A stretch of 64,000 nt of DNA from a virus (lineage: Duplodnaviria; Caudoviricetes). This document shows, piece after piece, positions 1-64,000 of the stretch (position 1 is the stretch's first letter; each line of letters starts with the position of its first letter). Made by a program: the position numbers and the translations under genes. The notes beneath the pieces are model-generated. The model was not told where the DNA came from. It made no database searches and saw only the letters and a list, made by a program, of their open reading frames with translations. The stretch is from the IMG/VR virus record IMGVR_UViG_3300012344_000386, positions 32,001-96,000 of that record. One strand, given 5' to 3'.

Positions 1-2
1 AA

Positions 3-155
3 ATGGAAGAGAATAATTATATCCAACGTTATTGTAAGAATTGTATTTTCTATAACCCTGATGAAAATTGGAATGAATGTAAATCAGGTTTATTCGGACA
101 TACATATGCAAATGATCATGGTTGTTGGTGTTGGAAATTAAAAGAAGAAAAATAA
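3..155 (+). CDS. small Cys-rich hypothetical protein (50 aa)
   Basis: Manual translation MEENNYIQRYCKNCIFYNPDENWNECKSGLFGHTYANDHGCWCWKLKEEK*; CxxC..C..C pattern. Confidence 0.55.
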   Translation: MEENNYIQRYCKNCIFYNPDENWNECKSGLFGHTYANDHGCWCWKLKEEK

Positions 156-246
156 AATATAGTTATGTAAAATAATATATTGTATAGTAAGTAATATTTT
201 TAAATTTATATTTCAATAATAAATAATAAAAAATATAAATTTTATT

Positions 247-675
247 ATGGATAAAATACAAAAGAAAAGACTTTATGAGTCAATAATGAAAAGTATTTCT
301 AAAACAGTAAAAGGAAAACTTAATGAAGATTATGTTGATGAAGATGATGAGAACGAAGCAACATATTTATGCAAAGAAACAAGTAAAGGCGATTATATAT
401 ATTTAATTTCAAATAATACATTTGAAGAATATGAGGAATTTTTAAGAAATCATGCAATAAAAGGAGTATATTACTTTGATGAATTTACCGCATGGGTAAT
501 AACAGTTTCACCTGATACTAATATTAATTTTTTAAGAAAATTAAATAATATATTAGTAGAAAAAAATGAATATTATTTCTTTACATATAAACAAGTAAAA
601 TTACCAAATGCAGATTTATATGCAAGTTTATGTGAATATATGTCAAAAATTTTTGGTGGAAAATATGATAGATGA
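247..675 (+). CDS. hypothetical protein with shared KKxLYESIM...KLNE leader (candidate internal head protein)
   Basis: ORF track; N-terminus closely similar to ORFs at 57282 and 58551; ATAAATA upstream. Confidence 0.75.
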   Translation: MDKIQKKRLYESIMKSISKTVKGKLNEDYVDEDDENEATYLCKETSKGDYIYLISNNTFEEYEEFLRNHAIKGVYYFDEFTAWVITVSPDTNINFLRKLNNILVEKNEYYFFTYKQVKLPNADLYASLCEYMSKIFGGKYDR

Positions 676-722
676 TAGAAAATATATTTAACAAATTATA
701 TGTTTTCTGTTAAAAAATAATT

Positions 723-766
723 AATGTGAAAAGAATAACTTATAGTAATTATTCTTTTCACATTTT
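723..766. terminator. bidirectional intrinsic terminator
   Basis: aatgtgaaaagaataa...ttattcttttcacatt inverted repeat between convergent genes. Confidence 0.7.
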
Positions 767-770
767 TATT

Positions 771-2447
771 TTATTGTGAAGTTAACATAACAGAAAATCT
801 AGAAAACCCATTATGTTTCTCTACTTCTATTATCTCATCAAAATTCTCAAGGTATAAATCAGTGTGTGAAACAACAAAGCAATTCAACTTATTGTCTTTT
901 GCAAAATTCTTAAGGAATTCCAATACAGCTCCAGAATTTGAGTTATCCAATGTAGATATTACTTCATCTAACGTAAATGTATTAATAGATGGGTATCTGC
1001 GCTTAAGTAACTTAAACAAACTACATAATACAACAATATCTACACGTGTCATCTCACCATCACTTAATGTAACCGGATCCAATTCATTTCCCAAGTCTTT
1101 AAGATGTGGGTCAAACTTACTATCAAATTCTAATCCATAAGGAACATTTAATAATATAAGATTATCTTCTATCTCTTTATTTAATAAAGGAAGATAATTA
1201 TTAATTACCTTTTGCTTTACACCATCTATAGAATAAACCAATGATAAATTCTATAAATCCAACATCTATTGATTTTTATCTTCAATACTTTTCTTAATTA
1301 CATTAAGTTGATCTGTTGTTTTCTTTATAATATTCTATACAGCTTTATATTCAGAATTAGACTTTAATTTCTCTTGTATCACAAGATTTTCGGAATTAAG
1401 TGTATTTATACTCTAATTAATTTTTGATACAGCAGACGTAATTTTATTAAGATAATCTGTAACAACTTTACTATTATCAGTAAGTGTCTTCATCTATCCT
1501 TGTAATGTAGTATCAATATTCATTTTATCTTGCATTAACTTATTAAGGTTTTCTCTTAATTCATTAAACTATTCAGATGAAAATGAACATCCACATGTTG
1601 GACACTTTTCCTATTTAAATAGATTTATCTTCTCTTGAATCTATCTTATATTAACAGAATTTTCAATTTGCTTATTCTTAATAACATTAAATTGATTTGA
1701 TATTTCCTATTGTTTCTAAACATATTGGTTATATCCATCATTTAATGTTTTTAATTTCTTATTATTTTCTTCTATCATTAAATTATTTTCCTATATCTTA
1801 TCTTGATTTTCTTTTGACTATACTTTCTACTGAATTTGAATTAACTCATTATTAGCGTTTTGAATAGTCTAATTTAAAGAGAATATGGTAGAATTATCAG
1901 CGTTAATAGATGAACCTAAATCTCTCATATCTTTCTTAAGATTCTCAAAAACAACATTAATAATTTCCAAATCAAAAACTCTATCAATGATTTGTTTTCG
2001 ATCTGCTGGTGACATTTTAAGGAATGACTTAAACGATTTCATAGATATAGAAATCATATTTGAATAAGTTGCTTGAGGAATATCGATAATTTCAGAATCA
2101 ATAAATGACTATGCATCTTTTGTACCGTAATTCTCTATATTCTCATTATCTTTAAAAACAGTTACACCATTGGGTGAAAATTTTCTTTCTATTACATAAG
2201 TATGCTAACCTTGCTTAATTGTTCCTCGCATCCAACCATTCTTATTAATGCGGTTTGCTATAGAAGTCTTTGGAACCTTCTCCAACTTTCCATATAACAA
2301 TAAACATGGTAATGAAAGAATGGCTGACTTTCCAGCGCCACTTTGTCCCTTCAATAGGATTAACTTTCCTGTATCATCATAATTAATTTCCTATACCTAC
2401 TCACCATAAGAAAATAAATTACGAAATTCAATTTTTTCTATCTTCAT
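771..2447 (-). CDS. recombination endonuclease ATPase subunit, T4 gp46/SbcC/Rad50-like (558 aa, TAG=Gln)
   Basis: MKIEKIEFRNLFSYG start, Walker A GQSGAGKS, central CPTC zinc hook, LSDGE signature, LDE Walker B, VSH; about 14 in-frame TAGs. Confidence 0.93.
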
Positions 2448-2450
2448 ATT

Positions 2451-2648
2451 TTAGTAATCATATCTATTTAATAGTAAAAGAAATAATTCAAACAGGATCA
2501 TCAATGGACTCGCAATTAATGAAATAATAAACATTTTTATCTTATATTTTCTATCTATATTTTCATTATCTTTTGTTATATATAAAAAATATCCATATGT
2601 TATTAATCCTATTAAAACATATACTACTATGAATATTATATTATCCAT
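2451..2648 (-). CDS. small membrane protein
   Basis: 65 aa with two hydrophobic segments. Confidence 0.65.
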   Translation of the reverse strand: MDNIIFIVVYVLIGLITYGYFLYITKDNENIDRKYKIKMFIISLIASPLMILFELFLLLLNRYDY

Positions 2649-2737
2649 ATAATTATTTGTTTAACTTTTTTAATTATAATTAAAGGATATAACAAATAAA
2701 TGCTATATCCTTTATAATAATTAATTTATTTATTATG

Positions 2738-3856
2738 TTAAACTTCATTCATCTCATTTTCTGCTTGTTTAAGTCTTTCTCTACTTATATTCTTCAATCT
2801 TTCTTTAGTATCATCATCAACATCCAATTGTGATATTGATTCATTTATAAGTTCTTCAATAGACAACTCTTTATATTCTTCATCATCTATATTATCTAAA
2901 TCATGATGTGACTTATTAACTATAATCTGAACTCTCTTTGCATTAGAGAGATTTGCCATGTCATAAATAGTTCCTGACTTATATTTTCTTAAATCTGATT
3001 CTTCTATAATAATATCATTATAATTATTATCAAGAAATTCATCTCTTTCTTTTACTGATAACTTTAAAAAATCTTCAACTTTTATTTTATGAAATATTGG
3101 ACTATAAGCATTTTCTTCAAATGATAATTCATTATTGGAAAAATCTAATTTATAAATTCCTTTAGTATTTCCTATATCTGATCTTCTTAATTGATAAGGC
3201 GAGCCTACATAAATAACATTTCCTAATTCTTGACGTTTATGTATATGTCCTGAAAAGATTCGTCCTTTAAATATATTTGAATCAACTGCACCTATAATTG
3301 TCATGCCATTATCAAATTTCATTTGTGAAATATCAGTATGCATCCATGCGTAATTAGCTTTTCCTGAATAATCTAGCAATACTTTGTTTTCTTCTTCATG
3401 TGAACCTAAATAAGGTATCGCAATGATATTTGATAATATTTTAGTTGATGGTTTAATCTTAATAAGTGTCGGCTCTTTTATAACTGTAACATTAGGAATA
3501 TTTTCCAAACTTCTTAATGATGTATTACCTTTATTCGTTCTCTTAGATAAATCATGATTTCCATTGATAATATAAACAGGTAATAATTTACCTAAATCTT
3601 CAAATATATCAATAGTTAAATCATTTACATTAATATCGATAGATTTTCTATCATCATAAACATCTCCCAATACTGCTAAAAAATAATTAGGGTCATTTGC
3701 TATTAATGATTTAACATAAGGAATAAACCAATTATAAAAATAAGATGATATATTTTCTTGCCATTCTTCTGATGCAGATCTAACACCTAAGTGAATATCT
3801 GCTAAGAATAAACATTTATTTGCCTTTATCTATATTGTTTTCTTTGTTGTTGTCAT
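2738..3856 (-). CDS. recombination nuclease subunit, T4 gp47/SbcD/Mre11-like (372 aa, one TAG at codon 9)
   Basis: Metallophosphoesterase motifs ADIHLG, GDVYD, GNHD, GHIH, YVGSP; near the gp46-like gene. Confidence 0.93.
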
Positions 3857-3895
3857 TTAAGAATAATTTATGTTTCTAAAAAATAGTTATTAATT

Positions 3896-3924
3896 ATTAT
3901 ATAAGAAAAAGAGGAAATAGTTTA
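3896..3924 (-). promoter_or_regulatory. TAAACT-N17-TATAAT promoter for the gp47/gp46 genes
   Basis: Matches the recurring -35/-10-like motif with 17-nt spacer. Confidence 0.55.
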
Positions 3925-4176
3925 ATTTTTGTTAAAACTATTTCCTCTTTTTGATTGACATTAATATGATCATAGTAATTCTAAATCATATCTTGTTTAT
4001 TATAAATATATCCTTTTAGGATTGCCATTGTTTCTAAAAATAAAGATGAATACATAATATTAACACATTAACAATTTACATTATTTATTATCCATTACAA
4101 TCAAAATCAAATGGCCGTATTGCCATTTGATGTGTGTTAATAATTTCATACTTCATCTAATTAAACTTAACTTTGG

Positions 4177-4311
4177 TTAAGCTACATATACCATTCCGCT
4201 AGTACCAATATAGGCAACAGTACCATCACCCATCTTAATAGTATTTGCTTCAGCATATGCATTACAGTATGCTTTACCAGCACGCTTCAATAAACTAATA
4301 ATTTTACTCAT
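4177..4311 (-). CDS. small peptide (44 aa), paralog 1
   Basis: MSKIISLLKRAGKAYCNAYAEANTIKMGDGTVAYIGTSGMVYVA*; upstream tacgttagagatt is shared with paralog 2. Confidence 0.6.
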   Translation of the reverse strand: MSKIISLLKRAGKAYCNAYAEANTIKMGDGTVAYIGTSGMVYVA

Positions 4312-4382
4312 AATCTCTAACGTAACTTTAATTTTAAAACTTCTTTTTAACCATCTAATTTTTAACTATCAAATTTTGAAAA

Positions 4383-4487
4383 TTACATTGGAATAAGTCC
4401 AGCTTCATAAACGGATTTATTCATAATGTAGCTTCCATTGCAATATGCATTCCATGCATATTTAACTGCATTAATAATTGTTTTCAT
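4383..4487 (-). CDS. small peptide (34 aa), paralog 2
   Basis: MKTIINAVKYAWNAYCNGSYIMNKSVYEAGLIPM*; upstream tacgttaaagatt. Confidence 0.6.
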   Translation of the reverse strand: MKTIINAVKYAWNAYCNGSYIMNKSVYEAGLIPM

Positions 4488-4732
4488 AATCTTTAACGTA
4501 AATTTATTTTTAATTTTAACTATCTTTATAACATAACCATCGTTAAGATACTGTTTGTGAAAACCGTATTTTAATTTCTTTTTATATTATAATTTACTTT
4601 AACTAATCAATTTATAACTATCTTACATTTTATTTATCTAATTGTTTTCAAAAAATATGCTTTATAACATAAAATTATAACATTTTCTGATCTAGATCTG
4701 TTAAATTGTATCATTTTGTTCCAAAATTTACA

Positions 4733-5254
4733 TTAATCATCATTTAATGATTCAGTTTCCCAAGGTTTATGAGATCTAAATGCTTTCTTTGTTATATCCA
4801 TAAACGTAGGATTATCAATTCCTCCATCTACCTTCTGATACATGATTTGATTTGTTGTTTCTGATGTTAATGGTCCGCATTCTTCTTTCCACGGACCTAA
4901 TTTAATATAATCAAATGTACCATGATGAAGTGGAAATACTTCTCTTCCCGAATACCACCCTGTATGTAAATTTGGATATTTATCTTTCACATACATAGAT
5001 AATCTAACAACTTCCTGAGGATTATTATCACCGCCCATAAATCCTACACATGTAATTCCTTTATTCTTATCTATAAGTTTATCCAATACATCTTCTGTTA
5101 ATTCTTCACCTATATCATCTGCAAGATAAGATGAATGACAACCTATACAATGATTTGGACAGCCTGATATATTTAATGCAAGAGTAACTTCATCTGGAAA
5201 CTCTCTGAATACAACTTCATCAATTACATATTTAAGATATTTTCTATTGTTCAT
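4733..5254 (-). CDS. nrdG: anaerobic ribonucleotide reductase activating protein (radical SAM)
   Basis: VVFREFPDEVTLALNISGCPNHCIGCHS (CxxxCxxC), FMGGD, YIKLGP. Confidence 0.9.
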   Translation of the reverse strand: MNNRKYLKYVIDEVVFREFPDEVTLALNISGCPNHCIGCHSSYLADDIGEELTEDVLDKLIDKNKGITCVGFMGGDNNPQEVVRLSMYVKDKYPNLHTGWYSGREVFPLHHGTFDYIKLGPWKEECGPLTSETTNQIMYQKVDGGIDNPTFMDITKKAFRSHKPWETESLNDD

Positions 5255-5348
5255 AAAATAAAAAAGAAACGTTTGAAATATTTATACTTCAAACGTTTCA
5301 CTTTGTCTAAAAATTAAAAATTTAAAAATATGAAAATTATGTATTTTA

Positions 5349-6005
5349 TTATTTAACCTTAAAATGAAGTTCTTCAATTTCTTCTTCATAAGGTGCCGAT
5401 GCCATTTGATACTCTTCAGGAAGATTAATCCAATTAGAATAAAGAATATCACGAGTTTCAAAATAGTTACATTTTGTCTCATAATAATACATCATACGAA
5501 TCTGATGACGTTTATCTTCTGTAAGTTCGCCATCAAATGTATACATTAATGGCTTATGAGTTCCATAATGTGTACGAACAACAAGAATATTCTCTTTCTT
5601 ATCTTTATCAACTTCATCCTTATAAGGATTTTCTCCATGTCCATCATATGAATCAAAGATTTCTTTTGCTAAACGCTCACGACTTGTCATCTTCTTTGTA
5701 TATGTAAAATTATGAAGATCCAACTTCACAACAGCAGTAAGATAATCCATATTATCTATAATAGCATCTGTCAACTTCTCCGATGATTGAATATCATAAG
5801 TCTTCAAAAATGAATATAGCTCATTATATGAAAAATGTTTCTTCAATACATTACAAAGAGTAGTAAACAAAAACTGCTGAATACCCTTATAACCCAAATT
5901 ATATGTGGTGTTCTTATTATTAAGAGAAATGAACATATTTCTTACATCATTCTCTATCTTAATTGAAGAACTACTTGTACCGTTGAAAATATCAATAATA
6001 TCCAT
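5349..6005 (-). CDS. hypothetical protein (likely early)
   Basis: 218-aa TAG-free ORF preceded by a TAnnTTTG element. Confidence 0.75.
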   Translation of the reverse strand: MDIIDIFNGTSSSSIKIENDVRNMFISLNNKNTTYNLGYKGIQQFLFTTLCNVLKKHFSYNELYSFLKTYDIQSSEKLTDAIIDNMDYLTAVVKLDLHNFTYTKKMTSRERLAKEIFDSYDGHGENPYKDEVDKDKKENILVVRTHYGTHKPLMYTFDGELTEDKRHQIRMMYYYETKCNYFETRDILYSNWINLPEEYQMASAPYEEEIEELHFKVK

Positions 6006-6054
6006 AATTTTTATTTTTTAATTGTTTGTTACTTTGTTATTTTATTTGTTATTA

Positions 6055-6062
6055 CAAAAATA
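6055..6062 (-). promoter_or_regulatory. Bacteroidetes-type -7 promoter element TATTTTTG
   Basis: TAnnTTTG in the same context (TGTGTA..TTTGT) as 11353 and 54274. Confidence 0.6.
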
Positions 6063-6239
6063 CACACAATTTTTTGAAATAAAAAATATTTCTAAGAAAA
6101 ACTTCAATTTTTCTTCAAAATTCTTAAGAAAAACATAAGAAAACTCGCAAAATTTTCAACTTTTTTCTCAACCAATACATCTATACTGTAACGAATGAAA
6201 ATACTTATTTAAACACGTTATAACGCGCGTACATTATTA

Positions 6240-7010
6240 TTAAATATAAAGGATATGTTGATTCATTATTTTTTCCTTAGAACCTGAAACAGTAGCGGCA
6301 CATATACCAGATTTTGACTAACCTAATTTTGTATCGATATTAGCTGCCATCGTCTATAACAATGTCATAAGTTGTGTAGCATTAACAGCGCATGTATTAG
6401 GTGTTGTTCCTTTTATACGGACAGCAGATGTTCCATTTAATGTTATAACCTTTCCCTCTATATTAACTTCATTACCTGATGTTATATTAATCTACTATGG
6501 TGCCTATATATAAACCTTACCGTCTGTTAACTATATTTGTACACCTGTTGTCTCGTCAGGACCATAATGAATAGTTATAGTATTATCAGGTGTCATCTAC
6601 ATATAAGAACCTTTATAATATAAAGCTAAACCAGAACCTGGTTGAAACTTAATAGACAAATCATATTCCGAGTCATAAAGAAGAACCTATGAACCTGCAT
6701 AATCAGACGCCAATTCCTCTGAAAGTTTTCTGTCCAATGTATTTGTTCCATACCATTCCATGGAGTTTACATCATCCTATGCAAATCTAACTCTTACCTT
6801 TGTTCCTACACGTGGTATAGAAATCTATCCACCACCTGAACCTGAAAACATACCACTTCCCGCGTAATTACACCATGGTAAATTCTCTGTTGATATGTTA
6901 TCATGTAAACCTGCAACCCTAACTTTTACTCTTCCTGAACATGTTGGATCATCAATAGACTCAACTACACCAGTTTTTACCTTTTTTGTATTATTTTTAC
7001 TATCTGCCAT
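6240..7010 (-). CDS. baseplate hub/spike protein, gp5/VgrG-type OB domain plus beta-helix (256 aa, TAG=Gln)
   Basis: GVVESIDDPTCSGRVKVRV..LPW...IPRVGTKVRVRF; beta-strand repeats; frame open to TAA at 6240 only with TAG readthrough. Confidence 0.85.
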
Positions 7011-7081
7011 ATATCTAAATTATTTAGTTTCAATTAATTATAAACTTTTTTCAATTTTTATTAAAAATATTTCTTAAAAAT

Positions 7082-7460
7082 GTAGACTTTTTCTTCAAAA
7101 GTAAGTAAAATAAATACTGGTATTTTGAGAATCTAAGATATTTAAGAAATTATATAAAGAAATTTAGTTTAAAATTAATTTTTATATTTATTTTTAATAT
7201 TTAGTAAGGTAAGTCATGGAAAATTGTAAAAATATTTTATTTTAATTAAATATTATTTAGAATTTGTATAAATTAATAAAAATTATATATTGATTATCAA
7301 TAAGTTATAAATTATTTTTAAAAATTATTAAAAATATTTAAACAAAAAGTAGACTTTTTTTGAAAAGTGAAGTATAATTAATATTAAGATATTAAGGTAA
7401 TGATAGATATTTAAGAAATTAAATAAAGAAAATTAAATTTAGATTTGAAAAATTAATTTC
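7082..7460 (+). repeat. two imperfect ~100-bp direct repeats, each with a TAGACT-N17-TA(T/A)AAT promoter
   Basis: tagactttt..aaaagt..gatatttaagaaatta.ataaagaaa at ~7082-7180 and ~7350-7460. Confidence 0.6.
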
Positions 7461-7679
7461 TTTTTGGTTCTTTTTCTTTGCCTACTTTCTTTTTGAACAT
7501 AGATTTTTAGAGAGATAAATATTATAGGATCAATTTTTATTTAAGTTTAATTTATGATTTCTTTTTGAAAACTTTTTCTTTGACTCTTTCTTTTTATTGA
7601 TTGAAATTCTTTTTGAGAATAAAACTTTATTTTTATTAAATGATATAATATATAAAGTATTATTATAAACTTTTGATTT

Positions 7680-8210
7680 ATGGATAAAGAAAATGAAGTA
7701 GTAACAGAAAATAATAATTCTATAGATAATAATCAAGTTCAACAAACTAATCAGAATAATAATGTTAATTCACAACAAAATTCATTGGAAAATTCATTGA
7801 GTAATCTTCAAGATAAGTGGACAGATATTATTAAGAATTTAAATGAACGAATGAAAGATTTGAAATCTATTGATGGTTTGATGAATGAAGTTTATTTAAA
7901 GAGACAAGAAGCAATAGACTTATTTTATGGAACAGCAAAGATATTACAAAAGCAAACGAGAGATTATAAGTCTAAAGCATCAGGAATTTATTTAGCTTTA
8001 AAATCAGGTTCATCTGGAATTAGATATACGAATGAAAGTGCTATTAATTTACAGATTGAATCTCAGTTATCAGCAGAAAAAGAATCAGTTGATTTATTGG
8101 ATAATTTCTGTAAATATATGAAAGATACCATCTCAACTATTGATAATATTATTTACGGTATAAACAATAAGATTAAAGTTTTTGAAATGATACATGGTTT
8201 AAAATTTTAA
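7680..8210 (+). CDS. UvsY-like recombination mediator (helical protein)
   Basis: Size and C-terminus (YMKDTISTIDNIIYGINNKIKVFEMIHG) resemble T4-like UvsY; function tentative. Confidence 0.5.
   Translation: MDKENEVVTENNNSIDNNQVQQTNQNNNVNSQQNSLENSLSNLQDKWTDIIKNLNERMKDLKSIDGLMNEVYLKRQEAIDLFYGTAKILQKQTRDYKSKASGIYLALKSGSSGIRYTNESAINLQIESQLSAEKESVDLLDNFCKYMKDTISTIDNIIYGINNKIKVFEMIHGLKF
8157..8210 (+). repeat. copy A of duplicated 54-nt gene end (translated copy)
   Basis: Encodes GINNKIKVFEMIHGLKF*; 49/54 identical to 9502-9555. Confidence 0.95.
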
Positions 8211-8218
8211 AAAATATT

Positions 8219-9352
8219 ATGTTAAAATATATTAAAATACGAATATATCCTGATAATGTTTAGAAAGAATTTATTTCTAAACAGTTAGGTTGTTGTAGAC
8301 TTATATATAATAAATTATTGGATTATAAGAAGTCATAGTATGAGTAGAATAAACAAGTTGTATCATGGACACAATTAGGTAAATATTTGACTAATTTAAA
8401 AAAACAAGATGAATATACTTTTTTAAATGATGTATATGCTATGTGTTTATAGCAATCAATGTAGGATTTAATTAAAGCATATGATAATTTCTTTAAATTA
8501 CATAATGGTTATCCTAAATTCAAATCAAAGAAAGATATTAAGCAAAGTTGTAGATTTACAAGAACTATATTTAAATTTAAAAAGAAGAAAATTAATGGTA
8601 ATAGGATAACATTAATTAAATAGTTAAAGAATATATTATTTAAATGTTCTAAAAAAGATGAAATATATTTAAATCATAATCAAAATAAAATACATTCAAT
8701 TACGCTTATTAAAACTTCTACAGAAAAATATTATTTGTTTATTTTAATATATTATAATATTATACAAAAAGAAAAATTAGATACCGTAATAGGTTTAGAT
8801 TTAGGAATAAAAGATTTTATCGTTGATTCTAATGGAAATAGATATGAAAATAAACATTTCTATAGAAATCAAGAAAAGAAATTAAAGAAATTATAGAGGT
8901 TGTTAAGTAAGAAATAGAAAGGAAGTAATAATCGGAATAAAGTTAGAATTAAAATTGCAAAAGTTCATGAGAAAATAAAAAATTAGAGAAATACATATTT
9001 ACATCAAATCACTTCAAAACTAGTTAATGAAAATCAAGTTATCTGTATTGAAGATTTAAATGTAAATGGAATGATGTCTAATCATAAACTTGCTAAATCT
9101 ATTCAAGAGTTATCTTTATTTGAATTTAGAAAATAGTTAGAATATAAATGTAGATGGTATGGAAAATAGCTGGTTATAATAAATAGATTCTATCCTTCAT
9201 CTAAAACTTGCCATAATTGTAGACATATTTATAAAGATTTAAAATTAAGTTAGAGAGAATGGATATGTCCACATTGTGGTAAAGAGATTGATAGAGATTA
9301 TAATGCTTCATTAAATATTTTAGCAGAAGGATTAAAACAAATAAATTATTAA
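8219..9352 (+). CDS. tnpB: TnpB RNA-guided endonuclease (IS200/IS605/IS607 OrfB family; 377 aa, about 12 TAG=Gln)
   Basis: KIRIYP..Q...[21 protein letters not shown], RuvC GLDLG / CIEDL / DRDYNA, zinc finger CHNC..CPHC; absent from the standard-code ORF track. Confidence 0.95.
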
Positions 9353-9357
9353 AATAT

Positions 9358-9520
9358 AATAGGTGTATATTTACCCGAATTTACGCTTGCGGAGATACCA
9401 ACTATGGATGACTAAATCATTACTAATGATTATACTAAAAAGTAGAGTGTCTATGAAACAAGAAATAATTGTTTATATATTAGTATATAAACACAAATAT
9501 TGGCATAAATAATAAGATTA
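9358..9520 (+). ncRNA. putative TnpB omega/reRNA scaffold plus guide
   Basis: Directly 3' of tnpB; cccgaatttacgcttgcggag...tctatgaaacaagaa resembles tnpB right ends; hairpins aatcatta-c-taatgatt (9415-9431) and tgtttatata-ttag-tatataaaca (9470-9493); boundaries approximate. Confidence 0.7.
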
Positions 9521-9555
9521 AGGTTTTTGAAATGATACATGGTTTGAAGTTTTAA
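9502..9555 (+). repeat. copy B of duplicated gene end (displaced copy, predicted guide source)
   Basis: ggc ata aat aat aag att aag gtt ttt gaa atg ata cat ggt ttg aag ttt taa; five synonymous differences from copy A. Confidence 0.95.
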
Positions 9556-9579
9556 TGAAATTATATTAAATAGAAAAGT

Positions 9580-9625
9580 AAAGAGATTAATAAGCAATAA
9601 ACAAAACTTATTAATCTCTTTTTTA
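9580..9625 (+). terminator. intrinsic terminator after the displaced gene end
   Basis: aaagagattaataag...cttattaatctctttttt. Confidence 0.8.
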
Positions 9626-9770
9626 TTTTATGAAAATTATTATTTAATAAAATTCTCTCTGTATCACATTATTTTTAATTAAGACTAATAACTATAAGGT
9701 AAAGAGATTTTGACGCGATGCAGGAGAGATATTGTATCAAATTTCGAGTTTTATGTTTTATTAGTTATTA

Positions 9771-9968
9771 TCACAATAATTTAACATTACATGCATTACC
9801 ATATTTTCCATAAGGATTTACTGAGCATGCTTTTTGCATAGCGGTGAAAAACTTAATATTTTCCTTAGGAATTAAGACTGGACAATTATCAACATAATAA
9901 CCACCATCCTAACCAATTTTACCTTTTATATTTTTATTTTTAACTGAAGACTTTTTAATAGTTTTCAT
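9771..9968 (-). CDS. small hypothetical protein (65 aa, one TAG)
   Basis: MKTIKKSSVKNKNIKGKIGQDGGYYVDNCPVLIPK...; manual translation. Confidence 0.5.
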
Positions 9969-10071
9969 ATATTAATTAACCGGTTATTTTTATTATTTAT
10001 AAATGTAAACAATAACCTAATAATATAATATAATATTTGTTGTTATTTAAGATTTTAGTTTTAATTAATAT

Positions 10072-11328
10072 ATGGCAGAAAAAAAGAAAGATACAAATAA
10101 AAAAGAAAATAAGTGTTCATTTTGTGGTAAGACGAAAGACCAAGTTGCATTACTTTTTAATGGTGAATATGGAAGTATTTGTAATGAATGTTGTGACCAG
10201 ATTTACAATATGAATTTGAGTATAGTAAATCATAATACACAGTTTTTACCACCAGATGATAATTTTCATAAGGATGATGTAAAAAAACCTACAGAGATTA
10301 AAGAATTTTTGGATCAATATGTAATTGGTCAGGATAAAGCGAAACAAAGGTTAGCAGTTGCAGTTTATAATCATTATAAGAGAATTAAACAAAAAGGATT
10401 TGATGATGTAGAGATTGAGAAGAGTAACTGTATACTTTTGGGAGACACTGGTACTGGTAAAACACTTTTGGTTAAGTCTATTGCTAAAATGTTAGATGTA
10501 CCAATTAGTATAGTGGATTCTAATTCTATCACCGAAGCAGGATACGTTGGTGATGATGTTGAGACTGCAATCACAAGACTTCTCCAAGCATGTGATTATG
10601 ATGTTAAGAAAGCAGAACACGGAATAGTATTTCTTGATGAGATTGATAAGATTGCAAGGAAATCCGGAGGAAATCCATCTATAACAAGAGATGTTTCAGG
10701 TGAAGGCGTTCAACAAGCATTACTTAAAATAATTGAAGGTTCTGTTGTAAATGTTCCTCCAAAGGGAGGAAGAAAACACCCGGATGCTAAAATGGTAGAG
10801 GTTGATACAAAAAATATTTTATTTATTTGTGGTGGTGCTTTTGTTGGTTTGAATAAAATTATAGAGAGACGAGTTAATAAATCTACATTAGGATTTGTAT
10901 CAAAGGATAAGAAATATTTTTCTGATAATAAAGAAAACATATTTAAATATGTAAATGCGGAAGATTTAAAGAATTATGGTTTGATTCCTGAATTAATTGG
11001 TAGACTTCCTATTATTACATATCTTAATCCTTTAACTGAAGATGATTTGAAGAGAATTCTTACAGAACCGAAAAATGCTATTATTAAACAATTTAAGAAG
11101 TTGTTTAAATTAGATGGTATTGAACTTATAATAGATGATGAAGTTTATGATTATATAGTTAAGTTATCCATTAAGAATAAATTAGGCGCTAGGGGGTTAA
11201 GAGGAATAGTAGAGAATCTTATGGATGATGCAATGTATAATTTACCGGCGTCTAATGAAAAAGAATTTCATATAACTATAGAATATGCGAAAGAAAAATT
11301 AAAAGATTATGAAAATTCTTATGAATAA
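10072..11328 (+). CDS. clpX: ATP-dependent Clp protease ATP-binding subunit ClpX
   Basis: CSFCGK zinc-binding domain, [36 protein letters not shown]. Confidence 0.97.
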
Positions 11329-11352
11329 TTTTTTATTTTGGAAATAATTGTG

Positions 11353-11360
11353 TATCTTTG
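11353..11360 (+). promoter_or_regulatory. Bacteroidetes-type -7 promoter element TATCTTTG
   Basis: TAnnTTTG about 50 nt upstream of a cluster of small TAG-free genes. Confidence 0.65.
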
Positions 11361-11407
11361 TATTGTTAATAAACAAATAAGTTGAACAATTAAAAAGATA
11401 TACAATT

Positions 11408-11770
11408 ATGAATAAATGGATTAAAACTTCAGAATATGTTAATAAAATGTCTACTGTAAAAATGTATCTAGGCTTACAGAAAGGCTTTGGAGGTGTTACT
11501 ATTGTTTCTGGTAATACTAGTAAAGATTATATTATTGATCATTTTGATGCTATTTGTCCTATTCCAGTAGAAGGTATGTCTGAATTTAGAAAGGATACTC
11601 ATAATTATGGTGAATCAACAATGGTATCTGTTTCATCTCTTAAAGTAGGTGATAAAATATATTATAATTATGAAGTTTTAACAGTTAAGAAAATTCAAGA
11701 TAATAAGATTGAGTTTGATGTACAAGGAATTGTAATTGATGATTTATCACTTGTAGTAGAGAAACTTTAA
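11408..11770 (+). CDS. hypothetical protein
   Basis: ORF track, 120 aa. Confidence 0.7.
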   Translation: MNKWIKTSEYVNKMSTVKMYLGLQKGFGGVTIVSGNTSKDYIIDHFDAICPIPVEGMSEFRKDTHNYGESTMVSVSSLKVGDKIYYNYEVLTVKKIQDNKIEFDVQGIVIDDLSLVVEKL

Positions 11771-11780
11771 TAATAAAATT

Positions 11781-12050
11781 ATGGAATTTTATAATATTAA
11801 TAATAAAAAAACGTTAATCAACAATAAGATGAATACAGATAATATTGTTAGAAGTATTTCAGATATTAAAGAAATTAATGGTGTATTTGAAATTCATCCA
11901 TGTGGTGATGAGACAGTATCTGGGTTTATTAAATCAGAAAATGGAAAGTTAACAGATTTTTCTGATGGAAAAGAATATACAGATTATGATATTGCTTCTA
12001 TTGAAGGATTTGAAGAAGAAGGAAATGTATTTTATAAAAAAGTAATGTAA
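11781..12050 (+). CDS. hypothetical protein
   Basis: ORF track, 89 aa. Confidence 0.65.
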   Translation: MEFYNINNKKTLINNKMNTDNIVRSISDIKEINGVFEIHPCGDETVSGFIKSENGKLTDFSDGKEYTDYDIASIEGFEEEGNVFYKKVM

Positions 12051-12051
12051 A

Positions 12052-12195
12052 ATGAATAGAAGTTATAATACTATAAATTATTCTACTATATGTATGGATA
12101 AAATAGATTTTAGAAAAGTAAAACCATCATTAAATAATATATCAACAAATGGTTTTACATATGAAGATATTCATACATTAGTTTATGGTAATTAA
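12052..12195 (+). CDS. small hypothetical protein (47 aa)
   Basis: Manual translation; abuts the previous stop. Confidence 0.45.
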   Translation: MNRSYNTINYSTICMDKIDFRKVKPSLNNISTNGFTYEDIHTLVYGN

Positions 12196-12223
12196 TAATA
12201 AATTTAACAAATAATTTAGAAAA

Positions 12224-12769
12224 ATGAAAAAGATTGCAATTATTATTGTTTCAATTATTATTGGAATTTTTGTAATTTCTGGAGTATCAATGTATTTCTC
12301 TTATAATAATCAGGAGATTTCATTGAGAAATGAAGCTGAAGCACAGAGAGGTAAGATTGAAGGCATGCATGATCGTATGTGGAAAACTATTTCTCAACAA
12401 GCACAAATTAGTGATAAGTATGCAGAGAGTTTTGATAGTATTTATACACATATTATGAGTGAACGTTATGATGCAAATGATGGCTCACTTATGAAGTGGA
12501 TTACCGAGGCAAATCCTCAATTTGATTCATCTCTCTATAAGAATATTATGGAAAGTGTTGAAGTATTGAGAAGTGAGTTTCAGAAGAGTCAGGAACGAAT
12601 GCTTGATATTGTAAGAGAACATAAAGATTTGTGTGCACGTTATCCTGGTAGATGGTTTATCAGTAATACATCGGATATTGAATATACTGTAGTTTCATCA
12701 AGTAAATCAAAAGCTGTTATGGAAACAGGAATTGATAATGATATAGATATTTTTAAGAATAAGAAATAA
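12224..12769 (+). CDS. N-terminally anchored membrane protein, LemA-like helical phage protein
   Basis: N-terminal TM segment followed by helical domain ending YPGRWF. Confidence 0.7.
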   Translation: MKKIAIIIVSIIIGIFVISGVSMYFSYNNQEISLRNEAEAQRGKIEGMHDRMWKTISQQAQISDKYAESFDSIYTHIMSERYDANDGSLMKWITEANPQFDSSLYKNIMESVEVLRSEFQKSQERMLDIVREHKDLCARYPGRWFISNTSDIEYTVVSSSKSKAVMETGIDNDIDIFKNKK

Positions 12770-12855
12770 TTATATTAATAATATTAAATGGATATTACAA
12801 AATACTATCCATTTTTTATAATAAATATAAAAAATAATTTTTTGATTTTCAAAAT

Positions 12856-15648
12856 ATGGTAAAAACTAAGTTAAATATACCTGCTACTCTTGTACATTGT
12901 GTAAATGGTACATAGTATAAGATTAACGGTATTCTTTTATCGATTAACGAGTCTAACGATACTTGTTCAATGCGTTTTGATGATAATTACACAGAGAACA
13001 ATATTCCATTAAATAAGATTTTAATTAATGAAGGTTTCTTAGATAAGATTAAGGAATACGGAAAGAAAGTAGCTTCATATATTACAGATAAAGTAAAGGG
13101 ATTTATTGCACTTATTGATGAGACAACAGATGCTGTTATTAATTGGTCTCTTAATAATGTCGGTAATCTTGCTATCATGGCATAGAAACATCAATTACCT
13201 AAAGGTGTTTATTTCGCGCCATCTGCTTCTCTTAAATCTACCGCTGGAGTTGGTGGGTTATCTATTGATCAAGCATTCGCAGAAGGTATTGCTAATGATA
13301 AGAAAAATATTGTTAATTATTGGAGTCGTGTTATTAAGCGTGCTGGTACAACAGATGAGACTATCACAGAATCTATTAAGTATGTAAATGAAACATATTA
13401 TAAAGAATCTAAATTACATAAGGCTTTGAATGAAGCAGTTTATTCATATGATGCAGTAAAGGACAGTAAAGGGTTTAGTCATTTCGGCGTCGCTGTTAAT
13501 TCAAAACAATTAATCGCCAAGCTTAAGACTAATATTAAGAATCAAATTTCTGGGCCTCTTGGCGGACACTCAGATGTTGTACCATTCCTTATTTGGGGTG
13601 CTCCAGGTATTGGTAAAACTGCAATTATTAAGCAAACTATCAAAGATATGGCTAATGCTAAATATAAGGCAATTAACTTGAATCTTGAAGTTATTATGCT
13701 TGCTGGCTATACTATTGAAAACTGGACATTACCTCGTGACTCTACACGTGAAATTGATTATGGTGTAGAACTTGGTTAGAAGAGAGATAGAACAAGTGTT
13801 CCTAAGAAATATAAGAGAGAAGGATTTACTGATACTCCTAAGAACTGGCTTCCAGTATATCTTAATACTTCTGATCCAGAGGAAAAGAAACGTCGCGATT
13901 ATTTCTGTAATACATGTAAGTTCCTTGCAACTGATGATGATGGTGAAATCACTGCATCTAACGGACATCCATTTGAAGGTGGTGTTGTATTTATGGATGA
14001 ATATTCACGTGTTGAACCTAATGTTCAGAATATTATCATGGGTATCGTAAATGATCATAAGTTTGGTGATAATTATGTTGTTGCATCTAAATGGGGATTT
14101 GTTCTTGCTTCTAATAGATCTATTGATGAAGGTGAAGCAGATTCAGAAGATAAGAGATATTTCCCAACTGCTGCGCAGACAAACCGTTTTATCCATTATA
14201 CATATGTTCCTTCTAAGGACGAATGGATTACTTGGGCACGTTCAGTTGATCCATTGACACATGAGGCAAATGTACCTCCATTTATTGTAGACTTCATTGA
14301 AGCATCTCCTGATTATGTATGGTATTCTACTATTGCAAACGGTGGTTATGATGATATGCTTGAGAATCCAGAGGCAGATAAGAGAGCACATGAAAATGAT
14401 AAAGATTCTTTATCATCTATTCAGGATGTTCTTAATTAGGAAGTTATTCTTCGTACTAAGAGAATGGTTACTCCTCGTACATGGGCTAATACAGTAGGTC
14501 CATTCTATAAGAATGAATTAATTGAATTATTTGATGAAAATCCTGATGGTATTTCAGGTAAAGAATATTATCAGAAATTAATTGATCAATCTGTAGAAGA
14601 AAAGACTGATGATGAAGGTAATACATACAAGGAATATTATGGTGGTATTCTTCCTAATGTTCTTCAAGATGCATTGAATGGTCTTGATGATGATTATTGG
14701 GATTATTGGGTAGAAGAACATGGTGGTATTGATGACTTAGATCCTGCTGGAACTGCAACAGGTATTCGTGGACGTTATAATATCTTCATGAATTATTTCA
14801 CTGATAACATGAGAGATATGGTTGGTGATGATACAGGTACAAATGGTGCTACAGCAACCGGTCCTGTTATGAGTGCATGGAAAACATATAATGAATATGC
14901 TAAGGTATTTACACCAGATGTTATGAATACTATTTGGGAAACTGGTAGTATGCCTAAGGAATATCAAGATGATGATGATAGAAAACCATTATCTGTTGAT
15001 CAATATGCAACTTCGGAATATTCTAAGTGGAAGTGTATTTCTAGTATTGCAAAGGAATTACCAATGCAAGTATTCGCATCTTATCCAGGTAATCTTGAAG
15101 ATGATGTTGCAGCAGATTTGAAAGCATTAAAGAAAGCAAAACCAATGTCAGATTCTGATGTTGCTGCTGAAGCACAGAATCTTATCAAGGAATATTCATT
15201 TAATATTAATGGTAAATCTATTAATTTGTTATTTGATGAGAATGAATTAGCAGATATGGATACATTACGTAATAAGGTTAATTCATTGGTTAATTCTCGT
15301 GTTGCTCAACTTTATGCACATTTTGCATCATGGATTGCTAAGATTAGTATTCAAACGGAAATTGGTAGTATCGCTCATAATATGAATACAACATTGTTTG
15401 ATAGTATTAATAATATTGATACAGATCTTCGTAAGGAATTCATTAATACAGTAGCTATTAGAAAGACAAAAATTGCGTTAGAGAATGCTAGACAATAGAA
15501 ATCTTCTGATCTTAAATCTATTGCACATGAAAATCAAGTAGAAGAATCTAAAGTTCCAATTTTACCTGCGATGAATATTTTGGCAAGATCTGAATCTTAT
15601 GAATTTAATAAGACTCGTTCAAACGCTAAATCACGAGCAAAGAAATAA
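12856..15648 (+). CDS. large MoxR-type AAA+ ATPase (930 aa, five TAG=Gln)
   Basis: IWGAPGIGKT Walker A, VVFMDE Walker B, LASNR, NRF; track fragments 12970, 13426, 13993 and 14464 share one frame joined by TAG. Confidence 0.88.
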
Positions 15649-15758
15649 TGTTAGATAAATAAACAATATATAAAGAGAGTGAGTATAATTTATTAGAATT
15701 ATATTCACTCTTTTCTTTTTACAATAAATAATAAAAAGAATTTTTAACGTATTTTAAT

Positions 15759-18323
15759 ATGGTAAAAGTAAAGTTAAAAACTAATAAAACTCGAGTATAT
15801 GAAGCATATTCAAATAATACTGTTAAACAAACAATGGGTATTAAGTTGAAGACTGCTGAAGAAAAACAACGAGAACTTCAAGGATTATGGGGAAGACTCA
15901 TGAAAAAGAAGAGTATTGATATACGAAAGTTATATAAAGGGAAAACAATGGCAGATATGGGTATGGCAATACCTGTTGCTAAAATGCGTGTTCCTGTAAA
16001 AGTGAAGATAACTGATGCAATAACCGGTGTTCAAACAGAAGAGGAAATAGTTCCTGCAGAGATTGCTCAATTTTGCGAAATGGCAAAGACGCAAGCTGCA
16101 AGTACAAGGGAATTAGGACCAATTCTTGGACGATTTAATAAACCTATTTTATGGACATTTAATATTGATACTGCGGCAAGTGATGGTGTACGTATTGCGT
16201 TTAATCCTATATTTGCTGAACAACTTTTATATAAAGGAAAAGGACAAGTAAAGGAAATGCTTGCACAAGGTAAACGCATGTCGTCTAATGATAGAATTAT
16301 TACTATGGCACGTTTAGTATTATATGTTATTTGTCATGAGGCATATCATCAAATATATAGACATAGAGAACAAGCTGAAAGAAAAACAGAAACACAAGGA
16401 GGAAAGAATCATCAATTGGCAAATATTGCCATGGATGCAGAGATTAATAGAGATCTTGAAAAACAAATTCCTAAATATTTTGCAGGTGCAACTGCAGAAT
16501 GTGAGGGTATATTTGATGATAGATTCCGAATGGAACCATGGCAATTAATTTTTGATGCTTATTTCTATAATAAGGTTTCTACACCAAATCAACCTATTAA
16601 TCAAAATCCTGTTAATAATCAACAACAGCAAGGACAACAAGGTCAAGGTAGTGGTAGTTCACAACAGCAACAAGGACAAGGTGGACAATCCGGACAGCAA
16701 GATGGTCAACAAGGACAATCTGGAAGTCAATCACAATCAGGACAACAAGGTCAGAGTGAACAATCTAGTCAGTCTGGAAGTCAAAGTGATTCTGGAAATC
16801 AGTCAGGTCAATCTGGACAACAGCAATCTGGCGACGGTAGTCAACAAGGAGGTTCATCAAATTATGATGATACAGATTTAAGTGCAGCTGATCCAGATAC
16901 AATGTCTGATTATGGTATGGATCAAATGCCTGATAATACAAATAAATCTAGTGAATATCAAGATGCTTATAATGATGAAGTAAAGAAAGAATTAGATAAA
17001 GCAATGGGTAAAGGTTCTGGTAGTGGTGATGAAGATTCAGATGATAATCAGAATGGTAATGGTTCAGGTGATGATCAAGAAGGAGATAATTCAGGAAATG
17101 ATTCACAAACTGGTAATGGAAATCAATCAGGAGAACAAGGAAATGAACGAGGTAATTCTCAATCTGGTAATAGTTCGTCTGATAATGATGGTTCATCAAT
17201 GAATGGTGATATGTCTGATCAAGGTTCAACTGGCAATTCAAAATCCGGTAGAAATTCTGGACAAATGTCTGCAGAAGAAAAAGCTGCACGTGAACAAGCG
17301 CGTAAGGATGTCAAGAACGCTATTGATGATATGAAAAATAAAATCGATAGAGATATGCAAGCGGGACCTAATGAGGAAGAAGTTCAGAAACAATTGGAAG
17401 GTAAAGAATTTGATACTACTACATCTTCTACATTTGGTGGCGCCGATATGTTGTCACAAGAACAAATGGCAGAAATTGCAAAAGAATCTGGTGATCCTTA
17501 TACAGCTGAAGAATTAACATGTGATCCTAAAGAATTATCAAGAAAGTATAATGAAGAACACATGGATCAGTTAAGAAATATTTCTCCTGATTTAGCAAAT
17601 AAACTTAATGATATTGCAGATAAATTAAAGAATATGCAATCATTGGCTAACTGGAAACAAAAGTTAAGAAAACATTTCACAGCTGCAATGGAAGCGGGAA
17701 CACAAATGAAACGTTCGAAAAGAACAATGTCACAATCATGGCGTGATGATAGATTCAATCCATATAAGAAAGTTCCATTTGAAGAAAACAATGCGGCTAA
17801 TATATTTTATCTTATAGATAATTCAGGTTCTATGTATGGTAATGGAAATGGAATATTCTATCAGATATTCAAGGAAATTTGTACAATGGAGAAAACATGT
17901 AAGGTATTGAATTCTGCCAGAGCATATTTTACAACAGGCCGTATTCTTCCTGAAAATGTAGCAATGTGGAATATTAAGACACCTATAAAGAAACGTCTTG
18001 AACTTCTTGGAGATCGTGGTGGTTCTGGTGGTACAGATATTCCTGGTAATACTATAAGTGTTACAAAACTTAAGAAACCATATTATTACGATAATGGAGA
18101 GAAACATACAACAATAATTGTATTTACAGATGGTGAAGATACAGGTTGGGAACAACTTAAATTAATTCCATCAAAAATAAGAAAAGATGTTGTTTTTGTT
18201 GTATTTAATCAAAATGTCAAGTTTATATTAAAGACTTTTGCAGAAATGCAGAAATTAGGAGGTATATCATTAAAGAATTTAATTGGTATTGATACTTCTA
18301 AATTTGGTAAACGTGGTATTTAA
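15759..18323 (+). CDS. DUF2201-like metallopeptidase plus VWA domain protein with Q/G/S-rich linker
   Basis: TAASDG..FNP, HEAYH (HExxH), NIAMDAEIN; VWA MIDAS DNSGS, GGT, FTDG; follows the AAA ATPase. Confidence 0.88.
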   Translation: MVKVKLKTNKTRVYEAYSNNTVKQTMGIKLKTAEEKQRELQGLWGRLMKKKSIDIRKLYKGKTMADMGMAIPVAKMRVPVKVKITDAITGVQTEEEIVPAEIAQFCEMAKTQAASTRELGPILGRFNKPILWTFNIDTAASDGVRIAFNPIFAEQLLYKGKGQVKEMLAQGKRMSSNDRIITMARLVLYVICHEAYHQIYRHREQAERKTETQGGKNHQLANIAMDAEINRDLEKQIPKYFAGATAECEGIFDDRFRMEPWQLIFDAYFYNKVSTPNQPINQNPVNNQQQQGQQGQGSGSSQQQQGQGGQSGQQDGQQGQSGSQSQSGQQGQSEQSSQSGSQSDSGNQSGQSGQQQSGDGSQQGGSSNYDDTDLSAADPDTMSDYGMDQMPDNTNKSSEYQDAYNDEVKKELDKAMGKGSGSGDEDSDDNQNGNGSGDDQEGDNSGNDSQTGNGNQSGEQGNERGNSQSGNSSSDNDGSSMNGDMSDQGSTGNSKSGRNSGQMSAEEKAAREQARKDVKNAIDDMKNKIDRDMQAGPNEEEVQKQLEGKEFDTTTSSTFGGADMLSQEQMAEIAKESGDPYTAEELTCDPKELSRKYNEEHMDQLRNISPDLANKLNDIADKLKNMQSLANWKQKLRKHFTAAMEAGTQMKRSKRTMSQSWRDDRFNPYKKVPFEENNAANIFYLIDNSGSMYGNGNGIFYQIFKEICTMEKTCKVLNSARAYFTTGRILPENVAMWNIKTPIKKRLELLGDRGGSGGTDIPGNTISVTKLKKPYYYDNGEKHTTIIVFTDGEDTGWEQLKLIPSKIRKDVVFVVFNQNVKFILKTFAEMQKLGGISLKNLIGIDTSKFGKRGI

Positions 18324-18335
18324 AAAATTAAATGA

Positions 18336-18959
18336 ATGAGTAAAAATATATTATTATTTCCGGGTGGTTTTAAACCATTTCATGATGGACATTTATCTAT
18401 ATTAAGGTCACATATCTTTAATACAGATAATGTTCATATTGATGAAGCACGTATTTATATTTCATATAAAGATAGAGATTCAATAACAGCAGATTCTAGT
18501 CTTTGGTTTTTAAATAGTATAAAAGATAAATTATCAGATTTATATAATACAGAAATAAAAGTGAATATATCTGAATATCCTGCACCTATTAGAAAATGTT
18601 ATAATGATGTTGGAAATTCTTTGAACAATGATAAATTCTGTTTAGTTACATCAGATAAAGGAACAGATATAAAACGTAAAGAAGAATTTTGTAATCTTTA
18701 TTCAATTAATGGCAAATATTATAATAAAGATATAGGTATTAAAACTATATATATAAATGCAAATATAGAACCAATTCATTATATAAATAGAGATGATGAA
18801 TATAATAATGAATGTGTTTCATCAACTGTGATAAGAAATGATATAAAACATAAAGATTATGAAGAATTTAAAACTTCATATATCAATATGTTGAGTAATA
18901 ATATAATAAGTGAACAATTATTGAAAGAATATTATAATAAATTAATTAATTTAAGTTAA
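18336..18959 (+). CDS. HxGH nucleotidyltransferase (cytidylyl/adenylyltransferase-like)
   Basis: LFPGGFKPFHDGH and VSSTVIR motifs. Confidence 0.8.
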   Translation: MSKNILLFPGGFKPFHDGHLSILRSHIFNTDNVHIDEARIYISYKDRDSITADSSLWFLNSIKDKLSDLYNTEIKVNISEYPAPIRKCYNDVGNSLNNDKFCLVTSDKGTDIKRKEEFCNLYSINGKYYNKDIGIKTIYINANIEPIHYINRDDEYNNECVSSTVIRNDIKHKDYEEFKTSYINMLSNNIISEQLLKEYYNKLINLS

Positions 18960-19019
18960 TTTATAGTAATTTTTCAATAAGATAAATAATAAAAAAGAAA
19001 ATAATTCTATTTATATAAT

Positions 19020-21227
19020 ATGAAAAGAAAACTTAATGAAAGTTATGCATTTCCTGTAAAGATTGATGTTGTATAGCTTGTTCATGATTATCCTGAACTT
19101 CAAGGTAATATGGATGATTTGGCTACACATATTGAAGATACGAATGCAGACGCTACAGTATCAAAGGAAGAGGATGGAGATACCGTATATATGGTAATTG
19201 ACGGACTTACACAAGATGATATTATTGATATTTTTGAAGACGAATATAATATTGATGATGTTGATACTTATTTTACATATGACGACGCAGATGATGAACT
19301 TGACGATGTAGAGTCTGATGATGATGCACGTGCTGCAGCTGAAGCAGATATGGAAGATGAGTATGGCGATGATTATCAAGATATGGATGAAGACTATGGC
19401 CTTGATGATGAAGGTGAATGGCTTGATATTCCAGAAGATGATGATGCAAGAGATACAGCTATTGATGATATGAAGGATGAATATGGTGATGATTATGTAG
19501 ATATGGATGAGTCTATTGATGATGACTATCTTGATGACGAAGATGATTATGATGATATGATTCCAGATTATGATGAGGTAGATCCTAATGATCCAGATGC
19601 ATTGGATGCAAGAGATGATGCATATGCAGATATGGATGCAGAAGGTGAACTTGATGATGATGATGATCTTTATGATGAGACATATGAAGATGCAGATGAA
19701 GAATTTGCAGATGAAGATTCTTTGAATGATTCAGATGATGAATTTGATGAATGCATGGAAGATGAAGAGTTTGAGTGCTATGAATCAAAGAATGATCGTC
19801 GTTTAAAAAGAAAGAAGCTTCTTGAGAAAAAGAAAGGATGTTGTCCAGGAAAGAGAAGAAATGGTAAACGTCTTGTAAATCTTTCTGAAGCATTGAAGAT
19901 GAGAAAGAATGGACTTACCACAAAGGATATTGTAAAATCTGCAAAGAAAACAACACTTAATGAATCTATTATTAATCGTGCAATTAATAAAGCTAAGAGT
20001 GAACCTGTTAATAAAAACGCAAAACTTCAACAGAAAAGAAGAGAACTTCTTGCATTAAAGGAATCAATTGGTTCAGAGAAGTTTGAGTTCATTCGTAAAG
20101 CAATGAAGTCTGGTAAGAAGAATCTTTATGAGAAGAAAACTATTAATGGTAAGAATATTACAGAATATACAGCAAAAGAACTTCTTGAATTGTTAAATAC
20201 CGTTAAAGCACAGCATACAAAACTTATGAAATCTTATAAGTCTTTGAATGAGTCTGCTTCTAAATCAACAAAGAGAGAACTTCGTGATTCAATTCTTAAT
20301 AAAGAAAAGTTAATGAATATTCTTGATGAAGAACTTACATACCGTTTAACATATAAGAAATTAATTAAAGCTAAAGGTCTTAAGTTGAATGAGGATGAAG
20401 AAACACAAGATAATCCATTGGAACCATTACCAGTAGATCCAACAGGTTCAGATGATGCAAGTGATGATGCTGATAATGCAGATGATAGTTCAACGGATAA
20501 AGCTGATGATTCATCTACAGATGAAAATCCAGATACAGATGAAGAAGTTGAGTTATCACGTGTTGTAATTACAGTTGCAAATCAAGCAGCAGCAGATGAG
20601 CTTAAGCAATCTCTTGTAGATGCTGGTGTTCCAGATGATGCTATTGAGTTTGAAGATGAAGATGATGAAACTGATGATTCTGAAGATGATAGTGAGTCAA
20701 CAGATGACAATGCAGATGATATATCTTCTGATGATGAAAATTCAGATGATTCAACTGATACAGATGATAATGCATCAAATGAGTCTTTACATTATAATAA
20801 GTTCAAGAAATTACTTGAAGATGATAATGATGATTCTTCTGATGATGCAAATGCAGATGATTCAGACGACAGTGATTCAGATTCTGATGATGCAAATGCA
20901 GATGATTCAACAGATGATAATGTAGATGGTGATGATAAACCAGTTAAAGTTGTTTTAACAAATACAGATTATGTAAATGATCTTGCAGATGTTTTGAATA
21001 ACGAATATGGTATTACTAAAGAAGAATTTGAAGATATGATTGGTGGACAAATTGTTGATGACGATTCCGATTCAACAGATGATAATGAGTCTTCAGATGA
21101 TAGTGATTCAGATTCTGATGAAGATAAATCAGATGATAAGAAAGACGATGAACCATCTACAAATGGTGATGATGCAGTAGATGCAATGTCACAAGAAGAA
21201 TTAGATAAGTTATTCGGTGGAAATTAA
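19020..21227 (+). CDS. highly acidic protein, candidate prohead core/internal protein (735 aa, TAG at codon 19)
   Basis: MKRKLNESY start; D/E-rich tracts; several LNE sites. Confidence 0.75.
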
Positions 21228-21340
21228 TTTGTAAAAAAATATTTTTGAAAATTAGATAAATATATAGATATAGAAAAAAACTAAGAAAAAACGTTTGCTC
21301 GTTTTTCAATTAGTTTTCATTTTTCTAAATTATTTAGATT

Positions 21341-21378
21341 TAAGAGAGACTGTACGTGATGTATCGTCTCTCTTTTTA
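21341..21378 (+). terminator. intrinsic terminator
   Basis: aagagagac...gtctctcttttt. Confidence 0.7.
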
Positions 21379-21435
21379 TTTTAGACATTTTACAATAAAT
21401 ATTATATAATAATTAAAATAAGTTTTCTAAATACT

Positions 21436-21618
21436 ATGTTTACGTTTATTAATATTTTAAGTACGAATTCAGATGGAATTCATATATACTCTTATAAAGA
21501 AATTAAGAAGCTTTATAAGTTTTACCTGTATTTGTTCCGTCCAAAAGTTTGGACTATGTATAAAATATTTTATAAAATACGGAAAAATATAGTTAACAGA
21601 ATTAATAACTTATTTTAA
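21436..21618 (+). CDS. small basic hypothetical protein
   Basis: 60-aa ORF preceded by TAGACA-N17-TATAAT (21382-21410) and followed by a hairpin at ~21625-21660. Confidence 0.5.
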   Translation: MFTFINILSTNSDGIHIYSYKEIKKLYKFYLYLFRPKVWTMYKIFYKIRKNIVNRINNLF

Positions 21619-21662
21619 TAAATGAAGGTGAATAACAACAAATCTGTTATTCACCTTTTATT

Positions 21663-22703
21663 TTATAACCAGTACATATTTTTATAACCGGATTGATAAT
21701 ATTTATATTTATAATCAGGATGTAATTCTGTATAAAATTGTTTTACTATATCGCCTCTGAATTTTATTTTTCTCTATTTTGTCTTATCATTAAACAACTA
21801 TGCGTTATACATTTTAGTATTATGATTTGGTAATATTAATGTATCTGTATTTATATTCGGACATTTATCTATTTTTAATTTCAATAGCTGTACCATTTTT
21901 GAATTATCATTAATTTCTATATTTGATAATTTTTTGCAACTTTTTATTAATAATGAACCTTCTGTATAATTATTAATATTATAATTTATATTTAAATCTG
22001 TTAACTAATTACAATTTGTTATTTCTAATGGATAACCATATGTCATATTTGGTAAATTTAATGAATTAATATGTAATTTATTTAATAATACATATTTGAT
22101 ATTTAAATAATTATGATTACCCGACTATAATAAAGAAATTAATTCATGTCCTATAACTTTACAATTATTTAATATTAATCCTATTGAATATGATTTTTGC
22201 TATACGTTTTCATGTTCATATAAATGGAAATTATTTAAAAAATTATGTGGTATTGTTATATCATTTAATATATATGTTATATAATTATAAATATCATATT
22301 TACCATCATCCACTGGATATTGTATTATAATATTATAAGTATTAATGAAATCCATTAATTCCTATGTTGTTATAAAATAACAGAAAAGTCCAGAATATTT
22401 TAGTCCTGTTGGATACCCTGTTGTATATCCGCCATTTTTAGATGCTTCGGTTATAAATTTATAATCAGTTCCATTAATATTATATGTTTCTATTTTACTA
22501 AATACAGGATATTCTAATAAATTATATTTACCTAATTTTTGGTTACTATATAATTCATTAAACTTTTCCAATAGATAATCATCATCAATATATAAGTCTG
22601 ATATACTATTTGTATTTCCATTGGATAATATATCATCTGTATCATCAAATAAAGATTCATTTAAACATTTATATATAGATTTATCAAAGCTGAATTTTTT
22701 CAT
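21663..22703 (-). CDS. leucine-rich-repeat-like protein with LNESLFDD leader (346 aa, TAG=Gln)
   Basis: Frame continues through TAGs; repeats LEITNCNQL, LLIKSCKKL, LKIDKCPNI. Confidence 0.7.
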
Positions 22704-22775
22704 TTATTATTAACATAAAAATTTTACATATAATATTTATAAGTGATAAATAACTAAAATGAAAACAATTAAATA

Positions 22776-23171
22776 ATGAGTAAGGAAACTGCATCAAATA
22801 ATGTATATGGCATACCAATGTTTAATGCTCATAAATTCTCTCCAGTTGAAATCTTTTCAAATAATAACGGAAAGACAAGTTCAACAAAAGTAGTAGGATT
22901 TATAGCATCATGCGTATGTTTATTTTTATTTGTAATTCTCGTTGGATATTATTTTATTAATCCTGGAGAATGTGCAAATATTTTAGAATTTATAGATAGA
23001 ACAATTACATATTTTACTGTATCAGCTGGTCTTATGGGTATTAAATCTATTACAAGTTCATTTGGTAAGAGTAAATTAGAAATTGTATAGCAACCAAAGA
23101 AAAATACTTCAAATAAACCAGAACAATTAGAAGGTGAAGATAATACAGGAAGCAGTGATACATGTGAATGA
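22776..23171 (+). CDS. two-TM membrane protein, holin candidate (131 aa, one TAG)
   Basis: GKTSSTK followed by two hydrophobic helices and a charged tail; GATAAATA upstream. Confidence 0.55.
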
Positions 23172-23459
23172 TAATTAATAAACTAATAATATAATATCCA
23201 ATATAATAAATGAATATTTATGTTTTATATATATTGAATATTTATGGATTAAGTCGACGGAAGAATTTAGTTTATAAATTATGTATATAAAATTTAGATT
23301 AATTCATATCTTTAAAAAGATAAGATTTAGATAATTATCTTTCTATATATCATATATAGTTTTCTTAGGTTAACTTCACATATATTATAAAATTCATATA
23401 TGTTATTAAGTTAAATATCTAATTATAAGGATAAAACTAATATTGGATAAATTTACTTC

Positions 23460-23630
23460 ATGATTCAATTCATTAAGAAATGTTGGTATTGGTTCATCGG
23501 TATATTTACCAGTAAAGATGAAAATATACCGGATGAACATACCGATATAAATAAAGAAAATAATTTAGAAAAAAATAATATTAATGTCATATCTGTAAAG
23601 GTACGATATGTAAAAGAAAAAGAAAACTAA
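23460..23630 (+). CDS. small hypothetical protein (56 aa)
   Basis: MIQFIKKCWYWFIGIFTSK...; manual translation. Confidence 0.5.
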   Translation: MIQFIKKCWYWFIGIFTSKDENIPDEHTDINKENNLEKNNINVISVKVRYVKEKEN

Positions 23631-23639
23631 TTTGGAAAT

Positions 23640-24758
23640 ATGGCAAAGTTTTATTAGCACATGCAACCAGGTGATACACTTGGTAAAATTACAAAACTTA
23701 AATATATCGACGATATATCTGATGATGAGTTAACACTTTATGTGTTTGAAGATCAAACAAAATGTGATGAATCTTATATTGCGGAAGTCAATAATATGGA
23801 CGCGTTTAATGGACAATTTGTTATGTCTGAATTATCATCTCCACTTAATAAATGGGATTTTAAAACATATGAGTTTAATTTAAATGAGACAAAAACTGTT
23901 TATGATAAAGATGGTAATCCATATGAAGTTCCTCAACCTGGTATTGGAATGAATGGTGAACATATAAGTGTTGGAATTAATAGCGAAGGCAAATCAACAT
24001 CAAGAACAATAGGAAATGAAGGAAAAAGAACAGATGCAACTCCACCTACTTTTGTGAAAAATCCGAAGGTAGAAGATAAAGAAAATTATTTACTTTCATT
24101 ACATCCTGAATTGTTGAATGGTAGTAAACCAGTTAATAAATCTGCTGATAATGTAACATTTGGTACTGTAGTAAAGAAAACAGAACCAACAATTACAGCA
24201 AATAAAAAAGAAATTGTTAATGAAATTACAGCACCAGTTGAAAAACAAGTTATAACTACAGGAAAAATTCAGACAGACTCACCTATAACAACATCTGTTA
24301 TAGAAACAGTACGACACGCAAGTATTACAATTAATCTCGATAATATTAATTCAAATTCTGAATATGATAAGATTAATGTAATATCAAATGGTAAGACAAC
24401 CGAACTTTCTATAGAACAATTTATTTCAAGGTTAAATAATGAGGTTACAGTAAAAACTGAAAAGAAAGTTTCGCCTTATGAAGATCCAAATTATACAGAA
24501 GATATTCTTATCACTAATATGATTGATAAGAGTAAGAAGAAAGTATATACCATTGGTGTTGATGTTGAACTTGAACTTCCACCTAAGGAAGTTTACAAGA
24601 CTATAAAGGATGTATATCCTGATGGAATGTCAGAACATTTTGTTACCAGTATATCAAGAAGAGTTGATAATAATATGTTAAAGGAAGCGTTAGCAAAAGG
24701 TTTAACTGATTATTATGAGACTTCATTGTCAGATAATAAAAATCAAAGTACTGAATAA
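23640..24758 (+). CDS. hypothetical protein (372 aa, TAG at codon 6)
   Basis: MAKFYQHMQPG extension of track ORF 23661. Confidence 0.75.
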
Positions 24759-24812
24759 TTGTTAATAAATATTTGGTAATTTTAATTAAAAACTAACCAT
24801 TTAATAACTCTA

Positions 24813-25265
24813 ATGAATATATACGTAACAACTGAATCTGAAAATAAACTAAGAATGTTATTCACTAACATTAAAAGTTTTTTTATTCTTGATGTATAGT
24901 CGTTCGTAAATAGTTTTAAACTGGATCTAAACAAATAGTCAAATATATATTTCGTTAATACAGAAATTCTAAACGCTATTTAGCAAGCTTCTAAATTAAA
25001 GAAATATCAGGGGATTATTTATATTAATAAAAATTTAGATGAAAATTTATTGTTTAATATCTCGTCTAAATTTAAATAGATTAAGGAAATTAGCAAGATT
25101 GTACTTTTGGATAATGGAATATTGCCAAAACATACAGACTTGTACGATTTGTGTGAAGAAGTATTTTTTTATGAACGTTTTTATAAGAATAAGATAATTG
25201 AATGTTAGGGAATTAAAAAAGATGATAGAGGGAAAACAACTCTAATAATGAATGATGATAAATGA
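24813..25265 (+). CDS. hypothetical protein (150 aa, TAG=Gln)
   Basis: MNIYVTTESENKLRMLF...; open only with TAG readthrough. Confidence 0.7.
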
Positions 25266-25305
25266 ACAAAAATAAATAATATAAAATATTATTTATTTTT
25301 TAATT

Positions 25306-26019
25306 ATGATTATTTCAGTTCCAGAATATAAGAAAATAAGAAAATATAACAACACAAAAATCTCAAAGTTGAATGAATCTCTGTTTGATGATTTTGATGA
25401 TGAAGATGATGATTTTTTAGGGCTTGATAGTGATACAACACTGTCAGACAACATATCATCAGAATATGAAGAAACAGAAATAAAACCAAGAGTCGAACGA
25501 ATTTTAGATGAACTTGATGTAGAGAACTATGAGATTAAATGTACAGGTCATGGTATTTTGGTGGATGTCCATGATAATTTATACCTTTCTAATAAAGGAT
25601 TAAATAGAATGGGAATGCAGTTATTTAAATTCGATGAGGTAGATGGCTCTTGTAACTATACAGGAAATAACTTACCTGATTGGACTGCATTCCCATATAT
25701 TATACATGGAAATCTCTATGCTAACTTTAACAATATTAAAACATTCGATGGTGTACCAAGAGTATTTGGTAAAATTATCGCTAATAAGTAGAATAAGAAA
25801 ACCAAATATCCATTAACATAGGAAAACTATAATAAATTTAAACAAAATAAATTATAGGAAAATAAAGTTTATATTATATCTAAAGATAAATTTGGTACAT
25901 TACATTCTATACAAGAAAAAATGAATACATGTATTGTTAAGTTTGATAACAACATAAAGTAGAGATTTAACTTAAATGATGTTGAATATTTAGGAAATAT
26001 TGAAAACTTAATTATTTGA
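25306..26019 (+). CDS. LNESLFDD-leader protein with LRR-like repeats and small C-terminal beta domain (237 aa)
   Basis: Track ORF extended through TAGs to TGA 26017-19. Confidence 0.7.
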
Positions 26020-26021
26020 AA

Positions 26022-27740
26022 ATGAATACGATTACATCAAAATCAGGAACTATATATTATGAGTATGATGACGATGATGTTTAGATTGAGTCAAACAAAA
26101 AATATTATAGATAGAATTTAAGATATAAAACATATTATGTCGGTGAACCAAGAAATGAAATATTTGTTTCTTGGCATGATTATTATGAAGTTGATTAGAA
26201 CGGAAATTTAACAAATACAAAAATATAGGTTGATTTATCATATAATGTTACAAATAAAACAACGGATGAAGTTAAGAGAAATTTATCATTTGATGAATTG
26301 GAAAAATATGTAAATTCTTTTACATAGAAACAGTTAGAAGATCAAAATGATAATTCATCAGAAGAATTTGTAAATACAACAGGACATACAGAGCAAACAG
26401 ATGAAGACCTTGAAGAATATACAGGTGCTTCTATATTTGATGAATCTAATATTATAGAAGAAGATACATTTGGCGTAAAAATTTCTAATGATGAGTATCA
26501 TTAGGGAGATGATACAGATTTAAATGGTAAAATAAAAGATACAGTTGCATTAGAAGATACTACCACATTAGCGAGCTCTTCTGTATAGAACGCTGAGGAT
26601 GATGATACAATTAAGGCTGTTAATGATGAAATTTCCATAGATGACGATGGAAATAAAAAGAAAAAGAGTACATTGGAAGCAGCAATTGGATTAGCTTCTG
26701 GAATAGATTAGTTCGGACATTATTTAATGAAAGGTGGTACATGCCCGGTATGTGGAAAGCATATAGATTTTATGCCTGGTAATGGATATTGTTCGCTTAC
26801 ATGTGCCGCGAAAGATTTACTTAGGAAAATATCGGAAACATTAAAAGGTGAATATACTGTTGAAACTCCAGAGATTATAGAAAGAATAAAAAATATTCTT
26901 GATTACTTTAATCTTGTATTGAATGTTGTTTCTAAAGTTCCTGATATTTTAGCAGGAACAGCATCTATGCCAGAAGAGTACAGAAATTATGTAACTGCGA
27001 AAGTTAACATAGTATTTCTTGAGTTAAAAAAGATTATAAATTTGCTTCTAATCAAAAAAAATGAGTTAATAATAAAATTACTAAGGCGTATTAAATTCGG
27101 CACGATAGACGCGAAATTATCACCCTTATTCGCCGTTATCAATTAGGTTATTAAAGCTGTACAATTAGCTAAAGAAGCATTGGAAAAAGCATTGGCAGCA
27201 GCTTATAACACTATTAATAAAGTAAGTGGATTATTCTATATTGGTCCATAGGAATATGGTTTCTTCTTTACATTAAAATCTAATATGGCTGTATGCCCAT
27301 TTTATAAAACTGATCCAACTGTATATAAAGCAGGATAGTTAGGAAAACCATTTTGGGGAATGGGAGTTATGAATATAGCATTTGATATGAGTAAGTGCCA
27401 ATTTAAATTGGATATTGGCATGAAGTCAGCATTATAGAATGTAGATTTTTAGAAAATAAACACTATTGTTCGTAAAGCATTTCCGCCTATTACTGCACCA
27501 GAATATTTAATGGATCCTGAATTGTTTGATGTCAGATTAGCATTAAGTGATCAGAATGCTCCAGCTATTGAGAAACTTGTAAGATTACTAGAAGGAACAA
27601 TAGTTATAGGTGGTGATTTCTTACCGACATATGAAAGACTTAAATTAACAAATATATGGTTTATTGCCGCCATTTTAACTACATGGGCACCAACTACAAG
27701 ATCAATCTTTGGAGATTTTATATTCCATGGATTTCTTTAA
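26022..27740 (+). CDS. hypothetical, probably virion-associated protein with zinc-finger motif (572 aa, TAG=Gln)
   Basis: Single frame joining 26727 and 27510 fragments; CPVCGK..YCSLTC. Confidence 0.7.
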
Positions 27741-27762
27741 TTAAAAAACTAATTGCATATAA

Positions 27763-30700
27763 ATGATGAACGATTATAAATTTAATAAATTATTATCAGA
27801 CACAATTACATTACCTATATTACCAGCAAATAAGTTTACCAGTACTGATACGGAATATTATGCAGTATTGGAAAAAAACTATATACCTATTACATCTACT
27901 ATTGAATGTATATATAAACCTGATTGGATTACTGGATATAAATTTACAACAGAAAATAAGTATTATAATAAATTAACTATTACATCTATTAATGATAATA
28001 CAGAAAAGAAATTACGTAAAGGTATAATGGAATTTGCTGTTAGTAATAATATACCAGAAGATTCTTCTAATATTTTTATTTCTGGTATTAATCATATATA
28101 TGCAAAAGTTTCACAAGCTCCTTATGAAGATGTTGATGTACGTTTAGAATTTATTCCAACAGAAGATCAAAAAACTGATGGATTAACTAATACAGAAATT
28201 TGGATAGATAAAGATGATAAAAAAACTGAACATATAATTGGTGGTAAAATATCTGGTGATGAACAAGAACTTCATATTAAATATTATGGCATTCTTAATG
28301 GCGTAAATTAGTCTAATGTTACATTATTAATTAATGACAAACAATTAGATACAAGTAATATTAAATCATTAAGAACAACAGTATAGAATGAAATAGATTT
28401 AATTTATTTAATCGATGAAAATATAAATACAGTTACTAAAAATTTAAAATTCTCTGTAATATTTAAAACAACATATAATTCTAAGTAGAGAGATTATTAT
28501 ATTACACAAAGATTTAATAATTATGTTATAAAATTAGGTATTGACTCAATCAATAACACAAAAGCAGATGATATATTATATCAAGGTGAAACAAAGAAAT
28601 TAATATATACTTTTAGTTTAAATGATACATATGAACAAAGTGATGATTTAGATATTCATTTTTAGTTTATTAATAATACATATGAATTAAATTATCAAAC
28701 AGGTATAACATCATATATAGACAAACAGTATAATTTAAATTTAATCATAAATCCTAATTATACATTATAGGAAAGGAAAGTAAAAGTATATGTTATATAT
28801 AAGAATAAAATTAAAAGTAATGAAATTGTTATAATATAGAAATATGATACTGATATGAAGTTATATTATGAGATTGATGATGAATTTTATGATTCACCAT
28901 CTGTTTTTAAAGTAACACCATTTGGTAAAGACATATCATTATATTATTATGCTAGAACAAGTAACGGACATATAATTACATCTATGAGTAATATTAAATA
29001 TATTGATAATACAGAAATTACAGAATATTATGAGATTAATTATACGAGAACAAATAAAAATTTAACTGATTTTGATTATAATAATATTAAAGATATTAAT
29101 GAAGATTCAACTGATAAAAAAAATTTATATTTGTAGTTCCCATTATTAACTGAATTTATAAATCCAGAAATATATATAAATATAAGTTTATCGACATTAA
29201 AGTTAAATAATATAACATTTATACAACAACATTTTGATACTGCCCAAACTAAAGTTAATATAAATAGCAAATTATCAACTGACACAATAGGTGGTATTCC
29301 TCAATTTAGTGAAATTAAATTGGTTTTTAATGCAGTTAATGTTTATGATAATGAAAAATCTACAGTGATTGATAGCAATTTATTCGACATAAATTTCTAT
29401 TAGAAAAATTAGGATAAATTTATATCTGCTAATTCATTATTTGATTTAGAAAATATTGAATATGAAACGACTAAAGATATTGACGATTTCCTTATTGCAC
29501 AAAATATTCGATTAAAAAATGAATATTATAATGTAAATGGCAATAGAGAATTTTATTATCAAATATCATATATATTAGGAAATACTGAAATTAATAGAAC
29601 CGATTATATTAAAATCACATAGGAATCACTATAGTATAAATGTAAGCTTGTATCTGATACGAATATTATATCATTTGAAGGTAATAGTAATTTTATAGTT
29701 AAAGGCTATGGTATATTATATAATAATTAGGAAGAAAAAAATAAAGGCGAAAGTTCAAACGCATATTATACAACATATTTAACTTCTGCTGTGATAGACA
29801 ATACTTCAGATAATATTTTGAATTCACAAATAAAATTAGTTAATACTTCAGATTATACAAATATAAAATTAGATATAAAAAATATAGATAACACAAATGT
29901 AAATAATAATCAAAGGATAAGAAAATTAATAATTATAGGAAAATATAGGTATAATACTAATTCTAATATTGAAGAAGATACATTAACATTATAGCAAACA
30001 TATATAAAATTAAATTTAGAATTATATAGTAATAGTAGTTTAGATGATAAGTTAACATATAATAACTCAACAAAAGATAGTTATATTATTGAAAATATTT
30101 TACATGATACTGTATTATATTTTAAATATTATATGTAGGAGTCAATTATTGAAAATGGAAATATTAAATTAGTAAATATTGATTTAAGAAACTATAATAG
30201 TGACTTAACTATTAATCTTAATAACACAAATAATTTAACTTTATGGTCACAAAATAATTTAATGCCATATACTTCTAATATAATATATAATGAAGATGAA
30301 GATTATTATTACGGTATATTAAATATACCGTAGAATTTATTAGCATTTGATAATAAAATTATATTAAAATATATACAAAAGTATAAAGATATTGATTATG
30401 CATATACATAGTTTGTTTTATACAAAGATAGAGTAGATACATTATATGATGATGCTTCATAGATATATACTGCATCAAAAAATAAATATGCGTATATATC
30501 ACATTATAGAATTAATGATAAAGAAGCAGGAATAAGTTCAACTAGTCCTAATACATCAAATATAGTAATATATAATATTGATACAACAAAAGTTAAAAAT
30601 TTTATTATATATTATAATGTTATTTACCAATACAGAGATATTAGTAAAAGACTTATAGATACAACATTTAAGAATTTTTATTATTATAAAAATAAATTAG

Positions 30701-33700
30701 GAATTTATACACTAATATCTAATGTACCATATTATACAATATCAGAACAATCAAGTGAAAAAGTCGGAAATATTAATTATATAGGTCAAGAAATAACAAT
30801 GAATGAAAATATTAATGATGTTTAGTAGTATTTTTATTTTTGCATTCATTATTAGAACAATTATAAAGAATCTTCTACTACTAGGATTATATAGATATGT
30901 CAAAAGGAAGCAACAAGAGCATATAATTTATCGTATTTAGTAGATGATCCTAAGGATAGTATTGAAGATAATGAGACGCCGAATAACAATAAAATATATG
31001 GAATTAGACATAAAGATGGTAATATCTATAAAAAGATAAATGATTATTATATATATTGTGATCCTACAGAACAAACATTAACATTATATTTAGGATTATA
31101 TTGTAATGATCATATAGATTTAGATTATAAATAGCCATTTGATAAAAAAACCGGTGAACTTAAAGGAAATCATATAACAATTAAAAAAGATGATATTTAT
31201 TTATCATCAAATGATGAAATTACTATTGTAAAAAACCCAGAATTTAATGATACTGATAATTATTATGAATTTACTGTTTAGTTAAGTGATATAACGTCAA
31301 AAACAGAAAATACTACTTATAGTTTATAGTATAAACGAAATTATACATATTACAATTATAATAATGGTAAGTCGGTAAATACTACTGGAAAATCAAACTA
31401 TTTATATATTAAAAGATTTGCATATAATACTACTAATTATACATTATATATTGGATTTTATAATAAGGATGGAAATAAAATAATAACATCTATATCTAAT
31501 AATAAGAATGAGAATAATGATATAATATATATACATTATTATTTAACAAAAGCTGATGATAAAGAACAAAAGAATAAATTAGATTTATCAAAAATAAAAT
31601 ATGATTTTAAATTAACATTAGGCGATGAAAATATATCAATTGATTTTTCAAAAATAACAAAAAGTGATGATAATGTATATTCATATCCATATGCAGTAAC
31701 AGATAATATCACAGAGAATGAACGTAATTTAGTTGCTACAGTTTCAATTAATGAGTCGTTAAATGCATCAGACACACTTAAATAGTCAGGCACAACGTAT
31801 AGTGTAATTATAAGAGACAATCCCGATTTTAACGGTTCTGATTATGTCGATTATAGAAAAAATGGTAAGAAGATTATATAGACACTATATTTTAAAGGTG
31901 GACCAGATAAATCATTTGATGACAATTTAACACATTATAATATAACATGTGATGATATAAGTGTAATACGAAGTGATAAAGAAAAATATGAAGATGAAGA
32001 TAAACCGTGTTATAAAATAACTGTTACTATTCCTGAAAATGATAGTACAACTTCTGATAAAATATATAAAATAACAGTAAAATATTAGTATAGTGATATT
32101 ACAAAAGAATATTTGTCTACTTTTATAATATATCAGGGTAAATCAAATATTAATGCTGTTATAAATTTAACGAGTGGTACAGTAGATGGAAAAATAAACA
32201 ATGCAGGGGAAACTATAACTCTTGAGTGTTATGGTGAACTTAATGGTGATGAAAAATCAGACGGTGAACTTACATGCTCAGATTCAAGTATAAATATACC
32301 TGAACCTATAATATCAGGAACAAGATGTATATATAATATTGAAATTGGTATATCATCAACAGATAGAACATTAACGTTTACATTTACATATACATTTCAT
32401 GATAGTCAAGCAAAAGCAGATAAAACATTATCACAAGGTGCAGGAGAGTTTGAATTATTTGTTCATGCATATTATATGAGAGGTTCAACAAAAGTTGAAG
32501 ATGATATGGAAGAATTAGCATTGCAAGCTACTGATTCAGGCTATTTTTATTTATAGTATTATGCAAAAGTAAAAAATGGTACATATATTGATACTAATTA
32601 GTCACATTATGAAGTTACATATGAAAAATATAATGATGGTGATATGACATATGAGTATCTTGCTGATTTTAAAACAGAAGAAACATCATTAAAAGATGAT
32701 AAATTAGAATTAAAATGTAAATTTAGTTAGAATCCAAAAGACTCAGATTATGATTATGAGAGGTGTGTTAATTTTACGGTAAAATATAATATAGGTTCAG
32801 TTGACAATAAAATAATGTTAATTAATCAAGCAAGTGCGTTTGCTATTGGATTAGCTTCATTTGATTTTTTATTATTTGAATATATATTTTTAAATAATGC
32901 TGGTAGTTCACATATTCCATCAGAAAAAAATAAATTGACTGGTTCTGATTTGGATACAATAACACATATTACAAATAATAAAAATATTAAAATGAATATA
33001 ACATCTCATAATAAAACATATATATTAAATAATACAACAATGGGATTTTCTGAGACTTTATATCCAAGTACAACTGAATATTGGCATCAAACGAACAATT
33101 ATACAGAATATGAAGATATACTAGGTTTTTCTGGAGATAATAGATCAGGTTCATAGGAATCTATATTTATTAATATGAAAGAAATTTTAGCATAGATTAG
33201 TAATACATTATTAGAAAACAAATGTAAATATATTTACATAGATTTATATGGTCATATGTGGAGTCAGTTATGTAATGGACGTGTAAAAGTAACATATCGT
33301 ACATTTAAGAATAAAGGGAGTAACCCATCAATAACATTAGATAGAAGCACAGAAAAATATATTTTTAATACAACTGATACAGAAGTAAATAAAGAATAGA
33401 CAAAAACATATAATTTAACTGTATAGGAAGCAAATATAAAAAGTTCATATACATGGTTAGCAAGACTTACATATAATGTAAAAACAGGAAGTGGACAATT
33501 AGATTCTAGAAATTTATATGGTTATAAAAAAAGTACTGATAATGGGTTAACAGTATTTAATAGAACATATGCAGATAAAAATAGTGCATGTTTTTATATA
33601 GAAGGTTATAAATAGTATGATGATACGATTACATTAAAAACAATTAATATATCATATAGTGAAAGAAGTAATGATACAAGTACATATGATTTTAGTAGTT

Positions 33701-33969
33701 ATTTGTGTTCTTCATTTAATGGAAATAATTCAGTAGGTGTATATTGGTAGTATTTTAATAGTTTTAGTGTTACAGAAAGCAATAAGAATGGTATAAATTG
33801 TAGTTTTGACAGATTAACTTTTAAATTTAATATAAAGCAAACATATAATTCATCTTATAGCTGGCCTACTCAAGAAAATAGAACACGAGAAGTTATTGTA
33901 AATACGGATCCTGCTTATGATAATATTAAATTTATTATAAAAATAATAGAACAAAAATATACAAAATGA
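27763..33969 (+). CDS. giant tail fibre/adhesin-like protein with Ig/BACON-like repeats (~2068 aa, many TAG=Gln)
   Basis: Track fragments 27763, 28855, 29791, 32113 and 32815 are in one frame; recurring EN....R.......Q pattern; only TAG stops seen in the stretches read by eye. Confidence 0.75.
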
Positions 33970-35204
33970 ATAAATTAATAAAGAAATTAGTTGAGTCCCT
34001 TTTTGATGATATAGACGATATTGTAGATACACCAGAACGTACAGTATCATAGGAATTATATAATAATGAAATAAGATAGCTTAAAAAGCTACCATATAAT
34101 ATCACTGAATATCCTGATAGTTTTGTGAATTTTGATAGGGCTGAAAATCTTTACAATATAGGATTAATATATATTAATGAAGCATGTAAAAATAAGTATT
34201 ATATAAGATATTTTAATAATGTAAAAAAATTTCAGATTAATTGTAAGTTTAAAGACTATGATAATTCAATTGATATTGATACAATTGAAATTTATGGATT
34301 TGGTAGAACAAACAAATATGATTTAAATTGTATATTACATGTTAATGATAAAGTGATAACAGATATTATATTTAATATGGGACAACCACATTATAATATG
34401 GAGTTTATACCATATGATTATATAGGTAATGAATTATTTTTACAAATGTTTTATCTTATAAACACATATATAGAAAATGGGTATAAAATAAAAAATATTA
34501 TATTGAACGCAGAAGATGATATATATCATAAAACAAAAAATATAATTATTGGAGATACTAGAAAAGAAGTTATTGATCCAAATAAAGTTATTCCTATTAA
34601 AGAAGAATATATAAATTTATATAGTAAAATTAATATATTTGTTACAAATAATAATGAAAATCCTATTAAGTTGACAAAATTATGTAAAAATGTAATACTT
34701 GGATATTCTTTAATTTGTGAAAATTTAAAAACATTTGAACTATTTTTGTTATATCTTAAAAAATTAGGATTTAAATTATTCAAAATGGAACAGCAACCAC
34801 TTATTATGAATCCATCGGAGTATAATGGTTTTAAATATGGTGAGGATTTATTTAAACAATTCTTAATAGACTATAATATACCTAATTATAAGTTTAGTAA
34901 TAAAAAAGATATGCATGAAATTATAAATATTATTGTAAATAAAGTAATTTCACATTTACAAGAAAATAATAAATTAAATGCAAAGTCTTTATCTGACTAT
35001 TCATCAAATTATATGACAAGTAATAAAGTTATAGAGAAAGGAAAAGATGAAAAAGGTAATTTTATTATAATACAATATAAATTAGATTACGACGATGATA
35101 AAGTAAAAGACCATGTATATTCAAAAACCGATTGGAAAGTATATTAGTCGGGACTTATTGATTTAGTTGATGAAGATTTATATTGGTCAAAAATGGATAA
35201 GTAA
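33966..35204 (+). CDS. hypothetical protein with LVESLFDD leader (412 aa)
   Basis: MNKLIKKLVESLFDDIDDIVD; overlaps previous stop (ATGA). Confidence 0.75.
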
Positions 35205-35296
35205 TATTATATAATATAATTAAATGAGATCTATATTAATTTATAGATCTCATTTTTTATTTAATAAATATTGAAACTAATTTTTAGTTTATAATT

Positions 35297-36667
35297 ATGT
35301 CAAAAACACAATTAACTCCTAAATAGCTTTTTGAAAATAGAAATACAACAGATATTTTTGACAGAGCAGTTTTGGTAGGATTACTTAAGGTATTTAACAG
35401 AAGATTATATTACGAGCAAAGATGGGATGATACAGAAGATGGAATAGAAAATGTATGTGTTCCATTCTTTTATGATTTTGGTGGTTCAAATCAAAATTCA
35501 GAAAAGTTTATCCAAGATAATTATACAAATTTCACAAGTGATGAATGTACAGATATTGGACTTCAAAAAATAGACGGTAATTTTGATAGATACCCTTAGG
35601 GACGTTTATCAATGTCAAGCGTTCAAATAGAATCAGGAAATATCACTAACAGGTTTGTAATGGGTAAGTATACAAAAAGAGAAAATGGTAAACTTAAATC
35701 TTATGTATCTTATCTTTATTCTATGCCGTTAACATATAGTTTCAATGTTGAAATAAGATGTTCAACAATGGCAGAGGCAATGAAAATTAATCAAGCATAT
35801 AGAGAATTCTTTTATAAGAATTTAACATATCATATTAATTATAAAGGAACTGTTGTTCCTGTTCGTGTGGGGTTTCCAGAATCCGCATATCAACCAACGG
35901 CAGGAGGAACTTATACTTTTGGACAACTTCCATCAGAGACTATGATTAAAGTTCCATTTACTATATAGTGCGAAACATATCAACCTATATTTGATAGATA
36001 TAATGAACGTCCAGCAGATAATGTTATAAGGAATAATGGTTATGCTATATGGGTAAATAGAAATCATCCAGAAAAAGTAACAGGGCCATTACATTGGGTA
36101 ACAGATTTTGAAGATATGATATTGGTATCAGGTTAGGACCTTTTAGTTGAATGGAAATATTCATATCAAGATAGAGATCTTCTTCAAGTTGATATTCTAT
36201 ATGAAGATGAAAAAGGCGAATAGTTCGTATTGGATTCAGTAGATAACCATAATTTCTATCATTGGAAAATACCAACAGATTTTATAGATAATCCCTCACG
36301 TATAGATATTCTCGTACCTAATACAGAAGAATGTACAGTATATACAAATCCTGAAATCTATATGTATCCGGATCCAGAAACTCGTATAGTAGATGAATCG
36401 ACTGTATATGTATTAAATAAAGGATATTTTATTACGGCAAATTCGCAAGTTGATTGTATAATATCATATGAAGATAATAAAGGATAGGTAAAAGAAATTC
36501 CAGCGAAACTTAATCTTAAGAATTTCATGATAGATGAAACAAATCCTATTGAATTCAAATGTTTCGTATATCCAAGAGAAGTAAATACAAAACAAGTTAA
36601 ATTAATATTAAGAGATCATTATAATACAGAGAATAAATGCATAAGTGATTCTATATTAATAGTTTAA
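35297..36667 (+). CDS. tail completion/sheath stabiliser, T4 gp15-like with C-terminal extension (456 aa)
   Basis: VPFFY...EKF...YPQG.LSM...MPLTYSFNVEIRC.....AMKINQ pattern; fragments joined by TAG. Confidence 0.6.
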
Positions 36668-36736
36668 GCATATTTTGTGAAATATGCTTATTTTTTACAT
36701 AAATAAATAATAAAAATAAAATAATATTTAAACTTA

Positions 36737-39700
36737 ATGGGAAAATTAAATAAAGACGAGCTTTTAGCAGGTGTTCGTAATATTATTCAAGAAAGTTTTA
36801 ATAGAGATACAGAAAACTTTGATGGCACTACTAAGTTCAATATTCATAGATATGTGAATGGTCTTATCGAAGAAGGTCATAAGAACCCCGATTTGATGAA
36901 CTATTTGGTTGAATATAATAACGCACTTTCTAATGGTGCATAGGACTTTATGCTTTTTGAACAGTTCGGACAAGGACTTACTAAATATGCAAAAGGCAAT
37001 AAGTCTGTTAAATCTGTTATTGAGCAGATGAACAATACCTTAGCAACAGATGGTGCTAATCTTGTAGGTTATCAACTTATTGAACAACTTAATGATCCTT
37101 ATATAAAGGATGAGGTTAAGTATGCTTATAATCAATATGTAGCAAATAAATGTCAGGAAACAAAGGATACATTGGTAGATGTATTGTCACCGCTTGTAGA
37201 AGAAGGAAATCCTATTGCTACAAAATTAAATATTCTTATTACAGAAGAATCTTCAATGTCCGCTAATTTTATTCATGCAGATTATGTAAATGAATCAGAA
37301 CAAAGAGATTTTGAGAAGAAGCTTCAGGAAAAACGTGATAAGAAAACAATGGACCAAATTTTCTCAAAGGTCCAACGTTATATCGATGAAAAACTTGATG
37401 AAGATGAAAAAGCAAAGTTAACAGAAAAAGAAAATTACTGTTTGAATGCTATTGCTAATAATCAAGGTATTAATCTTTCCGAACATATTAATAATATCCG
37501 TCATTCAGACGCTTCTTCCAACCAACGTCTTATGGAGGTTATTAATCTTTATTCAAACGCAATTAATCAAGGTGCATATGAAGAGAGACTTTATGAGACT
37601 TTCCTTCAGAACGTATCTAAGTTTAATTATCTTCTTCCTGTTAGTAAGGCAATGAAATCTATTGTCGAGAAAGTAGATTCAAAACGAGAGGAAATCACAC
37701 TTACTAAGATTTTGGAGGAAATGAAGGATGATCATTCTTCATTCATTTATGTAGATCTTATTCAAGAAGATGTTGCACGTTATGTAAAGGAGCCAAATGC
37801 AATTAATAGAGTTCAGTTACGTAATGCTTTAATGCCATATGCTTCTGATCCATATATTAACGAAATGTTCAATGTTATTTATTCTGATAACTCACGTAGA
37901 GCTAATGAACTTACAGAGAAAGCATTGAATATTAAGGACCAAATTAATATTATTAGAGAGAACGCTACAGTTTCTAACATTTATACACCAGTACAATATG
38001 TTAAGGAAAATGAAGCAATTTTCAATGTTAATGGTCAATTCTATGTAAAGAAAGGAAATAACATTACAGTTCTTGATGAGAAGTATGTAGATGAACTTGA
38101 TGAGAGATTTGTTGAACTTTGTAGACTTGTAAATGATCCACATGTAGAGATTAATGAGGATAATATTATTCTTCATGGTAATGATAAGTATGCTACGATT
38201 TATGAAGGCTATGTAGACCTTTATGGACATAAGGAGTCAAGAGAGTCACTTCGTAATCTTAGAGAAATGTGCATGAAGTATGATGATTACGATACAAACT
38301 TCTATATTATGTGTTCATGCCTTTTGGAGAACTTTAATAATATCGCAAAGATTGATTGGGCAAAGCATGTAACTCTTAATGAGAATAATAATATTAATGC
38401 AGATTTGTTTAGACTTGACCAAAATATTTTCATTGCAACTCATAACGATGCTATTGGACAACATACATTCTATAGAAATGTAAATCCTATTTTCTGTAAG
38501 AATAAGTTGAATGAACATATGGGTATTAACGTATCTTCATTGTTTAGTGATTTGCTTCCATCTCAAGATAAGATCATTCTTAAACTTAATGAGACAAAGA
38601 ATCAATATGAAGATTCTATCGAGAAATATGAAGATATGATTGATAAACTTAATAAGGCTCTTGAGTCTGCTTCTGATGAAAATAAAGAGAAACTTGAGAA
38701 AGCTATTTCTGACGCAGAAGAGAAACTTGATGATATTAAAGCTGAATATAAAGAATGGCAAAAACAAGCAGATGATGCAACAGGCGAAGATCATTCAGAT
38801 GATGAAGATACTGATTCAGAAGCGGATACAGAAGATACAGATGATGATACAAATGATGGTTCTGTAACTAAGGAAAAACCAAATGAACCAATGTCTGATG
38901 ATGAAGTTGACGCAAATAAAGATGAACTTTCACAACCGTTAAGTGGAGAAAATGGAGATTCTGAAGCAACTGATAACTTTAGTGATGAAGAGTCTGATGA
39001 ATCTGATGATAGAGTATCTGATGATGAATTCGCTAAGTTCTTAGGTAGTGATTCTGATGATGAAGATTCTGAGGAAGATGGTACTGGTTTTGATGATGCT
39101 GCCGCCGATGCAATAGATGCTGATAATGATGAAACAGAAGATGAACCAGATTTTGAGGATTCAGATGATGAAGATTCAGATGAAGATATGTTTACTTCTG
39201 ATGATGATAATGATCAAGATGATGAAGAAGCATTTAAGGAAGTAAGTTTCGATGACGATAATAATTCTTCAATTGATTCAGAGGACGATGACGATATTTT
39301 CGAACCAGAAGAAACAGAAGATGATACAATTTCTGATGAAGATAATGATGAAATGAATTCTGAAGATGATACTATTGGTGACACTTCTGATGAGGATGAA
39401 CCTGAAAATACAGGTATGACAACTGTTGATATGGGTACAGATGATGAAACGTCTGATGATGAAGTTGCTGAACCAGGTGACGAAGCTACAGATGTATTTG
39501 GTGGCGATACAGAAGATCCTCTTGGAACAAATACGGATGTTGAAGAAAATCCAGAGAATACACCTAAAACAGAGGAAGAAGAAAAAGAAGATGCATACCA
39601 ACCTAAATTCTCTTATAAGATTGCAGATGTAATGTTTGATGAGAATGTTAAGGAAGGTAAGAAAGAAAAATCAGGTTCTGTTATCGTAATCGTTCCTATG

Positions 39701-41785
39701 ATTGATGGCACAGGTAAGAAGTATGTAGAGAACAAGACTATAGAATTCTATCTTGATGATAACAATAATCCTATTCTTGATAACGAACCTATGACTAATG
39801 AACTTTATGCCGCTGTTATCGACGCAATTAAGGGACATCCTGATTATACATCTATTTGTGATACTGCTGAACCTGCAAATGAGGAAGTTGGTCCAACAAT
39901 TGCCGCTTTACGTGGTTCAGATGATGACAATGATGAAGATTGGGAAGATGCATATTTAAGAGACGGTAATGATGAAGACCGTGATGTATTTTCACAGAAA
40001 CTTGATTCTGATGATGACGATGATGATTGGGAGTGGGATTATCCTTTAAGTAAAATGGAAGATGATGAAGAATCAAATGAAGATGATTCTGATGACGATG
40101 ATACTTTTGGTTTTAATATGAAGGAAGTAGATGATGCTGATTCAGACGATGAAGATTCAGACGATGAAGATGTAATTATTCCAACATATAAATCAGGTAA
40201 TACTGAGATTGAATTACCAGCACCTTCCGCTGATGGTACAGAGATACCAGAAAAGAAAGTAGTAAAAACTGATAAGAAACCTTTAAAAGAACATAAATCT
40301 ATCAAGATTACACCTGTATTCAAAAATAAAGCAGGTAAAAGTTTTTTCTTAAATGAAGCTACCATCAAGGCTTCTAAATCAAAGGATTAGAAAGGTACTC
40401 CTCTCACAGAAGAGATAATTGATGGAAGTACCACAAACGAGATTTCTACATCCGATTCTAAAGGTAATGATCCAATAGAAGATTATAATGAAGAAACAGA
40501 TTTTGATACATTAGGTAAAATGCATGATAAAGCAATAAAGTCTGCAGAAAAAGCAATTAATGATGAACATAATATAATTGTTACAGATATTGATTCTTAT
40601 GGTGAAGATTCAGATACTGTAAAGTATTTCGTAATATCAGAAGAGTATGATGGTGATTCTGAATCATATGCAATATATCAAATTGGTGCAGATATTTATT
40701 ACAGGGATGCAAAAGAATTTTATCAAATATTAGAAGATTTCAAAGATGAAGTTCCTGGACAAACAATAGAGTCTTTAAAAGTTGATTATTCAGATAAGGG
40801 TGAACAACTTACATCTTATAATATAACTGATACTGATGATTGTATGTTTGTTGTTTCTTCTATATTCAGCGCATTAACAGGGAAATCATATGACGCTAAT
40901 AATAAGTATATAAATGAGAATTGTAAGATTAAACGTTCAACAAAGGTTGACGCAGATAATGATCTTGATAATTCAAAAGCTGCAAATGATGCTAAATATG
41001 GTACGCAAGAAGATAACGATTTTAAATAGGAAATCGAAGATAAACAAAAGAAAGACGGTTTAGTTGGAGCATTAGATCCACAACAGGATGAAAATGAAGC
41101 AGTGAAACCAAAACTTCCTAATGTTAATCTTGTAACTGAAAAACAAAAGAAAAATCCTTTCTTAGAGGAAGGCGCAATTATTGAATATGAGGTAAATGAT
41201 AAGATTCTTTATAAGAATGAACCATGGACTGTATATGCAGTTGAAGAAGAAACTGGTGATAAACAAAAGTTGAAGATTACAAAAAATGGTAAAACTATTG
41301 ATGTAACTTCAAATGAGATTAAACCAGATCCTTCTCAATTCAAAGATATTGACAATACGCCAGATCAATTTGAATTTGATAAGAATAACTTGAATAAAAC
41401 ACCAGAAAATCCTAAAGCAGAAAAGATGAATGATTTGAATGGTAAAACTGTTGAATGCAATATAGTTGTAGACTCACAAGTTTTAACTAATACATTAAAT
41501 GGTAAAAGATTCAAGGCAAATCTTAAAGATATTCTAGAAGGTGTAGATGATGTAAGAGTTTATGTTGATGGTAATGAAGAAACATGGCATAAGGATAATA
41601 TAGACATTCCTGTTGAAGATTGGATAAATGCTGTTATTGCTTCAGAAAATGATGAACCATTACGTAAAATAAAAGTTAATCCAAAATCATATGTTGATAC
41701 AACAGATGATACAGGATTAGTTGATTGTACAGTAGGCGGTAAATTAACATAGTTACCAAAGCATGCAATAAGAATTTTAGTTTAA
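36737..41785 (+). CDS. very large acidic protein, candidate prohead core/scaffold (1682 aa, four TAG)
   Basis: Fragments 36737, 36950, 40520 and 41102 in one frame; coiled coil, long D/E tract, many I/L/V-x-E sites. Confidence 0.75.
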
Positions 41786-41884
41786 TTTAAACTAGACTTT
41801 TAATTATATTCTAAATAATATAAAGAGTAGGTATTTGATAATAAATCATTTATCTACTCTTTTTATTTTAATAATTTTTAAGAT

Positions 41885-42430
41885 ATGAGAAATTGGTTAT
41901 TAGCAGATGAACAAGTAAAATTAAATGAAATATATGGTGGGTATATGCCGAAATATAAGCATGTTCACCTTTATTACCAATATACATGTGGAACAAATTC
42001 ACCATATGAATTTGATATAATATTAGATAATGCAAATACAAGTTCTTATAATGAATTAAGATTCAGTAATGGTAATTATAGGTTAAGTGCAAAGATGTCT
42101 TATAAAAGTTTTACATTAGACCAACTAATAGAATTATTACCATCTACTATATATTGTGATAATGAATATAATGCTGTTAATGTAGAAACAACAAAAAATT
42201 ATCATGCATTAAAATTACATATAATTAAAAGAAAAGATACAAACAATGATATTGATTATATGTATAAAGTAATGTATAAACCATTAGAGACAAAAGGTAT
42301 ATATAAACATATAAAATTAAAGAAATATGAGTTTAAAGATCCTGTACTAGAAGGAGATGAACTTATAACGCTCATATATGATTTAATGATGTGGTGTATA
42401 TCACATGGACATTTAATAAAGAAAAAATAA
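41885..42430 (+). CDS. hypothetical protein
   Basis: ORF track, 181 aa. Confidence 0.7.
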   Translation: MRNWLLADEQVKLNEIYGGYMPKYKHVHLYYQYTCGTNSPYEFDIILDNANTSSYNELRFSNGNYRLSAKMSYKSFTLDQLIELLPSTIYCDNEYNAVNVETTKNYHALKLHIIKRKDTNNDIDYMYKVMYKPLETKGIYKHIKLKKYEFKDPVLEGDELITLIYDLMMWCISHGHLIKKK

Positions 42431-42475
42431 TGATAGATAATAGACATTTTTAATTTATCATTATATACATAATAA

Positions 42476-42632
42476 TGAGAGTCAATACAGCAAACTATTT
42501 TATTATACTATATTTTATGATTGATAGGTAACAACAAGACTCTTGAATTTTTGTTATTAATATGAAAGTTAATACCGCAACTTTTTATTTTAATAATTTT
42601 TGGATAATTAATTAAATTAATGACTTTTGAAT
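42476..42632 (+). ncRNA. two tandem related stem-loops (candidate Y-RNA-like or leader RNAs)
   Basis: GAGAGTC-AATACAGCAA...GACTCTT-GAAT and GAAAGTT-AATACCGCAA...GACTTTT-GAAT, downstream of TAGACA-N17-TATACA (42441-42469). Confidence 0.55.
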
Positions 42633-42656
42633 AACAAAATTAAAACGAATAATTTT

Positions 42657-44012
42657 ATGAAACTTGAAGAGATTTTTGCATTAAAGACTACAGAGAATGG
42701 TGACAAGGCATATAGTACAACAATGAATCCTATGTTGGATATTTTGTTTATGTCTGAGTATTATAGTAAGCATCTTGATGAGATTCCTATGATTGGAAAA
42801 TCAGATAGAGAGAAACTGTTTGCTATGATGATGCGAGATCCTAGATTTGGTTTGGGTAGACGTGAACTTGGACGCAGACTTATGTTGATGACTGATGTAA
42901 CACCAGATATGGTTGTTAAAGCTGGTCGATATGATGACTTGTTTATTGGTTGGGAGACTATGCCAGATGACGCCTTTGCAAATATGTGTGAATATTTGTA
43001 TAAGGAAATTCGTAATGGTAATGAACTTTGTAAGAAGTGGATGCCACGATATTCATCTAAGAACCTTATGCTTGCTCGTAAGATTGCAAAGCAGTTTAGA
43101 ATGAATAAACAGACATATGGACATTTCATTAAATCTGATACAACAGAGCAGAAACTTTCAAGACATAATACAGAAGCTATTAAGTTTGAACAAGTGCCTT
43201 CACTTGCGATGATTAAGTATTTTAACCGTTTTGCAACAGGTGACGATACAAAGGAAAGATTTGCTAAATATCAGGAAGATGTACGCTCTGGTAAAGCAGA
43301 ATTGAAGATTTCTACTACTAATGTATATGATATTTACAAGAATCGTGAGAAGATTGATCCAGATCTTTTCTTTAGTAAAATTGAAAAGATTTCAGGAAGT
43401 TGGATTCCAGTAGTAGATACATCAGGATCTATGCATGATTCTAATGATAGTATGGGTAAGGCTTATGCAGTAGGTCATTATCTTGCTAAATGTTCATCTT
43501 ATGCACCTGATACTGTATTGAGTTTTTCAAGTCATCCGCAGTTATTGAAACTTGGTATTGAAAATACATATCAAGAATATTATTGGAGAACTTCTGTTAC
43601 AAAAACACAGAAGATTACGGAAACTTCACAATATATGAGAGAGATTCAATCTATGTATACAGGTGATTGTTCAAATACAGATTTTGCTGCTGTATGTGAA
43701 GCATTGAAGAATCTTGATAAAGAGAATGCACCAGAATGGATTATTGTATTATCTGATATGGAAATGGATTGTGGTAGTAATCAAACAAAAGATGAGATGA
43801 TGGATATTTTTAAAAAGAATAATATGAATACTCATATTGTTTGGTGGAATTTTAATTCAAGAAATACTACAGTACCAGAAACAGATAATTATGGAAATAT
43901 TTATATGTCTGGATATTCACCAATGTTACTTAAGTTTCTTAAGGTTGGATTTAATGGACAAAAGTTTTTGGATGCTCTTATTGATGAGTATTCAGTTGCG
44001 ATAAATAAATAA
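42657..44012 (+). CDS. DUF2828/TROVE(Ro60)-like protein with C-terminal VWA domain
   Basis: TTENG..AYSTT, RDPRFGLGRR, GRYDDL, KWMPR, VVDTSGSM, LSDME, IVWWN. Confidence 0.8.
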   Translation: MKLEEIFALKTTENGDKAYSTTMNPMLDILFMSEYYSKHLDEIPMIGKSDREKLFAMMMRDPRFGLGRRELGRRLMLMTDVTPDMVVKAGRYDDLFIGWETMPDDAFANMCEYLYKEIRNGNELCKKWMPRYSSKNLMLARKIAKQFRMNKQTYGHFIKSDTTEQKLSRHNTEAIKFEQVPSLAMIKYFNRFATGDDTKERFAKYQEDVRSGKAELKISTTNVYDIYKNREKIDPDLFFSKIEKISGSWIPVVDTSGSMHDSNDSMGKAYAVGHYLAKCSSYAPDTVLSFSSHPQLLKLGIENTYQEYYWRTSVTKTQKITETSQYMREIQSMYTGDCSNTDFAAVCEALKNLDKENAPEWIIVLSDMEMDCGSNQTKDEMMDIFKKNNMNTHIVWWNFNSRNTTVPETDNYGNIYMSGYSPMLLKFLKVGFNGQKFLDALIDEYSVAINK

Positions 44013-44140
44013 CCTATTTTAAAAGCGCTAATATATATTAAGGGATATAAACGTTCAACTTCTACGTTTATATCCCTTTTCTTTTTATACATATCTATCG
44101 AAATAAATATTAAAATAATATTAATTACTTAAAAATACAA

Positions 44141-44665
44141 ATGTATATATTTTAGATTTTATCCTATTTTTTTAAGAAAGTAGGGGATCAAGAAGCAATA
44201 AAAGAATTCATTGATTCCTTATTTAAAATTCCTAAAGTATTAAGAAATTTATTGGGTATTGTTATTTTATTGGGTGTTATATATTTTAGTTATTCAAAAA
44301 TATATAATAATGAAATCCAAGAATTACATACAGAAGTTAAAGATTTAAATGAAATAGTAAATACTGCAGTAACAAAAGATGATTATGCAGATGATATATA
44401 TTATATTTTAGATGTAATAAATATTGAAGAAGAAGTATTACATCATGCTTATAATACAACATAGCTTGAAATTGATTTAATGTATAGATTTATTTCATAG
44501 AATCACCCAAATGATCCTATTCTTCAAGATTTATATTCAATGAAAGAACGAAATGATTATACATATAAGTTCTTTACTGAAAAATATAAAAAAGCATTAG
44601 ATAAATGCAATAAGTTAACAAAATATAAAGCAATAGAAGATACTTTAAAAATAGAAGATAAATAA
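44141..44665 (+). CDS. single-TM membrane protein (174 aa, TAG=Gln), lysis candidate
   Basis: MYIFQILSYF...LLGIVILLGVIYFSY then helical soluble domain. Confidence 0.65.
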
Positions 44666-44723
44666 TTAAAAGAAGTTATTACAGTGGGAGAAAATATATT
44701 AAAAATAATAACTTTAATGAAAA

Positions 44724-44996
44724 ATGATAAATGCTAATTAGACAACTCAAAAATGTTATAATTCATTTAGTTGTATAGGTTCTATCCTAATTATTATATT
44801 TGTATTGGGATCTATTATTTGGGATATTTGTATAACTAAACCTGCTATGCGTGATTCTATAGATGATATACGTGTAGAAGTAAAAGATATACATCAAAAG
44901 TTAAATACAAAGCTTTCTAATGATACTATAGAATTTATGAAAGCATATAATATGTTGAAACAAGAAGAAAAACAGCAAACACAAAATAATAAATAA
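44724..44996 (+). CDS. single-TM coiled-coil protein (90 aa, one TAG)
   Basis: MINANQTTQKCYNSFSCIGSILIIIFVLGSIIWDICI... Confidence 0.6.
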
Positions 44997-45430
44997 TCTA
45001 ATTAAAATATACTAAATTTAATTTTAACTAAATTTAATATAGATAAATAATTAGATAAATAATTTAAATAACAGAATACTTAATAAATTAATTATAATAA
45101 TCAATTCTACTGAATTAACCATACCAAATTAAAATGGTTATATTTAAAGAACAGATTTTAATAAAGTATACTTAGAAAACAAAAAGTGTAATTATATATA
45201 AATCAAAATTTTAATATAGTGATTTAATTATATAAATAATTTGTAAAAAGTAATCTGAGTTAAACTTTAATACGGATATTTTTATTTTATATCCATTATT
45301 ATATTGAATAAATATTATAAGTTATTAAATTATCAAATTAAAACGTAAATATTAATAAAAATAACTTAGATAAATATTTTAAGAAATTCAATATAAAATT
45401 TAACAAAAAATTAATAAACAAAATTTTAAT

Positions 45431-47434
45431 ATGAAAGTAAAAAGTAATAAGTCTGTTGCATAGGCTTACGAATCATATGTAAATCGTGCAACTGCTAAGA
45501 ATAGCGACAAAGCTATCTATGAATCATGGGCACCTACTATTAAGAAAATCACAGGTGTTGAAGATGCTGATAAACTTGCTTGGATGTCTCAGCTTGCACA
45601 TAATACAGCAAAGTTGAATGAGGATGCATTCGTAATGCCATCTAACGCATATTCACAGTTCGGTGGTACATATCAACCATATAACAACCTTTATAATACA
45701 CTCGGTGTTGGTGATCCAGTTCCTGCTGGCAAACCTGCTTTGACTGGCGCTGACTACGCTGATAACAAGAACCTTGGTTCTGGTGACAAGTATCCTACTT
45801 TGTTACCTCTTGCTCTTAAGGTCGCTGCTAAGACTATCGGTTTCGAACTTGTAAACACAACTCCACTTGATGGTCCTACCGGTGTTCTTCCTTATATGGA
45901 TTATGTATATTCAGGTTCAAAGCAACCTTATGGTGCTACTCCTGCTTATTCAGCTCGTACACAGAATCCTCAGGCTAACTCTCAGACTAACGCTCCTTTC
46001 GAGATGTATGGTCTTCCTCATTCATTCAAGGCTTCTATTGCTCCTGGTGAGGCTACTGTTGCTGATGGTTCTACAACAGATTCTTCTACTGCTGTTAAGT
46101 TGTCTCCTGCACAGATTAAGCGTATGTTGAAGGGCGCTTCTGCAATGCCTGCTGGTACAACACTTGTATCTGCATCTGATTTTGTAGATTTCGATTCTTC
46201 TCATCCACATGTAGGTGCTTCTAACGAACTTGTAGTTGAGTTCATTGGTTGGTCTCGTATCGATGGTGATCCTATGTTCAAGGTAGTTTCTGGTACACAG
46301 TCACTTGGTGCATATTTCAATGGTGGTTCACTTGATTTTACTGCAGTTTATACTCCAGTTGGTTCTTCTGAGGAAGTAAATGTAGTTCTTACACTTCACG
46401 CTCCTCGTCTTATCTCAATGCTTGAGGATCAAATTCAAGGTTTCACAGGTGCTGGTGAGCGTGATCGTGACGCTTGGTATGGTACATATCAGGATGGTAC
46501 AACACTTTATGAACCAATGAGTCGTGGTACTGGTGAGCAAACAATGGCTCGTCAACTTTCACTTCAGTTGTTCACAAAGAACGTACAGGTTGGTACAATT
46601 ATGGTGGGTTGCGCTGTAACACAGGAACAGGTAACAGACCTTCAGAAACAATGGGGTATCGATGTTATCAAGATGGTAGAGAATGCTGGTATCAACGAGC
46701 TTTCTGCAACTATTAACCGTCACATCACATCTCGTTTGTTCGCTCTTGGTTGGAAGAACCATTACAAACTTGTTGAGGTTGAAGGTCCTGCAGCTAACTT
46801 GAATCTTAGCTTCGATCCTTCTTATACTGCAACTTCTGGTGTTCGTATGACTCCTGCTCTTGCAATTCCTCAGTCAGATATGAATGATGCAACTGGTGTT
46901 GCTTATAAGAGCTATGTAAATGTTGCTCTTCCATACAAGCCAATGTATATTCCTTCTGGTGCAGCTTTCGAAAACCGTGATACTCTTCTTAAGAGACTTG
47001 CTGTTAACTTCTTGGCTGCTTCTAACTGGATTCTTCAGAGAGGTCGTTATGGTGCAGCTACATTCGCTGTAACTAACATCACAATCGCTACACTCCTTCA
47101 GAGTAACGCTAACTATACATTCTCACCTGTTGCTAACACTATTTCTCAGAATGGCGGTTCACTTTATCCAATCGGTGGTATGTTCGGTTTGACAATCTAT
47201 GTTGACCCTCTTATGGGTGGTTCTGATAACCGTGTACTTGTTGGTCGTAAGGGTGGCAAGGATGAACCAGGTGTTCACTTCTGTCCATATGTAATGGCTG
47301 AATCAGTTCAGATTATTGCAGAAGGTACAATGAGTCCTAAGCTTATGATAAAATCAAGATATGCTCTTGTAGACGCTGGTTTCTATCCAGAAACACAATA
47401 TCTTACATTCTGTGTAGATGTTGCAGGTCTTTGA
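45431..47434 (+). CDS. major capsid protein, T4 gp23-like (667 aa, single TAG at codon 11)
   Basis: LLPLALKVAAKTIGFELVNTTPLDGPTG, TQEQVTDL...GID, G.HFCPYV, P....KSRYAL; strongly biased codon usage. Confidence 0.93.
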
Positions 47435-47459
47435 TAATTTTATCAAACAATTATATAAT

Positions 47460-47492
47460 AAAGTCTCTAAGATTAATTTCTTAGAGACTTTT
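47460..47492. terminator. bidirectional terminator
   Basis: aaagtctctaaga-ttaatt-tcttagagacttt. Confidence 0.75.
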
Positions 47493-49178
47493 CTTTTTAT
47501 ATATAAATTTTAAATTACCAGGGCCGAATACTCTATAATGTTTTAATGAATGCATAATTTCTATTTCTGTTAAATTCTTATCATATCCTAATGATACTAA
47601 TTTATTTTTAGTATAATTCAAACGATTTTCTCTTATATTATTAACTACCCACCAATATTCATTATCTATTATTTTATCTATAATAAATCCACTATTAATA
47701 TATGATGATCCTTTTAAATCAATCCATGATAAATCCGCATAACTATATATAGATGATATATTAAAATTAGTAATAATATATTTCATTAATTTAGAAAAAC
47801 CACCAATAACATTAATATATTTTTTTGTACATAAACGTAATAGCTCATATGAAACAGTGTCTTTATTATGTCCTATTAAGTTTCGAGATTTACCTAATCC
47901 TATTACTTCAACTAATTCATTATTATAATATAATCCAACTTTTATAGATGCATTAACAGATCCATGTAAATGATTTTCATTACAAAAATCTCTATATAAT
48001 TTAGGAGTTAATTCTTTAATTATACATTTTCTTGCATATACATGTTTATTTAATTTTAATTTACTAGATAAACGACTTAATATAATTTCTTTCTTATTAA
48101 TATCATTCCAATCATCTTCCCATATATAAATTAAAGAATAACCTAATTTTTCTATAAATTCTTTCTTTTTATAATGATAATAATTATCTGATTTTTGTAA
48201 TTCAGAATGCCAATATAAACCATTACAATCTATTGCTAAATTTAATTCAGGAATTAATATATCTACTTCATAATGTTCCTTACCATTATAAATATGTTTA
48301 TTAGTTAATATAGAATATTTTGTATCTTTTATTAATTTACCAATTTCATTTACAACATCTTTTTCAAAATTACTCATAAACGTTAATTCTTTATATTCAC
48401 ATTTATTGCAATATATATGCTTTATATTTCTGTAATAATAATTTATTGCTTGTCTATTAATTTCATTTATATGACCACATTTATTACATTTAATTTGAAA
48501 TGTATCATTATTATTAGAAATATATGTATAATTCATTTCTGATATTTTTTTAATAATATCATTTAATGAATTTATTTTTCTAGCTTTTGCTGATTTATCA
48601 GTAATTACTTTATGTGCATTATTCCCATATTTTTCATATATTTTATTACGAACTTCCTTTGATTCTAATGCACATTTAACACCATATTTTTCTAATGTTG
48701 ATTTTTCTCTATTCTTATTTGCTAATTCTGTTTGAACACCACATGATGCACCATTATGTTTCTTCTTAAAATCTTCAAAGAATTTTTTCTTAAATTCAGG
48801 ATCTTGCATATTATGTGTAATTCCATTATGATTTTTCGCATATGTTTCTCTCATCTTTTTCTGAATTTCTTTAAAGTCATGGTGATATTTATTTCCATAT
48901 GCAACTGATTTTGCTCTACATTCCTTTGTACCACATGTAGGAAAATAACCAACAGGAAATTTATGGAATTTTCTAGATTTACCACAATGAGGACATTTTT
49001 GAATTTCTGTTATATTATTATACCAACAATATACACGTTCAGATTTCTCCGGATTATGTTCATCTAAAAATGATGTTTTCTTTTTTAATGTATCTAATAA
49101 ATCTTCATGGTATCGTAATAAATTATTAAATCTTTTTATATTGAAATCTTTTCTATATTCATCTAAATTTAATTCCAT
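47481..49178 (-). CDS. free-standing Hef-like homing endonuclease (zinc ribbons, Vsr/PD-(D/E)XK-like nuclease, GNAT-like C-terminal domain)
   Basis: EVDILIPELNLAIDCNGLYWHS, IWEDDW, YARKC..NHLHG..ELLRLC..VIGG.SKL..SYAD. Confidence 0.8.
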   Translation of the reverse strand: MELNLDEYRKDFNIKRFNNLLRYHEDLLDTLKKKTSFLDEHNPEKSERVYCWYNNITEIQKCPHCGKSRKFHKFPVGYFPTCGTKECRAKSVAYGNKYHHDFKEIQKKMRETYAKNHNGITHNMQDPEFKKKFFEDFKKKHNGASCGVQTELANKNREKSTLEKYGVKCALESKEVRNKIYEKYGNNAHKVITDKSAKARKINSLNDIIKKISEMNYTYISNNNDTFQIKCNKCGHINEINRQAINYYYRNIKHIYCNKCEYKELTFMSNFEKDVVNEIGKLIKDTKYSILTNKHIYNGKEHYEVDILIPELNLAIDCNGLYWHSELQKSDNYYHYKKKEFIEKLGYSLIYIWEDDWNDINKKEIILSRLSSKLKLNKHVYARKCIIKELTPKLYRDFCNENHLHGSVNASIKVGLYYNNELVEVIGLGKSRNLIGHNKDTVSYELLRLCTKKYINVIGGFSKLMKYIITNFNISSIYSYADLSWIDLKGSSYINSGFIIDKIIDNEYWWVVNNIRENRLNYTKNKLVSLGYDKNLTEIEIMHSLKHYRVFGPGNLKFIYKKKSL

Positions 49179-49180
49179 AA

Positions 49181-50836
49181 TTATAATTTATATTTTAAAA
49201 TTCCTGCACTATAACATTTAACTAAATCTTGTTTATGTTCAGAATCTTTAATTTTATTTAATCTATTATATCTTATTCCTTTATACATCCATTTCCAATT
49301 ATCACTTCTGCTTATATAAGTCATTCCAAGATTCTCATAAAGTTTACCGTTTGATATATCACATTCTGCATAACTGATAATATTTTTATAATCATAATGT
49401 TTTTTAAAATGTGAAAATAATTTACTGGCGCCTCCAATTATTTGATAATTAAGTTTATTACAAAATCTTATTATCTCTATATCATCATTATCAGATTTGA
49501 ATCTGGATTTACCAAATGTCATTATTGAAATTAATTCATCATTATAATAAAGTCCTAATCGTATTTTATCTATCGAATATCCTTGAAGGTGATTTTTATT
49601 TATAAATTCTTTTGCTATATTATAAGGAACTTCTTTAATTATTGTTTTCCTTGCATATATTCTGATATTATATATTCCTAATTTTGATTTAATAAGTGAA
49701 TATACTATATCTCTTTTATATAAGAGATCATCTTCCCATATGAATATTAATTGAATTCCTTTATCTTTACATTGTTTCCATTTATTATAATGGTAATTTT
49801 TTGTTTTAAATTTATCGGAATGCCACCAACAGCCATTATATTCTATAGCAACATTATTATTAGGAAAATAAAAATCCAATTCACCTTTAATAATATCTTG
49901 TGTATTTTTAATTACATTTAAATTTAATGAATCAATAAATTTTCCTAATTCTATTTCTTGAGATGATTTATTAAATCCATATAAGTGTTTATCACAGAAT
50001 TTTCTATATTCATTTGCTGTTGGTGAAAATGAAACTTTAGTATCACATATACAACAATGTGGTCTTCCTTTTAAATCATGAAGAAATTGATAATATACTT
50101 CTTTCATAACTATATTATCATTAAATGATTCTACATATTTTTCAAAATAAGTTATTAGAATTTTATAATATTTAGGAAAATAAGTTAACCACCATTTATA
50201 TTTCATATTATGTGAATATTTCTTATAAAACTCAGGAAATATCTTTTGGAATTCATTTATTTCTTTTTCTGTAGGTATATATGTATCTATTATGTTTTTG
50301 TTACATTGAATACAGAATGTTCCGTTATTATATTCATGTATTTTATTTGCCGTAGTTTTATAAACCGGTATATTACCATGAATACAATAATTATTGAATA
50401 TATAATAATTTGGTTTTGAATAATCACAGTTCATATTTTCTGTATATGAATCTACTTTATGTATATTGACATAATGTTTCAATGCACCTTGTTTACATTT
50501 ATCAGCATGCTCATTAGACAAATGTTGATATTCTGCTGTACATTCTTTACAACAACATTGTTGAAATCCTATTTTGAAATTCCGTAATTTCGTGTTATTG
50601 TTACAATTAGGATTTTTACATTTAGGTATAGTAGGAATATCTTTTAATATACAATAAAGTATTTCTCTGAATTCATCTTCAGAAAAATGTTGTTTATATA
50701 CATTATAAAATTCAGGAAATTTATTAAATACAGATTTTTTAATTAATGATTTTGATTTTATTTCATTATCTATTATATAAGTTTCTTTTAATCCTTTTAT
50801 TATATCATTGGTAAATATTTCTTGAATAGTGTTCAT
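49181..50836 (-). CDS. second Hef-like homing endonuclease, paralog of 47481-49178
   Basis: ELDFYFP...AIEYNGCWWHS, IWEDD, YARK..NHLQG..EIIRFC..IIGGASKL. Confidence 0.8.
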   Translation of the reverse strand: MNTIQEIFTNDIIKGLKETYIIDNEIKSKSLIKKSVFNKFPEFYNVYKQHFSEDEFREILYCILKDIPTIPKCKNPNCNNNTKLRNFKIGFQQCCCKECTAEYQHLSNEHADKCKQGALKHYVNIHKVDSYTENMNCDYSKPNYYIFNNYCIHGNIPVYKTTANKIHEYNNGTFCIQCNKNIIDTYIPTEKEINEFQKIFPEFYKKYSHNMKYKWWLTYFPKYYKILITYFEKYVESFNDNIVMKEVYYQFLHDLKGRPHCCICDTKVSFSPTANEYRKFCDKHLYGFNKSSQEIELGKFIDSLNLNVIKNTQDIIKGELDFYFPNNNVAIEYNGCWWHSDKFKTKNYHYNKWKQCKDKGIQLIFIWEDDLLYKRDIVYSLIKSKLGIYNIRIYARKTIIKEVPYNIAKEFINKNHLQGYSIDKIRLGLYYNDELISIMTFGKSRFKSDNDDIEIIRFCNKLNYQIIGGASKLFSHFKKHYDYKNIISYAECDISNGKLYENLGMTYISRSDNWKWMYKGIRYNRLNKIKDSEHKQDLVKCYSAGILKYKL

Positions 50837-50965
50837 AAATTTTTAAGTATATTTCACATTATTTATATATAAAAGAATACTCGAAGTTTATGTTTATTTT
50901 TTAAAAACAAATAGGTATTTTTTAACTATAAATATAAGGTAAGAAATTAAACAGCAAGTATAGTT

Positions 50966-52909
50966 ATGCAATTAAATGATTATATAAAGCAATATAATAA
51001 TAATGAAATAAGTTTAAGACAATTAATATATATAGTTAGAAATCATGAAGATATTAATAAAGAAGTATATGAGTTTACAGATTTTTTAAAGAATGATGAA
51101 GATATATTAGAGAGACTTTATTATGTTATTCATGATTTGCATGAGATAGTAACATGTAAGTATTGCAGTAAGAAAGCAGTATGGAGTGGACGTATAGGAA
51201 ACGGATACAAAACTACATGTGGATCTTATATATGTAAAGCGATGCATGCTTCTATGACTCGTGAAAAATACAAGGATAGTTTTGAGATTGCTAAACACAG
51301 GGATTCAAAATTCGTAGATTGGCAGAATTCAATTACTGAATTAGATGAAATGAATGATTATATTATTAAGAATCATATCATATATGATAAATATGTTCCA
51401 TTGATTACTAATAAGTACATATTGGATTATCTTAATAATAGATATAAAGATTCTGCATCTATATTGGAAACTGTTCAACGAATAAGGAAAGGCGTAGAAG
51501 AAAAACCTACATGTCCCGTATGTGGAAAACCTGTTATTTGGGTTGGTAAGAATACAAAGTTGTATACTAAATATTGTTCAACAAGTTGTTCCAGTAAGGC
51601 TCCAAGATTTAAATATATTCCGACACTATTGATTAAGTATACTGTTGATGATAATATAAATGAGATTATTGAGAAACAAGATAAGATTGATATAGAAAAA
51701 GAAAAGCAGGAGAAATTAAAGAAATCAATTCATAATAAGGATAAGGAAACGAAAAAAACATCAAGTATCAATGATGTATTTCCTATTAAGACTGAGACAA
51801 ATAGTTTAGATATTAAATCAGAAAAGAAAAAAGAAAAAATAGTTGATAAGAATACACCTATATCTGATTTATTAAGTAAGCCTAAATACAAACCTGTATT
51901 GATTAACGGTGAAGAAGAGACAGAAGAAAATATGTGTAAGAGCGCTAATGCTACATCCGCACATGTTAATGAGATTGTCGATAAGTATTTAGATAGAGAG
52001 TTTGAAAAAATTCAGAATATATATTTCCCACCTTCTACTGTTCATCCTGTTACAGAATTAGATTGTATCAAGGAATTTGAATATATAAAATCAAAGGATA
52101 GGAATTTGAAGACACCATCCAAGATTATTAAGATGTTTCATAAGTCTATTATATATGCACATATTGAAAATAGTGTTTCACCTTTTGATGGATGGAATAT
52201 GATTAAAAATGATAAGGAATTATTCAGGAAGTTATTATGTAATAGATTGAAATTTGCTGATTGGTATAAATCAGAAGAGCATAGGAAATATATTGATTTA
52301 TGTTATGTTCCTGATTTTATATATGGAATTGGATTGAATGCATCTAGGATGTTTCAGACTGTTACATATTTCAAACCGGATTTAGCAAAATATCTTATAA
52401 AGAAATATCTTAATGAATTTGATACAATATTTGATCCGTTCTCGGGATATAGTGGAAGAATGATAGGAACATTGGCATGTAATAAATCATATATAGGTAG
52501 AGATTTATGTGAATCAAGTGTTAAGGAAAGTAAGGAGATATATAAGTTTTTGAAACCTATAATTGATTCTGATTTATTAGTTAACGTTACATGTGATTTA
52601 GGAATTGCAGATTGTTGTAAGAATACTGGTAAATACCAATGTTTGTTGACATGTTCGCCATATGGAAATATTGAAAATTGGCCTGGAGTAGAGTCTGTTA
52701 ACAGAGGATGTGACGGATGGATAGATATTTGTCTTAAGAATTATGATTGTCAGAAATATTTGTTTGTGACAGATGATTTGATTACAAAATATGTGCCATA
52801 TATAAAAGAAACGTTGACAAACAGATCTCATTTTGGTTCCAATAAAGAATATGTTGTTATAATAACGAAAGAAGAACGGGATAAGATTATACAAAATATT
52901 AAAGGTTGA
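50966..52909 (+). CDS. DNA methyltransferase-like protein with two N-terminal zinc-ribbon modules
   Basis: IFDPFSGYSGR motif I, IGRD, LTCSPY motif IV variant; CxxC..CxxxC modules. Confidence 0.7.
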   Translation: MQLNDYIKQYNNNEISLRQLIYIVRNHEDINKEVYEFTDFLKNDEDILERLYYVIHDLHEIVTCKYCSKKAVWSGRIGNGYKTTCGSYICKAMHASMTREKYKDSFEIAKHRDSKFVDWQNSITELDEMNDYIIKNHIIYDKYVPLITNKYILDYLNNRYKDSASILETVQRIRKGVEEKPTCPVCGKPVIWVGKNTKLYTKYCSTSCSSKAPRFKYIPTLLIKYTVDDNINEIIEKQDKIDIEKEKQEKLKKSIHNKDKETKKTSSINDVFPIKTETNSLDIKSEKKKEKIVDKNTPISDLLSKPKYKPVLINGEEETEENMCKSANATSAHVNEIVDKYLDREFEKIQNIYFPPSTVHPVTELDCIKEFEYIKSKDRNLKTPSKIIKMFHKSIIYAHIENSVSPFDGWNMIKNDKELFRKLLCNRLKFADWYKSEEHRKYIDLCYVPDFIYGIGLNASRMFQTVTYFKPDLAKYLIKKYLNEFDTIFDPFSGYSGRMIGTLACNKSYIGRDLCESSVKESKEIYKFLKPIIDSDLLVNVTCDLGIADCCKNTGKYQCLLTCSPYGNIENWPGVESVNRGCDGWIDICLKNYDCQKYLFVTDDLITKYVPYIKETLTNRSHFGSNKEYVVIITKEERDKIIQNIKG

Positions 52910-52925
52910 ATATTACTCTTAATAT

Positions 52926-53909
52926 TCAACCTTTTTCATTTATCATACGCTCAAATTTTGAATTATTATATCTATTATAAAATAGTTTTTTTGCACGTAT
53001 TTTTACTTTTTGTATTCTTTTTAAATAAATCTTCAATACTTGTTGTATAGTATTAATACCGTATATATCATTAAAATTCTATTTATATTTCTGATTTATT
53101 ATATTTAAATTATTCATCATTAATATATCATTAATATATTTTTCAATATTATAATATATTAATAAAAAATTACCAGATTGTATATTTAAATATATAAATT
53201 TTTTAATTTGTGTATATGTATACTTACTTTTTAAAAATTTTATTCTTCTTATATTGTTTAAATCATGTTTATAACTATCATCTATATTTTCTAAATATGC
53301 AGTATATTCTGAATATGCAACATAATCTATAAATGAACTTAAATAATACATAATTGACGTTTCATTATTTTGTATAAGATTTTTATTATATGTTGTAAAA
53401 CTTATTTCTGGTTCATCCTATAATTCATATGTTTGTATTAAATAATCTCTAAATAATACTTCTTTCTATTGTATATCATTTGTAATTTTAATTGTGTGAT
53501 CAAATATATGTTTTATCTCATGATATATTGCTGGTACAATAGAATCTATATTAGTAAATTTTAACGGATTTATAAATATCACTGTGTGTTCAACTATATG
53601 ATTCTAATAATTATATTTAAATTCAACTTCAGGTGTAAATACCGATGTAAAATTAAATGTGGAATCAACTACAATATTTAATTTCCATATAAAATTAAAT
53701 ACGTTTTTTACATAAAATTCTTTATAATACGGTTGTTTTTCAGTCTTTGTCATATCATATATTCCGGTTGCTATTGTTTCAATTTTTAAACGAAATGACT
53801 AATCATTATAATTTAATATACCATACTATTCATATAAATCATCAGAATATAATTTATGAAAATTGTCTATACATGCACCATGTAAATTAGGATATTTCTT
53901 TTTTATCAT
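52926..53909 (-). CDS. HExxH zinc-metalloprotease-like protein (327 aa, TAG=Gln)
   Basis: AIYHEIKHIFD then SEYTAY; manual translation. Confidence 0.65.
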
Positions 53910-53976
53910 TATTAAAAATAATAATATTTTCTTTATTTATATATTGAACTTTTTAATTATTACATAATATAAGATA

Positions 53977-54243
53977 ATGTATAATTAGTGATATAACGTT
54001 TTTTTCATTAATAAATAATAGGAATGTTTATACGCTAATTCTTTTTTGTTTAATTTAGAAAAAGTAAATACATTTATTTGTTGGTTTGGTACAGACAAAG
54101 ATGTAAGTAAATGGTTGAAACGTGCTGATATATTAAATAAATGTACAAAATTTATTGATATTAATACAATAAAAATTAATAAATCAGATGGAATTATTTA
54201 TGAAATTATTCAAAAAATAAATGATTTAATTAATTTAGATTAA
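53977..54243 (+). pseudogene. possible degraded small gene
   Basis: ATG 53977 in frame with track ORF 54046 but interrupted by TGA 53989 and TAA 54016; TGAACT-N17-TATAAG upstream. Confidence 0.35.
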
Positions 54244-54273
54244 ATTCTATTTTTATATTTAAAATAATATATG

Positions 54274-54281
54274 TATCTTTG
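54274..54281 (+). promoter_or_regulatory. Bacteroidetes-type -7 promoter element TATCTTTG
   Basis: TAnnTTTG about 30 nt upstream of the methyltransferase gene. Confidence 0.65.
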
Positions 54282-54312
54282 TAATAATAATTAATATATA
54301 AAGACATTTATT

Positions 54313-55665
54313 ATGAAACAAAATAAAATATATAAGTTTACAAATAAAACAATAAATATTAAGCAATATATTAAGGATATTAATAATATTCATAATATTG
54401 TTATATTTGGTAACACTACAAATTTATTAGGAACATTTGAACGTGTATACTCTGATAAAGAAAATGAGATTGGTTACGAATATAATGGTATATTATATGA
54501 TAATCCATGTCCTTTACCAAAAATTGGTAACTTAGAAAATTCTATTGATAATTTAGATATTTTTGATAAATTAATAGATAATAATGTGGATATACTTATT
54601 ATTTGTGGTAATGATGTAACGAAAACGTATTGGGAAGATATATATGAATATTATGTAATACAAAATAATGGAATTGAAATTAAAAATTTTAGAATGCTTA
54701 ATTTCGATGAGAATAAAAATAGTTATGAATATGAAGTGAATAAGATAATTGAAAAGAATAAAAAATTTGATGTAATACTTGCAAATCCACCATATGGAAA
54801 TATTGGTAAAAAAATGCTTTATAATTTTTTTAATATTGCAAATGAAATAGTAAGTATACAGCCATCTAATTGGTTAATTACAAAAAGTCAAAATAAAAAA
54901 ATTACAAATAATGTGGATAATTGTGATTTTGTAGAAATTGAAACAGTTGATGGTAATGAATATTTTGATGCAGCTATTGCAGGACGAATAACAATAAATC
55001 ATTTTATTCAACAGAATAATAGTGCTCATCATAATAGACGTTATATATTATTTGATGGAAAGAAATATGATAAATGTAATGAAATAACATTAGCTAGTAA
55101 TGATTCTTTATTAACAGAATTTAAAAATATTGTTGAACCATTATATTTAAATGATAATTTACAAAATCATATAAAAAGTATACCAAATGTACACGTATTC
55201 GGTAATGCACCAGTTGAATATAACCCAGATGATAATTGGTGGATTTTTAGAATTACAAGATTTAGTGTACATCCGGATGGTAAACATACTAATTGGTGCA
55301 TTAATTCTCGAAATAATTTATGTATATATAAATTTAAAGATATAAAAAATAAAGTAGAAAAAGGAAATCAATTTTTAAAATATTATATACCTTTTAATAA
55401 TAAACAAGATGTTAAAAATCTTAATAATTATATACAAACTGATTTTTGTAGAATTTGCTTATATTTAATTCAAACGTCATATGAATTAGGGAGAGGAGAG
55501 TGTAAATGTATTCCTTATTTTGATTTTTCTGATGATATATTTAATAAATCACCTTCTGAAATAGATGATTATTTATTTAAGAAATATCACATATCTCAGG
55601 AAATAAGGACGCATATTGAAGAAATACTTCCGGATTATTATAATATAAGAAAAGGTAGAGATTAA
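54313..55665 (+). CDS. adenine DNA methyltransferase catalytic/specificity subunit (Eco57I/gamma-like NPPY plus TRD)
   Basis: KFDVILANPPY..IQPSNWL; C-terminal IPYFDF...EIDDYLFKKY; no FxGxG motif seen. Confidence 0.8.
   Translation: MKQNKIYKFTNKTINIKQYIKDINNIHNIVIFGNTTNLLGTFERVYSDKENEIGYEYNGILYDNPCPLPKIGNLENSIDNLDIFDKLIDNNVDILIICGNDVTKTYWEDIYEYYVIQNNGIEIKNFRMLNFDENKNSYEYEVNKIIEKNKKFDVILANPPYGNIGKKMLYNFFNIANEIVSIQPSNWLITKSQNKKITNNVDNCDFVEIETVDGNEYFDAAIAGRITINHFIQQNNSAHHNRRYILFDGKKYDKCNEITLASNDSLLTEFKNIVEPLYLNDNLQNHIKSIPNVHVFGNAPVEYNPDDNWWIFRITRFSVHPDGKHTNWCINSRNNLCIYKFKDIKNKVEKGNQFLKYYIPFNNKQDVKNLNNYIQTDFCRICLYLIQTSYELGRGECKCIPYFDFSDDIFNKSPSEIDDYLFKKYHISQEIRTHIEEILPDYYNIRKGRD
55035..55110 (+). 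repeat. left arm of perfect 76-bp inverted repeat
   Basis: tagacgttatatattatttgatggaaag...aatgattcttta; exact reverse complement of 56259-56334. Confidence 0.97.
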
Positions 55666-56333
55666 TTCTCTACCTTTATATTTTTATATTTATTTAAATC
55701 TAAACTATAATAGTTTGGTACAATTTTTAATATATGATTAACAATATTATTTAATATATTATATTTGTCAAACAAATATATATCAATATCTTCTATTGTC
55801 TTACTAAATATTTTATTATTAAAATCAACCCATGGAATATGTGTTAATGTATCATCATCTAAATGTAAATTTTTCTTAAAACAATATATACATGTACTAA
55901 CAAATAATGTATGCGTATATTTCCAAAAATTTTGTAATTCATTTTCATTATCAAATTCAATAAAATATTGAACATATTGATTACCATTTCTACTTATTTT
56001 ACTATTTAATTTATCTGCAATACCACAAACATCTGTATATTTTTCTTTATTTGAAAATAAATTATAGAACTCACCTATCAATTTAGAGCGGGTATTCGAA
56101 TGCCCGCTAAATGCTTTAATTCTACAAATATATTTATTTGATGGAAATTTTACATGTGGAGCATATGTATATGCTTTACCATTATTTGTTACTTTAATAT
56201 AATCACTTAATTTATTTGTTAATTTATCTATATTTGTTTTTTCAATAAAAGAATTAAGTAAAGAATCATTACTAGCTAATGTTATTTCATTACATTTATC
56301 ATATTTCTTTCCATCAAATAATATATAACGTCT
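55662..56333 (-). other. silent alternative C-terminal (TRD) cassette of the methyltransferase
   Basis: Open frame RRYILFDGKKYDKCNEITLASNDSLLNSF...IPWVDF...DIDIYLFDKY..PNYY, homologous to the expressed C-terminus; no ATG start, in-frame stop just upstream. Confidence 0.88.
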
Positions 56334-56334
56334 A
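56259..56334 (-). repeat. right arm of perfect 76-bp inverted repeat
   Basis: taaagaatcattactagc...atataacgtcta. Confidence 0.97.
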
Positions 56335-56392
56335 ATACGATAAACAATTTAAGTTATTAATTATATAAATAATAAATAAATATAATTTAATT

Positions 56393-56707
56393 ATGGAAAA
56401 ATATCTATATTTATATTATCAAGAAGGTAATACAGATAATATATATAATTTAGAACTTTCTGATTTAGATTTTGATGAATATAAAGAAAGTTATCCAAAT
56501 TATAATATATGTACATATTGGAATAATATTCCAGATACATTTTCTCTATATCACTTAAATTGTCCAAAGTTTGGAGGTATGTCTGGTATTGCATATTGGG
56601 ATAACGAGGATCCAGAATTACAACATTATACACATTGTTTTTTATATAATACAGATAAAGTATATATAAAAAATCTTGTTGAACGTGTTTTAAATACATT
56701 GAAATGA
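56393..56707 (+). CDS. hypothetical protein
   Basis: ORF track, 104 aa. Confidence 0.7.
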   Translation: MEKYLYLYYQEGNTDNIYNLELSDLDFDEYKESYPNYNICTYWNNIPDTFSLYHLNCPKFGGMSGIAYWDNEDPELQHYTHCFLYNTDKVYIKNLVERVLNTLK

Positions 56708-56721
56708 TTAATTAATGTAAT

Positions 56722-57198
56722 ATGAATAGTAGTTTTGATATAGAATAGTTTTTGTGTTTAGATAGTTATGCAACGGAAGAGAGAGTTTCCCGAAGAAAGG
56801 GATCAGCAGGTTCCCAGGAGTTTTTTACACCGTTTGAATTAATTAAGCGTATGTCTGATAAAGTTTCAGAAGATCAGTGGAATAATACAGAATCAAATTT
56901 CTTAGAGCCATCATTCGGAAATGGAAATTTCGTTATCTATATAATATATAATAAGATACAACATGGTTCAACATGGAAACAAGCATTAGAACATACATAC
57001 GGAACAGAACTAATGCAAGATAATGTTATAGAAACACATGGACGAATATTAGAAATGTTATCTAAACTTAATATAGATTATAATGTTGATACAGCAAAAT
57101 CAATATTAAACAATAATCTCGTTTGCGCAGATTTTTTCAAATGGGATTTTGAGAATTGGTGTCCGATAAAAGAGAATAAATGTGAAGCACTATTTTGA
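56722..57198 (+). CDS. SAM-binding half of an adenine methyltransferase (158 aa, TAG at codon 9)
   Basis: QEFFTP (motif X), FLEPSFGNGNF (motif I), YGTEL, NLVCADFF; ends before any NPPY. Confidence 0.8.
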
Positions 57199-57281
57199 TT
57201 ATGTAAATAAAGACATAGGATTTTTATAATTATATTTTCAGTATAAATATATAAATGAAAATTAAAATATAAATAATTACT

Positions 57282-57728
57282 ATGAATAAAAATTAAAAGA
57301 AATCACTTTATGAATCTATAATGAAATCTGTTTCAAAAACAGTAAAAAGAGCGCTTAATGAAAACTCTAATATACCTATGTCTTTAAATAATTTAAAGAA
57401 AATAATTTTATCATATTTTAATTCATCTGAAGTTAGAATTATGAGAGGTTCAAAAGGTACACATAGAGAACCAGAATCATTATTGAGAATATTTGCAAAT
57501 AATTATAATTTACAATAGAAATTCGATGATTTTTGTGGAGGAGAAAATAGTCATTTAACTATTCAATAGAATAATAATGGAACATATACATTAGCCGTTG
57601 GTCCTGTTGATAAAATAGATTTCGAATTTGAAGTATTTTCTGATCCTGATACAGAAGTATCATTTGGAGAGTTTTCATCTATAGATGATGCATTAAGTAC
57701 ATTTACACAAGAATTATCTACATATTAA
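57282..57728 (+). CDS. LYESIM...LNE-leader protein; TAA at codon 5 (pseudogene, or start at ATG 57321)
   Basis: MNKN*KKSLYESIMKSVSKTVKRALNE; frame continues through two TAGs to TAA 57726-28. Confidence 0.6.
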
Positions 57729-57777
57729 TAAAAAATGGTGAATATTTAATTTTATGTTAAATATTCACCATTTTATT

Positions 57778-58131
57778 TTACTTTTTCTATATTTTTCTTG
57801 AAGAAAAGTTCAATTTTTTAACCTTTTTATTCTTCCAGTTATATAGCACTGTATCAACATCAGTTTTACCGGAAACAATATTACTATATAACTGTTGGTC
57901 CATCTATGTTAATCCCATTTCCTGGTATGATAGATGACCTCCCAATAATTTATATCTTGTACCATTATCTGTATATACTTCTCTTCCTATCTGAAATACT
58001 AAAGTATCTTCAAGTAATCTACTATCATTTACTTCATCTCTTAATTCTCTCAGTTTATCTTCTAATGAAGCACCAAAAGATTTCCTTATTGTATTTTCTG
58101 ATAATGGTCTTATATTAATAATTCTTTTCAT
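57778..58131 (-). CDS. hypothetical protein (117 aa, TAG=Gln)
   Basis: Track ORF 57904-58131 extended through TAG. Confidence 0.65.
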
Positions 58132-58134
58132 TTA

Positions 58135-58551
58135 TTAAACATCATAATCTTCGTCTTCTTCATAAGTGTCGAACTCATCATCTACATCAGAATCATCAGG
58201 ACCTAATGGATCAACATTTTCATAATCACCTGATTTTGATTCCCATTGGTAATTGTCTTCAATAGCATCTACCAATGCGTCTTCATCTGATGTATCCACA
58301 TCATCATGAATCTCACATACATATTCATCATTATCATCATGAACCTCGTAGAATGTTCCACCTGTTTCCTCATCATAACAAGGAATAACAGTGCATTCAC
58401 AACCAATCAAAGGAACATATACAGTAATATCATCATCTGGATCAACATCCTGCTCGATACCATCGCCATATTCATTTAACTTTTTCTTAACTATCTTTGA
58501 TACATTCATCATGATAGACTCATATAATTTCTTCTTTTCACTAACTTTCAT
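58135..58551 (-). CDS. acidic LYESIM...LNE-leader protein
   Basis: MKVSEKKKLYESIMMNVSKIVKKKLNE. Confidence 0.75.
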   Translation of the reverse strand: MKVSEKKKLYESIMMNVSKIVKKKLNEYGDGIEQDVDPDDDITVYVPLIGCECTVIPCYDEETGGTFYEVHDDNDEYVCEIHDDVDTSDEDALVDAIEDNYQWESKSGDYENVDPLGPDDSDVDDEFDTYEEDEDYDV

Positions 58552-58600
58552 TTTATTATTAAAAATTATATTTTAATTCATATATATTTATTTGTATTCA

Positions 58601-60226
58601 TTATAATAGAGAATCAATCATGGCTTTACCATAATATGTAGGCATTATAATCATATATGCTTCATCATCACTTCCACCATATAGGGAATGACCATATTTC
58701 CCGTCATTATTACAACATATCAATTTCACCAATGATACACCCCAATGATCTTTATTCTAAACAGCCTCCTTAAATGAATTAGGAAATGTCTTATCATCTG
58801 TAGGTATATAGTAATAGTTTGATTTACTTGTATAAGGATTATAATATTTTTTAGTAAAATTATCATATGTAATCTTACATTGTCCTTTACTACATATCTT
58901 AACCATTATAGGATAACCATTACCATCATTAAACATTGTCCACTTATATCCTGGCAAGCCACATCGTTTATCTAATAATGTTCTAAATATTTTTTTGCGC
59001 TTATTATATTTCTTATTATCTTCCTTTAATTTTTTTATATCTGTTTTATCTTTTTCATCATAATCATTTACATTTCCTGTAAATGTTACAGTCCATATCC
59101 ATTCTGTATAATTAGTATAATAATTTTTTGAAATATTTAAATTACCATATGATACATTTACCGGTTTAGGTCTTGTACATGTCAACATAAGTCCTTCATC
59201 AGGTGATAAAAAAACTCGATATACATTTTCATCCTATTCAAACATTTGTTTCACAAAATTATTATCAATTGCCTATATATCATGTCTGCGTTTATTTATA
59301 AAATCTTCGTATTCCTTAAATCTTTTATTTATAGTTTCTGTTAAATCTTTACTAATACTATAACGAGATTCACATGCGTATTGTATCTATTGTTTTACCT
59401 ATGCAGGTGTCATATTTTCAAATCTATAATAACCGAATAAAGACGGTGCTTCAACCTTATATAATTTCCATCCTTTACTGTTTATAAGGTTTATGAAATC
59501 TTTCAAATATTTAGGATAATTCCATGTGTATTCTGGTGTTATGCTTGTACCACTCATATTAAATACAAATTTATCATATTCTTCATTTGTATGCTTGATA
59601 TATTTCCATCCACGTGGTTTTGTAATACCTATACTCTACATTAATACATTTTCTAATGATGTTTCTTTTGGTAGATCTAAAATCTTTTTTTGTAAGTCAG
59701 ATGTTAATGCTCTATTAACTTCATCGTCTCCAAATATATCATCATCGTCGAATAATCCGCCTCCAGATGTTTTCTATTCTACTGCATTATCAAAACCTTT
59801 ATTGTTTTCCGTATTATCTTTTGTTTCAACTTGTTTTTTTGTAGATGTATTATTAGTAGAAGGTTTTCCTGTATTTTTATTATATAGAGCTTGAATTTCT
59901 TCAATAGTACCACCTAATTCTAAATACTTATGTCCTACCAATTTAAATGTTTTAATATCATCAATATCATCTTCAGTCTATGGACATGGTTTTCTCATTA
60001 TAATAAGAGCTGCAACATATCTATTGAGAAGATTATCTTTATCTCCTTTACCTGGTTTAATATTCTCTGCTTCTGTTGATTTATTTCTAGAACATGTAGA
60101 TGCTACGCTTAACCAAAGTTTCTTATCTATGGTTCTCTATACAGAAAGTCTTGCCATTTCATTTATTGATTTCTTAATAGCAATACCTATACTTTCAATT
60201 AAACTTCTATATAATTTTTGATTCAT
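58601..60226 (-). CDS. hypothetical protein with related leader (541 aa, TAG=Gln)
   Basis: MNQKLYRSLIESIGIAIKKSINEMAR...; internal GLFDDDDIFGDD; frame read manually, only TAG interruptions. Confidence 0.78.
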
Positions 60227-60325
60227 TTTTAATATAATAAATTATTATATTATTTATTTTACATATATAAATAAAATAAAAAGTCTGAATTATAATCATA
60301 TATAATTCAGACTTTTTTATATCTA

Positions 60326-60493
60326 TTAATACCAAATTGTTTTATCAGTATCTATTAGTTTCAAATTTTCATTAATAGGAACACCTATTGTTACCTTTGG
60401 ATCTTTCTTTATATTATAGTTATCATAAACAGTCCAAGGCATCTTTACCTGTACTTTATCGGAATTGAATTGATTAGTTTTAATCTGTTTCAT
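60326..60493 (-). CDS. small hypothetical protein (55 aa)
   Basis: Manual translation; AAGACT-N17-TATAAT upstream (60563-60535), hairpin downstream. Confidence 0.55.
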   Translation of the reverse strand: MKQIKTNQFNSDKVQVKMPWTVYDNYNIKKDPKVTIGVPINENLKLIDTDKTIWY

Positions 60494-60561
60494 ATTAATT
60501 ATTATGTAAAATTTATTAGTTTATTATTTTACATATTATAATGAAATTCCAAAATAAAGTC

Positions 60562-60909
60562 TTATGATTTATAAGCACATGTTTTAAAATATTTAATTAA
60601 TTCACAAACTAAAGAATATTCTTGATATTCTTCACATGTTTGAGGATTTGCTAAACATCCTGTTAGCCTATCCATTGTTTTACATTTACAATTTTTACAT
60701 GGTGGATTTTCACATATTTGTTTAATCTTCTCCATTTTTTCAGGAGCAATCATGAGATATTCGCATTTACTCCATTTCTCTCGTTCTGCTTTCCTGCCTG
60801 CATGCCATCCAGCATTATAGATATTTTCCAAAACATGAGTCATACTATTTGTAATATCTGGAGAATATCTATCTATAATTTCTTTTCTTCCTTTTTCTAT
60901 ATTAGACAT
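60562..60909 (-). CDS. Cys-rich hypothetical protein
   Basis: ORF track, 115 aa. Confidence 0.7.
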   Translation of the reverse strand: MSNIEKGRKEIIDRYSPDITNSMTHVLENIYNAGWHAGRKAEREKWSKCEYLMIAPEKMEKIKQICENPPCKNCKCKTMDRLTGCLANPQTCEEYQEYSLVCELIKYFKTCAYKS

Positions 60910-60959
60910 AAACTATATTAAATGTTTATATGTTATATAAAATAATGGTTAATTTGTTT

Positions 60960-61484
60960 TTAGTAAAAGATTTTCGTAATTACCTTATCATACTTCAAAT
61001 TCTTTATGTATCGCGTTATAATTTCTTTTATATATAATTTATCATGTTGACGAATATAACTCAATACAGAGAGATTCTGTGGTATTTCTGAAGACTTTAT
61101 AACTTCATATCCACCTACGCATGAAGACATCTTTATATTTTTATCTTTATCCATGTAAACATAATAATAATCTTCTATTGTAGACGTCGCACATATAAGA
61201 AACCCTATGTCATCGCTATCAAACTTTATATATTTTCCACCGTCTCTGTTTACCTCATTAACAATAAGATTATAATTTGATTTCTTATTTTTCTTTGCAG
61301 ACTCTAAAGATTTATTAAGAATATAATCATAATTAGTTCTCCAATGTTCACATGTTAAACATTTATCTTTTTTAATAATAGAGTAATCATTATATAATAT
61401 ATTCGGATCACAAAAAATATTAGTGTATGGACATTTTGGATATGATTCTTTATTTATATCTATTGATTTATTTACTGTTATCAT
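60960..61484 (-). CDS. hypothetical protein
   Basis: ORF track, 174 aa. Confidence 0.7.
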   Translation of the reverse strand: MITVNKSIDINKESYPKCPYTNIFCDPNILYNDYSIIKKDKCLTCEHWRTNYDYILNKSLESAKKNKKSNYNLIVNEVNRDGGKYIKFDSDDIGFLICATSTIEDYYYVYMDKDKNIKMSSCVGGYEVIKSSEIPQNLSVLSYIRQHDKLYIKEIITRYIKNLKYDKVITKIFY

Positions 61485-61486
61485 GA

Positions 61487-62620
61487 TTAAATAATTTTCT
61501 TTTCTTTAAATTTCTTATATATTATTTTATATATGTCTTCTCTATATTGTTTTATTTTATAATCATAGAAACTTACTATCTATACAGCAATATTATGATA
61601 TTTACTATAATTTTTATATTTTTTATCCATATAATTTTTAATAAAATCCCAATTTATCTAAGTTTTGTTATATATTAAATGATGTTTCTATAATAAATAA
61701 CCTAAATAAAAAATTGGTAATAAATCATTGTTTTCTAAATAACTTTTTAAATCAAACATATAATCTTCAAATTCCTGATAATTTGTTAATATATCTAAAT
61801 CATCATAATTTCTCATAAAATTATATATAGGATTATTTATATTATTAATTACTTTAATATTTTCATCATCATCTTCATGTTGTATATATTTTGTATATTT
61901 TTTTATTTCTGTTGGTGATAATTTATTGATAAATTCAGCTAAACCATTTATGTGTGCATTATGTTCAGTATTAGAGAATAAGTAAACCATCCTATTTAAC
62001 ATATTTTTTGCTAATGGATTTATATCTAACATTATATCATTATCCTTATCAATTCCTATAGTATTTTTTAAATTATTAATATTATTAAACTTTTTAGCAG
62101 AATACATTTCAACAACATGTGTTAATTCATGTTTTAATACAGAATATATAAATTTTTCCATATTAATATAATAAACATTTATATATATTCTTATATGATC
62201 ATTATCTAAATTTATATCATTAGATATAATTCTATTTTCTGTTTTACCATATACATTACTTTTATTAGAATATAAATTTACATATATAGGGTGATCTTTA
62301 TTAATATTAATTGATTTATATATTTTATATGTTTTATGATTATTAACTTTATATATTTTAAAGCAATAATTTGTATATATGTCTTTTCCTAAATTATTTT
62401 TATTATCTTTAATTATTTTTATAATATTATTTAATATCTATTGAGATATACATACTTCATGATATTTTTCATTTAATTTATATAATTCAAAATTTGGAGA
62501 ATGAAATACAGATTCGTAATCTCTTATATCCGTTAAAACACCATTATATGGATGGATTTGCTCTTCTATATTTAAACTTTCTTTTAATCCTTTTGATATT
62601 GCATCTAATATATCATCCAT
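61487..62620 (-). CDS. HExxH zinc-metalloprotease-like protein (377 aa, TAG=Gln)
   Basis: VLKHELTHVVE ... NTEHNAH; fragments 62438 and 61688 in one frame. Confidence 0.7.
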
Positions 62621-62763
62621 TAAATTCTATTTGTTATTAATCATTATTTACTTTAATATTTTATATTTTATTCTATTTATAATAGACTTTTTCTTATACT
62701 TATCATATACATTAAGTAATTAAAAAATTTAGATTTAACATTAACATTTAATTTTAATAAATT

Positions 62764-63564
62764 ATGGCAAAAGTAGAAAAGATGAATGTCGTACTTGCGA
62801 AGGTCGACCATTCTGCATCAGTGTATGCAAAGGAAATTAATGAGTATGCATCTTATTTTAAGAATTCACAAGGCGCATTCCGTGGTGAGAAGAAGACTTA
62901 TGTTCCTCGTGAGGGTTATCCAGAGGATCCTACAAAGAAGGGTGTAACTGCTGTACAGACTACAGTTTCAGAACAGTTGAATTGGTTTAAGGATATTGCT
63001 ACTAATTATCTTAATGAGGTATTTTCAGTTGAAGCTACGAATTCTCTCGGTGCAAAGAAGGTAGAGCTTGTAGTTGATGGTCATTCATTCGGTGAACTAA
63101 CTGCATTGGACCTTATGCGTCTTAAGAGTATTCTTACTTCTAAAGAGTTGGTAACAATGTATGAGAGAATCCCTGTTTATTCAGATTCAGAGATTTGGAC
63201 ACCAACACATAATACAGAATATAATGGTCGAGAGATTCTTGAGAATGAACTTGTAAAGGGTGTTTCCCGTACTACAGAGACAACAGAAGAGATTTTGAAG
63301 GATCCTAATATTGATCCTGCTAATATTCCAGCTAATTATCGTGCGGCGGTTGTTCAACGTAAGAAGACAGTTGAAATCGGTGATTATACATTGCAAAAGT
63401 TTACTGGTGAGTGGTCACAAAAGCAACGTGCTGATTTGCTTGCTCGTCGTAGTAAGTTGCTTAAGGCTGTAATCGCTGCTCTTAAGGAAGTTAATGATCA
63501 AGAAACAGTTGAGTCAAATCTTGATACAAATGCTCTTATTGATTATATCCATTACGGTAAGTAA
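62764..63564 (+). CDS. phage hypothetical protein (likely highly expressed)
   Basis: 266-aa TAG-free ORF with biased codons; TAGACT-N17-TATACA upstream (62683-62711); hairpin at ~63587-63623. Confidence 0.8.
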   Translation: MAKVEKMNVVLAKVDHSASVYAKEINEYASYFKNSQGAFRGEKKTYVPREGYPEDPTKKGVTAVQTTVSEQLNWFKDIATNYLNEVFSVEATNSLGAKKVELVVDGHSFGELTALDLMRLKSILTSKELVTMYERIPVYSDSEIWTPTHNTEYNGREILENELVKGVSRTTETTEEILKDPNIDPANIPANYRAAVVQRKKTVEIGDYTLQKFTGEWSQKQRADLLARRSKLLKAVIAALKEVNDQETVESNLDTNALIDYIHYGK

Positions 63565-63632
63565 TTAATAATATATAATAAAAGTAAAAGAGAATAACTA
63601 TATTGTGTTAGTTATTCTCTTTTTATTTTTAA

Positions 63633-64000
63633 TTAAAGGTCTTCAAAATATTGACATACAATTTTTACACCATTGTTCATCTATGGCATGTCATTTTTAT
63701 TTCCTTTAAAATATTTTTTCCTAACTTGATATATAAATTCCGCATTATTATACGCATTTGTCATAATAGTTTCATTAGCTTTAAATTTTGCTAAATACAG
63801 TTCCGAAACTATATATGATCCGTCTATCTGTTTTGGTCCATTTTCTAAATCTGATAAATTATTATTACTTAATTTAAATGTACCACAAATTCTTGTATTT
63901 TTCATATCTAACTGATATAACATACAATCATGTATTTCACATTGGTCCATTATTAATGATGGACAATATGCTAATGTGGTTAAATATGGACACTCCTATA
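63633..64000 (-). CDS. LRR-like protein, 3' part (continues beyond the window)
   Basis: NNNLSDLENGPKQIDGSY repeat; extended through TAG to TAA at 63633. Confidence 0.6.

Follow-up and report, generated by a model that had tools for sequence, protein, structure and literature searches.

A transposase-free tnpB between two synonymous copies of a gene end in a Lak megaphage: a candidate for RNA-guided homing

TnpB is the ancestor of Cas12, and its known role is to restore a transposon after excision by TnpA. A tnpB gene that resides inside the coding region of a conserved phage gene, with no transposase beside it and a copy of the gene's end on either side, raises the question of how it came to this place and what keeps it there. 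The locus studied here lies in a stretch of 64,000 nt (the window) from a Lak megaphage of gut Prevotella, which reads TAG as Gln and has 98.8% identity to Lak-B2 and Lak-B4. An earlier note had interpreted the locus as an element that homes between co-infecting phages, with one gene-end copy providing the guide and the other restoring the gene. Our analysis supports this interpretation in part. The features under discussion, all on the plus strand, are as follows.

7680–8210, +: conserved Lak phage gene, 176 aa; open reading frame without in-frame TAG, whose last 18 codons are copy A
8154–8156, +: TAM-equivalent triplet TAC (Tyr), 5' of copy A; TAT stands here in 7/7 aligned empty alleles
8157–8210, +: copy A, the functional gene end including the stop codon; mismatches to copy B at repeat positions 3, 9, 21, 45 and 48
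8211–8218, +: spacer of 8 nt, sole remnant of the family's ~200-nt left end; homology to other copies begins at 8214
8219–9352, +: tnpB, 377 aa with TAG as Gln; 12 in-frame TAG codons; RuvC residues D194, E278 and D360
9356–9474, +: presumed omega-RNA scaffold, conserved core; hairpin at ~9410–9430 whose stem sequence varies while pairing is kept
9475–9501, +: right-end tail of the element, related to the family tail (.. TTTAAAACnAAAACTAT)
9502–9555, +: copy B, the gene end in displaced, untranslated form; the guide predicted by the IS200/IS605 rule is the first 16-20 nt (9502 to ~9521)
9570–9631, +: terminator-like hairpin and T run; also present after the gene end of empty alleles

The observation from which the earlier note started, that the last 54 nt of the upstream gene occur on both sides of tnpB, is confirmed at the same coordinates. 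The copies are identical at 49 of 54 positions and spaced by 1345 nt, and a BLAST comparison of the 500 nt upstream with the 500 nt downstream of tnpB recovers the repeat at E = 2e-16. As a control, mismatched upstream/downstream pairs from other phage tnpB loci were compared, and 0 of 73 had a repeat of at least 25 nt. A codon by codon comparison agrees that all five differences between the copies (ggt/ggc, aac/aat, aaa/aag, tta/ttg and aaa/aag) are synonymous. Because just 26 of the 153 possible single-base changes in the repeat's 17 codons are synonymous, this outcome is improbable by chance (~1.4e-4, assuming uniform mutation). Equally, the claimed 8 nt separate the last base of the gene's stop codon (8210) from the tnpB ATG (8219). 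The terminator said to follow the downstream copy corresponds to the hairpin and T run at 9570–9631 (-17.7 kcal/mol; z = -4.5; 0/200 shuffles fold as well). A simple terminator scan overlooked this hairpin because it has a 12-nt loop and few G-C pairs in its stem; the scan returned no terminator and fewer promoter-like sites than shuffles, and its criteria are uninformative for a phage of Bacteroidota.

The gene upstream of tnpB has 43 homologues in a protein search. Among them are P0002 (99% identical) and P0003 (97% identical, on a 3657-nt contig), and the C-terminus GINNKIKVFEM(I/M)(H/N)GLKF is common to all five full-length proteins read (P0002–P0005 and the window). The product has no Pfam match and no PHROGs match. 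The name "uvsY-like" used in the earlier note has one lead in its favor, a neighboring protein-atlas cluster in which 21% of members carry PF11056; with the other searches negative, the name is a lead only.

The frame of tnpB is open solely if TAG is read as Gln. Its product aligns over its full length with ISDra2 TnpB (8bf8/8exa; E = 1e-60). It also matches OrfB_IS605 (1e-25), the TNB zinc ribbon (3e-25) and HTH_OrfB (9e-17), all above the curated Pfam cut-offs, as well as PHROG 506 (4e-122); the combination of HTH_OrfB, OrfB_IS605 (RuvC) and TNB places it among TnpB proteins of the IS200/IS605 superfamily. As the note had it, all three RuvC acidic residues are present: D194 and E278 align with ISDra2 D191 and E278, and D360 aligns with the third acidic residue, which we take to be D361. 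The triad is kept in 11/11 copies of the family. TldR-type proteins are without RuvC catalytic residues, and the window protein, with its triad intact, is not of this type. Mutation of D191 or E278 abolishes ISDra2 activity, as described in PMC8612924. Comparison of the window tnpB with the ten other family copies gave dN/dS values of 0.08-0.21. By these sequence measures, the window encodes an intact nuclease under purifying selection. Q15 is a TAG codon in 11/11 family copies, and therefore the tnpB family evolved inside TAG-recoded phages.

No transposase accompanies this nuclease. The intervals 8210–8219 and 9352–9502 accommodate no open reading frame, so that the element holds no tnpA and is not an autonomous IS605 or IS607 element. 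In agreement with the note's claim, neither the window's own record nor any of five related Lak genomes gave a Y1 TnpA (PF01797) match above cut-off. A serine recombinase or resolvase (PF00239) was detected in one of these five genomes (Lak-C1, at another locus) and not in the window's own record, and the complete Lak-B2 genome has neither type of enzyme. Of the 11 family copies, 9 have a left end, ~200 nt long and containing a conserved stem; it is truly missing from the window copy, where, as claimed, the remaining 8 nt leave no room for it. The locus retains a right end only and thus differs from a tnpB-only element of the IS1341 type, which has both ends and can be mobilized by TnpA in trans. 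Without transposase and left end, the window element can therefore no longer transpose. No group I intron ribozyme lies around tnpB (Rfam to E = 1, positions 7000–10500), as an IStron would have.

The evidence for the presumed RNA component is conservation. The scaffold is conserved in 11/11 family sequences, and its hairpin occurs at the same position in all 11 with at least four different stem sequences. Considered alone, the fold of 9340–9521 is unremarkable (z = -1.1), and Rfam contains no match to the scaffold, with no family up to E = 1 in 7000–10500. A search for RNA runs returned none.

The position of the right end determines which sequence could serve as guide. At clean empty sites (L012, L015 and L016 versus Lak-A2; L010 versus G001), the right end extends ~25-50 nt beyond the GGTTTTT block to a terminal TAT, immediately after which the flank begins. 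Judged from ten related Lak tnpB copies, the boundary in the window falls at ~9501. The intervening tail, 9475–9501, scores 5-11 against the ten family tails, and 8/10 of the scores are at least 8, the 95th percentile of the null. Two other placements were rejected: reading 9475–9501 as a diverged extension of the duplication, from the gene upstream of copy A, gave a score of 6, which is within the null, and a guide that starts just after the GGTTT block (~9475) is at odds with the L012, L015 and L016 empty sites, which put the right end 25-50 nt further. In IS200/IS605 elements the guide is templated by DNA that abuts the right end (PMC8612924). With the right end at ~9501, copy B therefore starts at the IS200/IS605 guide position, in agreement with the note's placement of copy B 3' of the scaffold, and because it follows the right end directly, the omega-RNA should carry its first 16-20 nt. 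We infer that these nucleotides are the guide.

If the element homes, phages without it should exist. The site is occupied in Lak-B2 and Lak-B4, and it is empty in seven loci of other Lak genomes (L002–L008, including Lak-A1, Lak-A2 and Lak-C1), which are more distant relatives. These empty alleles lack exactly one repeat copy plus the element; the Lak-A empty allele, for example, has the target sequence GGAATTAAT.. at this site. A closer empty allele is found on a 625-634-nt contig in three public runs of one study (X1–X3), which joins 8162 to 9508 with exactly 1345 nt skipped and has ~94% and ~91% identity on the two sides of the junction. Occupied and precisely empty alleles at one site form the presence/absence pattern of a homing element. 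In runs X1–X3, no contig bridges 8210 to 8219, although contigs cannot show the absence of an occupied allele. Only small shares of the window's sampled words occur in runs X1–X4. A degenerate pattern of the 18-codon gene end matched the contig of L005 alone among viral contigs, and none among metagenome contigs.

The earlier note predicted that empty alleles would carry the copy B sequence followed directly by the terminator. The second part stands: in empty alleles the terminator hairpin comes immediately after the gene end. The first part is mixed over the five diagnostic sites. At position 3, six of the seven empty alleles are neither A- nor B-like (GGA) and L004 is A-like; position 9 is B-like in 7/7, position 21 is B-like in 5/7, position 45 is mixed, and position 48 is A-like in 7/7. 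The closer contig from three runs is B-like at position 9, the one diagnostic site readable in it. Empty alleles are thus not clearly nearer B than A. Copies A and B share ATA CAT where 5/7 empty alleles have ATG AAT, and therefore both come from the B lineage.

The insertion sites also suggest the motif that the nuclease would require. At the window site, empty alleles have TTTAT (5/7) or ATATAT (2/7) before the target, so TAT is present in 7/7, and copy A is preceded by TTTAC. At 6/6 loci (L010, L012, L015, L016, L017 and the window site), the empty allele has TAT on the 5' side of the target, and Lak-B2 has it there at the L011 site; TAT makes up 5.3% of the window's trinucleotides. The TAM, judged from 6-7 insertion sites, is probably TAT-like. 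The suggestion that the TAM at copy A is altered fits this picture, because the family inserts 3' of TAT. TAT is kept at the left copy of L011, and therefore TAM loss is not general.

The predicted guide mismatches copy A at two positions (3 and 9) and the empty allele of Lak-A2 also at two (3 and 6); every empty allele readable at this site has two mismatches to the guide. Because these counts are equal, discrimination between the alleles would need either the TAM or an empty allele that matches the guide perfectly, and none of the latter has been seen.

Purifying selection on a TnpB that has neither transposase nor left end, and that resides in a lytic phage, points to a different mode of persistence, namely RNA-guided homing alone from one co-infecting genome to another. 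In the model that we favor, the locus is a tnpB-only derivative of IS200/IS605 that spreads between co-infecting Lak phages by guide-directed cutting and repair; we judge it about as likely to be right as wrong. The element sits at a TAT|GG site, 54 nt before the stop codon of the conserved gene. The original gene end, displaced to a position directly after the right end (copy B), would supply the first 16-20 nt to the omega-RNA as guide, and copy A, 8 nt upstream of tnpB, completes the reading frame of the target gene. When a carrier and a non-carrier Lak phage share a cell, TnpB and its omega-RNA would cut the non-carrier at TTTAT plus target. With the carrier as template for recombinational repair, the non-carrier would gain copy A, tnpB and the RNA gene; homing of this kind needs no transposase. 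In the carrier, copy A would be protected by TAC in place of TAT together with the mismatches at guide positions 3 and 9. Such a spare gene end would explain how the element can reside inside a coding region without an intron. According to PMC6784885, B-Lak phages do co-infect and recombine extensively.

The note called copy A a recoded replacement end. This term implies design, and we do not retain it: the two copies look more like natural alleles joined by recombination. The duplication was probably created by recombination between two phage lineages, most likely two Lak lineages, and may have been kept because the gene was restored and the element retained.

Several known systems share parts of this arrangement. 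ISDra2 TnpB with its reRNA, or omega-RNA (PDB 8BF8, 8EXA, 8H1J; PMC8612924), belongs to the same protein family over its full length and has the same RuvC residues. As in ISDra2, the presumed RNA gene lies at the 3' end of tnpB and extends past it, the DNA abutting the right end is expected to supply the guide, and a short 5' motif would mark the target and double as the insertion motif. Unlike ISDra2, the Lak element has neither TnpA nor a left end, its motif appears TAT-like and not TTGAT, and it resides in a lytic megaphage with TAG codons for Gln. The 54-nt flanking repeat further separates it from IS200/IS605 elements, which make no such duplication according to the accounts in PMC8612924 and PMC13565253.

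Spread of an IS605 insertion that is driven by TnpB and independent of TnpA has been described in plasmids (PMC11870625; reviewed in PMC13565253). The "non-restorative" homing of these plasmid elements resembles our proposal in that an unoccupied homologous site in another copy of the replicon is cut and repair copies the element without transposase. However, the plasmid case involves a complete, ordinary element, whereas the Lak element would home between co-infecting phage replicons into a coding region, with a substitute gene end. The Seg and Mob nucleases of T-even phages, as reviewed in PMC13565253, likewise perform intronless homing by cutting and recombinational repair between co-infecting phages, and, as proposed here, self is distinguished from non-self by a few substitutions in a conserved gene. 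In contrast to the Lak element, they are protein-only nucleases that lie between genes and have no target duplication. A similar layout is found in fungal mitochondria, where free-standing homing endonuclease genes, for example in atp6 and cob of Endoconidiophora resinifera (PMC6279837), likewise have a complete host gene on one side and on the other a leftover duplicate of its 3' end. Recognition there is by GIY-YIG or LAGLIDADG proteins, whereas here we propose recognition by an RNA for which the leftover copy is the template.

The main text of the Lak paper (PMC6784885) contains none of the terms "transpos," "IS605" and "homing," and its supplements may list transposase-like genes. A literature search, supplements excepted, turned up no account of phage tnpB genes with duplicated gene ends on both sides. 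If the homing model is correct, the Lak element is a natural counterpart of engineered cut-and-rescue gene drives. Synthetic home-and-rescue drives, which use engineered Cas9 in insects, cut the 3' part of a needed gene and carry a recoded, cleavage-resistant replacement; the likeness to the Lak element is one of analogy only.

A tnpB gene between two synonymous gene-end copies is a signature by which more such elements could be sought, and the earlier note proposed this search. In favor of the homing model, the family copy L011 has the same layout, with a 56-nt repeat of another gene's end, of which the left copy completes the gene and the right copy abuts the right end; its repeat differences are 4/4 synonymous (chance ~1.5e-3). 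Against, L032 has a 46-nt flanking repeat with three non-synonymous differences, a broken scaffold and no rescued gene, and therefore duplication can arise in this tnpB family without rescue. Overall, only two of 80 phage tnpB loci have flanking repeats, one of them L011 again, and such repeats are thus rare outside the family.

These copies bear on the strongest competing explanation, that the duplication is a recombination scar without a selected role. On this view, illegitimate or unequal recombination between two Lak lineages would have brought the element in or moved it. Two neighboring insertion alleles may, for instance, have crossed over within the element, or the left end may have been lost in a microhomology join. 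The 54-nt duplication would be a by-product, inheritance of the element would now be vertical, and it would be of no consequence that copy B stands where a guide is expected. The L032 duplication that rescues nothing fits this explanation, as do the two junctions of L011, which are ordinary insertion junctions 56 nt apart, as a crossover between two insertion alleles would give. Derived states split between copies A and B in the manner of two natural alleles, the left end is truncated at AT-rich microhomology, and the recombination among B-Lak phages noted above (PMC6784885) would provide opportunity. However, TnpB is under purifying selection with its triad intact and its scaffold conserved, and therefore something selects for an RNA-guided nuclease. 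Two independent loci, moreover, have a gene-end duplicate with synonymous differences only and a left copy that completes the gene, and the TAM-equivalent base is altered beside copy A. A scar accounts for the origin of the duplication and not for the persistence of the element, and it is compatible with later homing. As a full explanation we consider it doubtful, though far from negligible.

A second alternative keeps the nuclease active and changes its purpose. TnpB might attack co-infecting, element-free Lak phages by cutting this gene end, mainly to exclude them or to favor linked markers, as some phage homing endonucleases do, with copying of the element incidental. The anatomy would be the same as for homing, the target gene is conserved in all Lak relatives, and endonuclease-mediated interference between co-infecting phages has a precedent (PMC11620839). 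Nevertheless, the known empty alleles have two seed mismatches to the guide, and sequence cannot separate such a weapon from homing; we regard this role as improbable. Still less probable is an immobile relic in which TnpB nears loss or has become a nuclease-dead, TldR-like RNA-guided repressor, since the lost left end, the broken scaffold of the sister copy L032 and the solo right end L033 in Lak-B2 agree with decay, whereas the window copy keeps its triad, a full-length protein, an intact scaffold and the low dN/dS.

Returning to homing, a broader form of the model can be stated, which we hold tentatively and with rather less confidence than the model for the window locus. Lak megaphages might carry a natural RNA-guided home-and-rescue drive, in which a TnpB family no longer transposes and spreads solely by guide-directed cutting of unoccupied alleles during co-infection. 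It would persist in needed genes because its spare copy of the gene end is synonymous, altered at the TAM and immune to cleavage, and the native end, now displaced, would template the guide. The duplications of 54, 56 and 46 nt would then be footprints of moving and retargeting by recombination. Differences between repeat copies number four in 24 nt within the first 12 nt of the repeats versus five in 85 nt in the rest, which is no significant enrichment (Fisher p = 0.11). L010 and L012 can also be read as having target duplications of 17-57 nt; much of this similarity, however, falls within the right-end tail, where AT-rich sequence may resemble itself by composition.

The tnpB gene in this stretch lies between two copies of the end of the gene that it follows. 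An earlier note, a first reading of the sequence, had interpreted this layout as an RNA-guided homing unit; the layout itself is confirmed, and the homing interpretation has partial support. On the best reading, to which we give roughly even odds, recombination has created a TnpB homing unit that has no transposase and carries a rescue copy of the end of its target gene. The features concerned are these:

7680-8210, plus strand: gene for a 176-aa protein
8157-8210: copy A of a 54-nt repeat, the end of that gene
8219-9352: tnpB, its ATG 8 nt beyond the stop codon of the 176-aa gene
9475-9501: tail of the right end of the element
9502-9555: copy B of the repeat, the predicted guide start
9570-9631: hairpin, with a T run

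The two copies are identical at 49 of 54 positions, and all five differences are synonymous third-position changes. Only 26 of the 153 possible single-base changes in the repeat are synonymous, giving a chance of ~1.4e-4 for five synonymous differences. The 3' hairpin is strong (z = -4.5); none of 200 shuffles folds equally well. This anatomy, including the TnpB catalytic triad, is as first described. Upstream of the 176-aa gene, positions 7021-7460 hold two intergenic units of ~170 nt, 267-269 nt apart and 72-77% identical, which are kept in all Lak relatives examined.

Over the 3.5 kb surrounding this locus, identity is 98.8% with Prevotella phages Lak-B2 and Lak-B4 and ~78% with Lak-A1, Lak-A2 and Lak-C1; the window belongs to an IMG/VR record of 249 kb and 45% completeness. 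TAG is reassigned in Lak phages, in agreement with the many long ORFs in the window that need TAG as a sense codon to stay open.

Seven loci in other Lak genomes (L002-L008) represent the empty site, with a single gene end running straight into the equivalent hairpin, in genomes that share only ~76% identity with the window. A closer empty allele is present as a 625-634-nt contig in three public runs from one study. It joins 8162 to 9508, skipping exactly the 1345 nt of the repeat period, with ~94% identity on the gene side and ~91% downstream. The same runs contain an additional, more distant Lak-A-like empty contig. Therefore, the predicted presence/absence polymorphism is real. One 553-kb Lak genome (empty site L002) carries a related tnpB (L017, 85% protein identity) ~1.2 kb upstream of the empty site, on the opposite strand, between homologues of window genes 5349-6005 and 6240-7010.

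From Lak genomes, ten more tnpB copies (66-87% protein identity) and a solo right end were collected, and element ends were defined by comparing each copy with its empty site, using the whole Lak-B2 and Lak-A2 genomes. Most copies are inserted directly before a gene's ATG. Their left end is ~200 nt long and has a covarying stem; the window element has in common with it only a few bases just before the ATG. Searches of five related Lak genomes and of the window's own record gave no Y1 transposase above cut-off, and among these a serine recombinase is found only in Lak-C1, at an unrelated locus. The proposed absence of tnpA and of a left end is upheld to this extent, and the element is neither an autonomous IS605 or IS607 element nor even a mobilisable tnpB-only element.

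The left ends of L010, L011, L013, L017, L024 and L031 contain two arms of 8-10 nt, ~80 nt apart and ~50-140 nt upstream of the tnpB ATG, that are complementary despite changes on both sides (for example, GGCCGGTTAA/TTAACCGGCC, GGAAGGTTG/CAACCTTCC and GACGGGTTG/CAACCCGTC). The pair, missing from the window element, may be a DNA hairpin for a lost transposase or a 5' UTR structure. The Lak-C1 recombinase locus (L171, 17.4-19.5 kb) has an IS607-like arrangement, in which a 449-aa ORF without a Pfam family comes after the serine recombinase (Resolvase domain, 2.4e-24); both genes contain TAG codons, and the locus is present in one of the five Lak genomes.

Translation of tnpB is stop-free only with TAG as Gln (12 TAG codons). 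The product is a plain TnpB family member: all three Pfam domains of TnpB are present, and a full-length alignment to ISDra2 TnpB (E = 1e-60) places D194, E278 and D360 at the catalytic positions. In ISDra2 TnpB, D191A and E278A are described as abolishing activity (PMC8612924). The triad is intact in 11 of 11 family copies, and TnpB is under purifying selection (dN/dS 0.08-0.21) despite having no way to transpose. In the window copy and its ten sister copies, TAG makes up 7-17 of 21-29 Gln codons. These TAG codons occupy conserved Gln positions, with Q15 being TAG in 11 of 11; therefore, the family has long resided in recoded phages and is untranslatable by the host's code. The 176-aa gene has zero TAG codons, in contrast to the TAG-rich tnpB adjoining it, so the two genes may be translated at different infection stages.

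The family right end consists of a highly conserved block (.. GAAACAAGAAAyAnAGGTTTTT) and a tail of ~25-50 nt that is related among copies (.. TTTAAAACnAAAACTAT); the flank follows. The window tail is closer to the family tails than to the gene sequence upstream of copy A; thus, the element ends at ~9501. An end at 9474, where conservation seemed to stop, was displaced by the related tail. IS200/IS605 elements are described as templating the guide from sequence right after the right end (PMC8612924). Copy B begins exactly at this position, which supports its prediction as the guide, as the first reading had it. The presumed omega-RNA scaffold is conserved throughout the 11 sequences, and one of its hairpins holds the same position in all of them, with a stem sequence changed at least four times. 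An Rfam search of the element region gave no match.

In empty alleles, TAT lies immediately 5' of the target at six of six loci (L010, L012, L015, L016, L017 and the window site), and the site of L011, another sister copy, has TAT in Lak-B2 and AAT in Lak-A2. TAT represents 5.3% of window trinucleotides. TAT is also the last triplet of the family right ends, which leaves a 3-nt ambiguity at every boundary. At the window site, TAT precedes GG in all seven empty alleles (TTTAT in five, ATATAT in two), and in the occupied allele copy A is preceded by TTTAC, where the changed codon still encodes Tyr. This fits the earlier suggestion that copy A adjoins an altered TAM, a motif derived here from few insertion sites.

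The empty alleles had also been expected to share the spelling of copy B. The outcome is mixed across the five repeat positions.

Spelling of the seven empty alleles (L002-L008) where copies A and B differ
Position 3: GGA, neither A-like nor B-like, in 6/7; A-like in L004
Position 9: B-like in 7/7
Position 21: B-like in 5/7
Position 45: mixed
Position 48: A-like in 7/7

The closer empty contig is B-like at position 9, the sole diagnostic position read. At L011, two outgroups are likewise split between the copies. Copies A and B have the lineage-specific codons ATA CAT in common, which mark both as alleles of the B lineage. Two mismatches separate the predicted guide from copy A, and two separate it from the Lak-A2 empty allele; the differences between copies show no significant clustering in the first 12 nt (p = 0.11). 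The copies therefore look like two natural gene-end alleles, each shaped by coding constraint, that were joined by recombination. One possible route for the joining is a crossover within the element between two neighbouring insertion alleles, in keeping with the two ordinary junctions of L011; another is a microhomology join that removed the left end. The main rival to the homing unit, a recombination scar without drive, is less likely. After such a joining, selection would retain any product in which the gene is restored, the element is kept and no cutting occurs.

Homing by TnpB without TnpA has been proposed, and is described as reported for plasmids (PMC13565253, PMC11870625). In fungal mitochondria, genes for protein-only homing endonucleases are known to lie between an intact gene and a remnant duplicate of its 3' end (PMC6279837). 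In the literature searched, no description of the combination in the Lak element was found; what is new is the pairing of an RNA-guided nuclease with a displaced gene end that would itself encode the guide.

The duplicated-gene-end layout is not a one-off. At L011, a 56-nt repeat comprises the last part of another gene and 6 further nt. The left copy restores that gene to full length, with a full left end after it, and the right copy abuts the right-end tail. Its differences are synonymous in 4 of 4 cases (chance ~1.5e-3). The tnpB copy L032 (Lak-B2, 218.4-219.6 kb) has a 46-nt flanking repeat, a truncated left end and a broken scaffold; the three differences are all non-synonymous, and no gene is rescued. 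Flanking repeats of at least 40 nt occur in 3 of 11 family insertions, and a comparable repeat in only 2 of the best 80 (of 141) IMG/VR phage tnpB loci, one of which is L011.

L032 retains an intact triad, and the middle of its scaffold is replaced. After its right end comes a copy of the opening ~19 nt of a gene whose true start lies 135 nt further on, there preceded by CTAT; this would be a self-target, provided that the RNA is functional. On an IMG/VR contig, an unrelated phage tnpB locus (L158, TnpB 41% identical) is flanked by a direct repeat of 43 nt, with two indels. A dispersed repeat of ~80-95 nt (77-96% identical) is found at L010:1652-1750 and at >100 places in five Lak genomes, with dozens per genome.
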